From a candidate division WOR-3 bacterium (GTDB lineage Bacteria > Hydrothermota > Tepidihabitantia > Tepidihabitantales > DTDR01), in contig JANXBG010000007.1 in assembly GCA_025060715.1 (NCBI GenBank), positions 1 through 58,530 on the forward strand: a stretch of 58,530 bases of DNA. Reading direction: 5' to 3'. Numbering within the stretch: position 1 is the stretch's first letter; each line of letters starts with the position of its first letter. The notes beneath the pieces were generated by a model. The model was not told the DNA's origin, did no database searches, and saw only the letters and a program-made list of their open reading frames with translations. The position numbers and the translations under genes were made by a program. This document shows positions 1 to 58,530 of the stretch, piece by piece.

Positions 1-27
1 ATATTTATCAATTTACCAATCATTTAG

Positions 28-479
28 ATTTTAGCAGAGAAAGAGATAGTTATTAAAACCCAATTTAATATATATTCAAAAACTTCATTTGGGTATAATA
101 TGAATAATCTCACTTTAGAAAAATTAAAATCCTTAGGTTTAACTCATTTGGATGAAAACTCTGCTAATTTTCTAAATTGTTTATAGTTGGTAATGATTTT
201 TAAAATTGATATAAACATTTAAAGGTACGAAAATAAAAAACCTACTAAAGTAATATTTAACAAAAGAACAAATTAATTTAATTTTAAACGGGTTAAAAGG
301 ATTATAAAATCTTTGCAAAATAATCTAACCCTAATAATTATAAATAACTTATGGGAAAACAATTCACGGTATCCATTACATTCATATATTGTAGAAGTAA
401 TGGGAAAAAATAGGATATAAGTTAATACCTAAGTATTACCTTTGAATGCATTCTTGACTTTTGGAAACCACCAAAATGA
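28..479 (+). pseudogene. Decayed DNA (N4-C/N6-A) methyltransferase relic of a type II R-M system
   Basis: Fragments in shifting frames: LDENS/ANFLN (148-177, SPPY segment apparently deleted), LIIINNLWENNSRYPLHSYIVEVM (331-402), EKIGYKL (404-424), YLSITFECILDFWKPPK* (426-479). They resemble the C-terminal half of N4/N6 DNA methyltransferases from memory and lie just upstream of the endonuclease relic. Confidence 0.55.
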
Positions 480-480
480 A

Positions 481-747
481 ATAAAGAAGATGAAATGGAT
501 TAAAACGCATCCTCCTGGACCTACAGGTGTGGGAAAAACTTTAGAGGTTTTTAGGAATTGAAGAAAATAATATTTCTGATCCCCATGTTACAATGATTGA
601 GTTAAAAACTGTAAGAAAAAACTAAAAGATTATAATTACATTAAATCTGATTAATACAGAGAAAGAAATTTTAGGTTATTTTATTATATGTAAAAGCAAA
701 AACCAGAGGCAAGGCAAAGAATTTGATATAATGAAGTTTGGCTTTTA
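481..747 (+). pseudogene. Frameshifted MvaI/BcnI-family restriction endonuclease relic
   Basis: IKKMKWIKTHPPGPTGVGKTLE (481-546), frameshift, LGIEENNISDPHVTMIELKTVRKN* (551-625), then LLYVKAKTRG (681-710) and YNEVWLL (727-747). Matches the GxTLExLLGIxENN..PD..IELK pattern of the MvaI/BcnI family. Confidence 0.7.
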
Positions 748-894
748 TTTAGCCCAAAATTTCGCAGATTTCCGATTATTTGTTTTTCAAATTATTATCC
801 TTTTCACTATTTTTGTAAGGTAAAGGGACACCTCTTTAAATAAACTTCACATTTTTGTTGAAAATTTTATATAAGAATATATGCCTTAATTGTT

Positions 895-1137
895 TTGACA
901 ACAACTTTGGTATTAATTTTTAAAAAGGAATTGCCTAAATCTCTTGTTTTTCTTTTGATTATCTTATGGATACTAGTGATTATTGGTGTTATCTTTTGGT
1001 TGATAATTATTAGACCCGAAATTATTTTAAGTCCCTTAGATTTTTTAAGAGCCCTTTATGTTTTGGGAGGTCCTTTAATTTTTCTTCTTGGCTTTGTTTT
1101 GATTTGGGAGTTAATAAAATTTCTCTGGCGATTATGA
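895..1137 (+). CDS. Small hypothetical membrane protein, possibly a gene fragment
   Basis: 80-aa hydrophobic ORF with TTG start and 2-3 TM-like stretches; the frame stays open a few codons upstream. Confidence 0.4.
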   Translation: MTTTLVLIFKKELPKSLVFLLIILWILVIIGVIFWLIIIRPEIILSPLDFLRALYVLGGPLIFLLGFVLIWELIKFLWRL

Positions 1138-1145
1138 ATTTTCTA

Positions 1146-2246
1146 CTAAATAGGTATCAATTCAACAACCAGTTCTAAATTTTTTGTTTGAGGAAAGAAA
1201 TCAAAGAAAGCAACCGATTTTATTTTGTACTTGGTAAGTTCTTTAAGGTCCTTTACTAATTGATTAAGATTACAGGAGATATAGATTATCAATTCTGGTT
1301 TAATTTTATTTAAATAATTTATTGCCTTCGGATGGATACCTGCCCTTGGTGGGTCAGCAAGAACAAATAAAGGATTTTTTAAAGAGATTTCTTTTATGTT
1401 TTTATCTTCTAATAAGATAGGATAGACATTTTTGACCTTATTTATCTCACAATTCTTTTTTACTAAATTTAATGACAAGGGATGGTTATCGATGACAATT
1501 ACTGATTGGAATTTATTGCTGTTCATAATTCCAAAAACTCCCACACCACCATAGAAATCTAAGAGGTTTCCATTGGTAGTATCATATTTTTCTAAAATTT
1601 GGGCAACATATTGATGTAGTTTTTCAGTTAACTCATCATTCACTTGGAAAAATCCTTGAGAATGGAAATAAAATTCTTTTTTATTTACTATTGTATATAA
1701 CAAATCAATTCCTTTAATAACCTGGTAATTTTCCGAAACACTGACATCAGTATTTGGCGGTACCTCACAGATTATAAGATTATCAGCCGAAGTTATAAAA
1801 GCAAAGTTAGCAATAGATTTTATTGCTTCTTCTTTTTTGGGACTTTCTTGATTAATAACAATAGAAATAGTAGAGGTTAAGGCACTGCGGATTACTGCAT
1901 AGCGAAAAGTACCAATATGTTTTCTGATATCAAAGGAATCTACCTCTTTAAAAAAATCTCTTATTTCTTTTAAAAGAGTATTTATTTTTTCTTTGGCAAT
2001 TAAACAATATTCAATATCAACAAATTTATACCATTTTCCCTTTTCTCTTAAACCGATGCCATTTTTAAAAAAGGCAAAATCCATTCGGTTACGATAGTGA
2101 AAAGGTTGAGAAGGAAATACTTCTTTAATATCCGTATTGAGATATTTTTTAATCAAATCAATTTTCTTATTCAACTGCTCTTCATAAGATAAATCTTGGA
2201 AATCGCATCCGCCACATTTATTAAAATAAGGACATATTTTTTCCAT
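1146..2246 (-). CDS. RlmD/TrmA-family RNA m5U methyltransferase lacking the TRAM domain
   Basis: CPYFNKCGGC Fe-S motif, YRNRMDF, FFQVN, LDFYGGVG SAM motif, DPPRAG, YISCN catalytic Cys, DFFPQT. Confidence 0.9.
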   Translation of the reverse strand: MEKICPYFNKCGGCDFQDLSYEEQLNKKIDLIKKYLNTDIKEVFPSQPFHYRNRMDFAFFKNGIGLREKGKWYKFVDIEYCLIAKEKINTLLKEIRDFFKEVDSFDIRKHIGTFRYAVIRSALTSTISIVINQESPKKEEAIKSIANFAFITSADNLIICEVPPNTDVSVSENYQVIKGIDLLYTIVNKKEFYFHSQGFFQVNDELTEKLHQYVAQILEKYDTTNGNLLDFYGGVGVFGIMNSNKFQSVIVIDNHPLSLNLVKKNCEINKVKNVYPILLEDKNIKEISLKNPLFVLADPPRAGIHPKAINYLNKIKPELIIYISCNLNQLVKDLKELTKYKIKSVAFFDFFPQTKNLELVVELIPI

Positions 2247-2247
2247 T

Positions 2248-3141
2248 TTATCTTCGGGGATGAAAGGTATTATAAATTTGTTTTAAATACTCTTTATTTA
2301 ATTTAGTATAGATTTGGGTTGTAGAAATATTGGAATGGCCTAATAATTCTTGAACAATCCTGAGGTTCGCTCCACCTTCTAAAAGATGGGTAGCAAAAGT
2401 ATGACGAAAAGTATGGGGAGTAACTTTTTTTTCTATACCTGCTAATTTTACATATTTTTTTAGAATTTTCCAAAAACCCATTCTAGTAAGTTTTTTACCT
2501 CTCTGGTTTAAAAATAGATAAGGTGTTGATATTTCTTTTTTATTTAAAAGAGTAGGTCGCACAATATTAAGATATTCCTTTATTGCTAAAATTGCTGGCT
2601 CACCAATTGGAACAATTCTTTCTTTATTTCTTTTACCCATAACTCTTATAAACCCTTCTTCTAAATTTAAATCATTCACCTTTAAATTTAAAAGTTCGGA
2701 AATTCTAATACCAGTGGCATAAAGCAATTCAAACATTGCTTTTGTTCTGATACTTTCTTTATCTTTTTTATACTCTGTGGCATTTAGTAATTTTTCTACT
2801 TCTGAGATAGTTAACACAGTAGGTAACCTTCTTTTTACTTTTGGAAGTTCAATCTCTTCTAAAGGATTTTTTGAGATTATTCCCTCTTTATTTAAAAAAT
2901 AAAAAAAGGATTTCAAAGAAGAAATTTTTCGGGCCACTGTGGAAGAGCTTCTTTTTTTTATTATAAGATAATGAATAAAGCCTTTTATATCTTCTTCAGA
3001 AATATCTGTAAAATCTTTTTTTAACCAATTTAAAAATTCGGTTGTATCCTTTAAATAAAATTCAGAAGAGCTTTTGCTCAATTTTCTTTCTAAAAGAAGA
3101 TAAGAATGAAAACTTTCAATTAGATTATTTAAAGATATCAT
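2248..3141 (-). CDS. xerD: Site-specific tyrosine recombinase XerD
   Basis: ELLYATGIRISEL, GKRNKERIVP, TPHTFRHTFATHLLEGGANLRIVQELLGHSNISTTQIYT, terminal FHPR. Confidence 0.9.
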   Translation of the reverse strand: MISLNNLIESFHSYLLLERKLSKSSSEFYLKDTTEFLNWLKKDFTDISEEDIKGFIHYLIIKKRSSSTVARKISSLKSFFYFLNKEGIISKNPLEEIELPKVKRRLPTVLTISEVEKLLNATEYKKDKESIRTKAMFELLYATGIRISELLNLKVNDLNLEEGFIRVMGKRNKERIVPIGEPAILAIKEYLNIVRPTLLNKKEISTPYLFLNQRGKKLTRMGFWKILKKYVKLAGIEKKVTPHTFRHTFATHLLEGGANLRIVQELLGHSNISTTQIYTKLNKEYLKQIYNTFHPRR

Positions 3142-4708
3142 CTTTTGTTAAAATTGTATCTTTCTTAAAGTTTATATCATCTTTTTCTGGATGGTTAATA
3201 TTAAAATGAAGACCGCGCGATTCTTTTCTTAGACTTGCAGAATAAGCAATTAATAAACCACAGAGAATCATATTTTTCGCTTCCAAAGAAGAGATATTAA
3301 CACCTTTCTCTAAAATTTTATAGATCTCTTCTTTTAATTCATGCAACTCTTCTACAGCTGAGGTTAAATCTTTATCATTGCGAACGATTCCAACTTTATC
3401 CCACATCAATTTTTTTAACCTTTTAACTAATTCTTCAATTTTCTTATCCTCTTCACAGAGTTTTTCAACTTTTAAATTAAGGTTTTTTGGTATTCTTTTT
3501 TCTTTTAATAATTCTTTTGATTTTAAATAGGCCCTTTCGGCAAATACTAGAGATTCTAATAATGAATTGGAGGCTAGACGATTAGCACCATGCATTCCAG
3601 AACAGGCCGTTTCACCAGCGGCTAGAAGATTTTTTATGGCAGTCTCCCCATATTCATTTATTAAAATTCCTCCGCAAATATAATGCGCAGCTGGAACTAC
3701 AGGAATTGGTTGTTTAGTAATATCAATTCCAAAATTTAAACAGGTTTCGTATATGTGAGGGAAACGGGTTTTCACTTTTTCAGGATTTAGATGGGTTAGA
3801 TCTAATAGAACATATTCTTCTTTTCTCTTTTTCAATTCCCTATCAATTGCTAAAGCGACAACATCTCTGGGAGCTAAGCAGCCAAGGGGATGATATTTTT
3901 CCATAAAAGTTTTACCATCAATTGTTTTTAAAATTCCTCCCTCTCCTCTTACGGCTTCAGAAATTAGAAAGGCACGATTATTGATTTTCTTTCCAAAAAG
4001 AGAAGTAGGATGAAATTGGATAAATTCCATATTGGCAATTTTTGCTCCCTTTTCAAAAGCGATAGCAATCCCGTCACCGGTAGCGATTGGTGGATTAGTA
4101 GTGTGTAGATAAACCTGACCCAAACCACCGGTTGCTAAAAGGGTGAGATTTGATATTATTTTTATAAATTTCTTCTCTTTTTGGGACAAAGCATAGGCAC
4201 CAAAGCAGGTATTCTCTTCTACAAGAAGATTAGTAAGAAAACAATTTTCTATTATTTTAACATTTTTTTCTTTAACTTTTTTAATTAAAGTTTTTTCAAT
4301 TGCGTAACCGGTATAATCTTTCACATGAACAATCCTTCTCCGAGAATGGCCTCCTTCTTTTCCTAATTCAAATCTTAATTTACCCAAAGAATTATGATAA
4401 GTTAAAAATTCTACACCTAAATGGTATAATTCATAAACAAGCCTTGGGCCTTCTTCGCACACAATTTTAACGATATTTTCTTTTGCTAAACCTTCACCAG
4501 CTTTTATCGTATCTTCATAATGGATAGCCGGTGAATCGTCCTCTCCTAAAGCGGCAGCAATTCCACCTTGAGCATAATTTGTATTACTTTCACTACTCTC
4601 TTTTTTAGTAATTAATAAAACATTACCAAAATCAGCCATCCTGTAAGCATACCATAAACCAGCTATTCCGCTGCCAACAATTAAAACATCAGTTTTTAAA
4701 ATCTCCAT
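3125..4708 (-). CDS. nadB: L-aspartate oxidase
   Basis: GSGIAG FAD motif, SNTNYAQGGIAA, EGGHSRRRIVH, QFHPT, ISEAVRGEG, HGANRLASNSLLE, ESRGLH. Confidence 0.95.
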   Translation of the reverse strand: MEILKTDVLIVGSGIAGLWYAYRMADFGNVLLITKKESSESNTNYAQGGIAAALGEDDSPAIHYEDTIKAGEGLAKENIVKIVCEEGPRLVYELYHLGVEFLTYHNSLGKLRFELGKEGGHSRRRIVHVKDYTGYAIEKTLIKKVKEKNVKIIENCFLTNLLVEENTCFGAYALSQKEKKFIKIISNLTLLATGGLGQVYLHTTNPPIATGDGIAIAFEKGAKIANMEFIQFHPTSLFGKKINNRAFLISEAVRGEGGILKTIDGKTFMEKYHPLGCLAPRDVVALAIDRELKKRKEEYVLLDLTHLNPEKVKTRFPHIYETCLNFGIDITKQPIPVVPAAHYICGGILINEYGETAIKNLLAAGETACSGMHGANRLASNSLLESLVFAERAYLKSKELLKEKRIPKNLNLKVEKLCEEDKKIEELVKRLKKLMWDKVGIVRNDKDLTSAVEELHELKEEIYKILEKGVNISSLEAKNMILCGLLIAYSASLRKESRGLHFNINHPEKDDINFKKDTILTKDDIFK

Positions 4709-4709
4709 A

Positions 4710-5303
4710 TCAAAAATTATAACTTACCTTAAAACCGGAAGGATTAAATTCAAAGGAAATTTTTTTACTCTTACTAAGAAATAAACAGTTCAAAAAAGAA
4801 CCTAATCTTAATAGAATTGAACCTGAAAGAAAGAAAGAAGAAACCATTTTTTTATTTCTTGCTTCCCTTCTTTTTTTAAAATAATCCATTCTTAAAGAAT
4901 CATTTTCCCAGTGCCAACTATCTTTATCAAAATAACCATTCTTTTTTAAATATTCTTTCTGTTTTTCTGGGTCCTCAGGAAATTTATCGCGGGCTTCTCT
5001 TAAAACATCTTTGTTATATTCTTCACTGGAAGAATAAGTTTCTAAAAGGTTGAAATATTTTTCATTTTGTAAAGGATTTGCTTTTGCATACTGGCAGGCA
5101 AAAATTTTGGCGTTCTCATTTTCCTTTTTTGATAAGAAATTAAAGGTTTGATAAAAGGAAAGAAAAATAATATCTGAATAGATAAAATATTCACCCTTTT
5201 TCTCTTTTAAAAGTAATTCACCAGTACCAGGAATAACCAATGAAGATAAGGCATAAAATTGAGGTTTTAAACCAAAAAGATAAGAAAGTAAAAGAAGAAT
5301 CAT
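4710..5303 (-). CDS. Hypothetical protein, probably exported or membrane-associated
   Basis: 197-aa ORF coupled by ATGA overlap; hydrophobic N-terminus, SLVIPGTGE motif, aromatic C-terminus VSYNF. Confidence 0.75.
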   Translation of the reverse strand: MILLLLSYLFGLKPQFYALSSLVIPGTGELLLKEKKGEYFIYSDIIFLSFYQTFNFLSKKENENAKIFACQYAKANPLQNEKYFNLLETYSSSEEYNKDVLREARDKFPEDPEKQKEYLKKNGYFDKDSWHWENDSLRMDYFKKRREARNKKMVSSFFLSGSILLRLGSFLNCLFLSKSKKISFEFNPSGFKVSYNF

Positions 5304-7774
5304 TTTATCGCTCCTTTTAAATAAATAATTTTTTTGAAATTTTTATCTTTTTTTACAAAATAAATCCCTGTCCTTAAATTCTTTTTATAAATCTTTCCAA
5401 TTACAGAAAAAATTTCTTCCTCTTTAAAATCTAATTTAGAAATAATTTTTGTTTTTTTAATATCTTCTAAAAAAAGATAATTTTTCTTCACAATCTTAGC
5501 ATAAACATCCCATCCTTTATGTCTTCTATTATCAATCCAAGAGAAACAGAGAAAATTATTTATTGAAGAAATACTTTGAGATAAAATCCATTGGTTATTT
5601 CCAAAAAACCAATCAGGCTCATGAACCAACCGATTATTACTAATCTTATTACCAAAATAATCAAACCTTTGAGCATAAACATCCACATCACCATATCCTT
5701 TTCTAAAATCACAAAAAGTAATTACAAACTCACCATCAGCAGTAAAACTTATTGATGGAGAATATTGATCATATACGGTATGATCATCATTTACCAATAT
5801 ATTTCTACCAATCCTCTCACCATTAATTTTAAAAATTTGACAATAAATATCAGTATTACCGTTTCTTTCATCTTCCCAACTAACTACAATTATTGAATCC
5901 TTAAAAGCACAAGTAGGATAACCTTGAAAATTATTTGTTATATCATTTACTAAAATACTAGGATTATTGCCAATTTTTAAATAAATATTATATTCACCTA
6001 AACGATTATCCATCCAAGTAAATATTGGCAAAGTATCAGCAAAAGTTATAAATCCATATAATGCGTCCCCTTCATTATTATCACTTATTTTAAAATTATT
6101 ACCAATTTTATTTCCTAAGGAATCAAAAAATTGTCCATATATTGCGCCATTTTCTTCCCTGTGATCAGTCCAAATCACTAAAAATTTCCCTGTGGAAGAA
6201 CTTGCCACAATAGGCCAATCTTGAAAATTGTTATTAGTATCATCATTTATTTTAAAATTCCTACCAATTAAATTTCCAAAAGGGGTTATTATTTGACCAT
6301 AAATATCCGTGTTTCCTTTTCTCAAGGATAACCAAGCAACAAGAGCTTTATTATAGCAGTTTAATCCGAAGGATGGAAAAAAATTATAACTAACTTCACT
6401 TATTTTTTTATTGGGAATTAAAAAATTTCCTAAGGTGTCAAAAAAAGTTGCATAAATATGACACTCTTCTTTCCGCTCATCTTCCCAACAGATTCCAAAG
6501 AATTGTTGATTAGCAGAAATAAAGGGACATCTTTGATGAGAAGAAGCATAATCATTATTGATTTTAAAATTGTTACCAATTTTTATATTATTTTCATCAT
6601 AAAACTGGGCATAAATATCATCGTTTCCTTCTCTTTTATCTTGCCATAAAATTAGATGAGAATTGTTAGAAAGGGAAACAACCCAAGGAGAATTTTGAGA
6701 CAAATTAGACAAGTCATCATTAACTAATTCATTATTTCCAATTCTTATTCCTTCTTGGGTTAATCGTTGTTTATAAATATCCCAATTGCCTCTTCTTTCA
6801 CAACTAAAAGCGATAATGAAATTTCCTAAAGTGTCAGCGGAACAGCTCGGTGAATTTTGATTTGCTAATGTATTATCATCGTTGATAAGAAAATTATTAC
6901 CTATTCTTCGGTTTAAGGAATCAAAAATTTGGGCGTAGATATCCCAATTGCCATTCCTTTCATCTTCCCAGACTACTAACCAATAATTATTTTTGTTTAC
7001 GTAAATTCTTGGAGAAAATTGCCAGGCAGAAGTATTATCGTCATTAATTTTAAAATTATTGCCAATACGATTTCCATAAAAATCAAAAATCTGACAGTAT
7101 ATATCCCAATTACCATTTCTCCCATCCTCCCAAAGGATTATAAATTGACCATTACTTTTTACCCCAATGCTTGCTGAATATTGCCAAGCAAATCCGATAG
7201 GATCATCATTAACTCGTAAATTATTACCTATTTTATTACCATTTTCGTCAAAAATTTGTAGATAAATATCTCCATAATCATTTCGCCAATCTTCCCAAAC
7301 GATTACAAATTTTCTATTTGGTAGGAAGGCTATTGATACCCCTCTTTGGTCTTGGGAAGTATTGTCATCATTTGCTTTCCGATTATTGAAAAGCCTGTTT
7401 CCTAAAGAATCATAAATTTGATAATAAATATCAGAATTACAATTTCTTCTATCTTCCCAAGCAACCGCAATTCGGTTATCAAAAAACGCAACTGCTGGTT
7501 CACCTTTCCATCTTAAACCTCCATCATCACTTACCCTTTCTTCTTCCATTAATCTTTGACCATTCAAATTAAGAATTAAAAAGTAGGGAGAGGAGTTGCC
7601 ATCTCGGAAATCACTAAAGGTAATTGCTATTCTTCCTCCCCAGGAGATACCTTTTGGTAGTTCCTGAGTTGCGCCACCTATATTATCATCGTTTATCAAA
7701 AAATCATTTCTAATAATTGAATCCCTTATCTCTCCTTTCAAGTATAAAATTAATAAAATTAACAAAAGTCTCAT
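5300..7774 (-). CDS. Secreted 14-repeat (probable beta-propeller) protein with short T9SS-like C-terminal tail
   Basis: Signal peptide MRLLLILLILYL; 14 repeats of about 56 aa with consensus WEDxRxGNxDIYxQxFDxxGNxIGNNFxINDD; tail LRTGIYFVKK..KKIIYLK. Confidence 0.85.
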   Translation of the reverse strand: MRLLLILLILYLKGEIRDSIIRNDFLINDDNIGGATQELPKGISWGGRIAITFSDFRDGNSSPYFLILNLNGQRLMEEERVSDDGGLRWKGEPAVAFFDNRIAVAWEDRRNCNSDIYYQIYDSLGNRLFNNRKANDDNTSQDQRGVSIAFLPNRKFVIVWEDWRNDYGDIYLQIFDENGNKIGNNLRVNDDPIGFAWQYSASIGVKSNGQFIILWEDGRNGNWDIYCQIFDFYGNRIGNNFKINDDNTSAWQFSPRIYVNKNNYWLVVWEDERNGNWDIYAQIFDSLNRRIGNNFLINDDNTLANQNSPSCSADTLGNFIIAFSCERRGNWDIYKQRLTQEGIRIGNNELVNDDLSNLSQNSPWVVSLSNNSHLILWQDKREGNDDIYAQFYDENNIKIGNNFKINNDYASSHQRCPFISANQQFFGICWEDERKEECHIYATFFDTLGNFLIPNKKISEVSYNFFPSFGLNCYNKALVAWLSLRKGNTDIYGQIITPFGNLIGRNFKINDDTNNNFQDWPIVASSSTGKFLVIWTDHREENGAIYGQFFDSLGNKIGNNFKISDNNEGDALYGFITFADTLPIFTWMDNRLGEYNIYLKIGNNPSILVNDITNNFQGYPTCAFKDSIIVVSWEDERNGNTDIYCQIFKINGERIGRNILVNDDHTVYDQYSPSISFTADGEFVITFCDFRKGYGDVDVYAQRFDYFGNKISNNRLVHEPDWFFGNNQWILSQSISSINNFLCFSWIDNRRHKGWDVYAKIVKKNYLFLEDIKKTKIISKLDFKEEEIFSVIGKIYKKNLRTGIYFVKKDKNFKKIIYLKGAIK

Positions 7775-10700
7775 TTCACAATGCCAAATTTATAGTATCT
7801 TACTTCTTTTGTATCAGAAAAACTAATTTCTAATTTTAAAAGATAAACACCGCTTTTAAACTTTTTAATATCAATCTCATATTCATTATCAATCACTTTT
7901 ATGTTCTTTATTTTTCTTTCTAATAATTTCTTAAAGGAGAAATCATAAATTTCAATTTTTGCTTCAATCGCTTCTTTTGTGGTTTTAAATCGTAAATATC
8001 CTCTTTGGTCATTGATTGTAATCGGATTAGGATAAACATAAAAATAATTGATAAGAGATTTATTAGAAATTGCCTCTTTTTCTAATTTTTTTAAAATTCT
8101 TCCATCCCTTTCGGTTGTTGATAATTTTGTCTGCCAAAATATATCTTTCTCTTTTCCAAAAGTATTATATACATATAAATATCTATCCTCAGTAGTTAAA
8201 ATTAATTCAATCAAGGAATCATTATCTAAATCGGTAATAAAAGGAACAGTTTTTATTCCTCCGGTAGTAAATAATCTTTGCTGATTATTTATAGAAACAC
8301 CAAAATTCGGAAGACCAGCAAAGATATCGCAAATTTCGTTACCATCAAAATCACCGATAATTGGCGAAGTATAAAAATAAAAGGGTATTTCTTCATAAAA
8401 AAGATAGCCGTTTAAAATTATTTCTTTAAGATAAATAGAATCAAAAATAATTGGAAAGTTTTCGATTAAGGTAAGATTATAATTAAAAGCAAAAATTTTA
8501 TTTTTGCTGAAAGTTATAATATCATAATTTTTATCGTTGTTCACATCACCAATTGCTATATAAGAAAAAGCAGGATATTCCATAATTTCTTTGGAAGAAT
8601 ACTTAATATCTCCTTCCGGAGAGATAATAAATAATTTATAATTTAAGTTAATGGGAACTAATAAAAGAATCTCTTTATTTTTATCATTATCAAAATCAAA
8701 AACTATTGGAGAAGAAGGAGAAGAAAAAGGAGAATAGGAGAGAGAAATTGGAAAACCATTTTTCATTCTTCCTTCAAAAGATACCAAATGCAATTGATTA
8801 TTATCAGTAAGAATAACAATGTAAGAATCACAAATAGCCGGTGTTAATTTTATTTTTCCGATAAGTTTTATTGGAAAATTCTCTTTTATTCTTCCTTCCC
8901 CATTAATTATATATAAATATCCTTTTTCTGTTCCAACAATGATTTCTTTTTTGTTATTATTATCGATATCATATAGCAATACTTCGCTTTTTATTTCACC
9001 ATTTAAAAACAGATCAAAGAGGACATTACCAAAAGCATCAATAACAACTATTCGTTCGTAGGAAATAACCACAATTTCTAACATACTATCACCCGTAATA
9101 TCACCTATAGATAAATCTGAGGTTATCTCTAAAGGTAATTGACAAAGAATTTCATATCCCAAATAAGGTTCTCCATTGGGTTCGTAAGCATAAATTATTC
9201 CCGTTGAGCAAGGAACAATTACTTCTTTTATTCCATCACAATTTAAGTCCTTTCCTAAAGGAGATAATAAAGGTTCGGAAAAATTTCTTATCAATTCCTT
9301 CTTTAACAATTTGTTTTTAAAAGAAAAATACATAATTGTTTCTGGTTCAGAATGGATATAAAATTGGTAATAAGTTTTCCCATAATAACCATCGCTACTA
9401 GGAGAAGTATTTTCGGTTAGGCTATCTAAAAAACCGCCTTTAAAAAAAGGGTCATATTTAGAACCGACCATCTCATAATAATCTTGATAAATAAATTTAT
9501 CAAAATCCTGAATTCCGTCAGCTTCTACTAAATCAACCCCTTTATGAGAAGGATTGATATTTATGGCATTATAGGGTCCGTATTCCCTAATTATTTTTTC
9601 ATCAATATGCCAGATTAAAATTCCGCTTCCAGCCAGGAAAAAATCATATTCACCGTCTTCAACACCAATAACAACCCCATTTTCTCTTTTAACAACAATC
9701 GTATCTTTTTTACGTATATCTGTTTGACGATTTTCAATCAAAAAATATTCATCTTCAGAAATAGGAATTTTATAAATAAAAGTTAAAGTTTCTCTTTCAG
9801 AAAATAATAAAGAGTCCATACACATTGTAAAACAAGCCAAATTATTAGTTGATAAATTAACAACTTTGGGTTCTACAAAACCAAATAAAATTTTATGAAA
9901 AGGATCAAGAGAAGAAGGAATTGTTCCTGGTGGGCAATCATGACTACCAAGCCAACCGCCATATCCCATTAAACTCCAGCCACCAACTCCCATAGAATGC
10001 CCGGTAACGTCATATAAATCATAACCACCGAGAGGATGAACAAACTCATGGGCAAGAAGCCCCAGCATCCCCATCATTCCGTAATAATTAATCCCTCCTT
10101 CATATAAAGTATCCTGCCTTGTCATTTCGGGCAAAATACAGGCAATATCAATTCTTTTTTTACCATTGTCAACTTCAATATAGGGTTTTCCTAAATAATA
10201 TTCTAAGGCTTCACTGTTAATTGTGGCTGCCCATAAATCAAAAGGCGAATTTTCTTTTATATCAGTTTGGGCACAAGAGCCAGCATGAAAAATTATAAAA
10301 TAGTCATAATCACTAAAATTAATATTAGTATCTTGGTCAGCAATAGTAAAAGCATCTTCCATTAATCGACACAATCCCATTTCTACTCCCCGAAAATCGT
10401 AATTGGGCCATTTCCACATAGTATCACCATAATATTTCATTTCGTATGGTAATTGATAGGCATCTAAAACTCCCTCTGGCATTACTTTAAATTCAATATG
10501 AAGCTTTCCTAAGGAATTATGCCAAAAATAATTTCTTAGTCCTAATAAAAGATTTTCAAAATATTTCTTAGTATGGGGAGGGTCATAATAAAGTCCATCT
10601 TCTTCGGTTAAAAATCCTTTTAAATCCATTTTTCCATTTCCAGTAGTTAAAGTATCGTTATCTTCTTTAAATTCTACTCTAATTGCTAATACTCTTATCG

Positions 10701-10998
10701 TATCAATATTTCTTTTATTTAAAGCAAGTTTTTTGGGTAATGAATATATATTTTTATTTCTTCTTGATTTATACAAGGAAAATCTTTTTATTATTTTGGA
10801 ATAAAAATTTGTTTCTCTAAAATTCTCTTTTCTTTTTAATGTAAGAGTTTGACCGAAAATTAAATTAAAGATAAAAAAAATGATAAAAAGCGGAGAGGGA
10901 GGGATTCGAACCCCCGACCCACTTTTAAGTGGGTTCGCGATTTCGAGTCGCGCGCCTTCGTCCACTCGGCCACCTCTCCTATTTAATCTTATTTTCAT
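7771..10998 (-). CDS. M6 (immune inhibitor A-like) zinc metalloprotease with FG-GAP/VCBS-like repeats and T9SS-type C-terminal domain; true start uncertain
   Basis: IRVLAIRVEF, IIFHAG, AHEFVHPLGGYDLYD (HExxH), WSLMGYG Met-turn, EYFLIENRQ, GILIWHID; repeated DxDxDGxxEI motifs; YPNP...SGVYLLKL tail. The first ~36 codons overlap tRNA-Ser. Confidence 0.88.
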   Translation of the reverse strand: MKIRLNRRGGRVDEGARLEIANPLKSGSGVRIPPSPLFIIFFIFNLIFGQTLTLKRKENFRETNFYSKIIKRFSLYKSRRNKNIYSLPKKLALNKRNIDTIRVLAIRVEFKEDNDTLTTGNGKMDLKGFLTEEDGLYYDPPHTKKYFENLLLGLRNYFWHNSLGKLHIEFKVMPEGVLDAYQLPYEMKYYGDTMWKWPNYDFRGVEMGLCRLMEDAFTIADQDTNINFSDYDYFIIFHAGSCAQTDIKENSPFDLWAATINSEALEYYLGKPYIEVDNGKKRIDIACILPEMTRQDTLYEGGINYYGMMGMLGLLAHEFVHPLGGYDLYDVTGHSMGVGGWSLMGYGGWLGSHDCPPGTIPSSLDPFHKILFGFVEPKVVNLSTNNLACFTMCMDSLLFSERETLTFIYKIPISEDEYFLIENRQTDIRKKDTIVVKRENGVVIGVEDGEYDFFLAGSGILIWHIDEKIIREYGPYNAININPSHKGVDLVEADGIQDFDKFIYQDYYEMVGSKYDPFFKGGFLDSLTENTSPSSDGYYGKTYYQFYIHSEPETIMYFSFKNKLLKKELIRNFSEPLLSPLGKDLNCDGIKEVIVPCSTGIIYAYEPNGEPYLGYEILCQLPLEITSDLSIGDITGDSMLEIVVISYERIVVIDAFGNVLFDLFLNGEIKSEVLLYDIDNNNKKEIIVGTEKGYLYIINGEGRIKENFPIKLIGKIKLTPAICDSYIVILTDNNQLHLVSFEGRMKNGFPISLSYSPFSSPSSPIVFDFDNDKNKEILLLVPINLNYKLFIISPEGDIKYSSKEIMEYPAFSYIAIGDVNNDKNYDIITFSKNKIFAFNYNLTLIENFPIIFDSIYLKEIILNGYLFYEEIPFYFYTSPIIGDFDGNEICDIFAGLPNFGVSINNQQRLFTTGGIKTVPFITDLDNDSLIELILTTEDRYLYVYNTFGKEKDIFWQTKLSTTERDGRILKKLEKEAISNKSLINYFYVYPNPITINDQRGYLRFKTTKEAIEAKIEIYDFSFKKLLERKIKNIKVIDNEYEIDIKKFKSGVYLLKLEISFSDTKEVRYYKFGIVK
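10891..10979 (-). tRNA. tRNA-Ser(CGA)
   Basis: GGAGAGG/CCTCTCC acceptor stem, anticodon arm CGCGA-CTCGAAA-TCGCG, long variable arm, GTTCGAATC T-loop, G discriminator; CCA not encoded. Confidence 0.95.
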
Positions 10999-11444
10999 TT
11001 TCTCTTCTTTTCAAAAAACTTTTTTAACAAAAATTTTGTTTCTTCCTCTTTTATTCCACTAATTACCTCAACTTTTCCCTTAATAGAATTATAAAATTCA
11101 GGGTAATTTGAAAAAAAGCCAAACTTTTCTTCTTTAGTTCCGTATACAATTCTTTTTATTCTTGCTAATAATATTGCTCCCATACACATCAAACAAGGTT
11201 CACAAGTGATATAAATAGTAGCTCCTTTTAATCGCCAATCTTTTAAATAATTACTGGCAGAAGAGAGTGCAATTATTTCTGCATGGGCAGTGGGATCTTT
11301 TAGTTTTTCTACCTGATTATGTCCTCTACCAATAATTTTATTTTTATGAACTATTACCGCACCTATTGGTACCTCATTTTCTTTTAAAGCAAGCTCTGCT
11401 TCTTTTATTGCTTCTTCCATAAAAGAAATGTCTAAAAATTTCAT
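10995..11444 (-). CDS. tadA: tRNA adenosine(34) deaminase
   Basis: EVPIGAVIV, DPTAHAEI, TCEPCLMCMGAI zinc motifs, C-terminal FFEKKR. Confidence 0.93.
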   Translation of the reverse strand: MKFLDISFMEEAIKEAELALKENEVPIGAVIVHKNKIIGRGHNQVEKLKDPTAHAEIIALSSASNYLKDWRLKGATIYITCEPCLMCMGAILLARIKRIVYGTKEEKFGFFSNYPEFYNSIKGKVEVISGIKEEETKFLLKKFFEKKRK

Positions 11445-11452
11445 AAAATCTA

Positions 11453-11526
11453 TGCGCCCGAGAGGACTCGAACCTCCAGCCTACGGATTCGTAGTCCGTC
11501 GCTCTCTCCAATTGAGCTACGGGCGC
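11453..11526 (-). tRNA. tRNA-Arg(ACG)
   Basis: GCGCCCG/CGGGCGC stem, TAGCTCAATTGGAGAGAGC D-arm, ACGGA-CTACGAA-TCCGT anticodon arm, GTTCGAGTC; no CCA. Confidence 0.96.
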
Positions 11527-11541
11527 ATTTTTTTAACTATT

Positions 11542-11569
11542 ATTTTACTTAATAATCCTAATTTTTCAA
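11542..11569 (-). promoter_or_regulatory. Sigma70-type promoter of the tRNA-Arg/tadA operon
   Basis: TTGAAA-N16-TAAAAT, 15 nt upstream of the tRNA. Confidence 0.6.
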
Positions 11570-11627
11570 GATTTATTGGTTTTATTTATTTGATTTTTGA
11601 AAGATTTTATTTTATAATTAACTTTAT

Positions 11628-13130
11628 ATGGAAAATTATGTTTTATTTTTAGAAAAAGAAATAGAAAAAAAGAAAAAAGAAGCAATTGATTTACTTAATA
11701 AAGAGAAAAACGGAATTATTCTATTGAATGAACAGGAAAAGGAGAGATTGAAAAGAATAGCACTGGGTGAAAAATTTTTTTCTGAAGATGAAAAAGAAAA
11801 AATAGAAGAAATTTTAAATCTTTCTTTTTTTTCTTATCAGGAATTTTTAAATCAACCTGAATGTTTCGATGAAAAAATCATCGCAATTGAAAAAGTAATT
11901 GGCAGTGCTTCCAGTTTTATTTATCCTTTAATAATTATTTCTTCTAAAAATTCTCAAGAGGTTTTAGAAATTAGTTCAGAGTTCAGCAAGATTTATTTTT
12001 TAGTAAAAGAAAAATTTAATGAGAAATTTTCTAAACTGAACAAAGGAAAAGAGTATCGGCTTAATTTTCTTATGGCACTAAGGGATATTCTATTAGAATT
12101 ACGACCTCAATTGATCGATGATTTTATTAATTTGAAAGAAGCGATTATTTATTACCAAATGCGAAAAAAAATACCTTTCTTATATCTTTTAATTATTGAA
12201 ATTTATATTTTAAAAATGTTTAACTATTTTTTAAATTTTGTTAAAAGAGAAAAGGATTTTCTTTTAGCAATAAAAGTGGATAATAAATTGCTTTATTGGG
12301 AAGTTGCGTATTCTTCACCCCTTTCTTATGTTCCGGTTGATTTTGGTTTAACAATTTCCTTTCTTCAATTTTTTAGTTATTATGTTAATTTTTATTCCAG
12401 CAAAATAAATAATTACAATTTAGCAATTAGAAATTTGGAATTTTTGAGAAAAATTTTAGAAAGCAAAAAATTATTAGGAAAGGAATATTTTTTAACTTTA
12501 AAAAATCTTTCTTTGCTTTATTTAGGAAAAGAAGATTTAGTGAATGCTAAAAAGATTGCAGAAATTTTTTGTAGAGTTAATCCCAATTCCTATGAAGGTT
12601 ATCTTTTACTTGGTAATATTTTAGCAAAAAAACAGGAATATGAAGAGGCTTTAAAATTATATGAAAAAATTTTGAGTTTTGACTTTTTTGAAGAAGAAAA
12701 AGAAAATGTTCTATCTCAAGTATATTGTAATCAAGGGTATATTTTTTTAAATCTCAATAAAATAGCAGAAGCGATTGAAAGTTTCCAAAAAGCTTTGGAG
12801 TTAAAACCTAATTATTTTGAAGCCTATTTTAATTTGGGCAATGCTTATTTTCAAAAAAGAGATTTTTCCTTAGCTGAAAAAAATTATCAAAAGGCATTGA
12901 AATTAAACAAAAGAATACCAATGGTCTATTTCCAATTAGGAAGGCTTTATACCGAATGGAATAAGAAAGAAAAAGCAATTCAATATTACAAAAAATTGAT
13001 TGCTTTAGAACCTAATAATTATATGGGTTTATATAATTTAGGGCTTTTGTATCGGGATTTGGGAAAGAAGGAAGAAGCAGCAAAATATTTAGAAAAGGCA
13101 ATAAGATTAAATCCTAATTTAGGAAAATGA
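11628..13130 (+). CDS. Tetratricopeptide repeat protein with uncharacterised N-terminal half
   Basis: C-terminal TPR units (EAYFNLGNAYF, MVYFQLGRLY, GLYNLGLLY); promoter TTGATT-N17-TATAAT upstream. Confidence 0.88.
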   Translation: MENYVLFLEKEIEKKKKEAIDLLNKEKNGIILLNEQEKERLKRIALGEKFFSEDEKEKIEEILNLSFFSYQEFLNQPECFDEKIIAIEKVIGSASSFIYPLIIISSKNSQEVLEISSEFSKIYFLVKEKFNEKFSKLNKGKEYRLNFLMALRDILLELRPQLIDDFINLKEAIIYYQMRKKIPFLYLLIIEIYILKMFNYFLNFVKREKDFLLAIKVDNKLLYWEVAYSSPLSYVPVDFGLTISFLQFFSYYVNFYSSKINNYNLAIRNLEFLRKILESKKLLGKEYFLTLKNLSLLYLGKEDLVNAKKIAEIFCRVNPNSYEGYLLLGNILAKKQEYEEALKLYEKILSFDFFEEEKENVLSQVYCNQGYIFLNLNKIAEAIESFQKALELKPNYFEAYFNLGNAYFQKRDFSLAEKNYQKALKLNKRIPMVYFQLGRLYTEWNKKEKAIQYYKKLIALEPNNYMGLYNLGLLYRDLGKKEEAAKYLEKAIRLNPNLGK

Positions 13131-13753
13131 ATGATTATGAGTTAAAAATTTTAGAGTTAAAAAAGGGAGTAAAAATTTCCTTGTTTTTAAACGAAAGACT
13201 AATTGGTGAGGGTTTCGGAGAAATAGATGGTGATAAAGGGATTCTTTATGATGTTTACGTTTTTAAAGAATATCAAAGAAAAGGATTTGGAAAAATTTTG
13301 GTTAAAGAAGTTTTTAAGGAGTTGATAAAAAAGTTTAAAGTAAAAAATTTTTTAGTAAGAATGGTGATGAAAGGAGGACAAAAAGATAGTCTTTTAGAAA
13401 ATGCTGGGATGGGAATTTTAGTTTATAAAATGGGTTTTTCACCCCAAATTGACCCTTATCAACTCTTTTCTGAAGAAAATATTAAGAATATTGAAATAAT
13501 TCCCGAAAAGGATATTTATCCTGCTGGTTATCAAATTACCCTTGCTACAGCTCCTTATATTTTAACAGCAATTGTTCTTGATACTTTTTCTCAAAAACCT
13601 CAACCAGAAAAATTTTATTACCGATTTGTTTCTCATAAAAATTTTATTGAATGGGTTTTGGAAAATAAGGTAATCTTAGGAAATATAAATTATTACCTCA
13701 AAGAGGAGAATAAAGAAAAATTTTATAATTTTTTAGAAATAAAAAATGGTTAA
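13127..13753 (+). CDS. GNAT-family N-acetyltransferase-like protein
   Basis: Acetyl-CoA motif A VYVFKEYQRKGFGKILV and YKMGF; ATGA overlap with the TPR gene. Confidence 0.75.
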   Translation: MNDYELKILELKKGVKISLFLNERLIGEGFGEIDGDKGILYDVYVFKEYQRKGFGKILVKEVFKELIKKFKVKNFLVRMVMKGGQKDSLLENAGMGILVYKMGFSPQIDPYQLFSEENIKNIEIIPEKDIYPAGYQITLATAPYILTAIVLDTFSQKPQPEKFYYRFVSHKNFIEWVLENKVILGNINYYLKEENKEKFYNFLEIKNG

Positions 13754-14381
13754 AAGAGAAGAAGAGAGATTTTTAGTTATTTCTTCGGAATATTTAAGCG
13801 AAAAAGTTGGTTGTGGCGCAATTTTAAAAAATATTCCTGTTTTTCGGGAGATAATTGGTTTATGGCAGGCCTTTAAAAATTACGGAATAGAGGAAGTTCG
13901 GGCAGATAAACAGTCACAGAAGATTTTACAAAAAGAAGAGATTGTTGGGCCATTTTGTTCAAATGCTTTGGTAAATAAAATTCCTTTAAAACCTAATTTT
14001 AAAACATCTTTTCTTAATCAGGATATCTATTTGATTGTTGATGAATATAAAAAGATAGCTTATTTTATTTCTGAACCGGCAAATAAATTGGCAATTGTGA
14101 ATTATTATCGTGACGCAGTTCCTAATTTAGCAAAGAAGTTAAATATTTTTATTCGGGGTGCTTTAAGTAAGTTGAATCCAAAAGGATATAAAAATCTTTA
14201 TGAACTTTTAAATTCGGAAATAATTCCTTTATTAAAAGAAAAAAATATTAAAAATATTGAGATAATTAGTGCCGGAGTAGGAATATCTATTGTTAATCAT
14301 TCTTTAAGACTAGAAACTGGTTTAGTTAATTTTTCTGATACACCAAAATTGATAGCAGAGATTAAGAAAAATTTAGTTTGA
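13746..14381 (+). CDS. Hypothetical protein
   Basis: 211-aa ORF overlapping both neighbours; no recognised motif. Confidence 0.75.
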   Translation: MVKREEERFLVISSEYLSEKVGCGAILKNIPVFREIIGLWQAFKNYGIEEVRADKQSQKILQKEEIVGPFCSNALVNKIPLKPNFKTSFLNQDIYLIVDEYKKIAYFISEPANKLAIVNYYRDAVPNLAKKLNIFIRGALSKLNPKGYKNLYELLNSEIIPLLKEKNIKNIEIISAGVGISIVNHSLRLETGLVNFSDTPKLIAEIKKNLV

Positions 14382-14992
14382 TGATTAAGATTGCTGTTTT
14401 AGTTTCTGGAAGGGGAACAAATTTACAGGCAATTATTGATGCCTGTGAGAATAATTTTATTCCCGGAAAGGTTGTTTGTGTAATTAGTAATATTGAAAAT
14501 GTTTATGCTTTAGAAAGAGCAAAAAAGCATAATATTCCTAATTTTGTAATCTCGCACAAAAATAAAGAGCGAATCGAGTTTGAAAAAGAATTGATTAAAA
14601 AATTGGAAGAGTTTAAACCGGATTTAATCTGTTTAGCAGGATTTATGAGAATTTTAACTCCTTATTTTATAGAATATTATCGCAATCGTATTATGAATAT
14701 CCATCCCGCTTTATTGCCAGCATTTAAAGGTTTATACGGAGAAAAAGTTCATAAAGCGGTAATTGAAAGTGGTGCAAAATTTTCTGGTTGCACTGTCCAT
14801 TTTGTTACTGAAGAAGTTGATGGTGGACCAATTATTCTTCAAAGGATAGTACCCGTAGAAGATGAAGATACTCCCGAGACTTTGGCTGAAAGGGTTTTAA
14901 AAGAAGAACATATTGCTTATCCAATGGCAATTAGATTATTTGCCGAAGGTAGATTAAAAATTGAAGGAAAAAGGGTCAAAATTCTTTATTAA
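14378..14992 (+). CDS. purN: Phosphoribosylglycinamide formyltransferase
   Basis: IAVLVSGRGTNLQAI, LAGFMRIL, NIHPALLP, GCTVHFVTEEVDGGPII. Confidence 0.96.
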   Translation: MMIKIAVLVSGRGTNLQAIIDACENNFIPGKVVCVISNIENVYALERAKKHNIPNFVISHKNKERIEFEKELIKKLEEFKPDLICLAGFMRILTPYFIEYYRNRIMNIHPALLPAFKGLYGEKVHKAVIESGAKFSGCTVHFVTEEVDGGPIILQRIVPVEDEDTPETLAERVLKEEHIAYPMAIRLFAEGRLKIEGKRVKILY

Positions 14993-16463
14993 ATTACTCT
15001 TTTTTTTATCTCCTTTAATTCTTAATTTCTCTTATGCACCAATAAGTTTATTTTTTCTTGCTTATTTTTCTTTCTTACCATTATTTTATTATATTGAAAG
15101 GCTAAGTCCTAAAAAAACTTTTATTTATGGTTTTATTTATGGCTTTTTATTTTCTTTTGGTCATCTTTGGTGGCTATATTTTTTAAAACCCCAAATTGCT
15201 TTAAAAACAAAAATTCTCCTATTTATTGGAATTATAATTCTCTTTTTTTATTTTGCTTTCTATTTTGGTTTATTTTCTTATTTAACCAAGATAACTTCTT
15301 TTTACCTTGCTCCTTTTATTTTGCCAATTTTAGAGTTTATTAGAACAAAAGGAGAAATTGGTTTTCCTTGGGGATTAATTGGTTATACCCAAACCACTAA
15401 CTTAATTTTTTTAAATACTGCTTCCCTTTTTGGAATTTATGGAGTTTCTTTTTTGGTTATTTTTATCAACCTTTTGATTTATAAAATAATATTCTCTAAT
15501 AATAAAAAACCTTTTATTTTATTAATAATTGGTGTAATATTTTTAACCACTCTTCATTATTTTTTTCGTTTAAAAGAATTACCCGATTATTTTAAAGTTG
15601 CTCTTTTACAACCGAATGTTTCACCCGAAGAAAAGGGAACAAAAGAAGAACAGATTAGGCTATTAAACCAGTTGATATCTATGACTAAAAAGGCTTCTAA
15701 GGAAAGGCCTTATTTGATAATCTATCCGGAAACTGCTTCTTTAATTGATATTACTGTTGACACTCCTTATAAAGAATTTTTGAAGATGGTTGCTGATACT
15801 TATAACTGCTATCTCTTTATTGGCACTCCTCGTTATGAGGAGGATAAAGATGGATTTAAGTATTATAATGGAGCAGTCCTATTTGCCCCAAAAAAAGGCA
15901 TTGTTAATGAATATCGGAAACTACATCTTGTCCCTTTTTCAGAAAGAATTCCTTATTATGATAAGATAAAAATTTTTAGATTAATTGAAACCCAAGATAT
16001 GGGAAATTATTCCAAAGGTAAAGAGTATACTGTCTTTAACACCGATAAAATCTTTTTCTCTTGTGCTATCTGTTTTGAAGTTATCTTTCCTGATTTAATA
16101 AGAGAGTTTGTTAAGAGAGGTGCTCAAATGATTGTGAATATTACTAATGACGGTTGGTTTGGTAAGACTTTTGGCCCTTATCAACATTGTGAATTAGCTA
16201 TCGCTCGGGCAGTGGAAAACGGTGTTCCTTTAATAAGATGTGCTAATAATGGAATTAGCCTTATTTGCGACCCTTTTGGTAGAGTAAAGAATAAATCAAA
16301 GTTATTTGAAGAGGAAATAATTTTTGGTAATGTAAAAATACCTTTAAAAAATACCATCTATCGGCAGTTCGGAGATTGGTTTATTTATCTTTCGGTTCTT
16401 ATTATTTTTTTCTATTTTATAATTAAAATTTTATACCCTTTATTTCCTTTTAAGAAGAAGTAA
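14961..16463 (+). CDS. lnt: Apolipoprotein N-acyltransferase
   Basis: Multi-TM N-terminus, GFPWGLIGYTQ, QPNV, YPET, KLHLVPFSE, ICFEVIFP, NITNDGWFG, RCANNGIS. Confidence 0.94.
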   Translation: MKEKGSKFFIKLLFFLSPLILNFSYAPISLFFLAYFSFLPLFYYIERLSPKKTFIYGFIYGFLFSFGHLWWLYFLKPQIALKTKILLFIGIIILFFYFAFYFGLFSYLTKITSFYLAPFILPILEFIRTKGEIGFPWGLIGYTQTTNLIFLNTASLFGIYGVSFLVIFINLLIYKIIFSNNKKPFILLIIGVIFLTTLHYFFRLKELPDYFKVALLQPNVSPEEKGTKEEQIRLLNQLISMTKKASKERPYLIIYPETASLIDITVDTPYKEFLKMVADTYNCYLFIGTPRYEEDKDGFKYYNGAVLFAPKKGIVNEYRKLHLVPFSERIPYYDKIKIFRLIETQDMGNYSKGKEYTVFNTDKIFFSCAICFEVIFPDLIREFVKRGAQMIVNITNDGWFGKTFGPYQHCELAIARAVENGVPLIRCANNGISLICDPFGRVKNKSKLFEEEIIFGNVKIPLKNTIYRQFGDWFIYLSVLIIFFYFIIKILYPLFPFKKK

Positions 16464-18202
16464 ATTCCTTTTTTTAATTCGCCTTTATATCTTTGACCCG
16501 TTGGTAAATAAAGGGAAGCTTTTATATCGTACTTTTTTATATTTTTTATATTTCTTGCTTCTTTTTCTTTCACCACTTGAGAGGATTGGACATAAATCTT
16601 AAATCTTAATGATTGGTTTAAAGGATAACCATCATCAAAATAATTGCAAATCAAATTTATTGGTATGCTTTCTGAAGGAGCATCTGCTTGAAGATAAACT
16701 TTAAAAAAGCCTATTTGACTATCATTCCTCATAATATTTGGAAAATTGAATAAAGTATCAATAATAGTTAAATAAGGATTTTCCGTGATTGGTTTAATAA
16801 AAAGGTTATAAACAGAATCAATTGGATGGATTGCCCGATTTCTAATCTTTAAATAAATATAAGCAGATTCATTAGGATTTAAAACACTATCCCGATTACC
16901 ATAAAAATCATAAATTTTTACATTTTTTAATTCCAAAAAGGCACCACTAACTTTCGTGAGATAGATATTTACTCCCAAATTTCTTTGACATTCTTGTCGT
17001 ATAAAACTGCTATCATTCCAGCCATACCAAAAGTCATTGGTTGAGGCTTCGATCACAAAGGCGTAGGTGATAAACTTTCTCACACCTTCCCATAAAGTAT
17101 CAGCATATTCCCAATCTGCTGAATTGCCATTAGCCGTATATAAAACCTTAGCAATTTGTCCGGTGCGGGAAGTGGAGTAATTATTATATAATCTAAAACT
17201 ATCAACAACTTCTCTTAAAGTTCTAACATCTGGTGGTGTAAAGGTATCATAACCCCAAGGATACATATTATATCTTCCATAAGTATGATAATCAATTTGA
17301 GCTCTTATCTTTTTAGAAAGCATAAAATCTCTTACTACCCTTGTTTCAGGTTCAGAAAACCTTTCTGGACCGCGATAGGCTTCGCTACTAGGATTAGGTG
17401 AAGAGCCAATATTATCATATGCCCATTTATAACCATAATTTCTATTTAAATCAACACCAACATAAGGAGATTGGATAATTCTCCTATTTTTTCGCCAATT
17501 GGCAGAAGCACCGCCAGAATCAGAATTATAAACATAACCATCCGGATTCATAACTGGTATAAAATAGATTTCCCGGTTATTAATAAGCCAAGTGATTAAA
17601 TTAAAAGGATTTGTTGGGTCATAATTGGTCAAAAGATAGGTAATATAATAAATAAGTACGGAAACTCCCATCGGTTCACGGGCATGGGTTGCCGCATTAA
17701 AAAAGACAGCCGGCTCATTCTCATTAGAATCAGGATAATCAGAAATTTTTACACACCATAAAGGACGATTTTGATGGCTTCGCCCAATATCATAAACTCT
17801 TACTAAATTAGGAAAATTATTTGCCAATCTTTGAATTGTGTCAACCATTTCCCAATAAGTAAAAAAATAACCAAAATCTCTCAGAAGTTCCAAATTATCG
17901 GGATCTATTTTAGTAATCTCTCTAAATTTATCTTTAATATTATAATAAGTTATTTCTACTTTAAAACCTTTTTCTCTTATCTTTTCAATCTGTTTTTGAT
18001 TAGTGATAATAACAATAAAACATTCCTCTTCTTCTTCACCAGCCGTGGCAATATCCAATTCCGAAAAAAAATCTCCCAATTTAGTAAAAAGTTCACAAGC
18101 AGTTTTAAAATATACTTTTGCTTCCATTTTTACTTCTTCACTTTTTAAAAAAGAAAAGATAAAAAGAAAAGATAAAAAGACTGCAAGATTTACTTTTCTC
18201 AT
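16412..18202 (-). CDS. Secreted M14 zinc carboxypeptidase (carboxypeptidase T-like) with short T9SS-like tail
   Basis: Signal peptide, THAREP, NPDGY, WRKNRR, GVDLNRNY, FSEPET, DYHTYG; tail LKKGIYFF..KILIIK; AGGAGG RBS and TTGAAT-N17-TATAAT promoter. Confidence 0.92.
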   Translation of the reverse strand: MRKVNLAVFLSFLFIFSFLKSEEVKMEAKVYFKTACELFTKLGDFFSELDIATAGEEEEECFIVIITNQKQIEKIREKGFKVEITYYNIKDKFREITKIDPDNLELLRDFGYFFTYWEMVDTIQRLANNFPNLVRVYDIGRSHQNRPLWCVKISDYPDSNENEPAVFFNAATHAREPMGVSVLIYYITYLLTNYDPTNPFNLITWLINNREIYFIPVMNPDGYVYNSDSGGASANWRKNRRIIQSPYVGVDLNRNYGYKWAYDNIGSSPNPSSEAYRGPERFSEPETRVVRDFMLSKKIRAQIDYHTYGRYNMYPWGYDTFTPPDVRTLREVVDSFRLYNNYSTSRTGQIAKVLYTANGNSADWEYADTLWEGVRKFITYAFVIEASTNDFWYGWNDSSFIRQECQRNLGVNIYLTKVSGAFLELKNVKIYDFYGNRDSVLNPNESAYIYLKIRNRAIHPIDSVYNLFIKPITENPYLTIIDTLFNFPNIMRNDSQIGFFKVYLQADAPSESIPINLICNYFDDGYPLNQSLRFKIYVQSSQVVKEKEARNIKNIKKYDIKASLYLPTGQRYKGELKKGIYFFLKGNKGYKILIIK

Positions 18203-18581
18203 TTTTCCTCCTTAACTAACATCATTAAATAAATTATAAATAAATTTTTATTTTTATTCAATTTTTAAAATATTAATTTTTTAAATTTTTACAATTTTAC
18301 AAAAAGTGTGAATAAAAAAGAGGTTTTTGATATAGATCGCCCAAATCTTTCCTTTGTTGTCAACCTATTTTTTTGCGTATTTCAGCGAGGATAAAGAGGA
18401 TATATTGGTAATTTATCTAATATGGGAGTATAGAAGTAGGATGAAGTTTTTCTACCTAGTAAGTAAATTTTAGAGAAAGTGATACAATTGATATTGGTAG
18501 TGATGCCTATATTTATCCTTTTGAAACAGAGAATAAACGATTTAATATTTCTATTAATATCAGCGAGCCAATTTTTAAAGG

Positions 18582-19565
18582 TCATATCTTATAAACTTGA
18601 AAATCTTCCTTTTGGGGAGTGCTAGCTATTATAATGTTTTCTTCTTTTATTATCTCTTTTCCTTTTTTTATAATAACTAAAAAATTTTTTTTCTTATCTT
18701 TGGAATAGGCGGAGAGCAAATTAAACATTTTTTCTTCAATTTCCTTATCCGGTGAAAGTAACACAGGTGCATTAAAATTTTGGGGAATAATTAATAGATA
18801 GTTTTTAATCTCACCCAATTTTATTAACCTTTCGTTCTCTTCTTTATTTCGACCAATTACATATTTCTTGCCATCAACCCGAAAATGGCGACCAATTTTT
18901 AGAATTTCAATATCAATTAAATCAAAATCACCTTTTAAATTATCTTTAAAATCTTTTAATCTCTTAGAAAAATTCTCATCCACTAAAAGACAGCCACAAG
19001 AGGTTGGTGGAATCTCAAAAATCCCAAATTCTTGTAATAATCTTATCTGTTCTTTTCTTTCTCTTCCTTTTATGGCGTATAATTTTTCTCTGTCAATCAA
19101 TCCCTTTTCTTCAAAAATTGTTGGCGGTAATAACTTGGCTGATAAGGGCCGCAAAACAATCCCTTTTACCTCTGCTTCCTTTTCAATTATCATTAATTGG
19201 TGAAAATGTTGGCTTTTTGGTCTTTGGGATAAAACCTCACCAGTAATTAATAAATCTCCTTTTATTTCGGCTAAATATTTTTTTGCCTTTTTGAAAAGAT
19301 ATATCCGACAATCAATACAAGGATTCATTCCTCGACCATAACCATATTTTGGTGAAAAAACAACTTCTTTTATGTAATCAATTCCTGCTACTTCTAATTT
19401 TATATTTTTTAAGAAAGTGATTTTATTTCCGCTTGTTTTTGGGCATTTACAAAAAGGTGTTTTTAAATGGTAAGGATAAATTTCTATCCCTAATTTTTCA
19501 CAAATAAGACCAGCTAAAGTAGAATCTAATCCTCCAGAATATAATAACACACCCTTTAATTTCAT
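18582..19565 (-). CDS. ThiI/MnmA-like PP-loop tRNA sulfurtransferase family protein
   Basis: LYSGGLDS PP-loop, PKYGYGRGMNPCIDCR, TGEVLSQRPKSQ, LRPLSAKLL, GCLL, IGRHFR, GRNKEEN. Confidence 0.82.
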   Translation of the reverse strand: MKLKGVLLYSGGLDSTLAGLICEKLGIEIYPYHLKTPFCKCPKTSGNKITFLKNIKLEVAGIDYIKEVVFSPKYGYGRGMNPCIDCRIYLFKKAKKYLAEIKGDLLITGEVLSQRPKSQHFHQLMIIEKEAEVKGIVLRPLSAKLLPPTIFEEKGLIDREKLYAIKGRERKEQIRLLQEFGIFEIPPTSCGCLLVDENFSKRLKDFKDNLKGDFDLIDIEILKIGRHFRVDGKKYVIGRNKEENERLIKLGEIKNYLLIIPQNFNAPVLLSPDKEIEEKMFNLLSAYSKDKKKNFLVIIKKGKEIIKEENIIIASTPQKEDFQVYKI

Positions 19566-19571
19566 AAATAA

Positions 19572-19608
19572 ATTATATTTTGACTTTTTATTAAATTCAA
19601 ATTAAAAT
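19572..19608. promoter_or_regulatory. Overlapping divergent promoters, both apparently leaderless
   Basis: Plus strand TTGACT(19580)-N17-TAAAAT(19603)-N6-ATG(19615); minus strand TTGAAT(19600)-N17-TATAAT(19577)-N6-ATG(19565). Confidence 0.75.
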
Positions 19609-19614
19609 AAATTA

Positions 19615-20676
19615 ATGCCAAGAATTTGTGAACTTCCTTTACATTACGGTGAGACACCAAGATGGCTTTTTTCTTTAATGGTAAAATTGGGAGCAAAGAT
19701 TATTGAACTTTTCTTAATGGAAAAAAGCCCTTCTTTTCTTTTAGAAAAGCTTTCTGACCCCTTTTGGTTTCAAGCTTTAGGCTCTGTTTTGGGTTTTGAT
19801 TGGCACTCTTCAGGATTAACTACCACACTCTGTGCTGCATTAAAACAGGCAATAAGAGAACTTTCTTTAAAAGAGATAATTATTGCTGGTGGCAAAGGGA
19901 AAGCAGGTTTAAATACTCCACAGGAATTAGATGAAATTGGTTATAAATTGGGAATAGATGTTAGTTCTTTAATCTTTGCCTCCAAAACCACCGCTAAAAT
20001 TGATTCTGTTGCTTTACAAGATGGATACTTTTTATATCACCACACAATTTTTGCTACTAAAGATGGTGAATGGGTGGTTATCCAACAGGGAATGAATACT
20101 GATACTTCTTTGGCAAGAAGATACCATTGGTATTCAAAGGAGTTAAAAGACTATGTGTGTGAGCCTCATAAAGCAGTAGTATCTCTAAAATCGCATAAAA
20201 AAGTGCTAAATTTAGTTGCTTATGAAAATGAAAATATAAGAAAAACGATATCAGAAATTGCTCAACGTAAGCCGGAAAAGAATTTGAAAGATTTATATTA
20301 TATTTTCAGTTTGAAATTACCAAAAGAACATCCAGTGAGAATTGAAGACCTATCTTTAGAAAGATTACATAAGAAATTAAAAAAAATTTATGAAGAAAAA
20401 CCAAAAGATTTTTTATCTTTAATCAACCTTGAGGGAGTAGGGGAGAAGACAATAAGAGCATTAACTTTAATTTCTCATTTAGTATATAAAGAAAATATTA
20501 GTTTCCGAGACGTAAGGATTTTTTCTTATGCCCATGGCGGTAAAGATGGTCATCCCTATCCAATTGTTAAAAAAGATTACGAATTAACAATCAGCCTTTT
20601 AGAAAAAGCAATAAAAGAAAGTAAGATCGGGAGAGAAGAAAAAATCTCTTGCCTTAAAAGATTGTCAACAATTTGA
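19615..20676 (+). CDS. DUF763 family protein
   Basis: LPLHYG..PRWL, LSDPFWFQALG..LGFDWHSSGLTT, LQDGY.LYHH, QQGMN..ARRYHW, FSYAHGGKDGHPYP. Confidence 0.88.
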   Translation: MPRICELPLHYGETPRWLFSLMVKLGAKIIELFLMEKSPSFLLEKLSDPFWFQALGSVLGFDWHSSGLTTTLCAALKQAIRELSLKEIIIAGGKGKAGLNTPQELDEIGYKLGIDVSSLIFASKTTAKIDSVALQDGYFLYHHTIFATKDGEWVVIQQGMNTDTSLARRYHWYSKELKDYVCEPHKAVVSLKSHKKVLNLVAYENENIRKTISEIAQRKPEKNLKDLYYIFSLKLPKEHPVRIEDLSLERLHKKLKKIYEEKPKDFLSLINLEGVGEKTIRALTLISHLVYKENISFRDVRIFSYAHGGKDGHPYPIVKKDYELTISLLEKAIKESKIGREEKISCLKRLSTI

Positions 20677-21596
20677 AACTTCCTGAAAAGTTTATTTTAC
20701 GATATGAAAAAATCATTCCTGAGTTTACACTTTTTTTAAAATCCTTAGAGAAAAAGAGAAAACTTTCTATAAGAATAAATTCTTTAAAAGTCAATAAAAG
20801 AATGATGGAAGAGATTCTTAAAAAATATGACTATGAATCAATCACTTTTTATCCTTATGCTTTTAGATTAAAAAGTGAAAGAGATGAATTTTCTATTGGT
20901 AATACTTTGGAACATTTTTTAGGTTATATCTATGTTCAAGATATTGCTTCAATGATTCCACCGATTGTTTTAGAACCAAAAAAATATGAAAAAGTTTTGG
21001 ATTTAACCGCAGCTCCTGGTTCAAAAACAACTTTAATTTCAGCGATAATGGAGAACACCGGATTAATAGTGGCTAATGATATAAATATAGATAGATTAAA
21101 AGCATTAACCGGTAATATTGATCGCATGGGTTGTTTGAATGTAGTGATTACTAATCTTCACGGCGAAAGATTTGGCAATCTTTTTCCTGAATATTTTGAC
21201 AAAGTTCTTTTAGACGCTCCTTGTAGTAGCGAAGGAACAATCAGCAAAAATTATGAAGTATTAAACCATTGGAATGAGTTATATATTAATAAAATGGCAA
21301 AAATCCAAAAGAATTTAATTATCTCTGCTTTTAAAAGTCTTAAAAAAGATGGTATTTTAGTTTATTCTACCTGCACCTTTGCTCCCGAAGAAAACGAAGG
21401 AGTGATTGATTTTCTTTTAAGGAGATATGATAATGCCCTTTTAGAAGAGATAAATATACCGGGAATAAAAACCTGTGAAGGAATAACCGAATGGGAAGGG
21501 TTTAAAAATGAAGAGTTAAAAAGATGTGTAAGAATTTATCCTCATTATAATGAATGCGAAGGTTTTTTTATTGCCCGAATTAGAAAACTTCCTTAA
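20673..21596 (+). CDS. RsmB/RsmF/NOP2-family RNA m5C methyltransferase
   Basis: YVQDIASMIP, LDLTAAPGSKT, VLLDAPCSSEG, VYSTCTFAPEENE, EGFFIA. Confidence 0.92.
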   Translation: MKLPEKFILRYEKIIPEFTLFLKSLEKKRKLSIRINSLKVNKRMMEEILKKYDYESITFYPYAFRLKSERDEFSIGNTLEHFLGYIYVQDIASMIPPIVLEPKKYEKVLDLTAAPGSKTTLISAIMENTGLIVANDINIDRLKALTGNIDRMGCLNVVITNLHGERFGNLFPEYFDKVLLDAPCSSEGTISKNYEVLNHWNELYINKMAKIQKNLIISAFKSLKKDGILVYSTCTFAPEENEGVIDFLLRRYDNALLEEINIPGIKTCEGITEWEGFKNEELKRCVRIYPHYNECEGFFIARIRKLP

Positions 21597-21598
21597 AG

Positions 21599-22147
21599 AT
21601 GAAAAATAGCTGGGTAATTATAATCTTAATATTTATTGGTATAATAATTTTAAGTTTGGTTTATCTTTCACAGAAGATAAAGAGAGAAAAATTTAAAATA
21701 GAATATTTCCCCATCTATGGTGTTGATGCCCAAAGAGGAAAAGAGAAAATAAATTTTTATGTTCCTATACCAAAAAATCTTTCTTTAATAAAAAAATTAA
21801 AAATAATTGCTGACCAATTATCTAAATTTAAATTTAATGGCTTACCAATTAATGTTTTAAGGATTGAAGAGAAGAATAACAAAAAGATTGCGATTATTGA
21901 TTTACAAGAAACGGCTTTTTCCGATTCCAAGAATTTTTTACCTTCTTGGCGAACAAAATATTTTCAAGGTTCTACCGGTGGCTATATTACTACCTTAACT
22001 TTAACCAAATCTTTTTTACAAGAAGATTATCAAGGAGAATGGATTGATGGAATAGAATTTTATTACGAAGGAAAACCAATATTAGAAGGTGAATGGGACC
22101 ATATTACACTGTATGGAACAATATACCGATTTAAAAATAAATATTAA
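21599..22147 (+). CDS. Hypothetical protein with N-terminal membrane anchor
   Basis: N-terminal TM helix; motifs YFQGSTGG and LQEDYQGEWIDGIEF. Confidence 0.75.
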   Translation: MKNSWVIIILIFIGIIILSLVYLSQKIKREKFKIEYFPIYGVDAQRGKEKINFYVPIPKNLSLIKKLKIIADQLSKFKFNGLPINVLRIEEKNNKKIAIIDLQETAFSDSKNFLPSWRTKYFQGSTGGYITTLTLTKSFLQEDYQGEWIDGIEFYYEGKPILEGEWDHITLYGTIYRFKNKY

Positions 22148-22154
22148 AAGATTT

Positions 22155-22182
22155 TTGACTTTTTTTTCTTATATTTTATAAT
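22155..22182 (+). promoter_or_regulatory. metG promoter, apparently leaderless
   Basis: TTGACT-N16-TATAAT-N5-ATG, no Shine-Dalgarno. Confidence 0.7.
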
Positions 22183-22187
22183 TTTTT

Positions 22188-24164
22188 ATGAAAATTTTAG
22201 TAACTAGTGCTTTACCCTATGCCAATGGTGATATCCATTTAGGCCATTTAGCCGGTTGTTATTTACCTGCTGATATCTATGTCCGTTATCAAAAATCAAG
22301 AAAAAGGGATTGTATTCATATTTGTGGCACTGATGAGCACGGTGTGCCCATTATTATTGCTGCCTTAGAAAAGAAATGTTCGCCAAAAGAAGTAATTGAT
22401 TATTATTATGAAAGAATTAAAAAAGCTTTTGAAGATTTTGGTATTATCTTTGATAACTTCTCAAGAACCTCTCTACCTCTTCATCATAAAATCTCTCAGG
22501 ATTTCTTTTTGAAGATTTACCAAGATGGATATATCTACAAAAAAGAAATGAGTCAATTTTATTGCGAAAGTTGTCAACTATTTTTAGCCGATAGATATAT
22601 TTATGGAATTTGTCCTTTTTGTCATAACCAAAAAGCTCGAGGTGACCAATGTGAACTCTGTGGCCGTTGGCTTGAACCTTTTCAATTAATTTCGCCTAAA
22701 TGTAAAATTTGCAATAGCTCACCAATTGAAAAGAAAACTTTTCACTATTTTTTTGCTTTAAGTAGATTACAAGAAAAATTAAGAGAGTGGCTTTCTACTA
22801 AAGATTTTTGGAAAGATAATGTAAAAAAATTTTCTCTCGGTTTATTAAATCAAGGGTTGGAAGATCGAGCAATTAGTAGAGATTTACCGTGGGGAGTAAG
22901 AATTCCTTTGGAAGAAGCTAAAGATAAAGTTCTTTATGTTTGGTTTGATGCGCCGATTGGTTATATTTCATCCACAGTGGAATGGGCAGAAAAAAATAAT
23001 AAAGGAGATTTGTGGAAAGAGTATTGGCTAAATTCTGATACAAGATTAATCCATTTTATCGGTAAAGATAATATTATCTTCCACGCGTTAATCTGGCCGG
23101 CAATGCTTATCGCTCATGGAGATTATATTCTTCCTTATAATATTCCCGCTAATGAATTTCTCAATTTAGAGGGTAGAAAATTATCTACTTCAGAAAACTG
23201 GGCAGTTTGGCTTATTGATTATTTAAAAGAATTTCCTCCTGATATGCTTCGTTATACCCTGGCGGTAAATCTACCCGAAACCAATGATATTGATTTTACT
23301 TGGAAAGATTTTCAAACAAAAGTGAATAACGAATTGGCTGATATTTTAGGCAATTTTGTTAATCGAGTTTTATTGTTTATTAAAAGAAGTTTAAAAGGAA
23401 AAATCCCCGAAGATTTGGAATTAGATAATAAAGTTTTAGAAACCATTAAAGAAATAAAAACAAAAGTAGAAAATTTGATTGAAAATTTTGAAATCAAAAA
23501 TGGTATAAAAGAATTGATGAAATTACCTTCTTTTGGCAATCAATATTTTGATCATGAAGCTCCTTGGCAGACATTAAAAAGCAATTTTAAAAAATGTGAG
23601 AAAACAATTACTAACTGCTTAATTTTGATTAAAAGTATTGAAGTTCTATTTCGCCCCTACTTGCCTTTTACTTGTGAAAAAATTAGAAATTTTTTGAATT
23701 TAAAAAAATTTGAATGGGATGACGTTTTAGAAAAAGAATTTTTATTAAGCAAACCAATTTTAAAAGAAGTAGAAATATTGTTTAACAAAATTCCTGAAGA
23801 AAAGATTGAGCTACAGTTAAAAAAATTAAAAGGAGGAAAAATGGAGATAACCATTGAGGATTTTAAAAAACTTGATCTAAGGGTCGGAAGAGTTTTAAAT
23901 TGTGAAAGGGTAAAAGGAAGTGATAAACTGTTGGTTTTAGAAATAGATATTGGTAAAGAGTTGCGACAAATAGTTGCTGGCATAGGCAATACTTATGAAC
24001 CTAAAGATTTGATTGGTAAAAATGTTATTGTTATTTGTAATCTCCAACCAGCAAAAATTAAGGGTATTGAGTCTAACGGTATGCTTTTGGCGGTTGGGGA
24101 AGAACGGGCAATTGCTATTTTGACTACGGATAAAGATGTGCCACCGGGAAGTATTGTAAGATAA
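22188..24164 (+). CDS. metG: Methionine--tRNA ligase with C-terminal tRNA-binding domain
   Basis: TSALPYANGDIHLGH, CGTDEHG, zinc knuckles, YVWFDAPIGY, HFIGKDNI, KLSTS; C-terminal Trbp111-like OB domain. Confidence 0.97.
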   Translation: MKILVTSALPYANGDIHLGHLAGCYLPADIYVRYQKSRKRDCIHICGTDEHGVPIIIAALEKKCSPKEVIDYYYERIKKAFEDFGIIFDNFSRTSLPLHHKISQDFFLKIYQDGYIYKKEMSQFYCESCQLFLADRYIYGICPFCHNQKARGDQCELCGRWLEPFQLISPKCKICNSSPIEKKTFHYFFALSRLQEKLREWLSTKDFWKDNVKKFSLGLLNQGLEDRAISRDLPWGVRIPLEEAKDKVLYVWFDAPIGYISSTVEWAEKNNKGDLWKEYWLNSDTRLIHFIGKDNIIFHALIWPAMLIAHGDYILPYNIPANEFLNLEGRKLSTSENWAVWLIDYLKEFPPDMLRYTLAVNLPETNDIDFTWKDFQTKVNNELADILGNFVNRVLLFIKRSLKGKIPEDLELDNKVLETIKEIKTKVENLIENFEIKNGIKELMKLPSFGNQYFDHEAPWQTLKSNFKKCEKTITNCLILIKSIEVLFRPYLPFTCEKIRNFLNLKKFEWDDVLEKEFLLSKPILKEVEILFNKIPEEKIELQLKKLKGGKMEITIEDFKKLDLRVGRVLNCERVKGSDKLLVLEIDIGKELRQIVAGIGNTYEPKDLIGKNVIVICNLQPAKIKGIESNGMLLAVGEERAIAILTTDKDVPPGSIVR

Positions 24165-24923
24165 ATGTTTTGTGATATTCATGCTCATTTAACTGAAGAG
24201 GATTATAAACAAGATCTACCCTTGGTGATTGAACGAGCAAAAATAGAGAATGTGAACTTAATTATTTTAGTTGGAATTGATATAGAAGATAGTAAAAAAT
24301 TAATTGAAATAATAAAAAAGGATAAAATTCTTTATGGTAATGTAGGTATTCATCCCCATGAAGCAGACCGGATAAAAGAAGAGGATATAAAAAAAATTTA
24401 TAATTTATTAAAGGAAGAAAAAATTTGTGGAATTGGTGAAATTGGTTTAGATTTTTATAAAAACTATTCTCAGAGGGAAAATCAGATTAAGGTTTTTAAA
24501 GAACTTGTAAAAATTGCTAAAGAATTCAATTTGCCAATGAATATCCATTTACGAGAAAGTCATAGAGAGGGTTTAAAAATATTAAAAGAAATTAATTATT
24601 TTAAAGGTGTTTTACATTGTTTTTCGGGTAATGAAGAAATTTTAAAATCAGCAATTGATTTGGGATTATACATTTCCTATTCGGGTGTGATAACTTTTGG
24701 TAGTGAAAGATTGGAAAGGCTTTTAAAGAAGACACCCTTAGATAGATTATTATTAGAAACTGACGCTCCTTATCTTACTCCCGTCCCTAAAAGAGGAATG
24801 AGAAATGAGCCTTCTTACATAAAATATATCTATCAAAAAGTAAGTGAAGTTTTAGAAATGGAAATTAAGGAATTAGAAAGAAGAATTGAAGAAAATGTTA
24901 AAAGACTTTTCACAATTAATTAA
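24165..24923 (+). CDS. tatD: TatD family hydrolase
   Basis: DIHAHL, GIHPHE, IGEIGLDFY, GVLHCFSG, LLETDAPYL, RNEP. Confidence 0.92.
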   Translation: MFCDIHAHLTEEDYKQDLPLVIERAKIENVNLIILVGIDIEDSKKLIEIIKKDKILYGNVGIHPHEADRIKEEDIKKIYNLLKEEKICGIGEIGLDFYKNYSQRENQIKVFKELVKIAKEFNLPMNIHLRESHREGLKILKEINYFKGVLHCFSGNEEILKSAIDLGLYISYSGVITFGSERLERLLKKTPLDRLLLETDAPYLTPVPKRGMRNEPSYIKYIYQKVSEVLEMEIKELERRIEENVKRLFTIN

Positions 24924-25695
24924 AAAAGTTAAATTAAAAAAATCTCTTTCCCAAGTTTTTTTGAAAAATAAAAAGATTGCTGAACGAATAGTTGACTTCT
25001 TAGAGTTAAAAGGTGAAGAAATTGTATTGGAAATCGGTGTCGGTGACGGAATTTTAACAGAGTATTTAATAAAAAAAGCAAAATTTGTTTATGGAGTAGA
25101 AATTGATAAAAGATTAGTTGATTTATTAATAGAAAAATTTAGAGGAGTGGAAAATTTACAATTAATTTGCCAAGATATTTTACAATATGATATTAGTGAT
25201 AAAAAAAATTTAATAATTGTGGGTAATATTCCTTTTAATATTTCTACCCCTTTAATTTTTTGGTTATTAAAATATCACAAGAATTTTCAAAAGGCAATTC
25301 TTTCTTTTCAAAAAGAGTTTGCTTTAAGGTTATTAGCAAAAATAAAAAATAAAAATTATTCACCTATCACAATTTTAACAGATAATTTTTTTATTAAAAA
25401 AAGTCTTTTTGTGATTGACCGAAAATATTTTTTTCCGCCGCCAAAGGTTTCCACAATGGTAATGTTAATTATTCCTAAAGAAGAACCTCTTTATAAAGTA
25501 GAGTATGAAAGTTTCTTTAAATTTTTAAGAATTATTTTTTCTCAGAGAAGAAAAAAATTATTAAATATTATTGTCAATAATTTTGGTAAAGAAAAATTAG
25601 AATTATTAAAAGGATTATCAATCGATCTAACTAAAAGGCCAGAGGAAATTGAACTAAAGGAATTTTATCTTCTTTTTAATCACCTTGCCAAATAA
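24895..25695 (+). CDS. rsmA: 16S rRNA m6,2A dimethyltransferase
   Basis: KKSLSQVFL, LEIGVGDG, VEIDKRL, VGNIPFNIST, FFPPPKV, QRRKKL; metG-tatD-rsmA context; ATG at 24895 preferred to upstream TTG. Confidence 0.92.
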   Translation: MLKDFSQLIKKVKLKKSLSQVFLKNKKIAERIVDFLELKGEEIVLEIGVGDGILTEYLIKKAKFVYGVEIDKRLVDLLIEKFRGVENLQLICQDILQYDISDKKNLIIVGNIPFNISTPLIFWLLKYHKNFQKAILSFQKEFALRLLAKIKNKNYSPITILTDNFFIKKSLFVIDRKYFFPPPKVSTMVMLIIPKEEPLYKVEYESFFKFLRIIFSQRRKKLLNIIVNNFGKEKLELLKGLSIDLTKRPEEIELKEFYLLFNHLAK

Positions 25696-27154
25696 TCTCA
25701 CCTTTTTTAATTACTGCTTTTATTTTTATATCATAATTATCTATTGGTAAACTTTCTAAGACTACTAAATCTGCTTCATAGTCTTTTTTAATCTCACCTA
25801 TTTTATTTTCTAAGAATATTCCGTAAGCAGCATTTTTGGTAAATAAATTGACTGCTTCTTTTAAATTAATTCTTTCCTTTTCATTAGGATGATTGAGTGC
25901 TGAATAGATTCCTAATAATGGATTAGGTGGTGTGATAGGGGCATCCGAGCCACCAACTAAAATAATATTTTCATTAAGTAAACTACGATAGGGATTAGTA
26001 AATTTTATTCTTTTACCTAATCTTTTTTCATACAATTTATTTTCTCCTCCCCAGTAATATTCAAAAGCTGGTTGACAAGAAATAATTAAATTTAATTTTT
26101 TTATTTTTTTTATTAATTGATTATTTAAAACTTCACAATGTTCAATTCTATGGCGCAAAGAATTATCTTTTAAAAATTTTTCATAAGTATTCACTACTTG
26201 TTCAATTGCTCTATCGCCAATAGCATGAAGGGCAGTTTGTAAATTTTCATCGTTAGCCTTTTTTAAAAAATTATACAGTTCTTCGTCAGAAAAATAGAGA
26301 ATTCCTCTAGTATTAGGATTGTCTTCGTAAGGTTGAGAAAGAGCAGCAGTATAAGAAGATAAGGAACCATCAATGAGAATACACCCACCTATTCTTTTTA
26401 ATCCTAAATTTTTGACTTTATTAATATCTTTTATCTGAGGAAAGATTATGATATCAATTTTAAAACTATTTAAACTTTCTAAAAGAATCTCATAAGAATT
26501 ATCCTCTTCTTCCCCCACCATTGCGCATAAAGTAGTTATACCATTTTTCATTGCTACTTTTTCTGCTTCTTGAAAAGCAAGAATTTTTATATCTCTTGGT
26601 AAATTTTTTTTGTAATATTTATGGACCAATTCATTGGCTTCTCCTCGTAATACTCCAGTTGGTTCTTTATAAGCATCTAATTCCATTCCGGAAACAACAT
26701 TTTTCTCAAAAATTTTTATTAGACCATAAGTATTTAAAATCGTTGTGTGACCATCTCTTTGAGAAATTATTAAAGTTTTTTTATCAACAATTTTATCTAA
26801 TTCTTTTCTTTTAGGATATCTTTTTTCTTTTATTTTTTCTAAATCAAAATTAAAAAATATTAAAAAAGGAAAAAAAGAAAGATTTCTTTTTGTCTCTGCA
26901 ATTACATCAAAAAGGTCATTAAGAGAAGAGATAGAGGAGAGGTCTGGAAAAATATTTAAAAGTCCTAATTCTAAAAGATGAATATGAGAATCAATAAAAC
27001 CTGGTAAAAGATAACAATTTTTATAATCAATTATTGGATAATTAGGCCTCTCTTTTCCTAAGAATATTTCAACAAACTTTTTATTTTTAACCAAAAGAAA
27101 ACCTTCTTGAAAATTATTATCCACATATATTTTTCCTTTAATTAGGTATTCCAT
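25676..27154 (-). CDS. Amidohydrolase family protein (YtcJ-like)
   Basis: LPGFIDSHIH, DGSL, HAIGDRA, RHRIEHC, GGSDAP, ADLVVL. Confidence 0.9.
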   Translation of the reverse strand: MEYLIKGKIYVDNNFQEGFLLVKNKKFVEIFLGKERPNYPIIDYKNCYLLPGFIDSHIHLLELGLLNIFPDLSSISSLNDLFDVIAETKRNLSFFPFLIFFNFDLEKIKEKRYPKRKELDKIVDKKTLIISQRDGHTTILNTYGLIKIFEKNVVSGMELDAYKEPTGVLRGEANELVHKYYKKNLPRDIKILAFQEAEKVAMKNGITTLCAMVGEEEDNSYEILLESLNSFKIDIIIFPQIKDINKVKNLGLKRIGGCILIDGSLSSYTAALSQPYEDNPNTRGILYFSDEELYNFLKKANDENLQTALHAIGDRAIEQVVNTYEKFLKDNSLRHRIEHCEVLNNQLIKKIKKLNLIISCQPAFEYYWGGENKLYEKRLGKRIKFTNPYRSLLNENIILVGGSDAPITPPNPLLGIYSALNHPNEKERINLKEAVNLFTKNAAYGIFLENKIGEIKKDYEADLVVLESLPIDNYDIKIKAVIKKGEIIWQGD

Positions 27155-27155
27155 T

Positions 27156-28478
27156 TTATTTCTTTACCAACTTTCCTAACACCTCAATATGATAAGTTTG
27201 GGGAAACATGTCAAAAAGTTCAATTGTTTCAATTTCGTAACCGATTTCTAAAATTCTTTTTAAATCTCGTGAAAAGGTTGCTGGATTACAAGAGATATAT
27301 AAAATAATTTTTGGTTTAATTCTTTTTAAATGAAAAATTACTTTTTCATCAATTCCTTTTCGTGGAGGGTCTAAAATTATCTTATCAATATTATCAAAAC
27401 TATCTAAAACTTCTTCACATTTTCCTAATTGAAAACTTACATTAAAACAATTGTTTATTAATTTATTAAAAATTGCATCATTATAAGCGCTTTTTTCGCT
27501 TTCAATACCAGTTATTTCTTTTACATAGGGAGATAAAACAATACTGAAAACTCCAACACCTGAATATAAATCTAATATTCGATCTGTTTCTTGAGGTTCA
27601 ATTAATTCAATAATTCTCTTAATCAAAAGTTGAGTAGCCTCATAATGATTTTGGAAAAAAGAGTTTACTGATATCCGAAATTTTTTATTAAATAATTCCT
27701 CAAAATAGTAATTCCGACCAAAAATCGATAAAAAATTATTAGTGAGAACCCGGTTTTTAGGGAAAGGATTTATATTAAAAAGAAAACCCACTATTCTCTC
27801 CTTTATCTCTGTTGGTAAGATATCGTAAAATTTATCAATCTTTTTTTCGTAAAATCTTCCCACGATAATTAATAAAATTTCTTTTAATTTATTTGCTTGC
27901 CTTAATACTAAAAATCTTAAATTTCCAGTTTTTTTGTTTTCATCATAAATTTCTAAATTATTGTTATTAAGAAATTGATTAAGATAGTTTTTTATTTCAT
28001 TAAAAATAACAGGGTTAATAAAACAATCAGAAACTTCCACAACCTTATGAGTATTTTTTTGATAATAACCAATATAAATTCTATTATTATTTCTATTAAA
28101 CATCATTTGGACTTTATTACGATAATGCCAGGGATTTACGGGCAAAGGATTTTTGGGAGGGAAAAAAATATTGCTTAAATGTTGTAAACAATCGCTAACC
28201 AAGAGTTTTTTTAAAATTAATTGATAAATGTACTCAGCATGTTGGAAATCACAGCCGCCACATATTTTAAATATTGGACATTTAGGTTCTGTTCTAAAAG
28301 GAGAAGATTCTAATATTTGAGAAATTTCTCCCAACCAATAATGCTTCTTTTTTTCTTTAACTTTCACTAACAATTTTTCTTCCGGTAAAGAATAAGGGAC
28401 AAAAACTTTCATTTTTTGATAATTACCCAATCCAAAACCACCAAAAATAATTTTATCAATTTTTAATTCAATTACCAT
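27156..28478 (-). CDS. rlmD: 23S rRNA m5U1939 methyltransferase with TRAM domain
   Basis: N-terminal TRAM-like region, CPIFKICGGCDFQH, YRNK, SFFQN, LDLYSGVG, LDPPRKG, YISCNPATFSRD, DMFPQTYHIE. Confidence 0.9.
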   Translation of the reverse strand: MVIELKIDKIIFGGFGLGNYQKMKVFVPYSLPEEKLLVKVKEKKKHYWLGEISQILESSPFRTEPKCPIFKICGGCDFQHAEYIYQLILKKLLVSDCLQHLSNIFFPPKNPLPVNPWHYRNKVQMMFNRNNNRIYIGYYQKNTHKVVEVSDCFINPVIFNEIKNYLNQFLNNNNLEIYDENKKTGNLRFLVLRQANKLKEILLIIVGRFYEKKIDKFYDILPTEIKERIVGFLFNINPFPKNRVLTNNFLSIFGRNYYFEELFNKKFRISVNSFFQNHYEATQLLIKRIIELIEPQETDRILDLYSGVGVFSIVLSPYVKEITGIESEKSAYNDAIFNKLINNCFNVSFQLGKCEEVLDSFDNIDKIILDPPRKGIDEKVIFHLKRIKPKIILYISCNPATFSRDLKRILEIGYEIETIELFDMFPQTYHIEVLGKLVKK

Positions 28479-28957
28479 TGAGAAGAAAGCTGCTGATAAA
28501 TTTCGGAAGCAATTTTTTTCATAATTTCTCTGATTACCTTTTCTTCCGCTTCTTCTATTGGATAATTTAAAGACTTACTTATAGAATTATTAAAAATAAT
28601 CCTTTCGGTATCCCTTTCTTTTCCTTTTACTTGACAAGATATTATTATTTGCCATTCGCTAATATTTTGAAAAGCATCATAAACAGCTGGTTTTTTTTCG
28701 TAATTATCAATTACTCCGGAGATAATCAATTCTGCTTCTTCCAAATTTACTAATTTTATTTGAGGCTGGTTTTTAAAATAATTTTCTAACTCTTCAGTTA
28801 GAATTATTTCTAACATTGGTTTTAAAGTTTTATTTTCTATGAAGGAAAGAGCAATTTTTTTATAAACAATTTGAGAGGGTATCCTGGTGGTATAACCGCA
28901 ACGAAAAGTTATTAAGTTTAATATTAGGCTTAAAAGGAAGAGAAAAATGTATTTCAT
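28472..28957 (-). CDS. lptE: LPS assembly lipoprotein LptE-like protein
   Basis: Signal peptide with Cys (TFRCGYT), ENKT..P.LE..LTEEL, C-terminal W typical of FCB-type LptE. Confidence 0.7.
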   Translation of the reverse strand: MKYIFLFLLSLILNLITFRCGYTTRIPSQIVYKKIALSFIENKTLKPMLEIILTEELENYFKNQPQIKLVNLEEAELIISGVIDNYEKKPAVYDAFQNISEWQIIISCQVKGKERDTERIIFNNSISKSLNYPIEEAEEKVIREIMKKIASEIYQQLSSQW

Positions 28958-28987
28958 AAATTATATAAATTATAAAAATTAATAACA

Positions 28988-29036
28988 TTTTATCAATAGA
29001 TATTTTTATCAATAGATATTTATTGATTTTTATCAA
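28988..29036. promoter_or_regulatory. 16-bp tandem repeat plus TTGAT-N4-ATCAA palindrome in a divergent promoter region
   Basis: TTTTATCAATAGATAT twice (28988-29019); TTGATTTTTATCAA at 29023-29036. Confidence 0.45.
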
Positions 29037-29061
29037 AATTTTAGTATTTTTATATATATAA

Positions 29062-29445
29062 ATGGAAAGAAATCAAAAAGAAAGTTTAATACTAGCGGCT
29101 TTAAGTTATTTCCCTTTTTTTGGGCTTATTCCGTTAATTTTTACTAAAGATGATGAATTTGCTTGCCATCATGCGAAGCAGGGTTTAACTCTTTTTATTT
29201 TTTTACTAATTATTACATTTTCAATCTGGATATTCCATTTTATTTTCTCTAATCTTTTAGGACAAATTTTTATTATTGGCTTAATCTTTAAAATCATTGC
29301 TTGGATAATAAAAAATATAATAGGAATAATTGTTGGTTTATTATATCTCTATTTAGTTTTTGTTGGTTTCATAAATGCTTGGCGAGGAAATTACTGGGAA
29401 ATCCCATTTATCAAGCCTTTAAGTGAAAAAATCATAAAAATTTAA
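29062..29445 (+). CDS. DUF4870-type small membrane protein
   Basis: AALSY, HHAKQGL, INAWRG.YWEIPFI; three TM segments. Confidence 0.8.
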   Translation: MERNQKESLILAALSYFPFFGLIPLIFTKDDEFACHHAKQGLTLFIFLLIITFSIWIFHFIFSNLLGQIFIIGLIFKIIAWIIKNIIGIIVGLLYLYLVFVGFINAWRGNYWEIPFIKPLSEKIIKI

Positions 29446-29465
29446 AAATTATCAAAAATTTTTTA

Positions 29466-29493
29466 AGTTCTGATAATATATATTATGTAAACT
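29466..29493 (+). other. dif site (XerC/XerD chromosome dimer resolution site)
   Basis: AGTTCTGATAA-TATATA-TTATGTAAACT; spacer and XerD arm identical to B. subtilis dif (ACTTCCTAGAA-TATATA-TTATGTAAACT); intergenic between convergent genes. Confidence 0.88.
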
Positions 29494-29543
29494 AAATTAA
29501 AATTAGTATTCAGAATATTCGTGTAGGTTATCCTTATAACTAT

Positions 29544-29576
29544 ATAAGCCTTTGATTTATATTTATAAAGGTTTAT
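29544..29576. promoter_or_regulatory. IHF-consensus site within an imperfect inverted repeat near dif
   Basis: TAAGCCTTTGATT (29545-29557) is the reverse complement of WATCAANNNNTTR; arms ATAAGCCTTT and AAAGGTTTAT. Confidence 0.45.
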
Positions 29577-29621
29577 GGATATATACCCCCCTCCTCCTAT
29601 GTCTTTATGATTACTTCATAA

Positions 29622-31486
<1,865 letters not shown>

Positions 31487-31487
31487 T

Positions 31488-31967
31488 TTATTCTAGTAAT
31501 TCTAAAATTTTTAATTCTAATTTTTTTATTCCTTCTTCAGAAAAGCCAACTTCTCTATAATAAATTTTTCCGTTTTTATCCAAAAGAACCAAAGTGGGTA
31601 TCGCTTGAACTTGATAGAATTTAGCAATTTCGTTATTGCCAATTAAGATTGGATATTTGATATTCATCTCCTCTTTCATTTTAATTAACAGCTCTTTTTC
31701 GTCTAAACCAATACCTAAAACAACGAAATTTCTGTTTTCAAATTTTTCGTATAAATTTACTAAATGGGGAATTGCTGCCCGACAAGGTGGACACCAAGTG
31801 GCCCAAAAGTCAATAAGAATTATTTTTCCTTGGTAATTTTTTAAAGAAACCTTTTCGCCAGCAAGATTTTCTAATTGAAAACTTAAAGGGTCTTGAAATC
31901 TTTTTCCACCGCAATAAAATAAAAAAGTAATTATTAAAAAAAATTTAAAAATCTCAAAATACTTCAT
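31488..31967 (-). CDS. TlpA/ResA-family thiol-disulfide oxidoreductase lipoprotein
   Basis: Lipoprotein-like signal (FYCGG), DFWATWCPPCR, IPTLVLLDKNG. Confidence 0.9.
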   Translation of the reverse strand: MKYFEIFKFFLIITFLFYCGGKRFQDPLSFQLENLAGEKVSLKNYQGKIILIDFWATWCPPCRAAIPHLVNLYEKFENRNFVVLGIGLDEKELLIKMKEEMNIKYPILIGNNEIAKFYQVQAIPTLVLLDKNGKIYYREVGFSEEGIKKLELKILELLE

Positions 31968-32287
31968 TCTTCCTCCAAAAGTTTATTTAACTTTTCTACT
32001 AAAATTGATTTGGGAACCGCACCAATAACTTTGTCAATTACTTTGCCTTTTTTCATAAAAAGGAATGTGGGAATACTCATTATCATATATTTTTCTGCCA
32101 GTTCATTCTCTTCATCAACATTAACCTTTCCAACTTTAACTTTTTTTTCGTATTCCTTTGCTAGTTCTTCAATAATCGGCATCATCATTTTACAGGGTGG
32201 ACACCATTCTGCCCAAAAATCGATCAATACCGGAATTTCACAATTTAAAATCTCCTTCTCAAAATTTTCTTTGGTAATTTTTAACAT
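31964..32287 (-). CDS. trxA: Thioredoxin
   Basis: PVLIDFWAEWCPPCK, KVNVDE, SIPT, GAVPK; start moved to ATG 32287, 5 nt after TTGATT-N16-TATATT. Confidence 0.92.
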   Translation of the reverse strand: MLKITKENFEKEILNCEIPVLIDFWAEWCPPCKMMMPIIEELAKEYEKKVKVGKVNVDEENELAEKYMIMSIPTFLFMKKGKVIDKVIGAVPKSILVEKLNKLLEEE

Positions 32288-32386
32288 ACAAAAATATAGC
32301 AAATTTTTTATTAAAATCAATAATTTTTTGTTTTATTTAAAAAGTTCTTTTATTTTCCGATAAAGCTAATTGCTTCTAAACGGTTT

Positions 32387-33049
32387 TTATTTATTTTTTC
32401 CTATTGAACCTTTTGCGTAAAATAATAGAGCTTTTGTTTCACTATTCTCTTTATATTCGGGATATTTTTTTAATGCTAATTCTAAAAATTCAATTGCCTT
32501 TTTATAATTATTTATTTGAATATAACACCTACCTGCTGATTGTAATGCTTTAGGAGCAAATAAAGATTTTGGATATTTTTTATAAACTTCTTCATAGGTA
32601 TTTGCTGCTTTTTTGAATTCGTTCATTTCTTCATAACAGGCAGCAATGCCCATTAAAGCTCCTGGTGATAAAACAGGATTTTTCTTATTTTTGGCATAAA
32701 ATTTTTCAAAAGCTCTTTTGGCTTCAATATATCTTTGGGTTTGGTAATAAATCTTTCCTAAATAAAAATGGGCTTTTATTCCTAAGGGGGTATTACCAAA
32801 TAATCGGGTTAATTCCAAAAATTGGGTTTCAGCTTGGGAAAGGTTATTAATAGAATATAAACCTAAGGCTTGAGTAAAACGGATTTGGGCTTCAGGATGG
32901 ATTTTGGGTTTACCAGTCAAGGAAATAATGATTATAACAATCCCAGCGATAATTGAACCAAGAATAATGAAAAAATTTCTTTTGTTTTTATAATAATAGC
33001 TAATAATTTTAGTTAAAATATTTTGTAATATATCTTCTTTTATTTTCAT
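32387..33049 (-). CDS. Membrane-anchored TPR protein (YfgM/CpoB-like)
   Basis: Single N-terminal TM followed by TPR units; start set at ATG 33049 because the longer ORF runs into tRNA-Arg. Confidence 0.82.
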   Translation of the reverse strand: MKIKEDILQNILTKIISYYYKNKRNFFIILGSIIAGIVIIIISLTGKPKIHPEAQIRFTQALGLYSINNLSQAETQFLELTRLFGNTPLGIKAHFYLGKIYYQTQRYIEAKRAFEKFYAKNKKNPVLSPGALMGIAACYEEMNEFKKAANTYEEVYKKYPKSLFAPKALQSAGRCYIQINNYKKAIEFLELALKKYPEYKENSETKALLFYAKGSIGKNK

Positions 33050-33063
33050 ACTATTTTTTACTC

Positions 33064-33137
33064 TGCCCCTGGTGAGATTCGAACTCACGGCCTACAGTTT
33101 AGGAAACTGTCGCTCTTTCCAACTGAGCTACAGGGGC
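33064..33137 (-). tRNA. tRNA-Arg(CCT)
   Basis: GCCCCTG/CAGGGGC stem, ACAGT-TTCCTAA-ACTGT anticodon arm, GTTCGAATC; no CCA. Confidence 0.95.
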
Positions 33138-33150
33138 ATTTTTAAACCTA

Positions 33151-33245
33151 CGGAGAGGGTGGGATTCGAACCCACGGTCCATCCTTTTAGGGATGGACTT
33201 CCGCTTAGCAAGCGGATGCCTTAGACCAATCTCGGCCACCTCTCC
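33151..33245 (-). tRNA. tRNA-Ser(GCT)
   Basis: GGAGAGG/CCTCTCC stem, TCCGC-TTGCTAA-GCGGA, long variable arm GTCCATCC/GGATGGAC; no CCA. Confidence 0.95.
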
Positions 33246-33249
33246 AAGA

Positions 33250-33336
33250 CGGAGGGTGAGGGATTTGAACCCCCATGTCGCTTTTCGCGACGGCGGATTT
33301 CAAGTCCGCTGCCTTACCAGATTAGGCTAACCCTCC
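33250..33336 (-). tRNA. tRNA-Ser(TGA)
   Basis: GGAGGGT/ACCCTCC stem, GCGGA-CTTGAAA-TCCGC, variable arm GTCGC/GCGAC, GTTCAAATC; no CCA. Confidence 0.95.
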
Positions 33337-33354
33337 AAAAATTTTACTATAATA

Positions 33355-33383
33355 ATTATGCCAAGAAAAAAATTTTATGTCAA
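33355..33383 (-). promoter_or_regulatory. Promoter of the tRNA-Ser-Ser-Arg operon
   Basis: TTGACA-N17-CATAAT with extended -10 TG. Confidence 0.7.
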
Positions 33384-33437
33384 TTAAATTGATTAAGAGT
33401 GTTAGGTTAAATTTATCCGTATAAAAGTTGGCTGTTG

Positions 33438-33465
33438 TTGAAAAATTTATTTTTTTATGTAAAAT
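33438..33465 (+). promoter_or_regulatory. Promoter of tRNA-Gln
   Basis: TTGAAA-N16-TAAAAT, 9 nt upstream of the tRNA. Confidence 0.6.
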
Positions 33466-33474
33466 TTTATAAAC

Positions 33475-33546
33475 TGGGGGATCGTCTAACTGGCAGGACA
33501 TCTGACTCTGGATCAGATGGTCGGGGTTCGAATCCCTGTCCCCCAG
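33475..33546 (+). tRNA. tRNA-Gln(CTG)
   Basis: TGGGGGA/TCCCCCA stem, TCTGA-CTCTGGA-TCAGA anticodon arm, GTTCGAATC; no CCA. Confidence 0.95.
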
Positions 33547-35226
33547 CTAAAATTTTTTCAATATTTCTCTTATCTCTTTTATTTTTTCTTTTTCACCAAT
33601 TTTTTCTAAAAAATAAATATTAGCATTTATCATTTTTATATAATAATCCAAAATTAAATTTTCTCGCTCATCCAAAATCTTATTTGGCTTTCGATAACGG
33701 AAATTTTTAAACTCATAATATTCATACTCTAAAGTATCTTTAATTTGTAAAGCTAAAAAATAGGGAACAAGTTTTTTATTTAAAAGTACACTTTTTAAAT
33801 CGTAATCATTTAAATTTAAATAGATAAGATAAGCCCTCTCTTTTTTATTTTCAATAAAACTATAAAGTAAATTTATATAAGCCCTCTGAATTCCAAAATT
33901 ATCTTTCAATCTATTATATTCAAACTGGTAAAGATATTTTTCATATTCTTCTAATTCTTTTTTTACTCTGTTTGTCAAATCCGGATAAACTTTTCTTAAA
34001 TAATCTAAATAAAAGGTTCTTCTTAAAAGTTCCTTATCAATGATAATCAAATCTTTACGAAAATTTTTTAAATAACGAAAATATAATGAGGGTGAATAAA
34101 AATCCCACCAATCAGTTAATATTAATGAATTCTCGGGTAAAGATTTCAAAATATTGTAGACAAAATCATAGGCTAAATAAAAATCTCTTTTATTATTTTT
34201 TTGATAATTAAAGATGAGTAATATTAAAAAAGTGATAAAAAAAAATGCTAATTTTATAATTTTTTTAGAGAAAATTTTGATATTTAAAAATCCATAAGAA
34301 GAGAATATGATTAAAGGAATAAAGGCAGGTAAATAATAGGGTTGAATATCAGGAATACTATAATTTATTGAATTTAAAATGCCGATACTAATTGTCAAAA
34401 TTAAAATTATTGCTAATTCCAAATTTTTCTTTAAAAGAAGATAAATTCCCAAAATTGCTAAAAAGAAATAAAGATAAAGCATTTCTTTAATTAAAAAACT
34501 TATTTCGCTAAGAAAATTTTTTATCACTTCGTTAAAAGGTAAAGAAAAAGACCAAACACGATATTGCCGACCACTAATATGCCAAAAAAGTCTTAAAATA
34601 TCCTTCGGGTTTCCCCAATTAAATAATGGTTCGGAATTAGCCCTAATTAAAAGATAAAAATAAAGAGATATACCCAGCAAAAATAAAAAGATAAAAGGTA
34701 AGAGTTTTTTTCTTTTTAAAATAAAATAGAAGAAAATGGGCAAAATTATTGAAAGCAACATTAAATGATGGGTTAAAGCTATACCTAAAATATATGCAAT
34801 AAAAAGAAAATTATTTTTCTCTCTCTTTAAAAATAGATATATTAATAGAATAAGAAAAAAAGCAGTTAAAGAATAGACTTCTATTTCGTTAACGATTGAC
34901 CAAAAAAGATTACTAAAAGAAAAAAGGGTAAGATAAATTAAAGAGACAATTTTATCTTTGGTAATTTCTTTAATCAAAAAATATAGAAGAATAATTGCTC
35001 CAAAACCGACTAAAAAAGAAAAAAGGTTTCCTTTAAAAGCTGGCTCAGAAAAAGGTAAAAGAAAAAATACTTTGCCTAGTAAAGTAAATAAAGGATAACC
35101 GGTGGGATGTAAAATATTTAAGTAGTGAATACTAAAAATAATCTCACCAGAATCAATTAAACCAACTGTTGGTGAAAGGGTAGAAAAAAGAATGAGAAAA
35201 ATGATAAAAAAATAAAGATAAATCAA
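33547..35226 (-). CDS. DUF2723 (TMEM260/GT117-like) GT-C membrane glycosyltransferase
   Basis: DSGE..., HPTGYPLFTLLG, EVYSL, THH, YLLIRA..P..NWGNP; many TM segments. Confidence 0.85.
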   Translation of the reverse strand: MIYLYFFIIFLILFSTLSPTVGLIDSGEIIFSIHYLNILHPTGYPLFTLLGKVFFLLPFSEPAFKGNLFSFLVGFGAIILLYFLIKEITKDKIVSLIYLTLFSFSNLFWSIVNEIEVYSLTAFFLILLIYLFLKREKNNFLFIAYILGIALTHHLMLLSIILPIFFYFILKRKKLLPFIFLFLLGISLYFYLLIRANSEPLFNWGNPKDILRLFWHISGRQYRVWSFSLPFNEVIKNFLSEISFLIKEMLYLYFFLAILGIYLLLKKNLELAIILILTISIGILNSINYSIPDIQPYYLPAFIPLIIFSSYGFLNIKIFSKKIIKLAFFFITFLILLIFNYQKNNKRDFYLAYDFVYNILKSLPENSLILTDWWDFYSPSLYFRYLKNFRKDLIIIDKELLRRTFYLDYLRKVYPDLTNRVKKELEEYEKYLYQFEYNRLKDNFGIQRAYINLLYSFIENKKERAYLIYLNLNDYDLKSVLLNKKLVPYFLALQIKDTLEYEYYEFKNFRYRKPNKILDERENLILDYYIKMINANIYFLEKIGEKEKIKEIREILKKF

Positions 35227-36137
35227 TTAGATAAGAAATCTTCTTTTTTAGAAAAATTATATATAATTGCCCTTTCTTCGGTCTTTTTTACAAGCCCACT
35301 TAAAATTTTTCCCGGACCAATTTCATAAAAAATTTGGCAACCATAATTTATTGCTGTTTCAACACTTTTCTTCCATAATACCGGTGAAATCATTTGAATT
35401 TCTAAATTCTTTTTAATTATTTCAATATTTTCACAAACTTCACCATTGGCATTCATCACAATGGGAATCTTAGGTTTATTAAAATTGAATTGAGTAAGAT
35501 ACTCTTTAAATTCCAAATAAGCAGGCTCCATCAATGGTGAATGAAAAGCACCAGAAACCGGTAGCATTACAACTTTCACCTTTTCTTTTGTTAATATTTC
35601 ATATGCCTCTTTTACTGCCGAAACTTCACCAGCAATTACTATTTGGGAAGGGCTATTAAAATTTGCTGGCACACAGATACCAGAAACTTTTTTACAAACT
35701 TCTTTTATTTTCTCTTCGGATAAACCAATAACTGCTGCCATTGTGCCTGCTCTTTCTTTTCCTGCCTTTTCCATTAGCTCTCCCCTCTTTTTTACTAATT
35801 TTAAAACCGTTGGAAAGTCAAAAACTCCACTGGCATAAAGGGCGGTATACTCTCCTAAACTATGGCCCATTACTAAATCAAATTTTTCATCTTTTAAACT
35901 TTTAAAAATTTCTAAAGAGGCTATTGAATGAATTAGAACTGCGGGTTGAGTAATAGAGGTTCTTTTCAATTCTTCTTCACTTCCTTCAAAGGAGATTTTT
36001 TTAATATCAAAGTTTAAAATTTCGCAGGCTTCATCATAAATTCTTTTTGCTATTGAAAATTCTTCATATAAATCTTTTCCCATTCCCACATATTGGGAAC
36101 CTTGTCCGGGAAAAAGAGCACAAATTTTTCTTTCCAT
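35223..36137 (-). CDS. fabD: Malonyl-CoA:ACP transacylase
   Basis: FPGQGSQYVGMG, TQPA, GHSLGEY, ANFNSPSQIVIAG, VSGAFHS, EIGPG; GGAGG RBS before ATG 36137. Confidence 0.96.
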   Translation of the reverse strand: MERKICALFPGQGSQYVGMGKDLYEEFSIAKRIYDEACEILNFDIKKISFEGSEEELKRTSITQPAVLIHSIASLEIFKSLKDEKFDLVMGHSLGEYTALYASGVFDFPTVLKLVKKRGELMEKAGKERAGTMAAVIGLSEEKIKEVCKKVSGICVPANFNSPSQIVIAGEVSAVKEAYEILTKEKVKVVMLPVSGAFHSPLMEPAYLEFKEYLTQFNFNKPKIPIVMNANGEVCENIEIIKKNLEIQMISPVLWKKSVETAINYGCQIFYEIGPGKILSGLVKKTEERAIIYNFSKKEDFLSN

Positions 36138-36138
36138 A

Positions 36139-37194
36139 TTAAATACCTCCAAATGGTTTTGGTGGAAAAGTTAATAATAAAATTACAAAAGCAAGTATTG
36201 CTAAAAATATATCCTTCTTAGTTAAAGGAGTAATCTCATCTTGAACGGGTGGATGTTTTAAACTTAATAGAGAAACAATAATTACCCAAAATAACCAACC
36301 CATCCAATATTTGCTTAAATAAATAAGAACCCCTAAAACAGCAATTATAAATATCTTAAAACGACCAAAGATAGCATAGGCGATATGACCACCATCTAAT
36401 TGTCCTAAGGGAATAAGATTTAAGGCGGTTACAAAAAATCCCAACCAACCAGCAAATGCCATCGGATGCAAAACAATATCAACACCTTGGGGAAGATCTT
36501 TAAAAACAATTTTTGTTAATGTGGAAAAAATAAGAGAATTTCCTAAAGATAAACCATATCTTATTTCTTCTAATCTTGCTATTTTGGAAAGTTTTAAACC
36601 AAAATAGGTAATTGGCAAAGCAACTAGAAAGCCGGTTAAAGGACCAGCAATTCCTACTCGAATTAAAGATTTTTTAGAAGGAACAACGGAACGCATTTTT
36701 ATAAAAGCTCCCATTGTGCCAATTAAAGGATGAGGAACTGGTAAAAAATAGGGTAAAGTTACAGAAACTTTTTCTTTCTTTGCTATAAAATAATGTCCCA
36801 ATTCATGAGAACCTAAAATTGCCAGCAAAGAAAAAGAGAAAGGAATTCCCAAAAATATATCACTAATCCTTAAAAAAGGATTGCCTCCTTGATGAAAAGA
36901 ACCAACTAATAAAGTAGTTAAAAGGGTTAAAAGGAATAAAATCAAATTTACCCAATAACTTTCTTTTTTCTCTTCTTTATAAATTTTTCCTGCCAGAGTT
37001 AATATATGAAGATTTTTCTTTTTAGAAAAGAAAGGAATAAAACCATAAGATTCTAATGCCATTTTTAAATTCCTTAAATTTATCTCCCAAGGTTCCCTTA
37101 ATTTGCCAACAAAACTTTTATCATCTATCTGATGAATCTCAAAATAATTATTTATCAAAAATATTAAATCCTCTCTTTGATGATTAGAAGCCAT
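36139..37194 (-). CDS. Site-2 protease (M50 family) membrane metalloprotease
   Basis: HELGHY, GTMGAFI, AGPLTG, LHPMAFAGWLG, LNLIPLGQLDGGH. Confidence 0.92.
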   Translation of the reverse strand: MASNHQREDLIFLINNYFEIHQIDDKSFVGKLREPWEINLRNLKMALESYGFIPFFSKKKNLHILTLAGKIYKEEKKESYWVNLILFLLTLLTTLLVGSFHQGGNPFLRISDIFLGIPFSFSLLAILGSHELGHYFIAKKEKVSVTLPYFLPVPHPLIGTMGAFIKMRSVVPSKKSLIRVGIAGPLTGFLVALPITYFGLKLSKIARLEEIRYGLSLGNSLIFSTLTKIVFKDLPQGVDIVLHPMAFAGWLGFFVTALNLIPLGQLDGGHIAYAIFGRFKIFIIAVLGVLIYLSKYWMGWLFWVIIVSLLSLKHPPVQDEITPLTKKDIFLAILAFVILLLTFPPKPFGGI

Positions 37195-37804
37195 TTTTAA
37201 AAACCTCTATCAATTCTTTTTTTACATCTTCTATTGAAACATCTTTTTTTAACTCTTCTTTAATGGAAGTCATTTTTAAATCTTTAATTCCGCAGGGATT
37301 GATCAATTGGAAATAGCTCAAATCATTATTAACATTTAAAGCAAATCCGTGAAAAGTGATATTTTTATTAATTGCCATTCCAATAGAACAGATTTTTCTA
37401 TCCTCCACAAAAACACCAATAAATTTCTCTTTTTTTTCACCTTTAATATTAAAAGATTTTAGAACTTGAATAATTAAATCTTCAACTTTATTAATAAAAC
37501 TCTTCATATTCCAAAAACCGTTTTTTAAATAAAAGATTAAATAACCAACCAACTGACCGAGATTATGTATAGTTATATCTCCTCCCCTTTCAATCTGATA
37601 AAATTCTATATTCAATTCCTTCAATTTTTCCTGACCAATTAAAAGATTTTCTATTTTTCCGTTTCTACCAATAGTAATCACTGGTGGATGTTCCACCAAA
37701 ATTAATAAATCTTCTATCTCATTATTCCTTCTTTTTTCTAAATAAAATTTTTGTAATTGATAGGTCTCAAAAAAATTTCTTATTCCCAAGTCAATAATTT
37801 CCAT
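37184..37804 (-). CDS. lipB: Octanoyltransferase LipB
   Basis: LVEHPPVITIG, RGGDITIH..GQLVGY, KICSIG, HGFALNV, INPCGI. Confidence 0.94.
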   Translation of the reverse strand: MEIIDLGIRNFFETYQLQKFYLEKRRNNEIEDLLILVEHPPVITIGRNGKIENLLIGQEKLKELNIEFYQIERGGDITIHNLGQLVGYLIFYLKNGFWNMKSFINKVEDLIIQVLKSFNIKGEKKEKFIGVFVEDRKICSIGMAINKNITFHGFALNVNNDLSYFQLINPCGIKDLKMTSIKEELKKDVSIEDVKKELIEVFKNGF

Positions 37805-37867
37805 TAAATTAATTATAAAAATTTCCTTGAAATTTTCAAATTTTTAAATATTATAAAGAGGAATATA

Positions 37868-38548
37868 ATGAAAGAAAAAAAACCTGTAATTGAAATTGGT
37901 GGCAAAAGATATTTGAGGATACCAATAAAAACAGGATTAATCAAAAAGGGTGATAATTTAATAGAGATTATTAAAGAGAAGACCAAAGGGATTTTAAAAG
38001 AGAATGATATCATCACGATTAGTGAAAGTGCGGTTGCTTGTAGCCAAGGAAGGGCAATACCAATAAAGGAGATAAAAGTATCTTTTTTAGCAAAATTATT
38101 ATGGCGATTTGTTAGAAAGGTTCCTTATGGGATTGGTTTAAGAAATCCTTATAGTATGGAATGTGCGATAAGAGAATGTGGAAAAATAAGAATTTTAATA
38201 GCGGCAATCATTGGTGGGATAACTAAACTTTTCGGTAGAAGGGGCGATTTTTATCGGATTGCCGGTAAGCAGGCAGCAATGATTGATGCTCCCTATACCT
38301 CAGGAATAAAAGAATATTACGAATGCGTAATAATGGGACCAAAAAATCCCGAAGAAATGGTAAAAAAAATAAGTTCCTATTTCTCTTTACCCGTAGCTAT
38401 TGTCGATGTTAATGATATCGGTGGTAGTTGGGTTATCGCCTCTTCAGATAGATTGAATAAAACATTGGTAGAAAAAATACTAAAAGATAATCCTGCCGGT
38501 CAGGGTGACGAAATGACACCCATTGTTATTATCAGAGAATTAAAATAA
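37868..38548 (+). CDS. Coenzyme F420:L-glutamate ligase (CofE)-like protein
   Basis: PIKTGLIKKGDNL, DIITISESAVACSQGR, AIVDVNDIGG, DNPAGQGDEMTPIVII. Confidence 0.8.
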   Translation: MKEKKPVIEIGGKRYLRIPIKTGLIKKGDNLIEIIKEKTKGILKENDIITISESAVACSQGRAIPIKEIKVSFLAKLLWRFVRKVPYGIGLRNPYSMECAIRECGKIRILIAAIIGGITKLFGRRGDFYRIAGKQAAMIDAPYTSGIKEYYECVIMGPKNPEEMVKKISSYFSLPVAIVDVNDIGGSWVIASSDRLNKTLVEKILKDNPAGQGDEMTPIVIIRELK

Positions 38549-38727
38549 ATAAAACCTATACTATCTACCATACTGCCCCCTATTTAATAGCGCCTATAAT
38601 ATTATATATAACGAACATACCCCTACTTTGGTTAGCACAATTTTTAATATTGACAAAATTTGAAAAAGTAAATAAAAATTTCCCTTCTTTTCTTATTGAC
38701 TTTTTTTTTCATGTTATAATTTATTGT

Positions 38728-39345
38728 ATGAAAAAAATACTTTTAGCTATTTTTATTGTAATTTCTTTTACCTTTACTCAGGAGTATATTCTCTTTAACG
38801 AGTGGAATGTAGATAAAAATATGCCTATGGAAAAAATTATTCCTTCTTACTCCTCATCGGCCGAAGCCGAAGAAGTTGAAGAAGAAACTAAAAGGTATTG
38901 GAAAAAGAAATTATATGTTGATAAAGGAGGAAATGGATATCCCTATTATATTAGGGTTGCGGCTTGGACAAAGAAAACTGGTCTGAGACCTCATTTTCTT
39001 GACCTTTGGTATAACATTATCTGTAATATATTACAATTTAATAACCTTCACAGTGGTTTTAGAAGAAACCCATATTACTATTTATATCCTTTAAGAAATC
39101 CCCAAATTCCTGATGATACTCTTGCGGAGTATATTATGGAGTTTCATTGTTATATGGATGAGCAGGTTGTAGAACTTAGAGACGGAGACCACATCGAATG
39201 GTATTGGTCTAACTCTCCATATTCTCGGACAGTAAGGGTAGCAAGTGGTCATATGGGTTATGAACCGAACACAGCTGGTTTTGAGCTTGATGTTCTCGCT
39301 GCGTATAGTAAAGCGAGATACAACCCTGATAAGTATGTTCGCTAA
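38728..39345 (+). CDS. Hypothetical secreted protein
   Basis: Signal peptide MKKILLAIFIVISFTFTQ from ATG 38728, 7 nt after an extended -10 TGTTATAAT; no recognised domain. Confidence 0.75.
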   Translation: MKKILLAIFIVISFTFTQEYILFNEWNVDKNMPMEKIIPSYSSSAEAEEVEEETKRYWKKKLYVDKGGNGYPYYIRVAAWTKKTGLRPHFLDLWYNIICNILQFNNLHSGFRRNPYYYLYPLRNPQIPDDTLAEYIMEFHCYMDEQVVELRDGDHIEWYWSNSPYSRTVRVASGHMGYEPNTAGFELDVLAAYSKARYNPDKYVR

Positions 39346-39357
39346 TGATAAAAAGGA

Positions 39358-39382
39358 AGCCGGGGTTATTTTAACTCTGGCT
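39358..39382. terminator. Stem-loop (terminator-like or RNA-stabilising)
   Basis: AGCCGGGGTTA-TTT-TAACTCTGGCT, 11-bp stem with G-U pairs; T-tract only on the minus-strand side. Confidence 0.5.
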
Positions 39383-39407
39383 AAAATAATAATTAATAAT
39401 AATTTAT

Positions 39408-41606
39408 ATGATGAAAAAGTATTTTATTATATTTAATTTTTTGCCTTTATTAGTTTTTTCATCTTTAAGAGATTCCTTAAACATTAGATTAATCGGCGCT
39501 TGGCCCTATGATTTTCCTCGGCAAGTATATCCTATTTCTCATAGCATAGTTTATCTTGCTGTTGGCCATGGTATTTGGATTTATAATACTACAAATCCAC
39601 AAAATCCAATAAAGATAGGTGAAATACCTTTTATTGAAGGAAGGCTTATTTCAGAAATAGAAAGAAAAGATAACCTTCTTTATGTAGCCCATTTGGACGA
39701 AGGTTTTTCAATTTTAGATATCACAAATCCTATTCAACCACAAAGAATAGGCTATGTAGAATTATCTAACACGCAAGATATTTATATTCAAGAAAATAAT
39801 GCTTATATTATTGCTACGGATACCTTTTTTATTTATAATGTTTCTAATCCAAGAAATCCTATTAGAATAAGCGCTACTCCTATTTATGGTGGTTATATAT
39901 GGTCTCGTCAACACATTTTTGTTCTTCAAAATTACGCCTATCTTGGAATAACTGGGATTGGTCTTTTAATTTATGATATTTCAAATCCTTCACAACCAAG
40001 AGAAATTGGCAGACGGAGTATGTCTATGGAAGAAATTATTTCAAACATTTGGATAAAAGATACTTTTGCTTATATTAGCATAAAAAAGGGATGGGATTCA
40101 TGTCGATTAAAAATCTTCAGTGTTTCTAATCCGAGAAATATCTATCAAATTGGTGAGTGGCGACGAATTAGTGAGGATGTTGGTGGACTTTATATAAGGG
40201 ATAGTTTTGCCTATTTTGGCTATACGGGAAAGGTTCGCTTTTCTTTTGGTTTAGATATTATTAATATTGCTAACCCACGCTCTCCTTCATTAATAAGTAA
40301 TTGTAGTATTTTTCCTACGGATATAATAATATTAGATAGTTTAATATATGTTTCTTCTTATCCAGGTTTAGGAATAATAAATATAAAAAACCCTCATCAG
40401 CCGGTAATTTTATGCCACTACCTTTATACTCCCGGCTGGATATTAGGAATGGAAACCTTTAATAATTTTGCCTTTCTTTCTTGTTTTAATGGAATTAGTG
40501 TGATTGATTTTTCTAATCTATCTAATCCGCGGGAAACTACTCATTTATGTTGATGGGCAAGTTGGTGCTATGACATTGCTATTAAAGATACCTTTCTTTA
40601 TACTTCTAGTTTGAAGGATAGCTTGTTAATAATTAACATTGCTAACCCTTATTCAATAAGTTTAATTAATTCTATTCACTATTCTTATGCCCGGGCATTA
40701 TTTATAAAAGATACCTTTCTTTATATGGCACATTCTTGTCTAAATGAATGGACAATTGGATTTAGTGTTTGGAAAATAACTAATCCGGCTTCACCAATCT
40801 TATTAGGCTATGTAGAAAATGAAGATGCTGATGCTTATGGAGTATTTGTAAAAGATAGTTTTGCTTATGTTGGCGATGGCCCATGGGATGCGGGTGAAAA
40901 TTATGGTGGTTTTAGAATTTTTAATATTGCTAACCCTTATTCACCGTATCAAGTATATCATTTTGTTCCCAATTTTATTGCTGGGGGCGCAACCAATGAA
41001 ATTTTTATAAAAGATACGATCGCTTTTGTCTGTGATGATGCTGCCTTATTTATCTTTAATGTTTCTAATCCAAATAATCCAAGACTTTTAACTTATTACG
41101 AAGAGTATGGCCCTTCTGATATTTTAGTAATAGGAAATTTAGCATATCTTGCTGATGGTTATTTTGGTATAAGGGTTTTAGATATTTCTGATGTTTATAA
41201 TATCCGACAACTTGGCTATTATAAAATACCAGGATTCGTTCATACCCTAAGAGTAATGGGAAGATATATTCTTGCTTGTTTAGACCATGGAGGATTTTAT
41301 GTATTTGAATATTATGGAATTGATATTGAAGAAAATCAAACAAGTAAAAAGAGATTAAAATTAGAAAATTTTAAAATAGAAAAAAGAAAATTATCTTTAA
41401 ACTTTTCACTTCCCAAAGAGGAAGATATTCAATTAGAGATTATAAATAATTTAGGAAAAATAGAAAGGATAATTAAATTAGGGAAGATGAAAAAGGGTGA
41501 ATATTCGATAAATTTAAATTTATCTGATTTATCAGCAGGAATGTATTTTATTCGTCTTAAAAAAGAAAAAGAAGTAATTTTAAAGAAATTGATACTTTTA
41601 AAATAA
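39408..41606 (+). pseudogene. LVIVD-repeat secreted protein with T9SS-type C-terminal domain, interrupted by one in-frame TGA
   Basis: ORFs 39408-40553 and 40611-41606 share a frame and the gap is open apart from TGA 40551-40553 (HLC*WASWCYDIAIKDTFLY); about 13 (D/N)(I/V)xNPxxP repeats; tail LSAGMYFIRL..KKLILLK. Confidence 0.8.
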
Positions 41607-41619
41607 CTCATTTAACACT

Positions 41620-41784
41620 CTATTCTTTCTTCTCTTTTCCTTTTACTAACCAGAGATAAACAGACCAGAAGATTATTGAGAATAATAGAAAACCTAAAAT
41701 AAGATAAATAAATCCTAAAAAACCAATCCCCAATCTTCTAATAAAAGATTGAAGAAAAATTTGCTGGGAGATTAAAAAAATCAC
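41620..41784 (-). CDS. Unannotated 54-aa membrane microprotein coupled to rpsH
   Basis: GTG overlaps the rpsH TGA; [54 protein letters not shown], one long TM segment and a charged tail. Confidence 0.6.
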
Positions 41785-42176
41785 CAAACCTCCAAGAGAA
41801 GTTCACCGCCAACATTTTCTTTTCTTGCCTCTCGGTCGGTGAGAATTCCTTTTGGAGTTGAAAGAATAGCAATTCCTAAACCACCTTTTACCTTTGGAAT
41901 CTCTTTTACCCCAACATATACTCTTCTACCGGGTTTGGAAATTCTCTTTAAACCATAAATTACAGGTTTATTGTCTTCAGTATATTTTAAAATAATATTT
42001 ATTTCTTTTTTTACGCCTTCACCAATAATTTGAAAATTGGTAATATATCCTTCTTCTAAAAGAATGCGGGCAATTTCTAATTTCATTTTAGAATAAGGAA
42101 TTTTCACTTCTCTGTGACGCACCATTAAAGCATTTCTTATTCTTGTAAGCATATCACTTATTGGATCAGTAATCAT
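41781..42176 (-). CDS. rpsH: 30S ribosomal protein S8
   Basis: [35 protein letters not shown]. Confidence 0.97.
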
Positions 42177-42193
42177 CTTTTTCCCTCCTTAAT

Positions 42194-42379
42194 TTACCAA
42201 CTTGCCTTTCTTACTCCTGGAATTTCACCTCTTAAAGCCAGTTCCCGAAAACAGATTCGGCAAAGACCAAATTTTCTTAAATAACCTCTTGAACGAAAAC
42301 ACCTTTGGCAGCGAAATTTTATTCTTGTTTTATATTTTGGCTCTCTTTTACTTTTTTCAATTTGACATTTCCTTGCCAT
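42194..42379 (-). CDS. rpsZ: 30S ribosomal protein S14, zinc-binding 61-aa type Z
   Basis: [37 protein letters not shown]; start at ATG 42379. Confidence 0.95.
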
Positions 42380-42380
42380 A

Positions 42381-42953
42381 TTACCCCTTTTTAAAAACCA
42401 TTCCAAATTCTTCTAATAATGCCTTTGCCTCATCATCCCTTTTTGCTGTAGTAACAATTGCGATATCCATTCCAAAAATTTTTTTCACTTTACTGGCATC
42501 AATTTCGGGGAAAATAACCTGTTCATCAATTCCTAAATTATAATTTCCTCGGGTATCAAAGGAAGAAGGGTTAAAACCTCGAAAATCTCTTATTCTGGGT
42601 GCGGCAAAGTTAAGAAATCTATCTAAAAACTCATACATCCGATAGCCTCTTAAAGTAACTTTACAAGCGATTGGCATACCTTTTCTCAATTTAAATGCTG
42701 AAACCGATCTTTTTGCCCGCACAATCATCGGTTTTTGACCTGTTATTAAACTTAAATCTTCACTAATAATATCCAAAATCTTTGGGTCAGAAATTGCTTC
42801 TCCCGCAGCCACATTTATTACAATCTTCTCTAATTTTGGAACCTGCATTGGGTTTTTATAACCAAATTTCTTCATTAAAATAGGAATAATCCTTTTTCGG
42901 TATTCTTCTAATAACCTAGGAATATATTTACTTTTTTCAGTCGATGATTTCAT
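42381..42953 (-). CDS. rplE: 50S ribosomal protein L5
   Basis: [38 protein letters not shown]. Confidence 0.97.
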
Positions 42954-43269
42954 TGCATTTTTTACAAATTCTTACTCTACGGTTTTCTATTTTTTCTCTT
43001 CTTACCTTTGTCTTTTGCCCGCATTTAGGGCATATCAAAGCTAACTTACATACTGGTAATGGTAAAGGAATATCAATAATTCCGCCTGGCTGGTCTACTC
43101 CCCTTGGTCTTTGGTGTTTTTTATGTAAATTCACTCCTTCCACAATTGCTCTTATCCGATTTTTTTCTCTTTCATAAAGCATTTTGATAATTTTCCCTCT
43201 TTTGCCTTTCTCTTCGCCAGAAATTACCTCCACAATATCATTTTTTTTGAGATAGGTTTTGAGTCTCAT
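42937..43269 (-). CDS. rplX: 50S ribosomal protein L24
   Basis: KOW motif [26 protein letters not shown]...CKKC. Confidence 0.95.
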
Positions 43270-43634
43270 ACCACCTCGGCTGCTAAGGAAATTATTTTGG
43301 TAAACATTTTATCTCTCAATTCCCGGGCAACCGGTCCAAATACTCTTGTACCTTTTGGTTCTCCTTTTTCATCAATCAAAACACAAGCATTATCATCAAA
43401 ACGGATATAAGAACCATCAGGCCGACGATATTCTTTCTTTGTTCGCACAATCACTGCTCTTGCCTTATCACCTTTTTTAATAGGCGCTTGAGGTAAAGCA
43501 TCTTTTATAGTAACCACCACGATATCACCAACATATCCGTATCTTCTTCTTGAACCACCTAAAACCTTTATTAACATTGCTTCTTTGGCACCGGTATTAT
43601 CAGCAACAACTAATCTTGTAAAATCTTGAATCAT
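43266..43634 (-). CDS. rplN: 50S ribosomal protein L14
   Basis: [32 protein letters not shown]; start at ATG 43634. Confidence 0.97.
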
Positions 43635-43870
43635 AATTTTTTCACCACCCGCCAACGTTTTAATTTTGATAAAGGCCTTGTTTCCATTAATAAAACCTTA
43701 TCACCAATTTGGCATTCATTATTAGGATCGTGAGCATATAATTTAGTTTTTTTCCTAATATATTTTTTATATTTTGGATGCATTACTAATCTTTCAACCT
43801 CACAGACTACTGTTTTGTCCATTTTATTACTTTTAACTACTGCAATTACTGTTTTTCTACGTCCGCGCAT
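43631..43870 (-). CDS. rpsQ: 30S ribosomal protein S17
   Basis: [32 protein letters not shown]. Confidence 0.96.
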
Positions 43871-44090
43871 TTTTTCTACCCCATAATAAAACTTTCTCTT
43901 TTGTATACCCTCTCTCTCTTAAAATTGTTAAAACTCGTGCAATTTCCCTTCTTATAGTTCTCAATCGTAAAGGATTAGGAAGAGTTTCTGTTACCTTTCT
44001 TATTCTCAATTTAAAATACTCATCACTCAATTCAAAATATTTTCTTAAAAGCTCTTCGTCAGAAAGCTCACGCAGTTCAAATGGTTTCAT
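43857..44090 (-). CDS. rpmC: 50S ribosomal protein L29
   Basis: [24 protein letters not shown]; lies between rplP and rpsQ. Confidence 0.92.
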
Positions 44091-44505
44091 ATACAATCTC
44101 CTCTCTTTTTAATACTCTTGTCTTGCAAGGCAATTTTGCACTCGCCAAACTGAAAGCCCTTTTTGCCTCTTCCTCACTTACTCCCTCTATTTCAAAAATT
44201 ACCCTACCCGGTTTTACCACTGCTACCCAAAAGGCCACATCACCTTTTCCTTTTCCCATTCTTGTTTCTGCTGGTTTTTTTGTCACCGGTTTGTCAGGAA
44301 ATATCCTTACCCATAATTTTCCGCTCTTTTTAAGAGATTTACTAATTGCCACTCGGGCTGCTTCCAATTGAGCTGCAGTAATCCAAGCCGGTTCTAATAC
44401 TTGTAGGCCATATTCACCAAAATCTAATTTATTACCACTTGTAGCCTTTCCTTTTCTTCTTCCTCGGTGATGTTTCCGATATTTTACTCTTTTAGGCATT
44501 AACAT
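44077..44505 (-). CDS. rplP: 50S ribosomal protein L16
   Basis: [33 protein letters not shown]. Confidence 0.97.
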
Positions 44506-44507
44506 AT

Positions 44508-45152
44508 TTAACCTCCTTGTGGCATTTCAATATCTCCTTTATAAATCCAAACTTTTACTCCAATAGTTCCGTATACGGTAAAAGCAGTATCGGTTCCATA
44601 ATCAATATCTGCTTTTATTGTCTGTAAAGGAACTCTACCTTCTTGAAGCCATTCTGAACGGGCGATCTCAGCACCACCAATTCTTCCTGAAATCCTTATT
44701 TTTATCCCTTTGGCGCCAAATCTCATTGCCTGACTGATATGTCTTTTCATTGCCCTTCTGTGAGCCACTCTTTTTTCTAATTCTCGTGCCAATTGAAAAG
44801 CAACGATTTTAGCATCCAACTCCGGAACCCTTATCGCTTCACAATCAATGTCTACATCCACTTTCCGATTAATTAATTTTAAAATCTCATTAATCAACTT
44901 ATCTTTACCTCTTCCACCTCGGCCGATAATAAAAGGTGGTCGGGCAGTGTAGATAAAAATATTAATCCTTTCAGGAAATCTTAAAATTTCAATATCAGAA
45001 ATTAAAGCATCTTCATAATTTTTTCTAATAAAATCTTTTATCTTTAAATCCTCTAAAAGATATTGTCGATAATTTCTTTCATCAAACCAATGGGACTTCC
45101 AAGTTTTGGTAATTCCTAAACGAAAACCGTAAGGATGGGTCTTTTGTCCCAT
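44508..45152 (-). CDS. rpsC: 30S ribosomal protein S3
   Basis: [41 protein letters not shown]. Confidence 0.97.
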
Positions 45153-45511
45153 TATTCCTCCTTTTCCTCTTTTGTTGCTACAGTAATATAGATATGAGAT
45201 GTTCTTCTTCTAATCATCATCGCCCTTCCCATAGGTCCAGCTTGCCATCTTTTTAACATTGGACCGGGAGTAACCCGGGCTTCTTTTACATACAAATCTT
45301 CTTCTTTCAATCTTGCTTTTCCTGATTTATATATAGCATTGGCAATTGCTGATTTTAAAGCCTTTAATATTGGCACTTTATGTCGGGGTTTTGGTAAAAA
45401 ATATAAAATATTTAATGCTTCTTTAGCATTTCTGCCACGAATTAACTCCAATATCCGATTTGCTTTTTTAACCGAAATCCTTTGATACTTACTAATCGCT
45501 CTAGCTTCCAT
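45152..45511 (-). CDS. rplV: 50S ribosomal protein L22
   Basis: LKSAIANA, GPMLKR, RTSHI; operon position. Confidence 0.95.
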   Translation of the reverse strand: MEARAISKYQRISVKKANRILELIRGRNAKEALNILYFLPKPRHKVPILKALKSAIANAIYKSGKARLKEEDLYVKEARVTPGPMLKRWQAGPMGRAMMIRRRTSHIYITVATKEEKEE

Positions 45512-45519
45512 AATTATTT

Positions 45520-45810
45520 CTATTTTTCTTTTTCTTTACCTTTTTCTTTTCTCTGTCCTGCATGGGCTCTAAATGTCCGGGTCGGAGCAAATTCACCTAA
45601 ACGATGTCCTACCATTCTTTCCGTAATATAGACCGGAATAAATTTTATCCCATTATGAACAGCAATAGTATGACCAACAAATTCTGGTGGAATCACTGAT
45701 GCCCGAGCATAAGTTTTTATTACCTTTTTTATTCCTTTTTCATTCATTTCCATTATTCTTTTATATAATTTTTGGTCAATATAAGGTCCTTTTTTAGAAC
45801 TCCTTCCCAT
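45520..45810 (-). CDS. rpsS: 30S ribosomal protein S19
   Basis: [35 protein letters not shown]. Confidence 0.97.
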
Positions 45811-45812
45811 AA

Positions 45813-46655
45813 TTACTTTCTTCTTTGGACGATAAACTTATCAGATACTTTTCTTTTCTTTCGGGTCTTTTTACCTTTTGCTAATAAACCGGTTTCTGAA
45901 CAAGGATGTCTTCCACCGTGAGAACGTCCTTCGCCACCTCCCAATGGATGGTCAATTGGATTCATTGCTACTGCTCTTGTTCTTGGTCTTCTTCCCATAT
46001 GTCTCTTTCTACCGGCCTTACCAATAGTCACATCTTTATGTTCAGGTTTAGAAACTTTACCAATTGTTGCCATACAGTCTAAATGGAATTTTCTTATCTC
46101 TCCGGAAGGTAATTTAACAATTGCATATTTCTCTTCTTTTGCCAAAATTTGACAATAAGTCCCGGCTGCTCGGGCGATATAAGATGGATAATTAGGATAG
46201 AGTTGTAAATTATGAATCTCAATACCAACTGGAATAAGTCTTAAAGGCATTGCATTTCCAATCTTTATAGGAATTTCTTTATCTTTTGTAGAAATAATAA
46301 CGTCACCAATTTGTAAACCATCCGGCGCGATAATATATCGATATTCGCCATCTTGATAGCAAACCAAAGCGATCCAAGCTGTTCTATTAGGATCATATTC
46401 AATAGAGACGACCTTTGCTGGTATGTCATATTTATCTCTTTTAAAATCAATAATTCGATAATATCTTTTCTCTCCCCCGCCTCGATATTTTGCCGTAATC
46501 CTACCTAAATTATTCCTTCCAGCTTTACTCTTTTTAATTACCAATAATGGCTTATAAGGTTCCCTTTTTGGAACACCTTCTAATTTAATAACACTATAAA
46601 ATCTCCTTGCTGGTGTAATGGGAGGATATTTTTTAATATAAGTTCTAATTCCCAT
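45813..46655 (-). CDS. rplB: 50S ribosomal protein L2
   Basis: [40 protein letters not shown]. Confidence 0.97.
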
Positions 46656-46657
46656 AA

Positions 46658-46942
46658 TTACCTCTCTAAACCTTCTATTTTTTCACCTTCTTTTAAGGTA
46701 ACAATTGCTTTTTTCCAAGAAGATGTTCTTCCGGAAAATATTCCTAACCTTCTTGGTTTTCCTCGCATATTTATTGTTCTTACCTTTTCTACTTTTACTT
46801 TAAACAATTCTTCTACTGCTCTTTTAATATCAATTTTATTAGCTTCTTTCGCTACCTTGAAAACATATTGATTATACTCTCTCAATCTCAAAGCCTTTTC
46901 ACTTAGGACCGGTTCAATTATTATTTTTCTTGGGTCAAACAT
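46658..46942 (-). CDS. rplW: 50S ribosomal protein L23
   Basis: PVLSEKA, ANKIDIKRAVE, WKKAIVTL. Confidence 0.96.
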   Translation of the reverse strand: MFDPRKIIIEPVLSEKALRLREYNQYVFKVAKEANKIDIKRAVEELFKVKVEKVRTINMRGKPRRLGIFSGRTSSWKKAIVTLKEGEKIEGLER

Positions 46943-47556
46943 AATTCTTTTAAACTTTCTAATCCACTTTCTGTAAAAATAATTTTATCATTTACTAAAA
47001 CCTCATAGGCATTTAAACTATTTGCTGGCATTAATGTTAAATTAGGAATATTTCTGGAAGCCAATTTAATATTCCTCTCCATTTCTTTTATTACTAACAG
47101 AACCTTTTCACTATCCATTTTTAAATTCTTTAAAATATTATACATTAACTTTGTTTTTGGCTGTTCTAAATTAAAGTTTTCTAAGAAAAGTATTGCTTTA
47201 TCTTGATAGCGGGCAGAAAGAGCAGAAAGTAAAGCAAGTCTTTTCTTTTTTCTTGGTAAAGAGTAATAATAATCTCTTGGCTTCGGACCAAATACCACTC
47301 CTCCTTTTCGCCAGATGGGTGAACGAATAGAACCGTGTCTTGCCCTTCCGGTATGCTTCTGAGGCCAAGGTTTTCTTCCACCACCTCTTACTTCACCACG
47401 AGTTTTAGTAGAAGCAGTTCCCTGTCTTTGATTATTCAAATAATTGGTAACTACTTCCCAAATTAGTCCCTCATTTATTTCACAGGCAAAAATCTCTTCG
47501 GGTATCTCAATTTCACCTTTTAATTCGCCATTAATTGATAAAAGCTGTGCTTTCAT
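46921..47556 (-). CDS. rplD: 50S ribosomal protein L4
   Basis: RQGTASTKTRGEVRGGGRKPWPQKHTGRARHGSIRSP, GPKPRDY. Confidence 0.97.
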   Translation of the reverse strand: MKAQLLSINGELKGEIEIPEEIFACEINEGLIWEVVTNYLNNQRQGTASTKTRGEVRGGGRKPWPQKHTGRARHGSIRSPIWRKGGVVFGPKPRDYYYSLPRKKKRLALLSALSARYQDKAILFLENFNLEQPKTKLMYNILKNLKMDSEKVLLVIKEMERNIKLASRNIPNLTLMPANSLNAYEVLVNDKIIFTESGLESLKELCLTQEK

Positions 47557-47558
47557 AA

Positions 47559-48188
47559 TTATTTAACAGCACTTTTTGCTTTTTTCACAATTACTAAACT
47601 ATTAGAATAACCAGGAATAGCACCAGAGATATAAGCCAAATGATTTTCATCATCAATTTTTACAATACGTAAATTTTTGATAGTTACCCTTTCGCCACCA
47701 TAACGACCTGGCAAAGTTCTTCCTTTCCAAGGTCTTCCTGGATCCGTTCCACTTCCTAAAGAACCTATGCGACGATGGGATTGAGAACCATGAGAAGCAG
47801 GACCACCCTTCCATCCCCATCTTTTCATACCTCCAGCAAAACCTCTTCCTTTTGTCCAACCTGTGACATCTACCAAATCACCCTCTTTGAAAACATCCCG
47901 AATTTTCAACTCCATCCCTAATTCAAATTCATCAATATTATCTACTTTAAACTCTTTTAAATACCTCAAAACTGGTAAATTTGCCTTCTTAAAATGCCCT
48001 GTCATCGGTTTATTACCTTTTTTTGCTTTTTCAAATCCCAATTGAATAGCACAGTATTTATCTTTTTCTTTTGTCTTTTTTTGCACAACATAACAAGGGC
48101 CCAGTTTTACAATTGTACAAGGAATAACCCTACCTTTCTCATCAAATAACTGCGTCATCCTTAATTTTTTACCCAATAGTCCCATCAT
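47559..48188 (-). CDS. rplC: 50S ribosomal protein L3
   Basis: GLLGKKLRMTQ, KGRGFAG.MKRWG, GPASHGS, GAIPG. Confidence 0.97.
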   Translation of the reverse strand: MMGLLGKKLRMTQLFDEKGRVIPCTIVKLGPCYVVQKKTKEKDKYCAIQLGFEKAKKGNKPMTGHFKKANLPVLRYLKEFKVDNIDEFELGMELKIRDVFKEGDLVDVTGWTKGRGFAGGMKRWGWKGGPASHGSQSHRRIGSLGSGTDPGRPWKGRTLPGRYGGERVTIKNLRIVKIDDENHLAYISGAIPGYSNSLVIVKKAKSAVK

Positions 48189-48190
48189 AA

Positions 48191-48520
48191 TTAAGTTATT
48201 TTAATTTCCACATCAACCCCTGCCGGCACTTCTAAACGAATTAAGGCATTAATCATATCTGGTGTTGCATTATCAATTTCAATTAACCTTTTATGAATTC
48301 GTAATTCAAATTGCTCCCTTGATTTCTTATCAATAAAAGTAGAGCGTAAAACAGTAAAAAGTGAACGTTTTGTTGGCAAAGGAATAGGTCCAGCCACCTT
48401 ACCACCCAATTGTTTAATAACCTCCACAATCTGCTTTGCCGATTGGTCCAATATCCGATGGTCATAACTTTTTAACTTAATTCTTACTTTTTCTCCTTTA
48501 AGTTCTTCAAAATCTTTCAT
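48191..48520 (-). CDS. rpsJ: 30S ribosomal protein S10
   Basis: [41 protein letters not shown]. Confidence 0.97.
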
Positions 48521-48563
48521 AATAAAAAATTAGTTAATAATTTTAATAAAAATTTTTGAAAAG

Positions 48564-48911
48564 TCAAGAATTTTTTTCTTCATACTCACAGGCGTATTTT
48601 TCATTTTCCCACAATCTAATTTTTACAATTGGATACTTCTCTTTGATCTTATAAAAAAGATATTTAGCAATATTCTCACAAGTTGGCGCAAAATCAAAAA
48701 ACTCATTTAAAAATTTGTGTTCAGGCAAAATGCTTTTTAAAAATTTTTCAACTTCTCGAAAATCAAATTGATAACCCTTCTTATCAACTTTCTCTTCTTT
48801 AATAAAGACTTCTACTAAATAATTATGACCATGAATTTCCTCATCATTCATTAACTCTTTAAGTCTGTGAGCAGCACTAAAATTAGAACGAATAATAATA
48901 TAAAAACTCAT
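48564..48911 (-). CDS. 6-pyruvoyl-tetrahydropterin synthase (COG0720) family protein with PTPS-III-type active site
   Basis: FSAAHRL, DEEIHGHNY (E-X2-HGH, no Cys), PTCENIA, LWE. Confidence 0.85.
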   Translation of the reverse strand: MSFYIIIRSNFSAAHRLKELMNDEEIHGHNYLVEVFIKEEKVDKKGYQFDFREVEKFLKSILPEHKFLNEFFDFAPTCENIAKYLFYKIKEKYPIVKIRLWENEKYACEYEEKNS

Positions 48912-48929
48912 AATATAAAATTTATTAAA

Positions 48930-49619
48930 TTAAAAACCAGATTGAAAAGTTATATAAGCAATTCGATTTAAATGGCAATTATTATAATTATGGTTTTTAA
49001 TAATTTCTCTCAATGCAAAAAGGAACCGAACCTGTTCAGTAAAATTCCAAGCAATGCCAGCGTTTAAAAAACCATAATTTTTAATATCTCTTTCCTTTTC
49101 GTAAAAGGACGATGAATATTCAAATATCACATTAAAATCATTTGGTAATAATTGGGTTATTGATATAAAGAAATTAACCTTATCCTGATAATATACCCCA
49201 CCCGAAAAATTAGTATTGGTAATGTCAATTGTTTTACCTAATAATAAATAAAACATTTTTTCTGGAACTGAATAGCCTTTTTTATTAGTATCATAACTGC
49301 CAAATCCTTGGGAATCAAAACCCAAAATTATATCAGGAAAAACAAAAGTTTCTTCACCAACCAATTTTAAACGAAATTGAAATTCGGGACCTCTTTTTTC
49401 GGGAAAAGTTGGTTTACCACTTCCTAAAATACTCTCACCAGAATAAGAGATACCCATATTTAACCTGTCAAATAATCCAATTCCAAAATTTGCCATTATT
49501 CCATTATTTCCTTGAAGCCGAAACCCAATCAAATACTCACCATGCCCTAAAAAAATTGGCGATGGGTTATCAATAAGATAAGTTTGGTTAAAAATTATTA
49601 AAGATAAAATAAAAATCAT
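48930..49619 (-). CDS. Hypothetical protein, probable outer-membrane beta-barrel
   Basis: Short signal peptide, alternating hydrophobic strands, C-terminal Phe; promoter TTGACA-N16-TAATAT-N6-ATG. Confidence 0.75.
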   Translation of the reverse strand: MIFILSLIIFNQTYLIDNPSPIFLGHGEYLIGFRLQGNNGIMANFGIGLFDRLNMGISYSGESILGSGKPTFPEKRGPEFQFRLKLVGEETFVFPDIILGFDSQGFGSYDTNKKGYSVPEKMFYLLLGKTIDITNTNFSGGVYYQDKVNFFISITQLLPNDFNVIFEYSSSFYEKERDIKNYGFLNAGIAWNFTEQVRFLFALREIIKNHNYNNCHLNRIAYITFQSGF

Positions 49620-49929
49620 AAATAAATATTAACAAAAAAATAAATAATGTCAACAAATTTCTAAATGATTTCTAAATGCCGGCCATTGATAAAAATCGTA
49701 TAAAAAGCTAAGAAAACAGCAAGAATAAGACAATATTCATTTCCATTACTTATTATCAATGAGGATGATAAAAGAATAGGAAAAATTGTATTCGAGTATT
49801 ATTGTGTAATATTTATTTTAATTTAAAGAAATTAAATTTTGAAATTTATTAGAAAGTTGGACAGCCTATTATTCTATTATTCTATCTTTTTAAAAATTGG
49901 AAAAAGAAAGAATAACTAACGCTAAAAAA

Positions 49930-50231
49930 ATCTTTATTTATTTTTTTCCTCATTTTCTTTTTTAAATCTTCTTTTATTGTCTTCTTGTCTATCTTTTGTA
50001 TCATATAAATATTTTCTTACCAGTCCCTCAATTTTACTTCATTCCCTACAATACTTTCCCAAAAGAACTTTATTTAATTCCCTTTCTTCACCCCTTCTTT
50101 TTCATCTATATTTTTTCTCTAATTTTGCTAAATAACTTTCACTTTTCTTACAATATTGGGCAATCTCTTAAACTATATCCCTTTTCTATCCGCCATCTCC
50201 TCAACAAGTTCCCCATAAACTTTCTTAACAT
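49930..50231 (-). pseudogene. Frameshifted XRE-family helix-turn-helix protein
   Basis: MLRKFMGNLLRRWRIEKGYSLR, frameshift near 50165, IAQYCKKSESYLAKLEKKYR*; further coding-like fragments with stops to about 49930 (3' end approximate). Confidence 0.7.
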
Positions 50232-50265
50232 CGCCTAATTATAAAGATAAAAAACTTATTTTAAG

Positions 50266-50280
50266 TGTCCTCTAAGGACA
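50266..50280. promoter_or_regulatory. Palindromic operator-like site upstream of the XRE-HTH pseudogene
   Basis: TGTCCT-CTA-AGGACA perfect inverted repeat next to the -35 region; TATAAT at 50243-50238, 6 nt before the ATG. Confidence 0.6.
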
Positions 50281-50381
50281 GAAATTTTTAAACCGAATTT
50301 CCTTATAAGTCTTTATATTTCAAATATTTATTTAAAATTTAAAATAAAAATAGGGAACAATACCCAGTACGGTCCTATCTT

Positions 50382-50531
50382 TGTCTTAACAGGTATCTTA
50401 TTATTTATTTTCGTAATTGCTTTATTTTTTGCTTTCATAAGTATATTAACTTTAATCTTTTAAAATGTTTTGTTGTTTATTTTATTTAGTGTATTATTAT
50501 TTGTCTTTAAGAGTGTCTTGTTGATAGTCTT
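50382..50531. repeat. Array of 13 hexamers at exact 12-bp period (consensus TGTCTT with 6-nt variable spacers)
   Basis: At 50382+12n: TGTCTT, TATCTT, TATTTT, TGCTTT, TGCTTT, TATATT, AATCTT, TGTTTT, TATTTT, TGTATT, TGTCTT, TGTCTT, AGTCTT; all end in TT. Confidence 0.8.
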
Positions 50532-50573
50532 CTTAATTTTAGGGGTATAAACAATGGGATAATATGATATTAA

Positions 50574-51137
50574 TTATGAACCACCTAATTTTTCTAAGGG
50601 GATATATTTTTTACAAAGAGGACAATTTCCTTTTTCAAAAACAGGGATTTCTTTTTTGTAAATAGAGTAATATTCAAAGTCTTCTATCTTCTTAACACTG
50701 CGGTCAATTAAAACTGCGATGCCGGCTATTTTACAACCAAAAGGTTTTAAGGCATTTATTGTTTCCCTTATTGAAGCACCGGTAGTTAAAACATCATCAA
50801 CAATTAATACTCGGTCAGTTTTTTTAATAACAAACCCTCTTTTTATTACCCTTTTCTCATTCTCTTTTTCAGCAATTACTAATTTTTTCTTAAATTGCCG
50901 AGCAAGTTCATAGGCAATAATTGCTCCACCAGTTGTCGGTCCACAAACGATGTCAATCTTTTTATCTTTGAAATTCTTTTTGATTAAAGAACAAAATTTA
51001 GTAAGTAAAACAGGGTTTTCAATTATCCTAAACTTTTCAAAGTAGTATTGGGAATGTAAACCTGAAGATAATAAAAAATGGCCTTCTTTTAAAACCTGAT
51101 ATTTTAATAAAAGTTTTTCAATTTTCTCTTTTTTCAT
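50574..51137 (-). CDS. pyrE: Orotate phosphoribosyltransferase
   Basis: GHFLLSSGLHS, VLIVDDVLTTGAS PRPP motif, CPLCK, KLGG. Confidence 0.94.
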   Translation of the reverse strand: MKKEKIEKLLLKYQVLKEGHFLLSSGLHSQYYFEKFRIIENPVLLTKFCSLIKKNFKDKKIDIVCGPTTGGAIIAYELARQFKKKLVIAEKENEKRVIKRGFVIKKTDRVLIVDDVLTTGASIRETINALKPFGCKIAGIAVLIDRSVKKIEDFEYYSIYKKEIPVFEKGNCPLCKKYIPLEKLGGS

Positions 51138-51858
51138 TTATTTCTTTAATTTCTTCTTTGATTTTTAATATTAATTCTATTGGGTCTTCCGCTTTTAATA
51201 TTGGGCGACCAATAACAATATAATCAGCGCCGGCTTCTGCTGCCTCTTTTGGTGTCATTGTCCTTTCTTGGTCATCTTTTGCTATTTCTATTTCCGGGAT
51301 TCTAATTCCCGGTGAGATAACTAAAAAATCTTTACCACACTCTTCTTTGATTCTTTTTATGTCTCTTGGCGAAGCGACCACGCCATCTAAATTTGCTTTT
51401 TTAGCAATTAATGACAATTTTACAACCATATCTTGAAATTTTTCTTTTTCTATATTTAATGTCTCCATTAAACTATCTTCTCTAAAACTGGTTAATAAAG
51501 TAACACCAATAATCTTTGGCCTCTCCTTTATTTTCTTTTTCTCACAATAATTGAAAACAAAATCACTTGCCCTTTTTAACATCTCATAACCACCAAGGAT
51601 ATGTAAATTAAACATATCAACCTGCCACTTTAAACAACTTTCACAAGCCTTTTCCACAATTGAAGGGATATCAAAAAATTTTAGGTCTAAAAAAACCTTT
51701 TCATTATATTTTTTTATTGTTTTTAAAATATTAGGACCAGCCCGAGAAAAAAGAAAAAGGCCAACTTTAAACATATCGGCCCAACCTTTTAAACGATTAA
51801 CAAGTTTTCTTGCTTTTTGATGGGAATCTACATCCAAGGCAACTATTATTTTTGTCAT
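51118..51858 (-). CDS. pyrF: Orotidine-5'-phosphate decarboxylase
   Basis: IIVALD, FKVG, FLDLKFFDIP, GVTLLTS, PGIR, DDQER, VIGRPI. Confidence 0.96.
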   Translation of the reverse strand: MTKIIVALDVDSHQKARKLVNRLKGWADMFKVGLFLFSRAGPNILKTIKKYNEKVFLDLKFFDIPSIVEKACESCLKWQVDMFNLHILGGYEMLKRASDFVFNYCEKKKIKERPKIIGVTLLTSFREDSLMETLNIEKEKFQDMVVKLSLIAKKANLDGVVASPRDIKRIKEECGKDFLVISPGIRIPEIEIAKDDQERTMTPKEAAEAGADYIVIGRPILKAEDPIELILKIKEEIKEINEKREN

Positions 51859-52760
51859 ATCTCAATATTTATTCCTTTTATTATCTCTTTTATACTTTTT
51901 ATCTCTTTCTCTTTTCCCCATTTTTTTAAATCTTCAATAATCTTTGCTACTAAAAAAGGATTTAATAAATTTAAAGTGCCAATCTCAACAAGCATTGCTC
52001 CACAAAATAAATATTCTAAAACATCCTTATAATCTCTAATTCCACCACAACCAATTATTGGTATTTTAACAACTTTTTTAATTTTTGCAATAAGATAGAG
52101 AGAATAATATTTCAAAAAAGTGCCAGAAATTCCGCCACTAATTCCGCCTAAAAAAGGTTTTTGTCTTTCAATATCAATAACCAATCCTGGAATAGTATTA
52201 GTAATAGTAATAAAATCAGCACCACCTCTTTCTGCTGCTTTACTAATTTCTATTGGATTACAAAATACTGTTGGTATTTTAGCAATTATTGGTTTTTTAG
52301 TTATTTTTTTTGTTTCTTTACAAATTTCTTCAACTACTTTGGGATTTTGTCCCAAACTAATTCCTCCTTCTTTCACATTTGGACAGGAAAGGTTTAATTC
52401 ATAAGCAGAAATTATTTCATCATCAAGAATTTTTATTACCTTTACTATTTCTTCAATGGAAGTTCCGCCAACACTTAAAATAAGATTAGTATCTAAATTT
52501 TTAAGATTTGGTAAGATTTTGTTTTTAAAGTATATTGCTCCTGGATTTTCTAAGCCGATAGAATTAATAATTCCTCCCTCAAATTCATAAATTCTTGGTG
52601 GCGGATTACCCGTTATTGGAGTAAAAGTGATTGTTTTTGTAATAATTCCACCGGTCAAATTTATTATTTCTTTAAATTTTAAACCAAATCCATAAGTACC
52701 ACTGGCTAATAATATAGGATTTTGGAAATTAATATTTTTAATTTTTTGTGAAAGGTTCAT
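51855..52760 (-). CDS. pyrD: Dihydroorotate dehydrogenase family 1B catalytic subunit
   Basis: NPILLASGT, GNPPPRI, NSIGLENPG, ELNLSCPNV, GGISG; ATG 52760 overlaps the pyrK stop. Confidence 0.95.
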   Translation of the reverse strand: MNLSQKIKNINFQNPILLASGTYGFGLKFKEIINLTGGIITKTITFTPITGNPPPRIYEFEGGIINSIGLENPGAIYFKNKILPNLKNLDTNLILSVGGTSIEEIVKVIKILDDEIISAYELNLSCPNVKEGGISLGQNPKVVEEICKETKKITKKPIIAKIPTVFCNPIEISKAAERGGADFITITNTIPGLVIDIERQKPFLGGISGGISGTFLKYYSLYLIAKIKKVVKIPIIGCGGIRDYKDVLEYLFCGAMLVEIGTLNLLNPFLVAKIIEDLKKWGKEKEIKSIKEIIKGINIEI

Positions 52761-53530
52761 AATAAAATCTCTTCCAATAATAGACAAGGACCTTCTTCAC
52801 ATAAATGGATATAAGTTCCATCAATTTTTGGTACAGCACAACAAGCACATAAACCAACGCCACAACCCATTCTTTCTTCTAAAAATCCATAAATTTTTAT
52901 TCTTTTTTCTAACATTAATTTTATTTTTCTTAACATCTCAAGAGGACCACTAACATAAGCAATTTTAAATTCTCTCTTTTCAATTAATTGAGGAATTCCA
53001 TCAGTTACTTTACCTTTTATTCCATAACTCCCATCTTCGGTACAAAAGATTAATTTATTTAAATTTAGATTTTCAAATTTTTCTTTTAATATTAACTCTT
53101 CATAATTTTTTGCTCCTAAAATAACAAATAAATTTTTTTTATTTTCTATTAAAGTTTTAGAAAGGAGATAAAGAGGAGCAATTCCTAAGCCACCACCAAA
53201 GATTAAAATATCCTTCTCTTCGGGTATTTCAATCGCTTTTCCCAAAGGTCCTAAAATATCTATCTCATCATTTTTATTTAGCTTACTTAACAAAAAAGTT
53301 CCTTTACCAACAATCCGGAAGATAAAAAAGATTTCACTATCTTTTACATCGGCAATAGAGAAGGGTCGTCGTAAAAGTAGATTACTATTTTCATTGATTT
53401 TTATATGGATAAATTGGCCCATCTTACTATTTTTGCCAATATTTTCCGTTATTAACCAAAAGCCAATAATCTCTTTTGAAAAATTTATTTTCTCTTTAAT
53501 CTTTACTTTTTCCCAAAAGATTTTATTCAT
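52757..53530 (-). CDS. pyrK: Dihydroorotate dehydrogenase electron transfer subunit
   Basis: LLRRPFSI, GPLG, GGGLGIAPL, TEDGSYG, ERMGCGVGLCACC..C 2Fe-2S motif. Confidence 0.94.
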   Translation of the reverse strand: MNKIFWEKVKIKEKINFSKEIIGFWLITENIGKNSKMGQFIHIKINENSNLLLRRPFSIADVKDSEIFFIFRIVGKGTFLLSKLNKNDEIDILGPLGKAIEIPEEKDILIFGGGLGIAPLYLLSKTLIENKKNLFVILGAKNYEELILKEKFENLNLNKLIFCTEDGSYGIKGKVTDGIPQLIEKREFKIAYVSGPLEMLRKIKLMLEKRIKIYGFLEERMGCGVGLCACCAVPKIDGTYIHLCEEGPCLLLEEILL

Positions 53531-54792
53531 AATTTTAAAATCTCTTTTGCCTTTTTAGCATATTCACTATCAGGGGCTTCTTTAATAATCTCTTCAAAAA
53601 GATTTTTACCTTTCTCTTTATCGATCTCTTTATAATAAATATAAGCTGAAGCAAATTTTGCCTTTAAGGCATATCTACTATTAGGATAATTCTTATAAAT
53701 TTTTTCATATTCTTTTAAAGCTGAAGAATAATCCTTTAAGGAAAGAAGATAAACTTCAGCCAATTTAAAATGGTAAAAAGCTGGTTCTAAGGTATCTTCT
53801 TTTGTTGGATTTAATAATTTCTTTATTAGATTTTTTTTCCATTTTACAATTGAACTCAATTCAGTAGTTGGGCCTTTAAGATAAGAAGAATCATAATAAA
53901 TTAAAGCACTATCAAATACTCCTTTTTCTTCCCATCTTTCCCCGATAAGATAATAGGCCCTTTGGGCTTCAGTACCTTTAACTTTTTTGAGATTTAAAAA
54001 GGCATTATTATCATCTTTAAGCCATAAATAAATTTTCCCAATATTTAAATAAAGAAGGTCCCTTAAATCAGAATACTTATCTAAATACTTTTCTAATTTT
54101 CTAAGATAAGTTTTTAAAGTATCTTTGTTTTCAGTATCTAAACAGTCAACTATTTTTATTAAAATCTTAATCTTTTCTTTCTCATCCTTTTCTATTTTAA
54201 ATAACTCATTATAAAAAATTTTTGCTTCGGATAATTTATTCGTCTCTTTTTTAACTTCAGCAATCTTTAACAATCCTTCTTTTCTTAATGGATGTTTTTT
54301 AAAGGTATTAACAAAAGTGAGCATTGAATCTAAAAATATCTGATACTCCTTTTGAAGATAATAAATTAAAGCAATTTGGTATTTTGTTAAGGGGAGATAT
54401 TTTTTAGAAAGTTTTCTTAAAATTTCTATTGCCTTATGATATTCTTTTAATTCCAAATAAGTAAGAGCTTGGTAATATAAAGCATCTTCTCTCTTTTTAT
54501 GATTAGGAAAATAGGATAAGAAAAGTTCAAACTGTTCTAAAGCTTTTTTATACTCTTTAAGATAATAATTACTAACAGCAATAATAAAGAGGGCATCACC
54601 TTCCCATTTAGAATTTGGATATTTCACTAAAAGTAAATTACTTTTTTCTTTTGCCTTATTAAACTTTACCTGGGCCTCACTAATATTTTTTGTTTTTAAA
54701 CCTTCTTGGAAATATTTGTTGGCGTTATAAAAAAGATTAAAATAGGCACAATTAAAAAATAAAAGAGAAATTATTATAAATATTTTTGCCAT
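53527..54792 (-). CDS. TPR lipoprotein (BamD/CpoB-like repeats)
   Basis: Lipobox-like FFNCAYFNLFYNA; repeated YPNS/FPNH TPR units. Confidence 0.82.
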   Translation of the reverse strand: MAKIFIIISLLFFNCAYFNLFYNANKYFQEGLKTKNISEAQVKFNKAKEKSNLLLVKYPNSKWEGDALFIIAVSNYYLKEYKKALEQFELFLSYFPNHKKREDALYYQALTYLELKEYHKAIEILRKLSKKYLPLTKYQIALIYYLQKEYQIFLDSMLTFVNTFKKHPLRKEGLLKIAEVKKETNKLSEAKIFYNELFKIEKDEKEKIKILIKIVDCLDTENKDTLKTYLRKLEKYLDKYSDLRDLLYLNIGKIYLWLKDDNNAFLNLKKVKGTEAQRAYYLIGERWEEKGVFDSALIYYDSSYLKGPTTELSSIVKWKKNLIKKLLNPTKEDTLEPAFYHFKLAEVYLLSLKDYSSALKEYEKIYKNYPNSRYALKAKFASAYIYYKEIDKEKGKNLFEEIIKEAPDSEYAKKAKEILKL

Positions 54793-55188
54793 TTAAAAGA
54801 AAAATTTTATTTCCCTCTCTACATCCTCTTTGGGATTAGCAGCATGAACTACATTTTTTTGAATAGAAGTGCCAAAATCTCCACGAATTGTTCCTTTTTT
54901 AGCTTTTTTTGGGTCAGTATCTCCTACTAATTCTCGCAGTCGCCTTTGAGAATCTTTACCCGCTAAAAGAATAACAACAATTGGTCCGCTTGCCATAAAT
55001 CTACAAAGAGAAGGATAAAAATCTTTTCCTTTATGGATTTTATAAAACTCTTTTGCTTCTTTTATTGTCAATTTTAAAGATTTAATAGCCAAAATATCAA
55101 AACCCTTTTCTTCTATCCGCGAAATTATTTTACCAATTAATTTTCTTTTTACGCCATCAGGTTTAATGATTAACAAAGTTCTCTCAAT
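54793..55188 (-). CDS. ndk: Nucleoside diphosphate kinase, probable non-canonical start
   Basis: (I)ERTLLIIKPDGV, FY..HKGKDFY, GPIV, GTIRGDFG, NVVHA; conserved ERT lies upstream of the TTG at 55176. Confidence 0.94.
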   Translation of the reverse strand: MERTLLIIKPDGVKRKLIGKIISRIEEKGFDILAIKSLKLTIKEAKEFYKIHKGKDFYPSLCRFMASGPIVVILLAGKDSQRRLRELVGDTDPKKAKKGTIRGDFGTSIQKNVVHAANPKEDVEREIKFFF

Positions 55189-55192
55189 CTTT

Positions 55193-56170
55193 TTAGCTAC
55201 CCCATCTTCTTATTCTTTTTTTCCAAAATTCCTCAAAAAGAATATTAAATTTAAAAGCAAAAATAAATTCTTCTAAATTCTCTTTTTTGTGATAAGAGAT
55301 TATTAATTCCGGATAGAAACTTCCATAATTTTTAATAATAATTTCGGAAAGCAGCCCAAAATTTATCTTTTTTATTTTATTTAAAGAGAAACCAAAGTTT
55401 ATTTTGTTTATCCGATTTAAAAAAAGAAAATCAAAAGCAAAAGAGAAGGTATTTTTTAAAGGAAAAAGTAAACTATCTTTTTGGTAAAAATAATTAAAAT
55501 TTAATTGAGAATTATTTTTTAAATAAAGAGTTAAAAAAAGAGAAAAATCGGGTTTTAAAGAATATTTTTTCAATCTCTTTTTTTCTTTAATCTTTTTAAA
55601 AAATCCTAATTGAAACCCAAAAGAAAATTTTTCTAATTTTCTAATAAACCCAGCTTTAAAATTTCTACCAATATAATCATAAGAAATAGTTTCGCAGGCA
55701 AGAATATTTTTATCTTTCTCAACGGCAAAGATTTCTAAATTATTTCCTAAATTAAAATTTCCTTCGCCAAATAAAAGGAAGCTATTAAAGGATTTTAAAA
55801 AAAGTAAACCTAAATTATAAATTCCTCCTTTTGAACTTACGTGCCAAAAATAATCTTTCTTTTTAAAATTTTCCGATTGATAATAAATATCATAACCTTG
55901 ATTTAAATATTCATCCATTTTCAAACCAATTTGATAACTTTTTAAAAAGGGAATAAAGAGATATAGTTCCTCGGGTTGAAAATTAAAAACTGCTCTTTTT
56001 TCTTTATTTTCTTTTCCTAAAATAAAGTAATTATTAAAAGAGAAAAATACTTTAGTTTTTGGGGCAAATAATATATTCTCTTTTTTTAATAAAAATTTAT
56101 CCTTTTCTTGTCCAAAAAAAAATGGGTTAAAAAAGGAATAATTTAAAAGAAAAAAAACAACTACACTCAT
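55193..56170 (-). CDS. Hypothetical protein, possible outer-membrane beta-barrel
   Basis: Phe-rich amphipathic strands; coupled in operon by ATGA overlap. Confidence 0.7.
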   Translation of the reverse strand: MSVVVFFLLNYSFFNPFFFGQEKDKFLLKKENILFAPKTKVFFSFNNYFILGKENKEKRAVFNFQPEELYLFIPFLKSYQIGLKMDEYLNQGYDIYYQSENFKKKDYFWHVSSKGGIYNLGLLFLKSFNSFLLFGEGNFNLGNNLEIFAVEKDKNILACETISYDYIGRNFKAGFIRKLEKFSFGFQLGFFKKIKEKKRLKKYSLKPDFSLFLTLYLKNNSQLNFNYFYQKDSLLFPLKNTFSFAFDFLFLNRINKINFGFSLNKIKKINFGLLSEIIIKNYGSFYPELIISYHKKENLEEFIFAFKFNILFEEFWKKRIRRWGS

Positions 56171-57258
56171 AATCTTTCTTTTGGTTTTAAGAAATAGAAG
56201 ATTTCAATTCTTGGCATTTTTTTATCTTCTTTTTTAATAAGTAGAAAGCGGGGATAGGAATTAAAGGGATAGAGAGAGAGAAATAATCCAAAATTGGAGT
56301 CCGGTTTTTCTTTCCAAAAATTGATTAAACTCTTAATATCAATTTTTATTATTGTATCTCTTCTTAAAATTAATGTTCTTTTATAGATTTCATAGGAGGC
56401 TTTTTCTCTATTTATTAAATAATCACTCGTTAGTTTTAAAATTACAATTTCGTTAGAATCTAAAGGAAAATAAGAACTTTCAGTTTCGGGATACAGAAAT
56501 AAATCAGCATTTATAATATTGGTTTCTTTGGAGAGATTATTTAAATCAAATTTTAGATAACTAAAAAAGGGATAGCCGCTACCGATAACAAAATAATTTT
56601 CAGGAACTTTAAAGAGAGTATCAACAATATAAGCATTGGCTGTAAGATTAAAAATAGTATCTCTATTATTTTTTCTTAAATAGAGTTTTGGTGGTTTAAT
56701 TTCTGTACGACTATAAAATGAAATAAATTTTTCAGTTTTGTTTTGGGGAATTAAAATAACTCCGTAATTAATTTTAAAAAGGGTATCAAAATTATGAGGA
56801 TTTAATTCTATCACTGTTGAATCTTCTTTAGTTTCTCCCTCTCCCAATAAAAGTTCATAATAATCACCACCGTAATTAATCCAACGGACAAAAGAACTTG
56901 CTAATCTCCAGGTAACTTCATTTTCATTCCATTCTAAAATTATCGGATAAACTTTAAAGGTTATTGAAGAATAATATTTAGGATAAAGAATTAGTTTTAT
57001 CTCTTCACTATTTTTAAAAGAGGTATCTAAAGAAAAATTTAATAAAATGCGACATTCATAAAAATCATTTTTTCCTAAAAATAATCCTTGGCCGCCACCG
57101 CAGGGATAAGACTTACCGAATATATCAGAAGTAATGGGGTTAAGAAAAATTAAAGTATCGCTACCAACCCGTTCTTTTACTCCCTCTCTACCAACTTCGT
57201 TGATATGGCAAGAGAAAAAAATTAAAAGGATAAAAAGTGAAAAATTTTTAATTTCCAT
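56167..57258 (-). CDS. Hypothetical lipoprotein with two DNRLRE/DUF4270-like beta domains
   Basis: Lipobox IFFSC; RILLNF..WNENEVTW and SYLKFDL..NFGLFL..PRIEIFY pattern. Confidence 0.7.
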   Translation of the reverse strand: MEIKNFSLFILLIFFSCHINEVGREGVKERVGSDTLIFLNPITSDIFGKSYPCGGGQGLFLGKNDFYECRILLNFSLDTSFKNSEEIKLILYPKYYSSITFKVYPIILEWNENEVTWRLASSFVRWINYGGDYYELLLGEGETKEDSTVIELNPHNFDTLFKINYGVILIPQNKTEKFISFYSRTEIKPPKLYLRKNNRDTIFNLTANAYIVDTLFKVPENYFVIGSGYPFFSYLKFDLNNLSKETNIINADLFLYPETESSYFPLDSNEIVILKLTSDYLINREKASYEIYKRTLILRRDTIIKIDIKSLINFWKEKPDSNFGLFLSLYPFNSYPRFLLIKKEDKKMPRIEIFYFLKPKERL

Positions 57259-58261
57259 TTTTTATATTAAGATAAAAAGGTAAATTTTCTTTTAAAAAAG
57301 AGACTAAATTGCTTTGGGCAAAAAAGGCAGCCGTTTGGATAGCATTTTTAATTGCCCTTTCATTACTTCTACCATGGGCGACAACTATTGTGCCATTAAT
57401 TCCTAACAAAATTCCGCCACCTTGTTCTTCATAATTGAGTTTTTCTATAAACTCTTCTAAGACCGGTTTAGAAAACCATCTTCTCATTCGGTATTTGGTT
57501 TCAGAAGAAAGATAATTTTTTAATGCCTGATTTAAGGTTTCTACAATTCCTTCACCAAATTTCAAAAGGATATTACCAACAAAACCATCACAAACGATAA
57601 CATCGACAACTCCTTTAAATATATCACATCCTTCAATATTACCAATAAAATTGAGAGGAGAATTTTTTAATAAATTATAACTCTGCTGATACAACTCAGT
57701 TCCTTTATTTTCTTCTTTCCCAATATTTAATAAACCGATAGTGGGATTTGCCTTTTTGAATAATAATTCATAGGTCAAAGAGCCTAAGATACCAAATTGC
57801 CAAAGGTTAATTGGCTTTACTGTTGGATTGGCCCCAGCATCAATCAAAAGAGAAAAACCCATTTGGGTTGGCAAAAGAATACCAATCGCCGGTCTTAAAA
57901 TTCCTTCTAAAGTTCCTAAAAATTTTAAAGCAATTACTAACAAGGCACCGGTATCACCCGCACTTACTACTGCGGAAACTTTATTCTCCTTCATTAAGGA
58001 AACAGCACTAACTATAGAATTGTTCAGCTTTCTTTTCAATAATTCAACCGGTGAATCAAAGGAGAGAGTAGTGCTCTCACATTCTAAAAATTCAATCCTT
58101 TCTGAAAATTTTTCTTTTAATAAAGAGATGGGAAATAACTCTTTTTTTCCAATAAGGATAATATTTAATTCAGGATTTTCCTCTAATGCCTTTTCTACAC
58201 CTAAAATTTCTGGCTTTGGTGCTTCATCACTTCCTAAACCATCAACTGCAATTTTTATCAT
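57248..58261 (-). CDS. plsX: Phosphate acyltransferase PlsX
   Basis: [59 protein letters not shown]. Confidence 0.95.
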
Positions 58262-58449
58262 TCTTTCTCTTTTTTACTAACCACCATCATTTCTCTTCCT
58301 TTATAAAAACCACAATGAGGACAAACAGTGTGAGGCAATTTTAATTGATGACAATGAGGACACTCCACCCATTGAGGAACCTTTAACTTCCAATGGGTTC
58401 TTCTTTTTCTTCCTCTTGATTTAGAATGTCTTCTTTTTGGAACCGGCAT
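58258..58449 (-). CDS. rpmF: 50S ribosomal protein L32
   Basis: [30 protein letters not shown]; AAGGAG RBS and TTGACA-N16-TATAAT promoter upstream. Confidence 0.96.
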
Positions 58450-58530
58450 ATTATCTCCTTCTTTATATTTAAAAAATTATTATAATTATAAATTTAAAAA
58501 TGTCAATCTAAACATAAAATAGACAGTAAT

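Follow-up and report, generated by a model that had tools for sequence, protein, structure and literature searches.

Transcripts that carry both a tRNA and a message exist, as exemplified by the tufB operon of E. coli and by the tRNA punctuation of mitochondrial transcripts. The locus described here resembles such tRNA-punctuated transcripts in that the tRNA and the message would lie on one RNA, with processing setting the ends of the message. In the punctuated transcripts, however, the tRNA stands between open reading frames and is untranslated, whereas the only conserved start codon of the protease studied here precedes the tRNA.

A closer system is the selC gene (tRNA-Sec), which is predicted by bioinformatics to be nested in the selB open reading frame of Alphaproteobacteria (PMC8124441). 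In a literature search for tRNA genes nested in bacterial open reading frames, selC/selB was the only case found, and the search returned nothing on the lineage of the protease (PMC8124441 being the selC/selB report). Going by the part of that report that describes the nesting, the two systems share a complete tRNA gene on the same strand within a bacterial open reading frame with the frame kept across species, stop/start overlaps that suggest translational coupling, and tRNA processing and full-length translation as alternatives, the evidence being purely bioinformatic in both (PMC8124441). In selB, as set out in the same part, the tRNA encodes a C-terminal extension of the factor that binds that very tRNA (PMC8124441). 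In the protease, by contrast, the tRNA is located at the 5′ end, where it would encode the first part of a cleavable signal peptide, and the host protein is unrelated to the tRNA. The two cases also differ in that the only conserved start codon of the protease depends on reading through the tRNA, in that outgroups of the protease point to an ancestral normal start and a single origin, and in that the protease belongs to another phylum.

Gene organization of the locus

The window, which is the whole stretch of 58,530 nucleotides that was analyzed from a candidate division WOR-3 bacterium belonging to a genus of uncultured hot-spring organisms, has a base composition of about 29% G+C. On its minus strand, the genes of interest follow each other in the order tRNA-Arg(ACG), tadA, tRNA-Ser(CGA) and the frame of an M6 protease. 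The tRNA-Arg(ACG) gene (11452..11527), which is the first gene of this conserved block, was identified by ARAGORN and by Rfam (71.5 bits). The ATG of tadA (tRNA adenosine deaminase, 10995..11444) is located 8 nt past the 3′ end of tRNA-Arg, and the predicted product contains a CDA-type deaminase domain of about 150 aa according to Pfam (MafB19-deam, 124.8 bits; dCMP_cyt_deam_1, 106.8 bits). The TGA stop codon of tadA (10997-10995) overlaps the ATG of the long protease frame (10998-10996) in the sequence ATGA. This ATG (10996..10998) is the proposed start codon, and it is in frame with the protease only via the 89-nt tRNA. It is followed by a spacer (10980..10995, AAA ATA AGA TTA AAT A) that codes for K I R L N and contributes the first base of the codon that follows, by the tRNA-Ser(CGA) gene (10891..10979, 89 nt, with the limits placed at 10890/10891-10979 by ARAGORN and Rfam), by the hydrophobic core and cleavage region of a signal peptide, LFIIFFIFNLIFGQ (10849..10890), which matches the core of the outgroup signal peptides, and by the body of the protease with its stop codon (7771..10848). 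The result is a single minus-strand open reading frame of 1075 codons (1075 aa, 7771-10998) that runs through tRNA-Ser. The initial annotation had described a protease frame that passes through the whole tRNA to an ATG at the tadA stop, and this arrangement was confirmed by ARAGORN, Rfam and the listing of open reading frames.

The sequence itself appears to be reliable at this point. Over positions 10546-11300, the contigs of three DNA runs from two studies, one of which is possibly the source of the window itself, are identical to the window at every letter. This agreement ruled out the possibility, raised in the initial annotation, that an ATG after the tRNA had been miscalled as ATC or ATT.

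A promoter-like site, TTGAAA/16 nt/TAAAAT (11542..11569, minus strand, 10/12 consensus matches), lies about 15 nt upstream of tRNA-Arg, and by its match to the consensus it is possibly the promoter of an operon; seven promoter-like sites were found in the region scanned, compared to 6.1 expected from shuffled sequences. No terminator-like sites were found in positions 10300-11800. Because of this and because of the promoter-like site before tRNA-Arg, the co-transcription of tRNA-Arg, tadA, tRNA-Ser and the protease is plausible. A second match, TTGAAA/17 nt/TAAGAT, is weak (9/12), and shuffled sequence does equally well. Transcripts that start from this second site would begin at approximately the 5′ end of tRNA-Ser and would exclude the ATG, which counts weakly against translation through the tRNA.

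The tRNA-Ser(CGA) gene

The tRNA-Ser(CGA) gene matches the Rfam family RF00005 over its full length with 57.7 bits, compared to a gathering score of 29. It consists of 89 nt up to the discriminator base, with no encoded CCA, and it has the cloverleaf, the long variable arm, the Ser anticodon and, as the discriminator, a G. G73 is an identity element of tRNA-Ser. The genome has 46 tRNA genes, of which this is the only one for tRNA-Ser(CGA). The cloverleaf is kept in the tRNA-Ser alignment, and compensatory changes were found in 9 of the 26 pairs, a count that took in 17 of the 22 collected tRNA sequences; two of the compensatory pairs, both in the variable arm, separate lineages inside the genus. 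In comparative terms, the tRNA-Ser(CGA) gene is under purifying selection and appears to be a working gene, not a remnant.

When read in the frame of the protease, the tRNA gives RGGRVDEGARLEIANPLKSGSGVRIPPSP, which is 29 codons long. Within it, a GTG (10965-10963) is in frame, as are ATC codons such as the one at 10905-10903. Two of the three frames of the tRNA are free of stops in the window, and two to three of the three are free across the genus, where the tRNA is a G+C-rich gene in an A+T-rich genome. The open frame through the tRNA is by itself unremarkable and within chance, and therefore the case rests on the comparison with relatives. In the families f2, f3 and f5, the frame that is used by the genus contains a TGA in the anticodon stem, while in the sister family f4 the same frame is already open and yet the protease starts normally. 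The combination that would speak against the dual-coding tRNA proposed in the initial annotation, namely stops within the tRNA frame together with a normal downstream start, occurs in other families only and represents the ancestral state, not the state of the genus.

The length of the tRNA adds a further constraint. It is 89 nt, or 3n+2, in all members of the genus, and therefore only reading of the tRNA brings the upstream ATG into the frame of the protease. Intron-like excision of the tRNA followed by rejoining of the message was ruled out as an explanation, because the removal of 89 nt (3n+2) would put the ATG out of frame and lead into a stop.

The protease and its export signal

The open reading frame at 7771-10998 encodes the Pfam domains Peptidase_M6, FG-GAP and Por_Secre_tail. 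The Peptidase_M6 match (PF05547) scored 38.7 bits, compared to a cut-off of 22, and an HEFVH zinc motif is visible in the translation. The match to Por_Secre_tail (PF18962), the C-terminal sorting domain of the type IX secretion system (T9SS), scored 30.6 bits, compared to a cut-off of 27, and covers residues 988-1058. In an NCBI record, the protein of a sister species is named 'immune inhibitor A domain-containing protein'. Because the M6 domain is combined with FG-GAP/beta-propeller repeats and the Por_Secre_tail domain, the protein is predicted to be a secreted T9SS cargo, an M6 (immune inhibitor A-like) metalloprotease. The dN/dS values of 0.09-0.14 within the genus (10 pairs, approximately 1030 codons) indicate that the protease is a functional gene under purifying selection. 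The corresponding dS values are 0.64-1.45, so that neutral sites have been heavily turned over and a neutral triplet is unlikely to persist everywhere.

As had been noticed in the initial annotation, the signal-peptide core starts directly at the 3′ end of the tRNA. LFIIFFIFNLIFGQ begins at position 10890, which is the first base past tRNA-Ser, and this core and the cleavage region align with the signal peptides of the outgroups. Between the tRNA and the core, ATG, GTG and TTG are all absent in frame, as had been claimed; the claim that there was no canonical start after the tRNA had, however, omitted a TTG that lies 39 codons past the tRNA (10776-10774). The next in-frame ATG is codon 88 past the tRNA, which is codon 124 of the open reading frame. 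The TTG (10774..10776) is the start that was chosen in the automatic gene call P0005. It was set aside here as an improbable start codon because it lies beyond the signal core and is unconserved, the relatives having K or H at this position. In total, three different starts were chosen by the automatic calls of the gene family, and two of these drop or truncate the export signal. Genome annotation is thus affected, as the automatic starts for this family disagree.

Related loci outside the genus

An order-wide search of 41 genomes gave a match to the protease in all 41, and 20 loci were fetched. tRNA-Ser(CGA) is located upstream of the protease in 19 of the 20 fetched loci, the twentieth being cut by a contig end, and tRNA-Arg is located upstream in 18 of the 20, the other two likewise being cut by a contig end. 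The order of the block tRNA-Arg, tadA, tRNA-Ser(CGA) and protease is conserved throughout the taxonomic order. A metagenome scan added one species of the genus type (L024/L025) and two f4-like loci (L027 and L028), a protein search added two more species of the genus type (P0001 and P0002), and the single close locus gained from a contig scan, L021, has the same translated N-terminus as L004.

The outgroup consisted of 17 loci (L006-L020, L027 and L028). In all 17, a canonical start followed by K/R residues is present between the tRNA and the core. The start codons, as read off the translations, are ATG in 15 loci and GTG/TTG in two. The outgroup proteases begin 8 to about 60 nt past tRNA-Ser; in L007, for example, the ATG is located 8 nt past the tRNA and the protein begins with MKENHQKKKNW-LIFFSLLYFFFSGYGQ.

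The upstream ATG within the genus

The genus sample consisted of eight species-level sequences, of which six are DNA loci (L001-L005 and L024) and two, P0001 and P0002, are gene-caller products that are known as proteins only. In all eight, the signal core adjoins the tRNA and the ancestral start after the tRNA is absent. The first canonical in-frame start past the tRNA is codon 39, 88, 67, 47, 68 or 65 in the six DNA loci, and the canonical starts past the tRNA are always beyond the core and are never conserved. An ATG at the position of the ATC/ATT after the tRNA was absent in all genus sequences examined.

In contrast to the lost start after the tRNA, all eight sequences have kept an ATG in frame at the tadA stop or next to it. 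It occurs in four configurations relative to the stop (ATGA, TAATG, TAA-T-ATG and TAATAATG) and at distances of 19, 10, 13, 13, 13, 4, 4 and 7 nt from the tRNA. These are five different spacings, each of which is 3n+1, with no stop codon in between. On the other side of the tRNA, the length of the core up to a conserved Asn codon is 21, 24 or 33 nt within the genus, and all of these are multiples of 3. L005 and L024 differ by 1 nt in length upstream of the ATG, and the maintenance of the frame therefore starts with the ATG. In L002, a change of the tadA stop from TGA to TAA destroys the ATGA start and the next codon has changed from ATA to ATG, which indicates that the ATG was lost in this species and that a new one arose one codon downstream.

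As a control, the open stretch ahead of the tRNA was inspected for an ATG in the frame that is used. Such an ATG was present in none of 16 outgroup loci, compared to all six of the genus loci, and the other two frames of the genus loci gave a count of 0/12. The comparison argues that the reading frame through the tRNA has been maintained between species to a greater extent than the tRNA sequence would impose by itself. In a quick maximum-likelihood tree, the eight genus-type rows form one clade (SH-aLRT 100) that is sister to family f4, which has normal starts, and for this reason the arrangement appears to have arisen once. The eight sequences belong to one clade, and part of the conservation is inheritance.

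If the ATG were an accident of the A-rich end of tadA, the start of the protease would have been lost and the gene would be poorly expressed or not expressed. This explanation has some basis in that any A-ending codon before a TGA stop (such as AAA) makes an ATGA automatically, which applies to L001, L003 and L004, and in that two to three of the three tRNA frames are open. The ATG is, however, also kept in L002, L005, L024 and P0002, where there is no ATGA overlap, and no outgroup locus of the 16 has an ATG in the used frame. Decay is likewise difficult to reconcile with dN/dS values of 0.09-0.14 over approximately 1030 codons and with a frame that is intact in every species at 29% G+C. The coincidence that the initial annotation had left standing is thus judged to be highly improbable, given the purifying selection and the ATG kept in eight of eight sequences.

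Taken together with the frame and the ATG, both kept in eight of eight sequences, and with length changes that keep the frame, the alignment of orthologues lends support to the dual-coding reading of the tRNA. We consider it somewhat better than an even chance that translation of the protease starts at the ATG of the tadA stop and reads through a working tRNA-Ser gene.

Possible start codons after or within the tRNA

The main rival explanation is that translation starts at a non-AUG codon (ATC, ATT or ATA) located just past the tRNA or in its last codons, and that the upstream ATG is irrelevant. In the window, the product would begin with (M)IFFIFNLIFGQ, a signal peptide that is very short and lacks charged residues, and the message could be either the processed or the unprocessed RNA. 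An ATH codon is present within the first seven codons past the tRNA in all six genus loci; its position, however, is not conserved, as it is codon 3 in some loci, while L002 and L003 have none before codons 5-7, which would leave about 10 residues ahead of the cleavage site. The export signal that results from such a start would carry no charge and would be 10 to 15 residues long. In the NCBI record for the species of L002, the protein starts at an ATC in the T-loop (P0004, 'MPPSPFFLF..').

Two further lines of evidence give this explanation some weight. The genome has many genes, tadA included, that lack a Shine-Dalgarno sequence and begin 8-12 nt past a tRNA, and therefore messages that are released by tRNA processing are plausible, this being the ancestral state for the protease. 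Leaderless translation strongly prefers a 5′-terminal AUG, and this general preference speaks against a non-AUG start at the same place; no ATG, GTG or TTG is present in the first 38 codons past the tRNA in the six genus loci. The second line of evidence is truD, whose start site is ATA (four genomes) or ATT (one genome) in all five genus genomes, compared to ATG in the f4 outgroup. In the genus, no canonical start was found in truD before the conserved KPEDF motif, and the TAA of the upstream gene overlaps the site. Non-AUG starts seem to be tolerated in the genus, as judged from this gene. The AUU start of infC is an example of non-AUG initiation. Initiation of the infC type would fit the rival explanation, and truD of the genus resembles such a case; the protease, on the other hand, has no non-AUG codon that is conserved in position. 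The truD site is also a stop/start overlap (ATAA), that is, a context for coupled re-initiation, which the protease does not have at this place.

A non-AUG start after the tRNA would leave unexplained the in-frame ATG in eight of eight sequences, the 3n+1 distance over five different spacings and the regain of the ATG in L002, and we regard it as unlikely. A near-leaderless start at ATC/ATT had been the second of two readings in the initial annotation; while truD adds some weight to it, the alignment supports the first, in which the tRNA is dual-coding.

A start codon could also be located inside the 5′ part of the tRNA, with the GGAGAGG of the acceptor strand acting as a Shine-Dalgarno sequence for the D-loop GTG (10965-10963), which lies 7 nt downstream. 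The tRNA would still be read as protein in this case and the upstream ATG would not be needed. The GTG is in frame in all six genus loci, and GGAGG-like sequences precede many starts in the genome. However, the GGAGAGG/GTG pair is part of a conserved tRNA and is found in all outgroups as well, so that it provides no independent signal, and in the folded tRNA each of the two is base-paired or buried. At a second tRNA-Ser/ORF junction, on contig C55, this 5′ frame is open as well, has the same GTG and lacks an upstream ATG, but that junction is an insertion found only in the genome of the window. The conserved ATG and the frame-keeping spacer would again be unexplained, and initiation at the D-loop GTG is considered to be improbable.

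A model for expression of the protease

In the model that starts at the ATG of the tadA stop, a single transcript would carry tRNA-Arg, tadA, tRNA-Ser and the protease. Ribosomes that end the translation of tadA would restart at the overlapping ATG, a coupling to tadA translation being probable, and the restarted ribosome would read a tRNA-Ser that has not yet folded. The 29 tRNA codons (RGGRVDEGARLEIANPLKSGSGVRIPPSP) and the few codons that precede them would form the long, net-positive leader of a Sec signal peptide. This leader would be about 36 residues long, and signal peptidase would remove the whole stretch together with the signal peptide. The fates of the transcript would be mutually exclusive, as either the tRNA is cut out by RNase P and 3′ processing or the precursor of the protease is translated. 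If the tRNA folds and is excised first, the protease message would be left without a canonical start.

In the ancestor, the tRNA was probably followed by a short spacer, an ATG, a K-rich leader and the core, as is still the case in the sister family. A deletion would then have taken the spacer, the ATG and the leader, and an in-frame ATG upstream of a stop-free tRNA would have taken over. Such a deletion most simply accounts for the single origin. From the comparison of sequences, we infer which start codon is used, that the tRNA is translated, that translation competes with tRNA processing, and that a deletion took place.

Some considerations speak against this model. The tRNA would need to escape processing on those molecules that are translated. 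An RNase P RNA gene is present in the genome, and therefore cleavage by RNase P should compete with translation of the protease, leaving non-stop fragments; in a search for the RNase Z family, the best match had 41 bits, far under the cut-off of 293. In addition, it is unusual for the hydrophobic core to be preceded by a leader of about 36 residues. In its full form, the model holds that translation of tRNA-Ser as the first part of a Sec signal is obligatory, that maturation of the tRNA and synthesis of the T9SS protease exclude each other, and that the arrangement goes back to a single-origin deletion of the start and was kept by selection through the diversification of the genus. We give this full form an even chance.

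If the model is correct, a bacterial tRNA gene can double as coding sequence at the 5′ end of a gene, and a gene that had become start-less could be rescued by reading through the neighboring gene of a structured RNA. It would be a second, independent bacterial example beside the predicted nesting of selC in selB, with a clear ancestral state, and it would constitute a built-in switch that ties tRNA processing and tadA translation to the output of the protease. It also poses the question of how, where tRNAs punctuate messages, the processing of a tRNA competes with translation on the same RNA.

Other features of the locus

Several resemblances at the locus were considered and set aside. The sequence 'NRRGG' of the window suggested a Tat-type signal, which was ruled out because the RR is not kept in L002-L004. 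The 'MKNW' that is read before the tRNA resembles the 'KKKNW' in the leader of the outgroup locus L007. The likeness was put down to chance, as the W codon of 'MKNW' uses the two 5′-terminal bases of the tRNA and L005 and L024 lack the motif. The junction of tRNA-Ser(GGA) with an open reading frame on contig C55 was dropped as independent support for translation through a tRNA, because the gene concerned is without an orthologue in the 40 relatives searched. In three sister genomes, the gene that comes after this tRNA-Ser(GGA) is another one and has a normal ATG.

A second tRNA-Ser junction in the same genome

The junction between tRNA-Ser(CGA) and the protease in the window is matched by a second case of the same kind on contig C55 of the window's own genome (73546-74567, forward strand; positions 2007-3071 of the fetched locus L035). 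There, VLLIIIIFFFPNISEA, followed by EKK, lies directly 3′ of tRNA-Ser(GGA) and forms the signal core of an outer-membrane-like product of approximately 311 aa. The reading frame stays open across the tRNA, no ATG for it was found upstream of the tRNA at this locus, and GTGs in frame with it sit within the tRNA itself. A paralogue on contig C11 of this genome has a normal leader, MGFFNKKK. The open reading frame looks like an insertion specific to this genome at the 3′ end of tRNA-Ser(GGA), because no orthologue was found among the 40 relatives searched and because, behind the same tRNA, three sister genomes carry an aminotransferase gene that has an ATG.

Frames lacking a canonical start

The rival reading, in which the protease is initiated at a non-AUG codon just after the tRNA, is touched by truD (contig C11:21332-22516, forward strand; positions 233-1417 of the fetched locus L055). 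In L055, no canonical start was found upstream of the conserved KPEDF motif of truD. Four genomes of the genus have ATA, and one has ATT, at the codon that matches the outgroup ATG; in the window's own genome the ATA overlaps the TAA of the gene upstream (ATAA). This combination suggests that the genus tolerates non-AUG, coupled initiation.

The open-frame scan also returned three long frames on contig C22, which start at 19801 and 21150 of the forward strand and at 780 of the reverse strand. Their lengths are 467, 618 and 906 codons, and 26 to 53 codons separate the upstream stop from the first canonical start; these may be further non-canonical starts, or else broken genes. A frame of 344 codons on contig C85 (from 31574 of the reverse strand) runs without a start over 58 codons, and is an ordinary case: its sequence resembles release factor 2 with its known programmed +1 frameshift.

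Start calls for the protease family

Automatic start calls disagree for this one gene family (protein calls P0001-P0005). The upstream ATG is used in three of the calls, with the tRNA-encoded peptide included, one NCBI record has its start at an ATC within the tRNA, and the window's own protease is called from a TTG downstream of the signal core.

Possible tRNA-Ser redundancy and genes close behind tRNAs

The tRNA scan identified a cluster at 33063-33547 of the window, with Arg(CCT), Ser(GCT) and Ser(TGA) on the reverse strand and Gln(CTG) on the forward strand. By the wobble rule, tRNA-Ser(TGA) might in principle decode UCG, and tRNA-Ser(CGA) may therefore not be strictly essential.

Several genes of this genome begin 8 to 20 nt past the 3′ end of a tRNA and lack a Shine-Dalgarno sequence; the start of tadA, for example, lies 8 nt behind tRNA-Arg (window 11444-11452). 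Behind most tRNA genes of the genome lie T-rich trailers (tttttatttt), which encode F, L or I whatever the frame and may help deletions that join a tRNA end to the T-rich sequence of a signal core.

Follow-up and report, generated by a model that had tools for sequence, protein, structure and literature searches.

The window analysed here is a stretch of 58,530 nt from a hot-spring bacterium of candidate division WOR-3, and 50263..50551 (+) of this window is one full copy of a repeated chromosomal element of ~289 bp, matched with E 2.9e-70 by an nhmmer profile of the six full copies in the same genome (G000). The parts of the element follow one another in the order P1, P2, P3, and a tail with a 12-bp period: P1 and P2 are palindromes (15–19 bp and 27–31 bp across copies), P3 is the GATAGGG block, and the tail consists of 14–20 units of 12 bp. 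The 5′ module (50251-50394) was matched by the covariance model R1 with 133.5 bits. More copies are found in three or four related families of the same taxonomic order, and the chromosomal copies number 6–15. The sequences of 49620-50150 and 50263-50620 were reproduced exactly by DNA contigs of three public runs, although the source sample could be among them. What was flagged at first pass is a copy of this clade-specific, multi-copy chromosomal element, and next to it lies a duplicated regulator gene, now a wreck.

The wrecked gene is on the minus strand. Fragment 1 (50116..50231) holds codons 1-40 (the HTH) with 97% DNA identity to an intact 299-aa gene on contig C85, and only two further pieces survive, namely fragment 2 (codons 218-238; 49999..50057; 86% identity to the intact gene) and fragment 3 (codons 270-281; 49958..49991; 91% identity). 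The relic ATG is at 50231-50229, and the frame is shifted by a 2-nt deletion between 50170 and 50169, which together with the three fragments confirms the frameshifted XRE-HTH gene proposed in a first-pass annotation of this DNA. A six-frame search gave no HTH_3 match in the relic, and a contig of another run carries 535 letters in place of 58 letters of the window. The relic is what is left of a duplicated gene, whose intact 299-aa counterpart adjoins another copy of the element on C85. Upstream of the relic is the remnant of a leaderless-type promoter (50238..50264, minus strand), composed of TTAAAA, a 15-nt spacer, and TATAAT (50243-50238), which is located 6 nt ahead of the ATG; the intact copy has TTGAAA-16-TATAAT (score 11/12), and the relic spacer is one base shorter. 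The leaderless promoter of the first-pass annotation is a reasonable call. A Bacteroidetes-type -33/-7 promoter was dropped because the tRNA genes here use TTGAAA-N16-TAAAAT, and the GG-GC spacing for a sigma-54 promoter was wrong by eye. The description of this copy as decaying holds for the broken gene but not for the DNA element, whose palindrome is still perfect and whose periodicity ranks second in the genome.

The tail (50380..50551) is T-rich with an exact 12-bp (24-bp) period, and it includes the 13 hexamers at exact 12-bp spacing noticed at first pass, which were verified at 50382-50531. With first-order Markov sequences as the null, the period-12 signal had a z of 11.5, and with shuffles it had a z of 11.8; over periods 3-30, it was reached in 0 of 1000 shuffles. 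Within this genome the period is particular to the elements: the six best period-12 regions among 263,792 genome windows were the tails of the six copies, the present copy being second. The array was missed by Tandem Repeats Finder. The best period was 12 or 24 in 26 of the 33 further tails scored. The phase of TT relative to P3 was coherent over copies with a peak exactly at 12, and the register, which begins at the ATA of P3, is conserved across families; the tail is 170 nt long in 15/21 copies of the genus. The tail motif itself turns over quickly between lineages, with T-rich, C/T-rich, and A/G/T-rich compositions as well as units containing G/C, and period and register are the only conserved features.

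P1 (50266..50280), TGTCCT-CTA-AGGACA, is an exact palindrome and the candidate operator of the XRE-family protein. It is located 1 nt off the -35 of the relic's promoter, and it abuts the -35 in the intact copy. When the whole genome was searched with up to one mismatch, the P1 pattern was found at 7 sites versus 0 for the reversed control, the seventh palindrome-like site being on contig C1, and the arms were identical in 6/6 G000 copies. The arms are likewise common to 22/22 copies in G008/G018 (g4), where the centre is GATG in 16/22. The arms change between genomes, even at an orthologous gene-linked locus, and compensatory changes were observed at all 7 stem pairs among 55 copies. In G012, three paralogous genes each adjoin their own palindrome, one of which occurs at 12 exact sites, with TGTCA/TGACA common to them, and another at 4. 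The half-site centres are ~10 bp apart, and the stems are 6 bp with 3 G-C pairs. P1 thus behaves like a cognate operator, being the same throughout a genome and peculiar to that genome or paralogue.

The gap from P1 to the tail is ~100 bp and holds the two further conserved palindromes. P2 (50305..50331) is a 27-bp AT-rich palindrome, ATAAGT..TATTT-C-AAATA..TTTAT, with 85.7% of cells paired in 21 copies and a core, TAAGT..ACTTA, that is kept in families f1 and f4. It matches the asymmetric IHF consensus WATCAANNNNTTR with 1 mismatch in the window copy and 0 in some G008 copies, and two HU/IHF-family genes are present in the genome. The paired IHF-like motifs of the first-pass annotation are there, as the two halves of a single symmetric palindrome, and the orientation of its central base flips between copies; both properties would argue against an asymmetric IHF site. 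P3 (50350..50369, + strand) is A-rich, followed by ATAGGG with a CCC partner; ATAGGG is invariant in 21/21 copies, and the GGG/CCC pairs are kept in 51–54 of 55. The ATA is replaced by ATG in 5/22 copies of g4. Across the hairpin pairs overall, G.U (79) and A.C (75) do not decide the strand of the hairpins.

The copies are chromosomal and intergenic, with sharp ends, and lie between housekeeping genes; the neighbours (HEAT protein, PurL, Sua5, PurM, PurQ, GTPase, and DUF1614) share no functional theme. The left neighbour is divergent from the element, that is, co-directional with the minus strand, in 38/45 copies, the right neighbour is split 20:20 between strands, and the gap from the element to the next gene is about 0 to 830 nt. 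Orthologous positions are occupied by copies in several species, as judged from flanking-ORF length and distance only. No transposase is found beside the copies, no terminal inverted repeats or target-site duplications were seen by eye in the printed flanks, and no virion genes were seen near the element and gene loci.

When homologues of the regulator were checked for neighboring arrays, a 12-periodic array adjoined the family gene in 10 of 16 cases examined, in families f1, f3, f4, and f5, and this linkage holds at ~25% protein identity and with unrelated tail motifs. It bears out the first-pass grouping of an XRE-HTH gene with an operator-like palindrome and a 12-bp array. In family f2, the protein search gave weak, partial matches only. 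Among the family genes without an array are those of G002, G008, paralogue B, and G012 C24, the last with a truncated element. Four G002 modules have no periodic tail, and by sequence there is no long tail beside paralogue B and at C61 of G000. The first-pass annotation had named arrays that occur independently of HTH genes as a refutation of its model, and four of the six G000 copies do stand without an adjacent HTH gene; these solo copies nevertheless carry the same palindrome.

The intact regulator encoded on C85 is a basic protein of 299 aa (pI 9.7; 74 K+R) and matches Pfam HTH_3 with 33.5 bits versus the cut-off of 23. Its N-terminal 80 residues resemble XRE structures (ClgR, C-proteins, SinR, and the 434/P22 repressors) with Z 10–13.6. 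The C-terminal part, modeled alone with AlphaFold (pLDDT 84.1), is predicted to be all-helical, a four-helix bundle preceded by long helices. When this model was compared with 48,161 chains, 8 were obtained at Z≥8, and each of the top six was a capsid protein from this group of archaeal filamentous viruses (SIRV2, AFV1, SFV1, SIFV, PFV2). The top matches were 3fbz (Z 12.9), 3fbl (11.8), 3f2e (11.6), and 6wq0 (11.3), with rmsd 1.4–2.5 Å over 71–93 residues, while the best unrelated chain gave Z 8.5; the search tool warns that helical bundles under about Z 13 can be generic. Chains in the virion state were also matched, 5w7g with Z 10.9 (rmsd 4.1 Å, residues 4-203) and 6wq2 with Z 9.5 (3.6 Å, residues 2-207), but the arm conformation of a DNA-free prediction is little informative. 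Foldseek gave no match at E≤0.001 (3j9x had a probability of 0.99 but E 1.3), a sequence profile search found no PDB relative, a BFVD search with the whole model returned HTH matches only, and a scan of the genome contigs collection found no relatives of the XRE protein. The whole model also matched Rgg, PlcR, and ComR (RRNPP) weakly (Z 8.2–9.2, rmsd 5–8 Å); the 50 best matches of the C-terminal part modeled alone included no chain of this type. In structural terms only, the predicted C-terminal domain of the regulator best matches the capsid proteins of archaeal filamentous viruses.

The DNA-wrapping capsid fold of these viruses is not known to have a cellular homologue. Published accounts of SIRV2, AFV1, SFV1, and PFV2 describe capsid dimers that hold 12 bp of A-form DNA each (PMC5517147; PMC6105669; PMC7189273), which is the period of the gene-linked arrays, and both the viruses and our organism come from hot environments. 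Unlike the capsid proteins, the regulator is a bacterial chromosomal gene product fused to an XRE HTH, lacks sequence similarity to them, and is encoded with no virion genes nearby; moreover, the capsid proteins coat whole genomes with no sequence preference, whereas the would-be partner of the regulator is a set of short, positioned periodic arrays beside a specific palindrome.

We suggest, as a reading that is quite plausible while falling slightly short of probable, that the HTH of the regulator docks on the palindrome and that its C-terminal domain covers the tail with one dimer to every 12 bp. A protein dimer would dock on P1 through its HTH, and because this would also bring it to the -35 of the leaderless promoter from which it is expressed, the gene would regulate itself. 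The capsid-like, all-helical C-terminal domain would then polymerise along the tail, one dimer for each 12-bp unit, and the outcome would be a defined nucleoprotein filament at 6–15 chromosomal sites, which may serve for local silencing or insulation, for titration, or for DNA protection at high temperature. The element family, its period and register, the linkage of gene and array, the genome- or paralogue-specific palindromes, and the predicted fold match are direct observations; the binding, the coating at 12 bp per dimer, and any physiological role are what we infer. Several observations weigh against this reading. The fold match is a structural one and could be that of a generic helical bundle, some family genes have no array, some modules have no periodic tail, and the ~100 bp with P2 and P3 between P1 and the tail are not accounted for. 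In G012 two different palindromes share one tail motif, so recognition of the tail, if any, would not be via the specificity of P1. The frame from ATA that is open in most CTATT-type tails of G012 would suit a coding tail, and the excess of G.U over A.C at the inner pairs of P2 and P3 would suit a + strand RNA. It is a more tentative and rather doubtful proposition that these hot-spring bacteria, whose closest named homologues are annotated as candidate division WOR-3, possess a capsid-protein relative of cellular origin or use, fused to a sequence-specific XRE head, which would dock on palindromes and coat 12-bp arrays, perhaps in the A-form, at 6–15 sites.

Compared with the XRE repressors (434/P22, C-proteins, SinR, and ClgR), the regulator has the same N-terminal fold and a 15-bp palindrome beside its own promoter, but it differs in a 220-residue C-terminal extension with a different predicted fold, and, unlike their operators, P1 is repeated at dispersed elements with two more palindromes and a periodic tail. 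In TRAP-type RNA attenuation, 11 triplet repeats are wrapped round a protein ring, and the element resembles such a leader in that a short motif recurs at regular spacing along an extended unstructured segment beside alternative hairpins; however, its period is 12 rather than 5–6, neither motif nor strand composition is shared across lineages, and there is no leader-gene relation. The first-pass annotation had not recognised a described system, and the libraries searched gave no match to one: Rfam 15 gave no relevant match at E≤10 for the window region and only tRNAs at E≤1 for four related loci, no plasmid or phage record matched, and a narrow literature search on 12-bp/12-nt periodicity and dodecamer repeats found nothing relevant. 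In arrangement the element is like the plasmid systems TubR/tubC and StbA/stbS, for which a preprint (bioRxiv 10.1101/2022.04.29.490116) describes seven 12-bp repeats bound by TubR (tubC) and 9-bp repeats with 2-bp spacers bound by StbA (stbS); both proteins are autoregulated, and their proposed form on the repeats is a filament or superhelix. These systems share with the element direct repeats of fixed 11–12-bp period beside the gene of an autoregulated HTH protein. They differ in that tubC and stbS are plasmid-borne, have 7–10 well-conserved repeats recognized by the HTH, and act in partition, whereas the element has 14–20 degenerate, lineage-variable units, no half-site enrichment, and 6–15 chromosomal copies; among the traits of a centromere (tubC, parC, stbS), repeats beside the protein gene were found (10/16), and repeats of the HTH motif were not.

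These precedents bear directly on the model of the first-pass annotation, in which the HTH that binds the palindrome would also bind an array of its half-sites (an iteron, centromere, or titration array), looped to the operator through an IHF bend. This is now quite improbable. TubR and StbA do show that HTH proteins can bind short direct-repeat arrays, the hexamer consensus of the window, TGTCTT, is only one base off TGTCCT, and the HU/IHF-family genes and the near match of P2 to the IHF consensus would supply the bend. However, half-sites of P1 are not enriched in the tails of any of seven genome groups (z -3.1 to +0.6 versus shuffled; 6 matches versus 6.0 expected in G000), and sister species with a TTGCAT palindrome keep the same tail motif, GTCTTA/GTATTA, so that the identification of the array with operator half-sites does not stand. 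The symmetry of P2 with its flipping centre and the setting among chromosomal housekeeping genes also speak against this model. It is very improbable that the element is a selfish or neutral, MITE-like dispersed repeat of no host function, with a minisatellite tail kept by slippage and homogenisation and a gene linkage that is mere synteny. Such a repeat would be multi-copy and intergenic with sharp ends, and it would show the quick turnover of tail motifs; in some copies, such as L004, adjacent 24-nt units hardly differ, a sign of recent duplication. Against it stand the orthologous copy positions, the tail length of 170 nt in most copies of the genus, the P3 register kept across families, the recurrence of gene-array adjacency in four families and in three paralogues of one genome, and the lack of visible terminal inverted repeats and of an adjacent transposase. 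Hardly credible, in our view, is a minus-strand reading of the palindromes as an intrinsic terminator cluster or attenuator, at the end of the upstream transcript and before the next gene. In every lineage, P1 and P3 have A-runs ahead of them on the + strand, so that a minus-strand transcript would have U-runs behind its hairpins; the C-run/G-run/C-run arrangement of g4 could switch between two hairpins, and the left gene is co-directional with the minus strand in most copies. But the right neighbour is on either strand, the promoters of the left genes lie beyond P1, the stems are just 6 bp, the conservation of the P1 centre within genomes (GATG in g4; the 12 sites of G012) is needless for a plain terminator, and the periodic tail is left unexplained.

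A small non-coding RNA read from the + strand, with P1 and P2 as upstream regulatory DNA (XRE at P1), P3 as a 5′ stem-loop, and the tail as a scaffold, or else a sponge, to which an oligomeric RNA-binding protein attaches, is an unlikely but more serious contender. It would account for the register fixed from P3, for the divergent left neighbour, which would fit a unit that has a promoter region to itself, and for a tail no more structured than shuffles (z -0.8 to -2.1), as expected for a protein-binding single strand; in addition, one G002 copy resembles a ~85-nt RNA ending in a hairpin and T-run, the copy at the intact locus also ends in a hairpin and T-run, and G.U exceeds A.C on the + strand at the inner pairs of P2 and P3, which would suit a + strand RNA. 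Nevertheless, no sigma-70-type promoter was found on the + strand inside the module, even though the tRNA genes use one, and a tail that switches on the same strand from pyrimidine-rich to G-rich or A-rich is a poor fit to one RNA-binding specificity. There is no Rfam match, RNAalifold supports only 3 pairs, and short AU-rich stems would presumably be weak in a hot-spring organism. The whole element as a structured RNA was rejected on the same 3 pairs and on MFE z values of -0.8, -2.1, -1.1, and +0.3. An idealised Rho (rut) site was also rejected because YC dimers are not 12-periodic (27.6 versus the null of 24 in the genus); C does not exceed G in the tails scored in this genus, the tails of G009 are C-poor, and Rho is present in the genome. 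It is improbable that the tail is translated into a short peptide built of tetrapeptide repeats (I/L-x-x-x) and hydrophobic for the most part, read from the ATA of P3 under XRE control, in loose analogy to the regulators and peptide pheromones of RRNPP systems. This idea draws on the fact that 12 nt are four codons, on the register that begins at an invariant ATA in g1, g4, and G012, on some length changes (-9, -9, and +6) that are divisible by 3 without being divisible by 12, on the ATG that replaces ATA in g4, and on the weak resemblance of the whole-protein model to Rgg, PlcR, and ComR. The frame from ATA is open in 11/13 CTATT-type tails of G012, an observation that has kept the coding reading alive, and in 10/21 genus copies. 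However, no ATG, GTG, or TTG start was found in the ATA frame, stops occur within the array in 11/21 genus copies (in G000, those of the window, C66, and C15) and in 3/3 CTAAT-type tails, the fixed motif positions by themselves exclude stops in this frame, and another + frame has even fewer (36, 226, and 22 stops in frames +1, +2, and +3 of the 21 genus copies). The pN/pS is 0.65 in the frame from ATA and 0.46–0.99 across the six frames, with none standing out, and close tail pairs show no third-position excess (differences per codon position of 4, 5, 5; 10, 10, 12; and 14, 10, 14). The implied peptides are unrelated between lineages, and the RRNPP matches have poor rmsd (7–8 Å) and are absent from the C-terminal-only top 50. 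An ordinary protein-coding gene in the tail was rejected on the stops, the missing codon-position bias, and the pN/pS values.

If docking at P1 and coating of the tail were true, the element would be a new kind of bacterial chromatin element, in which a sequence-specific head nucleates a capsid-like coat on short, pre-phased arrays, in effect a programmable "mini-nucleocapsid" on cellular DNA. The regulator would then be a candidate for a cellular source, or an exaptation, of the archaeal-virus capsid fold, and with a bacterial gene family of this fold, ideas on where the capsid came from could be put to the test. Even without coating, the element is a clearly delimited non-coding feature that is conserved, present in many copies, and held to an exact 12-bp register, and it is unmatched in the libraries searched (Rfam, plasmids, and phages). 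The system is tractable, with one protein, one palindrome, and one 170-bp array, and G012 provides natural pairs of paralogue and palindrome. At the C85 locus, smc is located directly downstream of the XRE gene, and among 12 loci scanned this was the only one with an SMC Walker motif.

In the window, a 954-bp gap without genes, lying between an outer-membrane-like ORF (48930-49619, minus strand) and an orotate phosphoribosyltransferase-like gene with a Pribosyltran domain (50574-51137, minus strand), holds both the relic of an XRE-type regulator gene and a repeated unit of ~289 bp (50263-50551). This unit comprises the palindrome P1, TGTCCT-CTA-AGGACA, which is exact in the window (50266-50280), the 27-bp palindrome P2 (50305-50331), the block P3, and a periodic tail containing 13 hexamers at a spacing of exactly 12 bp (50382-50531). 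The relic, the palindrome, the IHF-like motifs, and the 13 hexamers of the first-pass annotation are all present; its paired IHF sites, nevertheless, are together the single palindrome P2. The order P1, P2, P3, tail is constant across copies. P1 is a palindrome between an A-run and a T-run; P2 is a long AT-rich palindrome ~20 bp past P1 with the conserved core TAAGT...ACTTA; P3 is an A-rich run plus an invariant ATAGGG with a CCC partner; and the tail, of period 12, extends for 170-240 bp, being exactly 170 nt in 15 of the 21 genus copies. The phosphoribosyltransferase frame stays open for 37 codons beyond its TAA (50574-50576), into the array, to ~50462 on the minus strand; because the copy on contig C85 has no such extension, we took this as chance.

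The genome of the window (G000; 86 contigs, 1.6 Mb, G+C 30%) has six full copies of the element, on contigs C77 (the window), C85, C1, C6, C66, and C15 (nhmmer E 1e-70 to 1e-78), and two weak partial copies, and four further genomes in the genus yielded 15 more. A survey of 66 genomes of the order with R1, which is a covariance model built on the 5' module, gave matches in 10 (cited here by numbers such as G008): all 6 genomes of the genus, G008 (15 copies), G018 (7), G012 (1), and G009 (3, weak). In a phylum sample, R1 matched 7/151 genomes, all within three families. R1 is insensitive, and pattern and neighbourhood searches added at least 16 copies in G012 as well as copies in G011, G013, and G016. 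Only the C77 and C85 copies among the six in G000 are adjoined by an XRE gene, and the four solo copies sit among unrelated housekeeping genes (HEAT-repeat protein, PurL, Sua5, PurM, PurQ, GTPase, and DUF1614). By crude ORF calls (≥90 aa) around 46 copies, 38/45 left neighbours are divergent and the strands of the right neighbour are split 20:20. The distance from element to left gene varies from ~0 to 830 nt, and therefore the element is no fixed part of its neighbour's promoter.

The relic begins at a minus-strand ATG (50231-50229) that opens MLRKFMGNLLRRWRIEKGYSLRD; XRE-like sequence resumes in another frame and then meets stop codons. The intact counterpart is a 299-aa gene on C85 (HTH_3, 33.5 bits), in whose promoter, TTGAAA-16-TATAAT, the -10 precedes the ATG by a few bases and the -35 abuts the palindrome. 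The local promoter consensus from tRNA genes of the window (33390-33475 and 11528-11600) is TTGAAA-N16-TAAAAT, clearly of sigma-70 type. The relic retains codons 1-40 at 97% DNA identity to the C85 gene and has lost 2 nt between 50170 and 50169 as well as 1 nt of the promoter spacer; of the remainder, two short pieces (codons 218-238 and 270-281) survive and the other codons are lost. The intact form is found on another sequencing run's contig (535 letters versus 58 in the window), and the window gene is the wreck of a duplicated gene. The description of a decaying copy holds for this gene, broken by the deletion and the lost codons, but not for the DNA element beside it, which is undecayed, with a perfect palindrome and a periodicity among the strongest in the genome. 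At the intact locus, the XRE gene is followed directly, on the same strand and after a gap of ~320 nt, by an smc gene (locus L009, 3..2411, minus); an SMC Walker motif was unseen at the matching loci of 11 other genes, several of these loci being short. The locus is also adjoined by an 805-aa protein (L009, 4033..6450, minus strand) with a borderline Por/T9SS C-terminal sorting domain (26.9 bits versus a cut-off of 27).

Using a profile built from the 207 C-terminal residues, we found full-length relatives (~300 aa) in all searched genomes of families f3, f4, and f5 of the order and in four of five further genomes from the genus, and several paralogues were present in many genomes; family f2 gave weak partial matches alone (18/44 genomes). 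A 12-periodic array lies directly upstream, reading away from the gene, in 10 of the 16 family genes with examinable upstream DNA; the second paralogue of G005 and the gene of G007 (upstream sequence lacking) and that of G001 (cut by a contig end) were left out. The array z was 13.6 in G000, 10.2 in G003, 7.7 in G004, 9.9 in G005, 21.1 and 18.7 in G012 (contigs C87 and C43), 5.2 in G009 (C15), 7.9 in G013, and 5.6 in G016, and the G011 array, where the contig ends, was counted by eye. The six genes without an array are those of G002, G012 C24 (element truncated), G008 (nearest element 2.2 kb off), and G009 C45 (scored on merely 185 nt of upstream DNA), and the second paralogues of G003 and G004, which have a module without a tail. 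This second paralogue of the genus (311-327 aa; G003:C16, L184; G004:C14, L185; G005:C16, L186; G000:C57; G000:C61, L074) lies beside a palindrome GTTTCC-N5-GGAAAC followed by TATACCACCTT, with no periodic tail, and the G002 copies are of this module type.

P1 behaves like a candidate cognate operator. Its arms are TGTCCT-N3-AGGACA in 6/6 copies of G000, where a genome-wide search for the pattern (≤1 mismatch) gave 7 sites versus 0 for a control. The seventh site, TATCCTTTTAGGACA, with 1 mismatch, lies outside any detected element (C1, 21169-21183). The arms are TTGCAT..ATGCAA in G001, G003, and G005, TGGCAT..ATGCCA in G004, TTTCCT..AGGAAA in G002, G012, and one odd G000 copy, and TTATCT-N4-AGATAA in 22/22 copies of G008 and G018 (centre GATG in 16/22); this difference between genomes holds at the orthologous gene-linked locus as well. 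Each of the three full-length paralogues of G012 adjoins a module with its own palindrome, with exact sites ATATTAC-TGTCA-GTAATAT (n=12) and ATATTAG-CCACA-CTAATAT (n=4). Within the genus the recognition helix tracks the palindrome core (S-Y-L with TCCT, S-D/E-L with GCAT), a correspondence that counts as only one event on the tree. The linkage in 10/16 genes and the genome- or paralogue-specific palindromes support the earlier proposal in part, namely for a DNA-binding protein that has its cognate operator and a periodic array linked to it; on the nature of the array the proposal was wrong, and on IHF probably so.

The period of 12 in the window array gave a z of 11.5 against first-order Markov sequences and of 11.8 against shuffles, and 0/1000 random sequences matched its periodicity over periods 3-30; Tandem Repeats Finder missed the array, its units being too degenerate. 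Among 263,792 genome windows of 156 nt, the top six period-12 regions are the six element copies, the window copy ranking second (0.629 bits per column versus a genome mean of 0.207, sd 0.051). Tails are T-rich in this genus, C/T-rich and G-poor in G008 and G018, and A/G/T-rich in G009, and that of G011 has G/C-containing units such as CAGACTCGGGAG. Of 33 further tails scored, 26 had 12 or 24 as their best period; the other seven are four tailless G002 copies, two G008/G018 copies, and one copy in which 6 ties with 12. Counted from the GGG of P3, the phase of TT is coherent across copies (R 0.34, n=24; 0.415, n=17; 0.595, n=3), maximally at exactly 12 and with two families agreeing in phase (8.7 and 8.8); TT first and AA second are the most periodic dinucleotides in every lineage. 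The conserved property of the tail is its period and its register with P3.

Operator half-sites, as which the first-pass annotation had read the array, are rejected: tails of seven genome groups show no enrichment of P1 half-sites (6 matches versus 6.0 expected in G000), and species with the TTGCAT palindrome retain the GTCTTA/GTATTA tail of G000, so it is coincidence that TGTCTT in the window resembles TGTCCT. A peptide read from the conserved ATA is a minor rival. Twelve nucleotides equal four codons, the plus-strand frame from this ATA reads as hydrophobic repeats, and in G012 it is open through the array in 11/13 CTATT-type tails; however, the fixed positions of the G012 unit, ATT-V-NNNN-T-B-CT, by themselves rule out stops in this frame, and 3/3 CTAAT-type tails carry 1-4 stops. 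The frame has no ATG, GTG, or TTG start, and it has stops within the array in 11 of the 21 genus copies, the window copy included, among which a different frame shows still fewer stops. Differences between close pairs are equal over the three codon positions (4, 5, 5; 10, 10, 12; 14, 10, 14), and pN/pS is 0.46-0.99 across six frames (0.65 for the ATA frame), with no one frame distinct from the others. Because of these start, stop, codon-position, and pN/pS results, we reject ordinary coding DNA and keep the peptide only in that minor place.

The tail as a known RNA was also rejected: no Rfam family matches the element. Shuffled sequences fold as well as the element does over its full length. 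RNAalifold support amounts to three pairs. Across 55 copies, pairing in the three palindromes is kept in 86% of cells and P1 has compensatory changes in 7/7 pairs, a pattern that would equally be expected of symmetric protein sites, and the overall numbers of G.U (79) and A.C (75) exceptions are in balance. Rho is encoded in G000, and YC dimers in the tails show no periodicity.

With a pI of 9.7 the regulator is basic, and its homologues bear solely the database name 'helix-turn-helix transcriptional regulator [candidate division WOR-3 bacterium]'. The AlphaFold model of the whole protein (13 sequences, pLDDT 82.8) predicts an XRE head in residues 1-80, the rest being wholly helical. With a separate model of the C-terminal part (9 sequences, pLDDT 84.1), just 8 of 48,161 PDB representatives reached Z≥8, and the top six (6/6) are major capsid proteins of archaeal filamentous viruses: AFV1 ORF140 (Z 12.9, rmsd 2.5 Å, 93 residues), AFV1 ORF132 (11.8), the SIRV coat protein (11.6), SSRV1 (11.3), the AFV1 virion chain (10.9, residues 4-203), and SIFV (9.5, residues 2-207), all at a level of Z at which a helical bundle can give a generic match. 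The best unrelated chain had Z 8.5, and SFV1 and PFV2 had 7.5 and 7.2. A search with the whole-protein model gave the same capsid matches. Foldseek returned no significant E value for the C-terminal model (probability 0.99 for the SIRV2 virion chain), and a sequence profile found nothing in the PDB; the viral capsid proteins are themselves described as mutually without sequence similarity in passages of one report (PMC7189273). The repeating unit of SIRV2, AFV1, SFV1, and PFV2 is one dimer with 12 bp of DNA, as passages of three reports have it (PMC5517147; PMC6105669; PMC7189273).

By analogy with these virions, the HTH may dock on P1 and the C-terminal domain may coat the tail with one dimer per 12-bp unit, a proposal to which we give slightly less than an even chance. 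It draws on the exact 12-bp register tied to the gene family in four families and on the predicted fold, resembling that of capsids with 12 bp per dimer; the array-gene linkage and the capsid-like fold are two independent observations that point the same way. The array-less genes and tail-less modules count against this coating, P2 and P3 are unaccounted for by it, and G012, with two palindromes and one common tail motif, is a further weak point.

The closest described DNA systems are the arrays of TubR, acting on seven 12-bp repeats, and StbA, acting on 9+2-bp repeats, as given in passages of a preprint (bioRxiv 10.1101/2022.04.29.490116). Unlike these, the repeats of our element are not enriched in the half-site of the HTH palindrome, and the element is chromosomal and multi-copy. 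Plasmid and phage records gave no match to it, and our literature search was narrow, so it is no proof that the element is undescribed.

Several lineages show further variation. In G012, loci L166, L170-L178, and L159 have very regular arrays of ~20 units ATT-V-NNNN-T-B-CT, in which the ATA frame gives I-x-x-P/S/A repeats without a canonical start. A regulator homologue of family f3 (G011:C116, L189) has beside it the palindrome TGTGCCTA-A-TAGGCACA together with a GC-rich array built of CAGACTCGGGAG units, within which the contig ends. Copies in G008 and G018 (e.g., L034 and L044) carry an extra G-run after P3, and their GGGG, CCCC, and GGGGGG permit two mutually exclusive hairpins; the conserved ATA is ATG in 5/22 of these copies, opening a 12-codon mini-frame across the hairpins.
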